Below, piece by piece: positions 1-24,284 of a DNA stretch of 24,284 nucleotides. The notes beneath the pieces were generated by a model that did not search any database, had not been told where the DNA came from, and was given only the letters and a program-made list of their open reading frames with translations. The stretch is from the NCBI GenBank assembly GCA_965648905.1, contig CBFGIT010000036.1, forward strand, positions 1-24,284, given 5' to 3'. The stretch's first letter is position 1, and the number at the start of each line of letters is the position of its first letter. The translations under genes were made by a program, and so were the position numbers. The DNA comes from a candidate division WOR-3 bacterium (GTDB lineage: Bacteria > Hydrothermota > Tepidihabitantia > Tepidihabitantales > Tepidihabitantaceae).

Positions 1-220
1 TGACTGGAGCCGGCGGTCGGCAGTGCGCGGCCGGCACCAGGCAGGCGGGCAGGCTCAATGCCGGTTCGGTCATCAGTTGCCGTTGCAGGTCGAACTGCAA
101 CCACACGAGCAGACGAGAATGCAGATGAGGCAGCAGGACGCACGGGGAACGGGTGACAAAGCTCTTTGTCGCACGACTTGTGCCTGAGTTGTCTTTGCGG
201 CCGGTCGGCCGCGAGGCAGG

Positions 221-1270
221 TCAGGCCCGGCGGCTGACTCTCAGGACTTTGGCACCGCGAATCCGGCGCTGCTTCAGTTCGGCCAGTGCCTGATTGGCCT
301 GCTCGAGCGGGTATTCCCGGACTTCGGGTTTCACAGGAATCTGCGCGGCAAGCTGCAGGAACTCGCTTACGTCCTGGCGCGTGACATTGGCCACGCTCTT
401 GACTTCTTTCTCAAGCCAGAGGTGGCGCGGGTAGTCAATGCCGAGCAGGACTGGTTTGTCTGCGTCTTCTTTGCGGATGGCGTTGACTACCAGTCTGCCG
501 CCCGGCTTGAGGCGCTCAAGCGCCGCGATAATCGGCTTCCAAACCGGAGTCGTGTCGATGATGGAGTCGAGCAGTTCGGGCGGCTCGCGGTCAGTGTCGC
601 CGGCCCAGGTTGCGCCGAGCTCAAGGGCAAACGCCTGTTCTTCCCTGCTGCGGGCGAAGACGTAGACGCGCGCGTTCGGGTACTGATGCCGCACGAGTTT
701 GAGGACGAGATGGCCTGATGCTCCGAACCCGGTCAGGCCAAGTGCCTGGCCGTTGCGCAGATTGGTCAGGCGCAGGGAGCGATAGCCGATCGCGCCGGCG
801 CAGAGCAGGGGCGCAGCGTCGGCATCAGACAAGGCCTCGGGAATCAAATGGGCAAAATCCTCAGGCACGGTCATGTATTCCGCATAGCCGCCATCGGCAT
901 CGCGGCCGGTGGCCCGGAACTCGGGACAGAGATTCTCCTGCCCGGCTCGGCAGTAGTCGCACCGGCCGCAGGCGGAGAATATCCAGGCAACTCCGACCCG
1001 GTCGCCCTGCCGCCACTGGGGACACGATTCCGCATCGTGTCCCCGGTAGTCGACAATCGTGCCGACAACTTGGTGGCCGAGGATGACCGGCAGTCTGGGC
1101 GGCGGGGTGCGACCTTCGATTTCGTCCAGCTCGGTGTGGCAGACTCCGCAGACCGAGACCCGGATGAGCAACTCGCCCGGGCCCGGCACGGGCTCGGGCA
1201 GGTCAACGAGTCTGAGTCGAGCGTCACCATCGGTGAGCGGCCCGAGGCGCTCAAGAATCATGGCTTTCAT
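221..1270 (-). CDS. Zinc-dependent alcohol dehydrogenase family protein (MDR superfamily, AdhP/CAD-like), 349 aa
   Basis: Catalytic Zn motifs CGVCHTE and GHQVVG (canonical GHE), structural Zn CGRCDYC-x7-C, LLCAGAIGYR and Rossmann GFGASG; GC-rich codon usage consistent with the window. Confidence 0.93.
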   Translation of the reverse strand: MKAMILERLGPLTDGDARLRLVDLPEPVPGPGELLIRVSVCGVCHTELDEIEGRTPPPRLPVILGHQVVGTIVDYRGHDAESCPQWRQGDRVGVAWIFSACGRCDYCRAGQENLCPEFRATGRDADGGYAEYMTVPEDFAHLIPEALSDADAAPLLCAGAIGYRSLRLTNLRNGQALGLTGFGASGHLVLKLVRHQYPNARVYVFARSREEQAFALELGATWAGDTDREPPELLDSIIDTTPVWKPIIAALERLKPGGRLVVNAIRKEDADKPVLLGIDYPRHLWLEKEVKSVANVTRQDVSEFLQLAAQIPVKPEVREYPLEQANQALAELKQRRIRGAKVLRVSRRA

Positions 1271-1279
1271 CGACCATCA

Positions 1280-1307
1280 AGAGTAGGCGGAGAACGCTCG
1301 AGTTCAA
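1280..1307 (-). promoter_or_regulatory. Putative sigma70 promoter of the adh gene (TTGAAC-N16-TACTCT)
   Basis: Minus-strand -35 at 1307-1302 and -10 at 1285-1280; ATG (1270) is 9 nt downstream, with no clear SD. Confidence 0.5.
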
Positions 1308-1326
1308 GTCCGGTCCTGATGAATCC

Positions 1327-1354
1327 TTGACTTCGTCCGCGATTCGGGCATATT
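1327..1354 (+). promoter_or_regulatory. Putative sigma70 promoter of pheS-pheT (TTGACT-N16-CATATT)
   Basis: -35 at 1327-1332 and -10 at 1349-1354 (alternative TATTGT at 1351-1356); back-to-back with the adh promoter. Confidence 0.5.
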
Positions 1355-1371
1355 GTCGGGCAGAAGACCAG

Positions 1372-2886
1372 ATGACCAGACTTCCTGAGTTGGAGTATTC
1401 AGTCCTTGCCGCGCTTGCACCGGGCGGGGACGTTCTCGTTACCGACATTGTTCAGAGGACCGGCAAGGACCAGTCGCTGGTCATGGCCGGCGCAACCATG
1501 CTCCAGCAGCGCGGCCTGGTTACCATTACCGAGTCAAGCCAGGAAGAACTCAGTCTGACCGAAGAGGGCCGGGCTGCGGCCGCAGCGTTTCCGGAGCGAA
1601 AGGCACTGGCAGCGTTGGCAGGTGCGGGCGGTGCGGTCAGCCTGGCCGAGCTGCCCGGACTCCTGAACAAGGAAGACACCCGGGCCGAGGTGAAGTGGTT
1701 GACGAAGAAAGGCTGGTGCTCGCGGGATGGTGGGGCGATTGTCTTGAGCGACAAGGGAAAGGCAGCGCTTTCGAGCAAGGGCCCGGATGAGGTGCTGGTT
1801 GAGCTGCTGGCGGACAAGGGTCCGGCCACGGAAAGTGAGCTGGTTGCTGCGGACATTGACATCAAGGCCGCCCTGGAGCTGCTTAAGGGCAGAAACGAAC
1901 TGCTGAAGCGGAAAAAGCGCACCAGCCGCCGGCTGACATTGACTGAGGAAGGCGCGAACCTGAAGGCCGCAGGCATTGAACCCGCACCGGAAATCACCCA
2001 GCTTACACCCGAGCTTCTGGTCTCGGGCAAATGGCGCGAGGTGGTCTTCAAGAAGTACGACCCGAACCTGGCAACCGCTCCGCGCTATCCGGGCAAGGAG
2101 CATCCGCTCGGCCGGGTGGTGCAGGAGATTCGCCGGGCGTTTCTGGAGATGGGCTTTGAGGAAGTGGCTTCGCCGACGATTGACACGGCGTTCTGGGTAT
2201 TCGACGCGCTGTTTCAACCTCAGGACCACCCGGCCCGGGAGATGCAGGATACGTTCTACATGGGCGAGCCGGAGCGCGGCCGTTTGCCGGCTGAGGAGCT
2301 GGTCCGGGTCGTGGGCCGCACCCATGAGGACGGCGGCGATACCGGCTCGACCGGCTGGCGGTACAAATGGGACCCGGAACTGGCCCGTCGGCTGGTGCTG
2401 CGCACGCACACGACCGCGGCGTCGATTCGCGCCCTGGCCGCGAACCCGAACCCGCCGCGCAAGGTGTTCTGCATCGGCAAGACTTTCCGCCGCGAGAACA
2501 TCGACCAGACCCATCTGCCCGAGTTCATGCAGATTGACGGGATTATCATCGACGAGCAGGCAACCTTCGCGACCCTGCTCGGCACGCTCGAAGCGTTCTA
2601 CAAGAAGATGGGCGCAGAAGAGGTGCGCTTTCGGCCGTCGTTTTTCCCTTACACCGAGCCGAGCGCCGAGGTGTTTGCCCGGATGGGCAACCTGGGCTGG
2701 GTCGAGATGTGCGGCTCGGGTGTGTTCCGGCCCGAAGTGACCGAGCCGCTGGGCTGCAGGGTGCCGGTGCTCGCCTGGGGCGGTGGAGTCGAACGGATCG
2801 CGATGATGCGGTTCGGGATTGACGACATCCGTCAGTTGTACTGGGCCGACATCGACTGGCTCAGACAGGCGCGGCTTTCGAGATGA
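1372..2886 (+). CDS. pheS: Phenylalanine--tRNA ligase alpha subunit, archaeal/eukaryotic type, about 504 aa
   Basis: Class II aaRS motifs QDHPAREMQDTF, LRTHTT, FRRENID-THLPEF, FFPYTEPS, GSGVFRPEV, AWGGGVERIAM; long N-terminal region with winged-helix-like repeats (LTEEG twice). Start placed at ATG 1372 rather than TTG 1327, which is the -35 box. Confidence 0.96.
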   Translation: MTRLPELEYSVLAALAPGGDVLVTDIVQRTGKDQSLVMAGATMLQQRGLVTITESSQEELSLTEEGRAAAAAFPERKALAALAGAGGAVSLAELPGLLNKEDTRAEVKWLTKKGWCSRDGGAIVLSDKGKAALSSKGPDEVLVELLADKGPATESELVAADIDIKAALELLKGRNELLKRKKRTSRRLTLTEEGANLKAAGIEPAPEITQLTPELLVSGKWREVVFKKYDPNLATAPRYPGKEHPLGRVVQEIRRAFLEMGFEEVASPTIDTAFWVFDALFQPQDHPAREMQDTFYMGEPERGRLPAEELVRVVGRTHEDGGDTGSTGWRYKWDPELARRLVLRTHTTAASIRALAANPNPPRKVFCIGKTFRRENIDQTHLPEFMQIDGIIIDEQATFATLLGTLEAFYKKMGAEEVRFRPSFFPYTEPSAEVFARMGNLGWVEMCGSGVFRPEVTEPLGCRVPVLAWGGGVERIAMMRFGIDDIRQLYWADIDWLRQARLSR

Positions 2887-2928
2887 GGCGCATGGCGAAC
2901 AGCGAAAGGCGAATGGCGAAAGGCGAGC
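2887..2928 (+). repeat. Six tandem degenerate heptamers (consensus GGCGAAN) filling the pheS-pheT gap
   Basis: ggcgcat ggcgaac agcgaaa ggcgaat ggcgaaa ggcgagc, read directly from the sequence. Confidence 0.85.
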
Positions 2929-2932
2929 GCCA

Positions 2933-4705
2933 GTGCCGGTAGTCAGTATCGCCACTGCGACGCTGAAGCGGCTCATCGGCCGGAGCCTGGCACGGGACGA
3001 GCTGGTCACGGCTCTGGAGCAGCTCGGCAACAACGTCGAGGGCACGGCCACGGTCAATCTCTTCCGCTGCAACCGCTGCGGCCACCTGACCGAGTCGCTC
3101 GAACACGCCGACTTCGACGGGTCGTGCACGGCGTGCGCGGGCAAGGACATTGCGCTGGTGGGGGCGAGCGAGGTCATCCGTATCAGTCTGCTGCCGGTGC
3201 GGCCCGACATGTTCGACGTTGCCGGACTGGCTCGGGCCCTGCGCGGGTACTTGGGTATCGAGACCGGGCTGCCGAGCTACCAGCTCGAACCCTCGGGACT
3301 TGCGGTCGAGGTTCGGCCCGGGCTGGAGAACATTCGGCCCTGGATTGTTGCCGCGGTTGTGCGCGGCCTCACGCTCGACGACGAGACCGTCAAAGTCATC
3401 ATGAAAATGCAGGAGAATCTGCACTGGGCCCTGGGCCGGGACCGGCGTCGGGCATCAATCGGGGTCTATGACCTTGACACGGTTGAGCCTGACTTCGAGT
3501 ACTCGGCCGTGGCGCCTGATGGGGTAAAGTTCGTGCCGCTGTTCGGGATGCCTGAGGGGATGGTCGCGGTCGCGCCGCAGCAGGTGCTTGAGCGCCACCC
3601 CAAGGGTACGGCGTACAAGCATCTGCTTGAAGGGTTCTCTGCCTATCCGCTGCTTGCCGACGCGGGCGGTCGGGTGCTCTCGATGCCGCCGATTATCAAC
3701 AGTGAGGAGACGCGCGTCACCTCGCGGACCCGGAATCTGTTTGTGGACGTGACCGGCCCGGACAAGCATGCCATCACCAAGGCACTCGCGGTCATTGCCT
3801 GCAGCCTGGCTGACCTGGGCGCAAAGGTCGAGACGGTTCAGGTTATCTATCCGGACAAGACCAGAGAGACGACGCCGAATCTCACACCGGCAACCAGAAC
3901 CATCAGTCCGGACGCGGTCAGCCGTCTGCTCGGGTTTGCGGTGCCGGACATAGTGCAGTGTCTTACGCGCATGCGCTACGACGCGACCGCGGGCGACCGA
4001 GGAGTGCGGCTTGCGGTGCCGGCGTACCGGTCTGACATCATGCACGACTGCGACATAATCGAGGATGTTGCCATCGCCTACGGCTACCACAATGTCCGTC
4101 CCCGGCTCGTACCGACGATGACCATCGGCGGACCGCAGGCGGTCGAAGAGCTCTCCTCGATCTGCCGCCGGGTGATGACCGGGCTTGGGTTCCTGGAGAC
4201 GATGACCCTGATGCTGACGAACGAGCAGGAGCATTACACGATGCTGGGGCTGCCGGTGCCGGCCTCGCGCTGCCGCGTCGGCAACCCGGCGAGCGTCGAG
4301 CAGACGATGATGCGCGGTCATCTGATGAGCGGTCAGTTGGCGACGCTCCGGGTGAACGTAACCCGCGAGATGCCGCAGTTGATATTTGAAATCGGCGACT
4401 GTTTTGACCCGGACCCTGGGGCCGAAACCGGGGTCCGTACCGAGCGCCATCTGGCCGCGTCGGTTGCCGGGCCCAAAGCCGGGTTTGCCGATGTTCGGGC
4501 CTGGTGCGAGGCTTTGGCGCGCGAGCTGGGACTGACGGTCACGTTCAAGCCGACCGAACACCCGGTGTTCATTCCCGGCCGCGTCGCCGCGGTGTGCGGT
4601 GCAGGAGACTGGGGTATCGTCGGCGAGGTCCGGCCGGCGGTGCTCGAGGCATTCGGCCTGACCCAGCCGGTTGCCATGTTCGAAGTCAAGCTGAGTTCAA
4701 TCTGA
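2933..4705 (+). CDS. pheT: Phenylalanine--tRNA ligase beta subunit, archaeal/eukaryotic short type, with zinc-ribbon insertion, about 590 aa
   Basis: Starts GTG (MPVVSI); RPDMFDVAGLARAL, B3/4 motifs QENLH...RRRASIGVYDL and VLSMPPIINSE, B5 VPAYRSDIMHDCDIIEDVAIAYGY; lacks the bacterial B2 OB fold and the C-terminal FDX-ACB domain. Confidence 0.94.
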   Translation: MPVVSIATATLKRLIGRSLARDELVTALEQLGNNVEGTATVNLFRCNRCGHLTESLEHADFDGSCTACAGKDIALVGASEVIRISLLPVRPDMFDVAGLARALRGYLGIETGLPSYQLEPSGLAVEVRPGLENIRPWIVAAVVRGLTLDDETVKVIMKMQENLHWALGRDRRRASIGVYDLDTVEPDFEYSAVAPDGVKFVPLFGMPEGMVAVAPQQVLERHPKGTAYKHLLEGFSAYPLLADAGGRVLSMPPIINSEETRVTSRTRNLFVDVTGPDKHAITKALAVIACSLADLGAKVETVQVIYPDKTRETTPNLTPATRTISPDAVSRLLGFAVPDIVQCLTRMRYDATAGDRGVRLAVPAYRSDIMHDCDIIEDVAIAYGYHNVRPRLVPTMTIGGPQAVEELSSICRRVMTGLGFLETMTLMLTNEQEHYTMLGLPVPASRCRVGNPASVEQTMMRGHLMSGQLATLRVNVTREMPQLIFEIGDCFDPDPGAETGVRTERHLAASVAGPKAGFADVRAWCEALARELGLTVTFKPTEHPVFIPGRVAAVCGAGDWGIVGEVRPAVLEAFGLTQPVAMFEVKLSSI

Positions 4706-4716
4706 ACGGGGGAGAC

Positions 4717-5394
4717 ATGCGCAAGTGTCCACATTGCGGTGAACCGGTGGAGGCCGGACAGGAGACCTGTTTCGCGTGCGGCCAGAAAGTAAGGGTGCGC
4801 GCACGCCGGGGCCGGTCACCGGTGAACGGCGTTTTGCTCGTCGTTGCCGGGGCGGTGATAGTACTGGCAGTGACGAGCCTGATTATCGTTCGGTCGCGCG
4901 CCAGCCGCATCCATGCGGCTGAGGCCCGGAAGCGCGAGCTGGCCCGGGTTCAGGACTCGGTTCGGCAGGCAAGCAAGGCGCGTGAGGATTCAATCAGCTC
5001 GATCGCGAATACCAGCAAAGAAGTGAGCGACCTGAATGCGGAAATCGGCCGCGAGGAGCAGCGGTTTAAGACGACCTATAACAGCGTAACCCAAGGCCGG
5101 CCCTCACCCGAGCAGGTTCGTCTGTCCGGCGCAGCGCAGTCGGAACTCATGCGGCTGAGGCAGCTTGTCCAGGCGCTCGGGGCAACGGTGCGTGAAACCG
5201 AGCGGCGCCAGATCCGCGCCGACATCAAGGCCGCGATGGGTCGGCTGCGCGACGTGACATCAGAACTCGGCAGCCCGCCGCGTCAGAAGAGCAGAACCAG
5301 AGGCGAGGCAAAACCAGAGGGCAAGTCCGGGGCCAAGGAGTCTTCAGGGAAGCCGCCCTCAGGCCGAAGGCCCCATCAGAAAGACGGCCGGTAG
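4717..5394 (+). CDS. Zinc-ribbon domain membrane protein (CPHC-x10-CFAC, one TM helix, coiled coil, basic low-complexity tail), 225 aa
   Basis: ATG 4717 follows GGGGGAG; MRKCPHCGEPVEAGQETCFACG; hydrophobic VLLVVAGAVIVLAVTSLIIV; 11 nt downstream of pheT. Confidence 0.8.
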   Translation: MRKCPHCGEPVEAGQETCFACGQKVRVRARRGRSPVNGVLLVVAGAVIVLAVTSLIIVRSRASRIHAAEARKRELARVQDSVRQASKAREDSISSIANTSKEVSDLNAEIGREEQRFKTTYNSVTQGRPSPEQVRLSGAAQSELMRLRQLVQALGATVRETERRQIRADIKAAMGRLRDVTSELGSPPRQKSRTRGEAKPEGKSGAKESSGKPPSGRRPHQKDGR

Positions 5395-5913
5395 CTAGAA
5401 CGGCGCGAAGCGCGCCTCATGCCAGTACGACTGCACCAGCAGGTCGTGCTGACGGCGCAGGGCCGCGGCGTGGGTCTCTTCCCAGGCAGCCAGTTCTTCG
5501 AAAAAGCGCCGGGCACGAGGCTCGGTGGCCAATCGAGCCAGCCCCTGATAACGACTGATGGTCGCATGTTCGAGAGCCAAGCCGACCGACAAAGCGGTCA
5601 TTTCCCAGTGAGCCTGGCCGATGCGGGACTTGAGTTCATCTGAGAATATCGGACTGGACCCGGACAGGTCGGCAAATCGCCGTGCCGCCAGCGGCTCGAA
5701 AGGTCGGTTCTCCAGAAGAAGCTGGTACTCGCGCCTGAGCCAGTGCTGGTGCTCGGCCTCTTCACGCGCCAGTTGTTCGAATACTTCTCGACCTCTCAGG
5801 TCACTGGTATTGCGCGAGGCGACCGAGTAGAACTCGACGCCGGTCTGCTCGGTCATGATCGCCTCTTTCAAGCCCGCAACAATCGGGCTTTCCGAATCTG
5901 CCATCATTGACAT
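5395..5913 (-). CDS. Ferritin-like / rubrerythrin-domain diiron protein without rubredoxin domain, about 172 aa
   Basis: Two helix pairs with E...ExxH ligands: AIMTE-QTGVEFY, LAREEAEH, GLALE-HATISRY, LAAWEETH. Start could be 5913, 5907 or 5904. Confidence 0.88.
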   Translation of the reverse strand: MSMMADSESPIVAGLKEAIMTEQTGVEFYSVASRNTSDLRGREVFEQLAREEAEHQHWLRREYQLLLENRPFEPLAARRFADLSGSSPIFSDELKSRIGQAHWEMTALSVGLALEHATISRYQGLARLATEPRARRFFEELAAWEETHAAALRRQHDLLVQSYWHEARFAPF

Positions 5914-5937
5914 GGTCGCGCTTCTCGGCGGAACCGA

Positions 5938-6303
5938 TTAGGCGAGCAGTTCCGCGACCTTGGCCAGCAGTTCTTCGGACTTGACCGGCTTGTGCAGGAA
6001 TGCAGCCGCGCCGGCATCGATTGCAGCCTGAACGTCCTTTTCGGTCGCCCGACCTGACAGGACGAGAATCGGGGCCTTGAACCGCTCGCTGCGCTTGAGC
6101 ATGGTGCAGAGCGCGTAGCCGTCCATGCCGGGCATAATCAGGTCAAGGATTGCCAGGTCGGGCGGGTCCTCGCGCACGGCTTTGAGCGCCTTCGGGCTGT
6201 TCTCGACCGCGGTCACCCGATAGTGAGCATTGAGAAAGAGCTTCTGCAGGTAGACCAGCGTGGAAAGGTCGTCGTCTACGACAAGAATGTGCTTTCGTTC
6301 CAC
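5938..6303 (-). CDS. Single-domain response regulator (CheY-like receiver), about 121 aa
   Basis: ILVVDDD acidic pocket, phosphoacceptor in AILDLIMPGMDG, LVLSG and FLHKP. GTG at 6303 preferred because the longer ORF overlaps the upstream gene and a promoter. Confidence 0.9.
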   Translation of the reverse strand: MERKHILVVDDDLSTLVYLQKLFLNAHYRVTAVENSPKALKAVREDPPDLAILDLIMPGMDGYALCTMLKRSERFKAPILVLSGRATEKDVQAAIDAGAAAFLHKPVKSEELLAKVAELLA

Positions 6304-6308
6304 GCCCA

Positions 6309-6336
6309 AAGATAGAGGCTTGAGCCGAGAAGTCAA
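6309..6336 (-). promoter_or_regulatory. Putative promoter of the receiver gene (TTGACT-N16-TATCTT), leaderless candidate
   Basis: -35 at 6336-6331 and -10 at 6314-6309; GTG start 5 nt downstream. Confidence 0.55.
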
Positions 6337-6340
6337 GCCT
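6316..6340 (-). terminator. Perfect 8-bp inverted repeat at the flavin reductase stop; possible terminator or operator
   Basis: AGGCTTGA(6316-6323)-N9-TCAAGCCT(6333-6340); on the minus strand it is followed by CTATCTTT. Confidence 0.4.
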
Positions 6341-6863
6341 TTCGGTGGGCACGCATCAGACACTTCTTGATCGCGCCGACGTACAGCCGATGGTAGTCCC
6401 GGGCCGGGTAGAGCTGTTCGATGGTCCTGTCCAGAAAACGGGTCGGGTCGATGTCGGTCGTGTAGAGCTTGCGGCAGACCATGACCAGCCGCGCCTGGAC
6501 AAAGCTCACGGTCCCAGCCGTCGGTGCAAACGGCGTCAGTCCTGTTTCTTCTGCCTTGTTACAGTCCCGGCCTGACTTGGTGCCGCACACCAGCAGCGCC
6601 TTGCGGTATCGCTCCATCGCAAAGAAAGAGAGCGTGAACCGGTCGGCAAGCTCCATGAACCGGAAGGTGTGACGCGTGGGCCGGACAAAGGCAAACGCCA
6701 CCGGTCGGTTCCAGAGAACCCCAAGTCCGCCCCAACTGGCGGTCATCGTATTCCACTTTCTCATTGTGCCTGCGGTCACCAGCATCCAGTCGCGGCCAAT
6801 CAACCGGAACACGTTGTCGGGCAGAGCCTCAGGTTTGACTTCTCGAAACTCTCTGTTCCTCAT
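6333..6863 (-). CDS. Flavin reductase-like FMN-binding protein (RutF/DIM6/NTAB split-barrel family), about 176 aa
   Basis: IGRDWMLVTAG, NTMTASWGGLGVLWNRP, FVRPTRHT, CGTKSGRD-NK, DYHRLYVG. Start ATG 6863; the extension to 7073 looks non-coding. Confidence 0.88.
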   Translation of the reverse strand: MRNREFREVKPEALPDNVFRLIGRDWMLVTAGTMRKWNTMTASWGGLGVLWNRPVAFAFVRPTRHTFRFMELADRFTLSFFAMERYRKALLVCGTKSGRDCNKAEETGLTPFAPTAGTVSFVQARLVMVCRKLYTTDIDPTRFLDRTIEQLYPARDYHRLYVGAIKKCLMRAHRKA

Positions 6864-6869
6864 GAAGGT

Positions 6870-6875
6870 ATTATA
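6870..6875 (-). promoter_or_regulatory. Consensus -10 box TATAAT 6 nt upstream of the flavin reductase ATG (leaderless mRNA candidate)
   Basis: Minus strand reads GCGC-TATAAT-ACCTTC-ATG; no SD and no good -35. Confidence 0.55.
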
Positions 6876-7181
6876 GCGCATACTTTGACAGATACCATAT
6901 TGTGAGGCGATGTCGCACCTGCTAACCAGTCGAAACAACGGCACATATCCTGTCGCCTCCGGTGACCTCAATTGCCGACGCATCTTATCGCACCCGGACG
7001 CAGAATCGTAAGGGCCTACAGGTGCACAACTTGGCCTCGAAACCCGAGTTGCTGGCACGGCCCGTGCAACCAAGATAGGGCTGTGCAGGTTACAAGCCAG
7101 GGGACTGGACGCATCCGGATCCGGAACTTGGGTGAGCCTAATCCGGGCAGGCTGCTTGAGTGTCTTGAGCCTGAACCAGAT

Positions 7182-7210
7182 TTGACACGGCCCGGCCCAT
7201 GTCTTAGAAT
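7182..7210 (+). promoter_or_regulatory. Near-consensus sigma70 promoter of the 8-gene envelope operon (TTGACA-N17-TAGAAT)
   Basis: -35 at 7182-7187 and -10 at 7205-7210, 18 nt before the TTG start at 7229. Confidence 0.75.
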
Positions 7211-7228
7211 AACTAGGTTAGCTTCGCC

Positions 7229-8926
7229 TTGAATACTGCTTTCCTGGGTATAGTGCTACTCCTGCAGGCTGGTCCGAACGGGCCGGCCTCGGATTCTGGG
7301 GTCATCTGGGCTGATTCGAGCCGTCTCACCTCGTTTGAATTCGGTCCCATCACGACTCCCCAGTTCGCCGGCGATTCATTCGAAATCACGGTCTTTGCCA
7401 AAGACCAGTACAACGCGAACTTTCCCTATACCGGTTCTGCGCTGCTCACGACCACACTCGGGCCGTTTGTCATGCCCGGCTCGGTGTCCTTCTCTGCGGG
7501 CGTGCTCCAGCGTCGGGTCGCGGTCTCGCTGGCCGGGAGTATGCAGCTTCGCTGTATTGCCGACTCGGCTCAGGGCACAAGTAACGTCTTCGACGTCCAC
7601 CCCGGAGAGCCGAGCCGCCTGGTTACTATTTTGCCGGGCGAGCAGCTTGCCCGAGGTGTTCCGGGCGGCCGCAGCGGTCGGCCCTCAAGTCAGATTGCCG
7701 GTGATACTTTCACCTTCTCGGTCTATCTGACCGACCAGTGGTACAACCTGATTACGGTGCGCGACGACAGCATCTACCTGGGCGCGACCGACCGGTTCGC
7801 GGTCCTGCCCGCGGCTGGCAAGCTGTCCAACGGCACCGCCTCATTTGTCGGGCAGGTTCGGGCAGCAGGACGTCATCGGTTGTTTGCCTGGCCTAAACCC
7901 GGTTCATCGTTCGAGCCCGACTCATCAACTGCGTTCAGTGTCGTGCCCGGTTCATTCGCCGAGGTCCTGCTGGTCGTGCCGGGCGAAACCCTGCTGCCGG
8001 GTGACACCGCGTCAAGAGCCTGGCAGACTCCAGGCAAGAGCGGCACACCCTCGGTCCAGTTCCTGCGCACCCCATTCCCGGTCTGGGTCTACCCGACCGA
8101 CGCGTGCTGGAACGTCATCATCGGGCCGGGCGACACGGTTTTCTTGCGCTCGGACTTCTCGTTCGATTTCACGCCCGGCGCAGCCGAGCTGCGGGCTCCG
8201 GCTGAGTTCAGCGTTCAGTTCAACTACCCCGGGCCGAATCAGGACCTGTGGTGCGTGGCCCAGCAGTCGGGCAAGACTTCTTACCGCACCAAGCTTGATA
8301 TCCGCGCCTTGGGTAGCAGACTGGTCGTGTCTGCGGCGGAGACGGTGCCTGCCGGAAAACCGGAGTCCATCCGTGTCCGGGTTCTGGACGCGAACGACCA
8401 GCCGATTGTCGCCGCCCTCGTCAGGTCGAGCGTGTTTCAGGGCAACGGCGATATCCTTGACCCTGAACTTCTGACCGACACCTTGGGCAACGCCATTGTC
8501 CGCTTCATTGCGACCCGGGCGCGCATGGCTGAGCAGGACAGCATCCGCGTCACATCCGGCAACGCCTCAACCACCATCGGTATCTATGTCGACATAACCG
8601 ACAGTGCGGTGATGGAGGGTCGAGCAATTGCCTTTCCCAATCCGTTCGGGCTCGACCACCAGCGGACCGAGATTTCCTACTATCTCCAGAACTCAAGCGA
8701 CATCACCCTGAACATTTATGACCCGTTCGGCAACCCGGTATGGACGCGCCGGTTTCGTCGGGGCGAAGATGGCGCCCGGGCCGGACTCAACCGTCGCATC
8801 TACTGGGACGGCACAAATCAGCGCGGCCATCGTGTTGCCAGCGGTGTCTATGTGCTTGAGATTGTCGGCGAGGTGTTCACCGGCACGACGTTCAAGAGCA
8901 ACTACCGGATTGGGGTGGTCTGGTGA
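7229..8926 (+). CDS. Secreted multi-Ig-like-domain protein with C-terminal FlgD-Ig / T9SS-CTD-like domain, 565 aa
   Basis: Hydrophobic N-terminus (FLGIVLLLQA); repeated beta-rich modules; Big_1-like segment (VRVLDANDQPI...LTDTLGNA); C-terminal AFPNPF...IYDPFGNPV...YWDGTNQRGHRVASGVY. Confidence 0.8.
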   Translation: MNTAFLGIVLLLQAGPNGPASDSGVIWADSSRLTSFEFGPITTPQFAGDSFEITVFAKDQYNANFPYTGSALLTTTLGPFVMPGSVSFSAGVLQRRVAVSLAGSMQLRCIADSAQGTSNVFDVHPGEPSRLVTILPGEQLARGVPGGRSGRPSSQIAGDTFTFSVYLTDQWYNLITVRDDSIYLGATDRFAVLPAAGKLSNGTASFVGQVRAAGRHRLFAWPKPGSSFEPDSSTAFSVVPGSFAEVLLVVPGETLLPGDTASRAWQTPGKSGTPSVQFLRTPFPVWVYPTDACWNVIIGPGDTVFLRSDFSFDFTPGAAELRAPAEFSVQFNYPGPNQDLWCVAQQSGKTSYRTKLDIRALGSRLVVSAAETVPAGKPESIRVRVLDANDQPIVAALVRSSVFQGNGDILDPELLTDTLGNAIVRFIATRARMAEQDSIRVTSGNASTTIGIYVDITDSAVMEGRAIAFPNPFGLDHQRTEISYYLQNSSDITLNIYDPFGNPVWTRRFRRGEDGARAGLNRRIYWDGTNQRGHRVASGVYVLEIVGEVFTGTTFKSNYRIGVVW

Positions 8927-10215
8927 CAAGATTCCTCGCGCTGCTGCTACTGCTCGTGTCGTTGGCCGCGGCTGAGGGTGGTCTGCCCGGCGCATTCCTG
9001 AATTACGGTCTTTCACCTCGGAGTCTTGCCATGGGCAAAGCGTTCACCGCGGTCGCGGACGATGCCCAGGCCGGCTACTTCAACCCGGCCGGGCTGTTCC
9101 AGCTCAATGCCCAGGAAGTTATTCTCGCTCACTCGCAGCTCTACGGTGCGCGCATGGAATACGTCGGCTATGCTCTGCCAACAAGAGAGCTTGGGACTTT
9201 CAATATCACCCTGCTCAACTTCGGGGCTGAGGGCATCGAGGCACGGACATTCCGTAATGACCGGCAGGAGGACTACGCGTTTGCCGAGAATGCCTTCTGC
9301 GTATCGTATGCGTACAACCCGTGGAGCGTGTTCGGTTTTGGGGCCAATCTCAAGCTGGTAACCAAGAACCTCGCCCAGTACTCAGACGTCGGCGTCGGGC
9401 TTGACCTGGGTCTGCTTCTCCGGGCACCCGGGCCCCTGGCTTTCGGACTGACGGCCCAGAACGTGCTTCAGCCGAGACTGACGCTCGCCCGGATTCCCGA
9501 GGTTTACCCGCGCACCGTGCGTCTAGGCACGGCGGTGCGTCTGCTCGACGACCGGGTGACGGTTGCCGCCGACCTGGCCACGCCGGTGGTGTTCGACCGG
9601 GATTCTCTTGGCCAGCCGACTCAGAAGTTCACCCCGCACCTTGAACCACACGGTGGAGTTGAGATTGACCTGGTCCCAGGCATTCTCATCCCACGCGTCG
9701 GTATCGACATGAACGAAATCAGCGTGGGACTTGGTGTTCACAAGTCTTGGGGCAAGATGGCGCTGGGTGTTGACTATGCGTTTCTGCTCCATCACCAGTC
9801 GAACTACCGGCTTGCCCCGACCCACAAGGTCGGCTGTATCGTGAACTTTGCCGGATTCCGGGTGTGGATTGATGCTGAGCCGCGGCTGTTCAGTCCGACA
9901 CCTGAAGACAAACAGAACGTCCTCTGGCTTGACTTGCGGCTGATGACCCGGGCGCCGGTAAAGCGCTGGCAGGTCTTGATAAAGAACTCGTTCGGTGAGG
10001 TTGTCCGTTCCTACTCAGGCTGGGACCAGCCGCCGCTGCGCCTGACCTGGGACGGGCTGGATGATGCGGGTCGGTTGGTTTCTGACGGACGATACCTATA
10101 TGAGATAGTCATCATCGACAAGCGGAACACGTCGCTTGAACACTCTGGAACTCTGACTCAGGTCAGAACCCGCGGGCCGCAGGGCAAGATCGAGATCAGG
10201 CCCGGGCAGGAGTAG
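8923..10215 (+). CDS. PorV/UPF0164 (FadL-like) outer-membrane beta-barrel fused to a C-terminal FlgD-Ig-like domain, 430 aa
   Basis: Signal peptide; hallmark N-terminus FLNYGLSPRSLAMGKAFTAVADDAQAGYFNPAGL; amphipathic strands ending VDYAF...THKVG; tail with FSP...TWDGLDDAGRLVSDGRY. GTGA overlap with the upstream gene. Confidence 0.85.
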   Translation: MTRFLALLLLLVSLAAAEGGLPGAFLNYGLSPRSLAMGKAFTAVADDAQAGYFNPAGLFQLNAQEVILAHSQLYGARMEYVGYALPTRELGTFNITLLNFGAEGIEARTFRNDRQEDYAFAENAFCVSYAYNPWSVFGFGANLKLVTKNLAQYSDVGVGLDLGLLLRAPGPLAFGLTAQNVLQPRLTLARIPEVYPRTVRLGTAVRLLDDRVTVAADLATPVVFDRDSLGQPTQKFTPHLEPHGGVEIDLVPGILIPRVGIDMNEISVGLGVHKSWGKMALGVDYAFLLHHQSNYRLAPTHKVGCIVNFAGFRVWIDAEPRLFSPTPEDKQNVLWLDLRLMTRAPVKRWQVLIKNSFGEVVRSYSGWDQPPLRLTWDGLDDAGRLVSDGRYLYEIVIIDKRNTSLEHSGTLTQVRTRGPQGKIEIRPGQE

Positions 10216-10253
10216 AATCACGGAGTGCCGAAAGCTGAGCAGGAGCGGGTAGA

Positions 10254-12758
10254 ATGAGCTGGGCAACGGTCGCGCTGCTGGTCACGGTCGGAGTGCTGTC
10301 ACCAGAGCAGACCCGGCAACTGGTCGAGCGGTACAACAGGGCCCAGGCTGCGGTTGGGGCGCACGACTACGAACAGGCAGGCAAGCTGCTGGGCGGCCTG
10401 GTTCGCGACTTCGGCGGCAGTGAGTTCGGCAACGAGCTCGAGTACGCGCTGGCCGAGTGCTACTTCAACATGGGTCAGTACAGTCGGGCCTACGAGTCGT
10501 TCACAAAGCTGCTCGCCCGACCGCAGTACTCCTACATCAAGCCCGAGGCGATGTACGGCGCTGCGGTTTCGGCAATCATGCTCGGCAGCTTCCGTGAGGC
10601 CCAGGACCTGCTCGAGAAGCTGTCCAAGGAACAGGGTTATGACCGAGACGAACGGACCAGTTTCGCACTCGGCGTGCTCTACTACTTCCAGAAGAGTTAC
10701 GAACAGGCGATCGTCCGGCTGACCGGTCTGGAGATGCCCGAGGCGAAGTTCTACCTGGCTAAGGCGTACGCGCTCACCGGCAAACCACTGCCCGCGCTGG
10801 TGAAGTTCAAGGAAGTAACGGCCGAGGTGCCGAATACCCCGCTTGCGACCATGGCCCATTTCGCCGCTGGTCAGGCGCTTTTCATCAATCGTGACTATGA
10901 TGGCGCCCGGGCCAAGTTCCAGCAGTTCGTTGACAACTTCCCCTACTCGAACCTGGCCGACTTTGCCAGCTACTTTCTCGGGTGTGCACTGTTGGCGCAG
11001 AAGCAGTACGCGGCCGCGGTTGACCGGTTCATGCCTTTGACGCGCCATTCGAACAACCTGCTGGCGGCACATGCGAACTACTGGGTGGGCTATGCCGACT
11101 TGGCCCTGGGCAAGGCGCAGAGCGCGGTTGAGCGGTTCCAGCGGGTCCGGGCGAACTACCCGAAGACCAAGGTGTCAAGCTACGCCAACCTGCAACTGTC
11201 CCAGGCGATGCTTGCCACCGCGGACACGATTCAGACCCTGCTGGCGACCAGCCAGTTGGCCACGATGTTCAAGTCCGGAGACCTGGCCGGAGTCGGGAAC
11301 TATCTGTCCGGGGTCATCTCGTATCAGGTTCGTGAATACGACAAGGCAGCCCAGCAGTTCGAGACCGTACTCGTCAACTACGCGACGACCGCCTTGCGCG
11401 AGCCGGCCTGTGCCATGTTGCTTTTGGCTCTGGCCAGTTCGGGTCAGTACGAGAAGAGCGCGGCGATCGGCGCGAAGTACGTAGCCGACTTTCCCGACGA
11501 CACGACCCATTGGCGGGCCAAGACGCTGTATTTCCTGGCCGAGGGTCTGTACTATGACCGGAAGTACAGCGATGCCGACGCCTATTACCAGCAGGCTTAT
11601 TCCCGGTTTGCCAGTTCGGACATTGCGCCCTATGCCCGGCTCGGACGTGCCTACTGCCTTTATCACAACGGACGGTTGGGCGAGGCGGTCACGGGATTCA
11701 AGGCGCTGCTCAACGCCCGTGTCACCGACACGCTCTTCACCATCAGCGCCTATCTGGGCTACGGATATGCCCTGTTCAACCAGAAAGACTACCTCAAGGC
11801 GCTCGATGTGTTCGAGGCACTCACCAACACTTTCCCGGACCGCGATTTCGCCGCTATCCCCGGTTACTTCTACGCCGGTTACTGCTACTACCAGATGAAG
11901 TACTACGGCCAGGCGGTCGATGCCTGGACCGCGCTCATCAACAAGTTCCCGGGCAACAACAGCAAGGCGGCTGAGGCGGCGTTCCGTTCCGGCGACACGT
12001 ATTTCAAGGCCCTCGACTACGACAAGGCGATTGCGACCTTCACGTTCGTGATTGAGCGCTACCCGTTCTCCGATTTCGGTCCGCCTTCACAGGCACTGAT
12101 TGCTCAGTGCTACTACAACCGCAAGCAGTTTCTCGATGCGGTTCGTGAATACCAGAAGTTCATCGACCTGTACCCCTCGGACCCGCAGGTGCCGAGCGTG
12201 CGCAAGAGTCTGGAGGCGAGCTACTACTTTGCCGGCCAGGACGATTCGATGGTCATGGACGACTTCCTGCGACGCTTCCCCCAGTCGGAGATGGCGGCTG
12301 AGGGCCAGTACGAACGGGGCCGAAAGCTCTACGATGCCGGCGACTATGAACAGGCGGTTGCCGAACTGCAGAAAGCCGTCGTCAACTTCCCGGGTTCGCC
12401 GGTTGCGGGCGATGCCCAACTGCTGACCGCGGAAGCGTACGCCCAGCTCAAACGCTGGCCTGAGGCAGCCCAGGCGTACGAGCGTTTTCTTGCCTATTTC
12501 CCGAACCACGAGCAGCAGGCCGGCGCAACGTTCAATCTGGCGACCGCGTACTTCAACGCTGGTTCGTATCAGCAGAGCCTGAAGTGGTTCCAGACCGTCA
12601 CCGACTCATTTCCCGACTCTGAGTTTGCCGAAAGCGCCCGCAAGAACATCGAGGTGTCGCGCAAGCGACTGGGCGCAGGCGAAGGGGCCGGGCCGGAGAC
12701 GACCGGCGATGCCGTTTCCGGCGAAAGCACTCCAACCCAAGGAGAAAGACAGCAATGA
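10254..12758 (+). CDS. Large periplasmic TPR-repeat protein (BamD/CpoB-like repeats), 834 aa
   Basis: SD AGGAG at 10241-10245; hydrophobic N-terminus; many TPR-like units such as YALAECYFNMGQYSRA, FRSGDTYFKALDYDKAI and FNLATAYFNAGSYQQS, with recurrent F/YP-x-S motifs. Confidence 0.88.
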   Translation: MSWATVALLVTVGVLSPEQTRQLVERYNRAQAAVGAHDYEQAGKLLGGLVRDFGGSEFGNELEYALAECYFNMGQYSRAYESFTKLLARPQYSYIKPEAMYGAAVSAIMLGSFREAQDLLEKLSKEQGYDRDERTSFALGVLYYFQKSYEQAIVRLTGLEMPEAKFYLAKAYALTGKPLPALVKFKEVTAEVPNTPLATMAHFAAGQALFINRDYDGARAKFQQFVDNFPYSNLADFASYFLGCALLAQKQYAAAVDRFMPLTRHSNNLLAAHANYWVGYADLALGKAQSAVERFQRVRANYPKTKVSSYANLQLSQAMLATADTIQTLLATSQLATMFKSGDLAGVGNYLSGVISYQVREYDKAAQQFETVLVNYATTALREPACAMLLLALASSGQYEKSAAIGAKYVADFPDDTTHWRAKTLYFLAEGLYYDRKYSDADAYYQQAYSRFASSDIAPYARLGRAYCLYHNGRLGEAVTGFKALLNARVTDTLFTISAYLGYGYALFNQKDYLKALDVFEALTNTFPDRDFAAIPGYFYAGYCYYQMKYYGQAVDAWTALINKFPGNNSKAAEAAFRSGDTYFKALDYDKAIATFTFVIERYPFSDFGPPSQALIAQCYYNRKQFLDAVREYQKFIDLYPSDPQVPSVRKSLEASYYFAGQDDSMVMDDFLRRFPQSEMAAEGQYERGRKLYDAGDYEQAVAELQKAVVNFPGSPVAGDAQLLTAEAYAQLKRWPEAAQAYERFLAYFPNHEQQAGATFNLATAYFNAGSYQQSLKWFQTVTDSFPDSEFAESARKNIEVSRKRLGAGEGAGPETTGDAVSGESTPTQGERQQ

Positions 12759-13468
12759 TACTCGGCCGAAGCATTCTTGACCTTTTCAAGGGCAGCGTGG
12801 TCATGGTCCTGCTCCTGCTCGCCTCGATTGCCGCCCTGGCGCTCGTGATCGAGCGGCTGCTCTATTTCTTCCGCAACCGGTTCAACACCACCCGGGGTCT
12901 GACTGAGCTCAGACAGCGGCTCGCCAGTTCGGGTACTGCCGAAGCGCTCAACTGGTGCCGCAACCAGAAGAACCCGCTGGGCCGGATGTTCACGGTGGCG
13001 CTGGAGAACTTCTCGCTCGGCAGCGCCGAGCTGTCCGACCTGCTCTACAGCCTGATTCTGGAGGAACGAATCCGGTTCGAACGGCTGCTGGGCGGCATGG
13101 GCACGCTGGCCAACGTCGCCACCCTGCTCGGGCTGCTGGGCACGGTCACCGGACTCATCAACGCGTTCCACAATATCGCGGTGACCGGCTCGGGCGGACC
13201 CGCGGTCGTCTCCGGTGGTATCGCTGAGGCACTCATCACGACCGCGTTCGGGCTGTTCATCGGCATCCCGACGCTCTTCTTCTACAACTATTTCTCCAAG
13301 AAGTCGGCTGACCTGACCATCAGTCTGGAGAGCACCTGCGACCGACTGGTCGTGATGCTGAGTCGGATGAAGGAGAAAGGTATTTGTGAGCCGGCCCGCG
13401 AGCAGCCCGCGGTTGCGCTCCGGCCGCCCCACCCGGCAACGGCCGAGGATTCGGGCTGGAAATTCTGA
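12755..13468 (+). CDS. exbB: MotA/TolQ/ExbB proton channel family protein, 237 aa
   Basis: Three TM segments; motifs IERL, LLGLLGTVTGLINAF and GGIAEALITTAFGLFIGIP; ATGA overlap. Confidence 0.93.
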   Translation: MILGRSILDLFKGSVVMVLLLLASIAALALVIERLLYFFRNRFNTTRGLTELRQRLASSGTAEALNWCRNQKNPLGRMFTVALENFSLGSAELSDLLYSLILEERIRFERLLGGMGTLANVATLLGLLGTVTGLINAFHNIAVTGSGGPAVVSGGIAEALITTAFGLFIGIPTLFFYNYFSKKSADLTISLESTCDRLVVMLSRMKEKGICEPAREQPAVALRPPHPATAEDSGWKF

Positions 13469-13881
13469 TGCGTCGCCGACCGGTAGAGCCGCGCAGGAAC
13501 GAGCTGATTCTGACGTCGCTGGTGGACATCGCCTTGTCGCTCGTCATCGGATTCATGGTGGCCATGCCGCTTTTCTTTGAGACCGGGATCTTTGTGTCGG
13601 CACCGGGCGTGGCCCGGGTCGGCAAGAGCGAGCCGGGTTCGGACATCAAGGCCAACGTGTTCATCGCCAACAGCGGCCAGATCCTCCTGAACGAGGCGCC
13701 GGTGTCGTTCGAGAACCTGGCTGACCTGCTGCCCAAGCTGCTCGACCGCAGCGTCGAGCGAAGAGTGGTGGTTGCGACCGACGATTCGGTACGCTATGAA
13801 CGGGTGATGAGGGTGCTTGACATCGCCAAACAGTCCGGGGCCGCAGACCTGGCTCTGTTGCGCAAGCGGAGGGTCAAGTGA
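13468..13881 (+). CDS. exbD: ExbD/TolR family protein (copy 1, TM Asp retained), 137 aa
   Basis: LTSLVDIALSLVIGFMVAMP TM; DDSVRYERVMRVLDIAKQSG C-terminal motif; TGATG coupling. Confidence 0.9.
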   Translation: MRRRPVEPRRNELILTSLVDIALSLVIGFMVAMPLFFETGIFVSAPGVARVGKSEPGSDIKANVFIANSGQILLNEAPVSFENLADLLPKLLDRSVERRVVVATDDSVRYERVMRVLDIAKQSGAADLALLRKRRVK

Positions 13882-14273
13882 AGAACGTCGCCAACATTGA
13901 TATCCTGCCGATGGCCGCAGTCGGGCTCATCCTCGTACTGATCATGATGGTAATCTCGCCGCTGGTGGTATCGCAGAACAGCACGCCGGTAACGTTGCCC
14001 CAGACGCATACTTCTGAGCGCAAGGTCGAGAACGACATCAACATCACCTACACCCGTGAGGGCAACCTGCTCGTGAATGACCAGCCGGTCCGCGACCTCG
14101 AAGAGCTGGGCACTGCGCTCGAGCGCGAGCTGGTGTCAGACCCCTATCTGCTTGTCGTGGTACGGGCCGACACCGCCTGTCTCCATTCGGGCGTACTCGA
14201 TATTCTGTCCGCGGCCAAAGCGGCCGGCGCGCTGCGGATTGCCTGCGCGACCAAGCGGTTCAAGGAAGGCTAG
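13878..14273 (+). CDS. exbD: ExbD/TolR family protein (copy 2, TM Asp replaced by Ala), 131 aa
   Basis: IDILPMAAVGLILVLIMMVISP TM, VTLP, VVRAD...VLDILSAAKAAG; GTGA overlap. Confidence 0.85.
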   Translation: MKNVANIDILPMAAVGLILVLIMMVISPLVVSQNSTPVTLPQTHTSERKVENDINITYTREGNLLVNDQPVRDLEELGTALERELVSDPYLLVVVRADTACLHSGVLDILSAAKAAGALRIACATKRFKEG

Positions 14274-14274
14274 T

Positions 14275-15204
14275 ATGGCGCAGTTGTTTGAGGAAAAGGG
14301 CCTGCGCGGGATTGACATCTCGGTCGCGGTGTCGGTCGTGCTCCACGCCGCGCTGCTCGTGCTCTTCTCCCGGGCCACGCCCCGGGCGCGGGGGACGACC
14401 GAAGACCTGAAGCAGGTGACTTTCATGGACGTGACTTACCGGCCCGAGGTCGCTCAGCTTCTGCCCAAGGCCGCGTTCACCGGCGGTAGTTCGAACCTGC
14501 CCGACGCGCCGGTCCCGACCTATGCCTCGGGCGTGGCCGCCGAAGAAGTGCCGTCGATTGACATGTCGGCCACGCTCGAACGCGACCAGTCGCAGGCTTC
14601 AATTGACATGGACCGGTACGAGCTCGACCGCGGTGAGGGCGGCATGGACGTCATCCGGCTGGGCGGTTCAAGCTCGGGCAAGTCGACCGAGGAGATTCTG
14701 GCACAACCCAAGGTTGAACTGGCCCGCGGTCTGGGCGGCCGCGGCTCGGGCGCAGGACTTCCGGGGCTCGCCGGGTATCCGGGTGTGGCTCAGCCTCAGG
14801 CCCAGTTGTCAATTGAACACCGGGCGCTCGAGAAGCCTGCGGCCCGGGCCCTGCCCCAGATGCCGACCCAGGATTTGCCCAAGGTCGAAGCGCCGGTCGC
14901 CCAGGGCAGCCAGTTCATGATTGCCGGTCCGATTTCTCAGCGACAGATAAACCGCAAAGTCGTGCCCAAGTACCCGCGCTGGGCGCTGGACCGCCGCATC
15001 TCCGGCACGGTCATCGTCAGGATATGGGTACTGCCCAACGGTCAGGTCAAAGGTGCGCCGACAGTCGAGACCAGCTCAGGCTATCCTGACCTCGACCAGG
15101 TTGTGGTCGACGCGCTGCGCGGCTGGGAATTCGCCCCGCTCGGGCCCGGCGTGAAGTCCGAGGACCAGTGGGGTGTTGTTACCTTCAAGTTCGCCCTCTC
15201 ATAA
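14275..15204 (+). CDS. tonB: Energy transducer TonB family protein, 309 aa
   Basis: TM with SxxxH (VSVVLHAALL); Gly/Pro-rich linker; TonB_C PKYPRWALDRRISGTVIVRIWV...SSGYPDLDQVVVDALRGWEFAP. Start ATG 14275, 1 nt after the exbD2 stop. Confidence 0.9.
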   Translation: MAQLFEEKGLRGIDISVAVSVVLHAALLVLFSRATPRARGTTEDLKQVTFMDVTYRPEVAQLLPKAAFTGGSSNLPDAPVPTYASGVAAEEVPSIDMSATLERDQSQASIDMDRYELDRGEGGMDVIRLGGSSSGKSTEEILAQPKVELARGLGGRGSGAGLPGLAGYPGVAQPQAQLSIEHRALEKPAARALPQMPTQDLPKVEAPVAQGSQFMIAGPISQRQINRKVVPKYPRWALDRRISGTVIVRIWVLPNGQVKGAPTVETSSGYPDLDQVVVDALRGWEFAPLGPGVKSEDQWGVVTFKFALS

Positions 15205-15205
15205 C

Positions 15206-16102
15206 ATGCGCACACTTACACTGCTGCTTGTGGCATCGCTGGCTCTGGCCCAACCTGACTCAGGGAAGACAGCGCAGGCCCCAAAGCCGGCTGATGCCCA
15301 TACCCTGGGCGAAGAAGTCATCACCGGCGAGGCCGAAGTCAAGGTCACGGATACCAAAGTATGGTTCCCACCCCAGATTGACCCGTTCGCTCCGGTCAAC
15401 GCCATCCTCGCGCCCGAGTCCTATGTCCTTGACGAAGGGCTGTACCATTCGGTTGACTCGATGACCGTGCCGCACCACTTCATTCACTCCTCCTACCTGC
15501 GCGTGCCGGTGGAACGGAACTTCATCTACGGTGATATCATGGTCTTTCTCCCTTCGTTTGAGTCGCGAGTCGCAACCTGGGAACTGGTCGTCGCCAACTC
15601 GCTGGGGGAGACCGTGCGTCGGGTCAAGCAGAAGGGGCAGCCGCCCGCGGTCATCACCTGGGATGGCCGGAGCGACGCGGGTGAGCCGATCGCCCCGGGT
15701 GAGGTCTACAGCTTCACGTTCAACGCCTATGACGCCCAGGCCAACCAGACGAGGATTCCGGGTCAGCCCCAGCGTATCAACGCGGTCGTCTACCAGCAGA
15801 AGGACGAATGGGTCGTGGCGATGGCCGCGGACCAGATATTCGCCGGTGACGGCGCGCAACTGGTGGAGCTGGCCGGCTCGCGGCTCGATGAGGCGGCCAA
15901 TGTGGTCAAGGAGCGGTTCAAGAAGGAAGTCATCGTCTACGTCTATTCCGAGCAGGAGCGGTTGTCGGCCGAGCGCTGCCGCGTCATCAAGGCGGAGCTG
16001 GCGCGCCGCGTTGTCCTGCCGCCCGAAGCGCTGAAGGTTGCCCCGCGCTTTGTTCCCGGGCTTCAGCCCAAGAACTCCAGAGTCGAAATCCACGTTATCT
16101 AG
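15206..16102 (+). CDS. Exported protein with FlgD-Ig-like domain and degenerate OmpA-like C-terminal domain, 298 aa
   Basis: Signal peptide MRTLTLLLVASLALA; WELVVANSLGETVR...TWDGRSDAGEPIAPGEVY; C-terminal IFAGDGAQL...LDEAA...LSAERC...NSRVEI resembling OmpA_C (LS..RA, NRRVEI). Confidence 0.7.
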   Translation: MRTLTLLLVASLALAQPDSGKTAQAPKPADAHTLGEEVITGEAEVKVTDTKVWFPPQIDPFAPVNAILAPESYVLDEGLYHSVDSMTVPHHFIHSSYLRVPVERNFIYGDIMVFLPSFESRVATWELVVANSLGETVRRVKQKGQPPAVITWDGRSDAGEPIAPGEVYSFTFNAYDAQANQTRIPGQPQRINAVVYQQKDEWVVAMAADQIFAGDGAQLVELAGSRLDEAANVVKERFKKEVIVYVYSEQERLSAERCRVIKAELARRVVLPPEALKVAPRFVPGLQPKNSRVEIHVI

Positions 16103-16141
16103 TCGGCCCGGCCGCTCGTTCTGCCGCGGTCCGGTCCGAAA

Positions 16142-16169
16142 TTGACAAGCCGGTCAGCCGTGCTAGCCT
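16142..16169 (+). promoter_or_regulatory. Putative sigma70 promoter of the nucleotidyltransferase (TTGACA-N16-TAGCCT, extended -10 TGn)
   Basis: -35 at 16142-16147, TG at 16161-16162, -10 at 16164-16169; SD AAGGAGG at 16208-16214. Confidence 0.65.
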
Positions 16170-16218
16170 TTGTCGATGAAGCCGGGCAACAGCCCGCACC
16201 TGCGTCTAAGGAGGCTCG

Positions 16219-16980
16219 ATGCTGCCTGATGCCTATGTCCGAACCGTTCTCGCCAAGTATGACCTGCCATCCGGGCCGAATTCACCGGCCGAGTGCGTCG
16301 CGGTCGAGTTGAAGAAGCCGATTACCGAGTGGGCCGGTCGGTACCTGGTTGGAATCCAGTTCTGCGGTTCGTACGCTAACGGCACCCGCATCAAGGGTTC
16401 AACCGATGTCGACCTGCTGGTGCTGCTCGGACCACGTACCCCGCTCGACATTGACAAGCTCTACGAGCGGTTCTTCAGCTTCCTCAAGTCGCGCAACCTG
16501 AACCCCCGCCGTCAGGCGACATCAATCGGCCTGGACTATCACGGACTGACCGTTGACCTGGTCCCGGCAAAGCAGGAATGGGGCGCTTCGAACGACTGCC
16601 GGATATTCAGGACCGAGCGCCAACGCATTGCCCGAACCAACTTCGAGACTCACCTGAAGACCGTCAAGGAGTCGGACGTAATCGAAGAAATCCGGCTGGT
16701 CAAGATCTGGCGCACCATGCGTAACCTTCGTTTTCCTTCGTTCTATCTCTGCCTGACCGTGATCGATGCTCTGCGCCACCGGGCGCACCACCAGCCGGCT
16801 AAGAACCTCGAAACCGTGCTCCACTATCTGAAGGACGTTTTCCCCAACGCACCGATTCGTGACCCGGCCAACTTCGAGAACCTGGTTTCAGACGACCTGC
16901 TCAAACACGAGAAACTCGCCATTGCCGACGCCGCAACCGACTCGCTTGAGTACATCGACTGGTCGTATATCGTCCGATGA
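16219..16980 (+). CDS. SMODS / CD-NTase (cGAS/DncV/OAS-like) Pol-beta superfamily nucleotidyltransferase, 253 aa
   Basis: hG[S]x9DxD motif CGSYANGTRIKGSTDVDLL; third Asp in VDLVPA; OAS-like C-terminal helices IRLVKIWR...FPSFYL and DPAN-ENLVSD; strong SD. Confidence 0.82.
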   Translation: MLPDAYVRTVLAKYDLPSGPNSPAECVAVELKKPITEWAGRYLVGIQFCGSYANGTRIKGSTDVDLLVLLGPRTPLDIDKLYERFFSFLKSRNLNPRRQATSIGLDYHGLTVDLVPAKQEWGASNDCRIFRTERQRIARTNFETHLKTVKESDVIEEIRLVKIWRTMRNLRFPSFYLCLTVIDALRHRAHHQPAKNLETVLHYLKDVFPNAPIRDPANFENLVSDDLLKHEKLAIADAATDSLEYIDWSYIVR

Positions 16981-17023
16981 CCAGCCTGAGTTGACAGGCC
17001 GGCAGACGCAAGGAAGATTAGCC

Positions 17024-18394
17024 ATGAATATCTCGCCACCAGTCTGCTTGGTTGCTGGCATCCTGCTAGTGGCTGTCACCTCGGTCGATGCCCAGAACTG
17101 CGGCAGTTGTGCCGGGTGCCCGGCCAGCACCAGAGTCTTGCTTCGGACCGAGGCCGAGCACTGTCATTGGCTGGAAGTTGCATCGGTCGCGCCTGATGGT
17201 CCGGCAGCCCGGGCCGGCGTCGAGCCCGGCGACGTTCTGGTCAGCTATGCCGGGTCAACCGTCGGGTGCCTCGCCGACCTGAATCGCGCCCGCGACGCGG
17301 CGAAGACCGAAAGCGTGACCGTCTCGTTCCGCCGGAAGGAGAAGCTGCTCAACTTCATCCTGCCCCGGGGTAAGCTCGGCATCTACTTCAACGAATGGCA
17401 GCAAGACCTGGTGGCGGACAAGGACGCGAAGGTCATCACGGGCGTGCCCGCCTTGGGCTGGCACGAAAACAAGTCCAATTCCTTTATGGGTGCACTCGAG
17501 GCCGTGCTCAGGCAGCAGGGCGTCGAGGGAGACTACGCCTACGTGTGCGGCGTCTCGGGTGCGGCTTTCCGAACGCACTTCTTCGACACCTGGTGCCCGA
17601 GCTCGCCCGACCCAACCTGCGGATTCGACGCCGCTTCTGAGGCGCTGGCCGCGGTCGGGCTCAAGGCCACCTGGCTGCACGTCTCAAGTGACGGCAAGAA
17701 CAAGCCCCAGATTGTCGCGGCCATCAAGAAGAGCATCGATGCCGGCATGCCGGTGCTGGCGCTTGACCTCAGAAACCTGCCCGAATGGGGCGTCATCACC
17801 GGCTACCAGAAGAACGGCCAGGAGTTCTTCTGCCGGACCTGTTTTGACAACCGCAAAGGCTACGAGCTGGCCGAGAAGTTCCCGTCTGCAGTCGCAATAC
17901 TTGCGAAGCTGGCCAGGACCCGGGCTGCCAAGGAAGGTGTGCGGCGGTCGTTTCGCACCGTTGTCCAGAACCTGACCACCAAGAAGTACGGCGAGTACTA
18001 CTCGGGTCTCGCCGCATTTGACAAGTGGGTCGAGCGGCTCCGGACCGACGACTTCACGAAGCTCGACAGCGTGCAACTGTCAAACGTTGTGCAGGCCAAC
18101 TACTGGATATACGATCGGGTTGTCACCGATCGGCAGACCGGTCTTGCCTACCTTGACCGCGTCGCCGAGGATATGCCTGAGCTGGAGCCGCGCATGGCCG
18201 ACCTGACCGCGCTCTACGTGCAGGAAATTGAGGCCCTCAACCTGCTGCGCGCTGAGTTGCCCTGTCCGGGCAGCGTGACCAGGACCGAGCACTGGCCCCG
18301 CGAAACTCGCGACCGGCAGGCAGCGGCGCTTGCGACCGCGCGTGAGTTCGAGGAACAGGCGCTCGCAATATGGCAGGAGCTGGCGGCGCAGTGA
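17024..18394 (+). CDS. Exported protein with Cys-rich N-terminus (CGSCAGC), PDZ domain and BtrH/C39-like papain-fold domain, about 456 aa
   Basis: Signal peptide ending VDA; PDZ VASVAPDGPAARAGVEPGDVLVSY; YAYVCGVSGAAFR, IKKSIDAGMPVL, EWGVITGY. ATG 17024 follows AAGGAAG. Confidence 0.7.
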   Translation: MNISPPVCLVAGILLVAVTSVDAQNCGSCAGCPASTRVLLRTEAEHCHWLEVASVAPDGPAARAGVEPGDVLVSYAGSTVGCLADLNRARDAAKTESVTVSFRRKEKLLNFILPRGKLGIYFNEWQQDLVADKDAKVITGVPALGWHENKSNSFMGALEAVLRQQGVEGDYAYVCGVSGAAFRTHFFDTWCPSSPDPTCGFDAASEALAAVGLKATWLHVSSDGKNKPQIVAAIKKSIDAGMPVLALDLRNLPEWGVITGYQKNGQEFFCRTCFDNRKGYELAEKFPSAVAILAKLARTRAAKEGVRRSFRTVVQNLTTKKYGEYYSGLAAFDKWVERLRTDDFTKLDSVQLSNVVQANYWIYDRVVTDRQTGLAYLDRVAEDMPELEPRMADLTALYVQEIEALNLLRAELPCPGSVTRTEHWPRETRDRQAAALATAREFEEQALAIWQELAAQ

Positions 18395-18846
18395 GACCGA
18401 GACGTACTGCTGCTGACCGAGCGGCGGAATCCGCCCAGGCGTTGTTCGCGCGGGACTTCAACTGCGCCGAGTGTGTGCTGGCCGCGGTCGCGAAGCAGAT
18501 GAACCTGAAGTCGAGCCTGATACCGAAGGTCGCCGCCGGGTTCGGCGCCGGCATGGGCCGTCAAGGTTCGGTCTGCGGCGCGGTTGCCGGTGCGGTCATG
18601 GCACTGGGTCTCAAGTACGGCCGGCTGCACCCGAAGCAGGGCCGACACCCGACCTACCACCGGGTTCAGGCGCTCTGCCGCCGTTTCGAGGAGAAGTACG
18701 GTAGCATCTACTGTCGTGACCTGCTCGGTCATGACCTTGCCAGCACAAAAGCACTGTCCCGGGCAATGAAGGCAGGGGTCTTTGCCACCAAGTGTCCCGA
18801 GTTCATCGCGGCGGCAGTGAAGCTCTACTTTGAGCTTGCGCAGTAG
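18391..18846 (+). CDS. C_GCAxxG_C_C family putative redox-active protein, 151 aa
   Basis: FNCAECV, GFGAGMG, GSVCGAVAGA, SIYCRDL, KCPEF; GTG start overlaps the upstream TGA; AGGAG at 18375-18379. Confidence 0.9.
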   Translation: MRPRRTAADRAAESAQALFARDFNCAECVLAAVAKQMNLKSSLIPKVAAGFGAGMGRQGSVCGAVAGAVMALGLKYGRLHPKQGRHPTYHRVQALCRRFEEKYGSIYCRDLLGHDLASTKALSRAMKAGVFATKCPEFIAAAVKLYFELAQ

Positions 18847-18861
18847 GCCGACTTGGTCCGG

Positions 18862-18889
18862 TTGACACCGGGCTGGGTCAGGCTATGCT
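18862..18889 (+). promoter_or_regulatory. Putative sigma70 promoter of the S8 peptidase (TTGACA-N16-TATGCT)
   Basis: -35 at 18862-18867 and -10 at 18884-18889; SD GGAGG at 18907-18911 before GTG 18917. Confidence 0.7.
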
Positions 18890-18916
18890 CAGTTCAACCA
18901 ATTCGTGGAGGTCAAT

Positions 18917-20590
18917 GTGAAAGAGAGCTTCTTCGTCCTGTTGGCTGCATTCGGAGTCGCGGCAGCGTCTGTCTCTCCAAGTCTTGAGCGCCGGCTTACC
19001 TGTGCCGCTTCGGACGAGTATCTGCCGGTGCAGGTCGTCCTCAAGGCGCAGTTCGACCCCGAACTGCTCAACTCGCTTGTTGACGGCATGCCCAGGCCGC
19101 AACGCCGAGCCCAAGTCGCCCGCATCCTTAGGGAGTTCTCAGCCCGGGAGCAGGCTGGCCTGCTCGAACTGCTCGATCGGTGCGGCGCCCAGAGCATCCG
19201 ACCACTCTGGATAGTCAACGCGGTCTCGTGTGAGGCAACGCCCGAACTGGTCCGACTGGTCGCAGCCCGACCTGACGTTGCCTACGTCGGTCTGGACCTT
19301 GCCCCGGCAGCAGCCGAGCTTCAAGGCCCGGGACCGCCGGCAGAGCCGCAGGACGAGATTCCCTGGGGCGTGCAGCGCATCAACGCGCCCGCGGTCTGGG
19401 CAATGGGTTACACCGGTCAGGGCATCGTCGTCGGCATCATTGACACCGGGACCGACTACACCCATCCTGACCTTGCCGGCCACCTCTGGACCGACCCGAA
19501 CTACCCCCATCATGGCTGGGATTTCGAGAACAACGACGACGACCCGATGGACAGCCACGGCCATGGCACAATGACTGCGGGGTTTGTCGCTGCTGATGGA
19601 ACCTCCGGTTCTCAGTGTGGTGTTGCGCCTGGTGCTCAACTCCTGCTCTGCCGCGTGCGTGCTGAAGCTGACCCGCAGGCTGAGTCCCAGTGCTGGGAAG
19701 CGATGCAGTTCTGTGTGGCTCCGCCTTTGTCCCCGAACCACGGGGCTGATGTCATCTGCCTGGCCCTGGGCTGGCGCATCGCCTGGAATCCGCAGCAGGC
19801 GACCTGGCGGACCGTAGTGAACAACGTCAATGCTGCCGGGCTGTGTCAGTTCGCCTCGCCGGGCAGCGAAGGAGGCACCAACCCGCCCTATGATGTGCGC
19901 TGCCCGGGCCATGTGCCGCCGCCCTGGTGGAACCCGGAGAACTCCGGCTCAGGCACGCTCTCAGGGATTGTCGCGGTCGGCGCAACCGACGCCGACGACC
20001 TGATTGCTTCATTCTCCAGTCGCGGGCCGGTCACCTGGCAGGGAGTTGCGCCGTTCAACGACTACGTCTATCCGCCCGGCCTGACCAAGCCCGAGGTATC
20101 GGCTCCGGGCGTCAACGTCAAGACCATCCTGCTCGGCGGCGGCTACACGGTCGTGTCCGGTACGTCCTGGTCCACTGCGCTCGGTGCGGGCGCGGCTGCG
20201 GTCCTTCTGTCCCGTGACCCTGACCTCTCGCCCGCTGAGGTAGATGAAGCGCTTGAGCTCTCGGCGGTTGACCTGGGCACGCCGGGCAAAGACAACGCCT
20301 ACGGCGCAGGCCGGATTGACCTGCTCGGTGCAGTGACCGGCGTGGCCGAAGAACGCGAGATGCCATACGCCCTGCGCCAGACACAGGTAGTCAGGCCCAC
20401 TGTGTTCCGGGACGGGTGTCGGGTCAGTGTCACCGGGCCGGTCCAAGTGGTCGACGCAACCGGCCGAACCGTCACAATCATCTCCTCGGACATATGGCAG
20501 GCCGGGCCTTGCGTGCGGCCCGGCGTCTACTTCCTGCGTCCGGCTGCCAGCAGCAATTCGCGGCCTGTCCGCATCACCTACATAAGGTAG
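18917..20590 (+). CDS. Secreted S8 family (subtilisin-like) serine peptidase with prodomain and short CTD-like tail, about 557 aa
   Basis: Signal peptide; prodomain (LWIVNAV); triad motifs VGIIDTG, HGHGTMTAG, SGTSWST; FSSRGP, KPEVSAPG, DNAYGAGRID; tail VDATGRTV...PGVYFL. Confidence 0.92.
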   Translation: MKESFFVLLAAFGVAAASVSPSLERRLTCAASDEYLPVQVVLKAQFDPELLNSLVDGMPRPQRRAQVARILREFSAREQAGLLELLDRCGAQSIRPLWIVNAVSCEATPELVRLVAARPDVAYVGLDLAPAAAELQGPGPPAEPQDEIPWGVQRINAPAVWAMGYTGQGIVVGIIDTGTDYTHPDLAGHLWTDPNYPHHGWDFENNDDDPMDSHGHGTMTAGFVAADGTSGSQCGVAPGAQLLLCRVRAEADPQAESQCWEAMQFCVAPPLSPNHGADVICLALGWRIAWNPQQATWRTVVNNVNAAGLCQFASPGSEGGTNPPYDVRCPGHVPPPWWNPENSGSGTLSGIVAVGATDADDLIASFSSRGPVTWQGVAPFNDYVYPPGLTKPEVSAPGVNVKTILLGGGYTVVSGTSWSTALGAGAAAVLLSRDPDLSPAEVDEALELSAVDLGTPGKDNAYGAGRIDLLGAVTGVAEEREMPYALRQTQVVRPTVFRDGCRVSVTGPVQVVDATGRTVTIISSDIWQAGPCVRPGVYFLRPAASSNSRPVRITYIR

Positions 20591-20596
20591 GCCCGA

Positions 20597-21445
20597 CTGC
20601 TCGAACCTTACCGGCCCGAGTTCTTCTCTCTGGTGCGGTCGTTTGCCCGGCACCTGGAGAACTTCTTCTATGTCAAGCTCATCATCAGGGCCCACGCTTC
20701 AGGTCGGGTGCCGGGAAGGTGCTATGTCTGGCGCGACGATGGTCGCATCGTGGCGTTCAGCGCGGTCGCGTTTCTCAACCCGGATGATGCCTGGCTCTGG
20801 GGCATGCGTGTTGCCCCAGAGTTTCAGGGCAAAGGCGTCGCCACCAGCTTCACCCGGGCGCTCTTTCCCATTATCCGCAAAACGGGTTGCACCTGGGCCG
20901 GGCTGAATACTCTTGACAGTTCGCGGCCCAAGCCGACATTCCGTGTGATGGAGAAGCTTGGCTTCAGGCTCGAAGACACCTATTGCGACGACGTGTACTG
21001 GCGTCGGCCCAAGGACGTACCAAGGCCTCGGCTTGAGCCCTGCCGCGATGTCTTCTCTCACTTTGTCGAACTGGGCCGCCAGACCTTTTTCCATTCCCGG
21101 CATGGCTGGTTCTGCTCGCGCCTGCTGCCGGCCCGTCGCAGTTGGGTAGACAAACACGGCTTCCGGCTCGACGGTGTGCCGGTCCATGTCGCCCGCTTTC
21201 GGTACACTGAGAAGGGACGTCGGCTCACCGGCGTAACCGTCAACCTGTTCGACCGGCCGCCGGACTTCGGCACCCTTGTTCCGCGCCTGCTTTCGCTTGT
21301 GCCCAGGCGCGGGCACATGGTTGTCAACTACCCGGTTGAATGGAAACGCGCATTCCGGGCTGCGGCCCGGGCCGCAGTCCCGCGTCTCGGGCAGAACCAC
21401 GGGGCCTGGTTCTCAGCCTGGCGTATCTACGGCAAGCGGTTGTGA
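20597..21445 (+). CDS. GNAT family N-acetyltransferase (start uncertain: CTG 20597 or GTG 20633)
   Basis: AWLWGMRVAPEFQGKGVATS acetyl-CoA motif A and MEKLGF motif B; the upstream in-frame LEPYRPEF resembles a GNAT first strand. Confidence 0.75.
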   Translation: MLEPYRPEFFSLVRSFARHLENFFYVKLIIRAHASGRVPGRCYVWRDDGRIVAFSAVAFLNPDDAWLWGMRVAPEFQGKGVATSFTRALFPIIRKTGCTWAGLNTLDSSRPKPTFRVMEKLGFRLEDTYCDDVYWRRPKDVPRPRLEPCRDVFSHFVELGRQTFFHSRHGWFCSRLLPARRSWVDKHGFRLDGVPVHVARFRYTEKGRRLTGVTVNLFDRPPDFGTLVPRLLSLVPRRGHMVVNYPVEWKRAFRAAARAAVPRLGQNHGAWFSAWRIYGKRL

Positions 21446-21478
21446 CGGGGCAACGTTCGAAACAGCCCGCTCTGCGCC

Positions 21479-21506
21479 TTGACACGGCGTCGGCACGGGC
21501 TAGCAT
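21479..21506 (+). promoter_or_regulatory. Putative sigma70 promoter of the C25 peptidase (TTGACA-N16-TAGCAT)
   Basis: -35 at 21479-21484 and -10 at 21501-21506; SD GGAG at 21534-21537 before GTG 21544. Confidence 0.65.
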
Positions 21507-21543
21507 GGTACAAGTGCTATCATTGAAGTGATTGGAGTATGAC

Positions 21544-24045
21544 GTGAGCATTATTGTTCTGCTGCTCTGCGCCCAGAGCCCGGCGCTGGTGCCGGTTCCC
21601 TATCACGACCCGCTCGGCCGCCGGCCCTCGACCTACGAGGAGTACGCGGCCTGCCTGACCGATGCACCGTACCAGACCGAAGTCCGGGCGCGACTCGTCT
21701 CGGGCCGGGATACAAGGCTGGTTCTGGTTCTCGTGAATGCCGGGCTGTATCCGGCCATCGAGGATGAGCTTTCGACCTATCTTGCCGACGTGGCCGGGTC
21801 CGGCTTCGATGCCAAGCTCATAACCGTCTTCGGCGGCAGGCCGGCAGACCTGCGCTCGACCCTGCAGGCCCACCGCGACTCAGGCCTTGCGGCCGGCGTC
21901 ATGGTCGGCGACCTGCCGGTGGCATGGTGGGAGGACAGCGAGTACGGCGAGGACTATCCGATTGATCTCTTCTTCACCGACCTCGACGGCACGTTTGCCG
22001 ACAACGACGGTGACGGCAAGTACGACCGCCATTCGGGCAACACCGCGCCCGACATTCGGCTCGGCCGCATCTACGCGTCCCGGTTCACCTATGGCGGTGA
22101 GGCCGAGCTGGTCCGTTCCTACTTCCGGCGTAACCACGCGTACCGAACTGGACAGATGACCATCCCCCGGCGAGCCATGGCGTACAACGAAGTCGACTGG
22201 TACCCGAACGACCACGGGCTCGGCAATCTCTATTCCGACGTGACCGTGTTCAACGACCAGAACATAACCACGGCCCATCACTACCGGGGCCAGTTGGTTC
22301 ACGGCTACGAGTTCATTCACATCATCGCTCATTCGTCGCCCTGGGTTCACTCGTTCTTTCTCCAGAACGACGAGTTCGGGGCCGGGTCGGTGTTCAACTT
22401 CGAGCTGCCCGCGCTCTGCCCCCGGGCTGCATTCTACTTTGTCAATGGCTGCATGAGCGGCCGGTTCACCGAGCGTGACAACCTTGGCAACTGGTATCTG
22501 TTTGCCCAGCCTTGGGCGCTCGAAGTGATGGCGTCGAGCCAGTTGATGTACGGCGTGAACAGCCTGGCCACGGTCTACCAGGCGTTGAGCCGCGACTCGA
22601 CGTTCGGCGCAGCGTTCCTCGCCTGGCACCGCACGAACTACGCCAGCTTCCAAGGTACGTGCCTATTGGGCGACCCGACGCTTAGAGTGAATCGAGCCGA
22701 GCCGCAGGCCGTTCGTGTCAATCCGCCGCACTACACCGGCGCGGCTCCGACTGACTGGTCGGTGTACGACGTCGAGAACTCGGACTTCGTCAACGGCCAC
22801 CCGGCCATCGGCGCTGCTCAGGGTAGAATCAGGATTGCATTCGACTCCGGGCGCCGGGTGCGGTCCGACACCTACATCTCGTCGTTCACCGGGGCTGGGT
22901 TCACTCTGCCTGAGTCGGTGGCGTGGCACGAGTACTACGACCTGTTCCCGACCTGTGCGACCGATGCCGCGGGCCGGTTCTGGGTTGCCTGGCAGAGTTT
23001 TCGCGACTACTCAAGTTACGAGCACTTCCAGGTCTTCACCGCTCGGTACTACAACGGCCAGTGGTCGTCGGTCAGCCGGGTCGGACCCCAGGCCGGCTAC
23101 CACGACGTGCAGCCCGACCTTGCATCGGGCACGGACACGATGGTCTGGTGTGCGTTCAAGTCCTGGCGCAACGGCCAGGCCGACATCTGGGTCTCGAACG
23201 CGTACGACGGCGGTGCGTGGTCAACGCCGGTACGCCTGACTATGGACTCGCTCGACCAGGTTGACCCCTGTGTTGTCGTTGACCGTGACAACCATCCCTG
23301 GGTCTTCTGGACCTCGCTTGCCAACGGCCGCTGGCAACTGCACGGCCGCAAGTATGACAACGGCTGGCAGCCGGTCTTTGTGCTCGACTCTTTCGGTGAC
23401 AACAGCTCGCCGCGGGCCGCGGTTGACCAAGTCGGCCGGCTCTGGGTTGTCTGGCACAAGTGGCAGGGAGCACAGGCCGATGTCTACTACGCCTGGTTTG
23501 ATTCGGTCTGGTCTGCGCCCGCACCGCTGACCGCAAGCCCAACTGACGACGTCCTGCCCGACATTGCGGCGGCGACTGACGGCACGGTCTGGGCCTGCTG
23601 GCAGTCACGCGCGACCGGCCATTGGGACGTATACACCTCGTGCTACGCCGACGGCTGGAGCGAACCTGAGCCGCTCGTTCTTGACACGGCCAACGACTAC
23701 GACCCGGTCATCGTTGCTGACACCGGTGGCATCTGGGTGGCGTGGGCATCAGACCGCCGCGGTTACTGGAACATCCGGGCTGCACACAACTCGCTCACCG
23801 GCGTCAATGGGCGGGCGCGTGCCACGACACCGCTGGTCCGGGCCATGCCGAATCCGTTCCGCGACAAGACGCTCTTCTTTGGACCAGCCACGTTCTCGGT
23901 CGACATGTTCGCAGCAGACGGCCGCAGGGTGGCCCGACTCGAAGGCAGGAACGGCACTGCCATCTGGCCTGCGACCGGTCTTGCACCGGGCGTCTACGTC
24001 GCGCACGTCGCCGGCTCGACCATCCGGCTCGTTCTTGCGCGCTAG
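21544..24045 (+). CDS. C25 (gingipain-like) cysteine peptidase with 7-repeat beta-propeller and T9SS-CTD-like tail, about 833 aa
   Basis: MVGDLPV, DLFFTDLDG, PDIRLGRI, His in IIAHSS (22330), Cys in VNGCMSG (22450), LLGDPTL; seven P-x-h-x-x-D-x-x-G-x-x-W-V-x-W-like repeats; tail MPNPF...DGRRV...LAPGVY. Confidence 0.85.
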   Translation: MSIIVLLLCAQSPALVPVPYHDPLGRRPSTYEEYAACLTDAPYQTEVRARLVSGRDTRLVLVLVNAGLYPAIEDELSTYLADVAGSGFDAKLITVFGGRPADLRSTLQAHRDSGLAAGVMVGDLPVAWWEDSEYGEDYPIDLFFTDLDGTFADNDGDGKYDRHSGNTAPDIRLGRIYASRFTYGGEAELVRSYFRRNHAYRTGQMTIPRRAMAYNEVDWYPNDHGLGNLYSDVTVFNDQNITTAHHYRGQLVHGYEFIHIIAHSSPWVHSFFLQNDEFGAGSVFNFELPALCPRAAFYFVNGCMSGRFTERDNLGNWYLFAQPWALEVMASSQLMYGVNSLATVYQALSRDSTFGAAFLAWHRTNYASFQGTCLLGDPTLRVNRAEPQAVRVNPPHYTGAAPTDWSVYDVENSDFVNGHPAIGAAQGRIRIAFDSGRRVRSDTYISSFTGAGFTLPESVAWHEYYDLFPTCATDAAGRFWVAWQSFRDYSSYEHFQVFTARYYNGQWSSVSRVGPQAGYHDVQPDLASGTDTMVWCAFKSWRNGQADIWVSNAYDGGAWSTPVRLTMDSLDQVDPCVVVDRDNHPWVFWTSLANGRWQLHGRKYDNGWQPVFVLDSFGDNSSPRAAVDQVGRLWVVWHKWQGAQADVYYAWFDSVWSAPAPLTASPTDDVLPDIAAATDGTVWACWQSRATGHWDVYTSCYADGWSEPEPLVLDTANDYDPVIVADTGGIWVAWASDRRGYWNIRAAHNSLTGVNGRARATTPLVRAMPNPFRDKTLFFGPATFSVDMFAADGRRVARLEGRNGTAIWPATGLAPGVYVAHVAGSTIRLVLAR

Positions 24046-24143
24046 CGCCCGGCCATCGGCCGGCCGCAATGAGACTCAACCCCTGCTTCAGTTACCGCCG
24101 ACTAGCGGGAGCCACTTGATGTTGCCCAAGGCGTTGTCGTGGG

Positions 24144-24171
24144 GGAATTCCGAAGACGGAATTCCGGGGAC
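24144..24171. repeat. REP-like element: tandem 14-mers GGAATTCCGAAGAC / GGAATTCCGGGGAC that also form a 9-bp hairpin
   Basis: GGAATTCCG(24144-24152)-AAGA-CGGAATTCC(24157-24165) is a perfect stem, and each unit contains the palindrome GGAATTCC. Confidence 0.6.
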
Positions 24172-24284
24172 GGGTTTAATGTCAAGCCGTGCGTTAGCTG
24201 CTCTCCCCTGAGACAAGGCTGACGACGGCGTCGGCCCATTTCTTGCTGCCCTGCCGCTTTCGATCGGTGTGATGGCATGCTGCG

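Follow-up and report, generated by a model that had tools for sequence, protein, structure and literature searches.

A window of 24,284 nucleotides (nt) of the genome of a candidate division WOR-3 bacterium contains an eight-gene operon that is probably an undescribed cell-envelope machine and not a general protein-secretion engine. The explanation that we favor, and to which we give an even chance, is that the operon encodes a pmf-driven accessory machine that spans the envelope and serves a client of its own, dependent on the T9SS without being its general motor. A literature search of mainly open-access main texts found no description of the operon.

All eight open reading frames run in one direction, and the successive junctions measure -4, +38, -4, -1, -4, +1, and +1 nt, bearing out the single operon with overlaps or short gaps described in an earlier note on this DNA (Table 1). 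The predicted promoter that the note placed before the operon matches 11 of 12 consensus bases, and its 3' end lies 18 nt from the first start codon. A sigma70 scan at a loose threshold returned 3 sites versus 2.0 expected. Genome-wide, 159 of 191 sites of equal quality are followed by a called gene within 350 nt, and a site with 11 to 12 of 12 matches occupies the equivalent position in two of five relatives checked; both results agree with the assignment. The ExbB, TonB_C, and both ExbD domains exceed their Pfam cutoffs, and the domains assigned from sequence to genes 2 to 8 (barrel, TPR, ExbB, ExbD, ExbD, TonB, and FlgD-Ig/OmpA-like) were upheld: in gene 8, FlgD_ig was recovered by profile and the OmpA-like fold by structure only.

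Table 1. Features of the operon, in positions of the window
Feature	Position	Strand	Description
Predicted sigma70-like promoter	7182..7210	+	11/12 consensus bases, 17-nt spacer
Gene 1	7229..8926	+	565-aa exported Ig-repeat protein, C-terminal CTD/FlgD-like tail; sub-threshold CTD matches
Gene 2	8923..10215	+	PorV/PorQ-family beta-barrel, C-terminal FlgD-type Ig domain
Gene 3	10254..12758	+	834-aa TPR scaffold, signal-like N terminus
Gene 4	12755..13468	+	ExbB/TolQ-family motor ring subunit; PF01618, E 3e-28
Gene 5	13468..13881	+	ExbD retaining the transmembrane aspartate
Gene 6	13878..14273	+	ExbD without the transmembrane aspartate (Ala in the source genome)
Gene 7 (tonB)	14275..15204	+	TonB/TolA-type force transducer; PF03544, E 2e-14; start codon ATG at 14275
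Gene 8	15206..16102	+	Soluble periplasmic protein: signal peptide, FlgD-type Ig, degenerate OmpA-like domain

The reported lack of a TonB-dependent receptor (TBDR), TolB, and Pal holds for the window but not for the genome, which encodes nine TBDR barrels as well as Pal-CpoB-TolQRA and TolB (contigs C5 and C12). Two further ExbB loci in this genome serve Tol-Pal and a TBDR-linked Ton system, and because these two motors already have clients, a private client for the operon motor is favored.

The barrel encoded by gene 2 scores 91.3 bits against PorV_fam (NF033709; cutoff, 90) and also contains FlgD_ig. In searches with its AF2 model (pLDDT, 85.5), the best PDB folds are PorV chains (8gl6_F and 6h3i_F), ahead of FadL/TodX (E 2e-7), so both profile and fold support a PorV-like barrel rather than an ordinary FadL transporter. 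The earlier assignment of gene 2 as the PorV component of the T9SS stands as to barrel family, but the gene is one of 17 PorV-family matches in the source genome and, among the 14 that pass the cutoff, has the lowest score; it falls below the cutoffs of the PorQ and PorV2 equivalog models and has no match to the PorV equivalog model. That TonB opens outer membrane channels, that FadL/TodX are the next-best folds, and that TBDR-CTD-PorV clusters in the genome tie PorV paralogs to uptake would all suit energized import, with gene 2 acting as a channel like FadL, its hatch opened by the motor, and gene 1 serving as a binding protein at the surface. We regard import as highly improbable, given that PorV is closer in both structure and sequence and that neither a plug domain nor genes for an inner-membrane transporter or for catabolism recur next to the operon in the loci compared. 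The C-terminal Ig domain of gene 2, presumably periplasmic, is homologous to the Ig domain of gene 8 (hhalign, 98.5%). Inspection of the source genome revealed three PorV-OmpA fusions, and in one relative the barrel and the TPR protein form a single 1,344-aa reading frame, a natural fusion that supports a link between the two.

Gene order suggests that gene 2 is a putative CTD-binding protein and that gene 1 is its putative surface passenger. The tail of gene 1, which had been described as a CTD/FlgD-tailed Ig protein, appears CTD-like in sequence, although it reaches no profile cutoff (Por_Secre_tail, 14.8 versus 23; FlgD_ig, 23.1 versus 27). Gene 1 is the least conserved part of the operon: it was recognized in 12 of 17 and 10 of 14 barrel-bearing loci in two sets, and its length ranges from about 210 to >2,400 aa in relatives and from 1,456 to >2,480 aa in a second phylum. 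Tails of this type end 9 of the 14 same-strand genes directly upstream of PorV-family genes in the source genome, where pairs of a cargo and its own barrel are common. The many other such pairs all lack a private motor, which leaves the need for one here unexplained. CTD matches number at least 148 in the genome (from 150 scored of 245 candidates), or on average about one per 20 kb. The S8 and C25 genes noted downstream as CTD-like cargo are real, but their connection to the operon was not sustained: their tails gave no score with the gene 1 CTD profile, the downstream neighbors of the operon differ among relatives, and the local density of CTD matches is that of the genome as a whole. They were therefore rejected as dedicated cargo, and their proximity is ascribed to chance.

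The repeats of gene 3 score best as CpoB/YbgF-type TPRs; an alignment of the TPR proteins varied too much to support a pattern scan. Genes 3 and 8 had been proposed as analogues of SprE and PorE, respectively, and neither assignment survived. Gene 3 scores 73.6 bits against the SprE/PorW family (cutoff, 250) and does not have the lipoprotein cysteine of SprE, nor was a lipobox cysteine seen in the N termini of its homologues. As an SprE candidate, another TPR lipoprotein, encoded at C1:74958-76982, is no worse than gene 3. PorE is a lipoprotein with TPR, propeller, and OmpA domains, whereas gene 8 contains an Ig and a degenerate OmpA-like domain alone. This OmpA-like domain no longer has the usual motif and goes undetected by Pfam OmpA, which makes its binding to the wall uncertain. 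The N terminus of gene 8 bears a conserved acidic motif of beta-strand type, a candidate TonB box, and weakly resembles TBDR N termini in a TonB-box PSSM, a weak test in that just three of nine TBDRs reach the 95th percentile. A longer profile of the motif returned no further client in the source genome; matches to the gene 8 profile include long barrel-like, Ig-repeat, and OmpA chains, as read from their termini.

The CpoB-type repeats, the joining of a box-like strand to an OmpA-like fold, and the weak conservation of gene 1 could also reflect a Tol-Pal-like tether, in which barrel, TPR protein, and gene 8 form a mobilizable link between outer membrane and peptidoglycan, the pull of TonB detaches gene 8 from the wall in the way that TolA-TolB detaches Pal, and gene 1 is a passenger that the tether can do without; PorE-like proteins have been argued to be such tethers (PMC12204202). 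The operon does resemble Tol-Pal (TolQ-TolR-TolA-TolB-Pal-CpoB) in combining motor, transducer, CpoB-type TPR, and OmpA-like module, but it lacks the TolB propeller and a lipidated Pal and has an outer membrane barrel and a CTD cargo. Since a full Tol-Pal set is encoded elsewhere in the genome, and since 19 of 20 genomes in two WOR-3 families (f12 and f13) have one ExbB/TolQ locus and appear to live without either system, a tether is unlikely.

The motor itself belongs to the Ton type. Like the Ton system (ExbB5-ExbD2-TonB), the operon has ExbB, ExbD, and TonB_C domains and the transmembrane histidine of TonB; in the gene 7 alignment, a transmembrane helix with a near-invariant His24 is followed by a conserved strand, which from its sequence is a candidate D-box, a family-specific linker, and TonB_C. 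Unlike the Ton system, it has no TBDR, and its ExbB falls outside the clade of TBDR-linked ExbBs. Its two ExbDs are also unlike: exactly one of the two has the essential, proton-binding aspartate in 43 of 46 loci, versus both in 15 of 15 TBDR-type pairs. The aspartate has been lost at least twice, from opposite paralogs; a simple swap of gene order was rejected as the cause of the pattern, as the tree groups the ExbDs mainly by position. In eight loci the aspartate-less ExbD is fused to ExbB, and ExbB-ExbD fusions occur in three families. Models of the 5:2 motor involve two aspartates and rotation of the dimer (PMC12215075 and PMC9389320), and a single-chain ExbB-ExbD linker would constrain, though not strictly forbid, rotation. 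The search of mainly open-access main texts also found no description of a one-aspartate ExbD pair.

A paired ExbD arrangement is also known from the Agl-Glt machine of Myxococcus xanthus (aglRQS and gltCDEG), which shares with the operon a core of one ExbB-like ring subunit, two ExbD-like paralogs, a TonB-like transducer, and a TPR scaffold (PMC3169522), and in which AglQS has been modeled as a heterodimer (PMC11761067). In its full form, the Agl-Glt machine has an outer membrane barrel that displays an adhesin, a likeness to the barrel and cargo here, and the lengths attained by gene 1 in the second phylum would suit a motor that moves a barrel-bound adhesin laterally, in adhesion dynamics or slow gliding. 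Such surface transport is very unlikely: gene 7 scores 21.7 against the AgmX/PglI tail model (myxo_SS_tail; cutoff, 40) and lacks the FHA domain, gene 3 passes no Glt model, the barrel is of PorV type with a CTD-tailed cargo, descriptions of AglQ and of AglS include the aspartate in each (PMC9389320), and the core alone has been judged unlikely to drive motility (PMC3169522).

The T9SS of the source genome has a real core, as a genome-wide profile search established. SprA (TIGR04189, 470.7 bits versus a cutoff of 200; 1,851 aa) is encoded outside the operon on contig C10, and two full-length PorU-like genes score 354 to 357 bits, just under the cutoff of 420, one being followed by a PorV gene. 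Unfiltered profiles run over all six frames gave no match to GldL, GldM, or GldN, and the GldK matches resemble generic FGE-domain proteins. Among sampled WOR-3 genomes, GldM was found in 0 of 121, which, together with the null results in the source genome, agrees with the expectation that no complete PorKLMN motor lies elsewhere. The sensitivity of this search is imperfect, because in a control sample of 26 Bacteroidota genomes GldM was recovered in 6 while 23 had SprA (a plasmid-labeled Parabacteroides record and genome G121 were unsuitable as controls).

With GldL, GldM, and GldN undetected beside SprA, PorU, PorV, and abundant CTD proteins, and with SprA in every group seen with the operon, the operon might be what energizes the T9SS in general where GldLM is missing, genes 2, 3, and 8 taking the roles of PorV, SprE, and PorE, respectively. 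The earlier note had suggested as much in having ExbBD-TonB replace PorLM/PorKN. The distribution of the operon contradicts this: SprA occurs in 118 and PorU in 117 of the 121 WOR-3 genomes, versus 70 for gene 8 and 66 for the TPR protein, and the operon is absent from about 40% of the sampled genomes, including whole families that keep SprA. All genomes of families f12 (6 genomes) and f13 (14 genomes) have SprA without a match to gene 8 or the TPR protein; 19 of these 20 have a single ExbB locus, and all six loci inspected are of the other, TBDR-linked type. A different, single-copy exbB-exbD-exbD-tonB locus is present in 113 of 121 WOR-3 genomes and tracks SprA; of five genomes checked for TBDRs, four have one to three matches and one has none. 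A porU-adjacent PorV and a lipoprotein SprE candidate are encoded outside the operon, and three operon copies with different upstream partners occur in a single genome of the second phylum. The operon as universal T9SS motor is thus largely refuted, and we consider a general role quite improbable.

Where present, the operon is cohesive. Gene 8 and the TPR gene are linked in 57 of the 65 WOR-3 genomes holding both, and the order barrel-TPR-exbB-exbD-exbD-tonB-gene 8 is intact in 16 of 19 genomes inspected. The core order recurs in a second small phylum (all 12 genomes of which have an SprA-like match, one weak), so linkage of the PorV-like gene with exbBDD-tonB, on which the original proposal depended, is conserved in WOR-3 and in that phylum. 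A single contig scan gave two loci from 64 stretches, so the evidence for a range beyond WOR-3 comes from this 12-genome phylum and leads from the Atlas. As exceptions, barrel and TPR genes are separate from the motor in family f17 (L041 and L042), and gene 2 was not recognized in the two f7 loci.

The accessory machine that we favor would be a Ton-type motor reserved for a single cargo and the PorV-like barrel of the operon, on which it would act via the TPR protein and gene 8, a proposal for which the chances appear evenly balanced. SprA would be the export route of gene 1, and gene 2 would be its dedicated carrier, to which gene 1 would stay bound at the surface. The periplasmic Ig tail of gene 2 would bind genes 3 and 8, which jointly would reach the cell wall. 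The ExbB pentamer with its one-aspartate ExbD/ExbD' pair would drive TonB, whose C-terminal domain may take hold of gene 8, by its N-terminal strand, or of the TPR protein, and then pull. The stroke would free or shift one barrel-cargo pair, either by drawing it out of the translocon or by letting it go and changing its position with respect to the wall. Extraction of carrier-substrate complexes from SprA needs energy (PMC10994853). This explanation is favored because of the conserved synteny, the barrel-TPR and PorV-OmpA fusions, and the common cargo-barrel pairs, and is weakened by the patchiness of gene 1, the split loci of f17, the f7 loci without gene 2, the uncertain wall binding of gene 8, the weak outcome of the TonB-box comparison, and the many cargo-barrel pairs that have no motor of their own.

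The common pairing of a cargo with its own barrel in the source genome has its counterpart in Flavobacterium johnsoniae, with cognate CTD/shuttle pairs and a PorE-anchored adhesin (PMC12618676). As in T9SS pairs such as SprB-SprF, Fjoh_3952-Fjoh_3951 with its PorE protein, PorU-PorV, and PorZ-PorQ, a CTD-type gene in the operon lies directly ahead of the gene for its barrel, and TPR and OmpA-like modules are close by, in a host with SprA and PorU. In contrast to those pairs, the barrel is of PorV type and ends in an Ig domain, a soluble Ig/OmpA-like protein takes the place of a lipoprotein as anchor, and a private ExbBD-TonB motor is added in a host in which GldL, GldM, and GldN were not found.

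A bolder version, which we hold to be rather doubtful, is a third Ton/Tol output class, in which the one-aspartate heterodimer works as a single-site ratchet instead of a two-site rotor, tethered to ExbB in some lineages, and pulls a PorV-type carrier and its cargo from SprA via TonB and the TPR and Ig-OmpA adaptors. One-aspartate motors and fusions of aspartate-less ExbD to ExbB are natural reagents for asking whether a Ton motor can work with a single site and without full rotation. If the favored explanation is true, a T9SS-type carrier barrel with its cargo would be a new class of client for Ton/Tol force transducers. In WOR-3, SprA, PorU, and PorV are near-universal and GldM is undetected; if the bolder version holds, with the second, near-universal Ton locus as the likely general energizer, the T9SS translocon would run on TonB-type motors outside the Bacteroidota, and GldLM/KN would be a later substitution.

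Eight closely packed open reading frames behind a sigma70-like site (see the table), with domains verified in NCBIfam and Pfam, bear out the operon described in the earlier note. It encodes a CTD/FlgD-tailed Ig protein (gene 1), a PorV-family barrel (gene 2), a TPR protein (gene 3), ExbB, two ExbDs and TonB (genes 4 to 7), and an FlgD-Ig/OmpA-like protein (gene 8). The AF2 model of gene 2 forms a barrel and then an Ig domain; the top PDB matches of the barrel are to PorV (E values, 7e-10 and 7e-9), with FadL behind (2e-7), indicating that it is PorV-like rather than FadL-like. By structure, the N-region of gene 8 is poorly ordered, its Ig domain is of the FlgD type and homologous to that of gene 2, and it also contains an OmpA-like fold. 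Near homologues of gene 8 with an organism name are from WOR-3 or unclassified.

The host genome (99.6% complete) encodes a SprA exceeding the curated cut-off, two PorU-like genes, 17 PorV-family matches and at least 148 type A CTD matches. CTD and SprA homologues are familiar from database annotation in non-Bacteroidota FCB lineages, so this part is less new. Many PorV-family genes sit behind their own CTD protein, which makes the gene 1-gene 2 combination one such cargo-barrel pair among many: a gene-1-type tail ends 9 of the 14 same-strand upstream neighbors, and without gene 1 the PorV-neighbor tails still outscore other tails (8 versus 69, P = 0.006, with paralogs not independent). GldL, GldM and GldN were not found in the host genome by family search or with unfiltered profiles from three Bacteroidota operons, consistent with the earlier proposal that ExbBD-TonB might replace the PorLM/PorKN motor of the T9SS. 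The GldK matches look like generic FGE-domain proteins.

Features and their locations (G000, host genome; C, host contigs; L, fetched loci)
Feature	Location	Remarks
Eight-gene operon	window 7229-16102	sigma70-like site (11/12) ahead
Pal-CpoB-TolQRA	C5	TolB separately on C12
exbB-exbD-exbD-tonB	G000:C15:56580-68733 (L003)	adjoins TBDR-CTD protein-PorV cluster
PorV-family barrel + OmpA-like fusions (3)	G000 C2:80673-82415, C10:104212-106002, C45:5416-7170	all immediately downstream of CTD-type protein
674-aa lipoprotein	G000:C1:74958-76982 (L137:4959-6983, -)	TPR N-half SprE/PorW-like (single stretch, 73 bits, under cut-off), C-terminal OmpA domain; might be a wall-anchored SprE for a T9SS without a hub
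TPR proteins starting with gene 8's box-like N-terminal motif	L050:17546-19342; L053:17283-18887	possible further clients of operon TonB
Gene pair, ~504 + 590 aa (from translations)	window 1327-4705	presumably phenylalanyl-tRNA synthetase-like, archaeal-type length; relative L056, 327 + 787 aa, bacterial-type lengths
Solitary 253-aa nucleotidyltransferase	window 16219-16980	CBASS cyclase/SMODS matches below threshold (49 vs 200 bits); promoter-like hexamer in upstream gap; no evident effector adjoining
PDZ-domain protein, cysteine-rich N-terminus	window 16859-18394	then C_GCAxxG_C_C redox protein

The operon is one of three ExbB loci in the host. Another belongs to a Tol-Pal cluster, and a Tol-Pal-like tether is an unlikely role for the operon itself. 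The third, on C15, has counterparts in WOR-3 relatives that are often followed by a TBDR, a large CTD protein and PorV. The C15 locus is the best candidate for a general T9SS energizer and fits a universal T9SS motor better than the operon does, if any Ton motor fits, but its presence is also accounted for by the TBDRs; one genome (G007) has a C15-type locus and no TBDR match.

Among 121 WOR-3 genomes, SprA occurs in 118, PorU-like genes in 117, a single-copy C15-type ExbB in 113 and GldM in none; as a control, GldM matched 6 of 26 genomes in a Bacteroidota sample in which SprA is present in 23. Gene 8 is matched in 71 of the 121 (one solely through gene 2's Ig domain) and the TPR gene in 66 (E, 1e-40; eight candidates scored per genome). 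Both occur in 65 genomes and are linked in 57 of these, the remainder being three genomes of family f17, with the split directly seen in G050, and five with the two genes on separate contigs. Core gene order is unbroken in 16 of the 19 genomes fetched first, and 14 of 20 further loci, some incomplete at their ends, include the barrel, so the PorV-like gene is conservedly linked to exbBDD-tonB. Family f17 has sprA ~14 kb from gene 8. Two f7 loci (L052 and L053) are variants with several TPR-like ORFs and an ~835-aa protein upstream of exbB; no gene 2 was seen in them, and the PorV ortholog of the porU locus lies ~4 kb off.

Whole families lack the operon (0 of 6 genomes in f12, 0 of 14 in f13), and SprA is present in all 20, so the operon cannot serve as T9SS motor throughout the phylum; the replacement proposal is unlikely in its general form, and a general T9SS motor role is improbable. 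Nineteen of these 20 genomes have a single ExbB locus, C15-type in all six fetched. C15-type ExbBs form one clade (100/99) with operon ExbBs outside it, and this support applies to the C15-type ExbBs, not to a grouping of the operon ExbBs.

One distant group of gene-8 homologues led to a second phylum (12 genomes), all with a SprA-like match, one of them weak. Nine loci were fetched there. In L111 all eight genes stand in the order of the operon, gene 1 measuring at least 1456 aa. L109 has a 1344-aa PorV-barrel-TPR fusion behind a CTD protein whose length is at least 2485 aa. In L108 and L110 exbB is preceded by an OmpA-domain protein, with Ig repeats in the former. Atlas clusters offer leads to Elusimicrobiota and Krumholzibacteriota as possible further hosts.

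In the window, the transmembrane aspartate is present in ExbD1, and ExbD2 has alanine. Two ExbD domains were obtained from 46 of 47 operon loci, many of them kin, and exactly one aspartate per pair occurs in 43, two in 3 and zero in none. The two-aspartate loci (L041, L118 and L135) alternate two ExbB genes with two ExbDs, one behind each. Both ExbDs carry the aspartate in 15 of 15 TBDR-type pairs. A quick ExbD tree (81 rows, 138 columns; 12 loci omitted, mostly near-duplicates) clusters sequences largely according to gene position, and at least two changes are needed to explain the branches with good support, with aspartate lost from the second paralog or, in other lineages, the first. In eight loci of f19, f20 and f22, the aspartate-less ExbD is joined to the C terminus of a second ExbB (HMM check on one). 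These sequences suggest that the two ExbDs pair as a heterodimer with a single proton site; alternatively, the aspartate-bearing ExbD alone may occupy the pore, its partner being an accessory. The aligned TonBs keep the transmembrane histidine and a conserved strand past the helix, resembling the D-box of PMC12215075.

The most probable role of the operon, at about even odds, is a private motor for a single cargo-barrel pair. Gene 1 would be exported through SprA and bound by gene 2, the TPR protein and gene 8 would supply links, and TonB would have its client target within this machine, as suggested by the order of the genes, by fusions and by the parallels of cognate shuttle pairs with PorE anchoring (PMC12618676) and of the energy required to extract carriers (PMC10994853). 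Against a private motor stand the weak similarity in the TonB-box test, the degenerate wall-binding motif of gene 8, the variability of gene 1 and the f17 split. The closest working likeness is to Ton/Tol/Agl-type transducers together with a T9SS cargo-shuttle pair, and Agl-Glt-like surface transport is a doubtful role. Energized import by the operon is the least probable of the roles considered. By membership tests, the operon belongs to none of SprE, PorE, Tol-Pal, Agl-Glt or the general T9SS energy chain. WOR-3 is not mentioned in the abstract, outline and passages of PMC12204202, and no published description of the operon was found in the literature searched, which included PMC12635249, PMC3169522, PMC9389320 and PMC11761067. 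The operon thus encodes a real and conserved envelope machine, apparently not described before, whose motor is odd.
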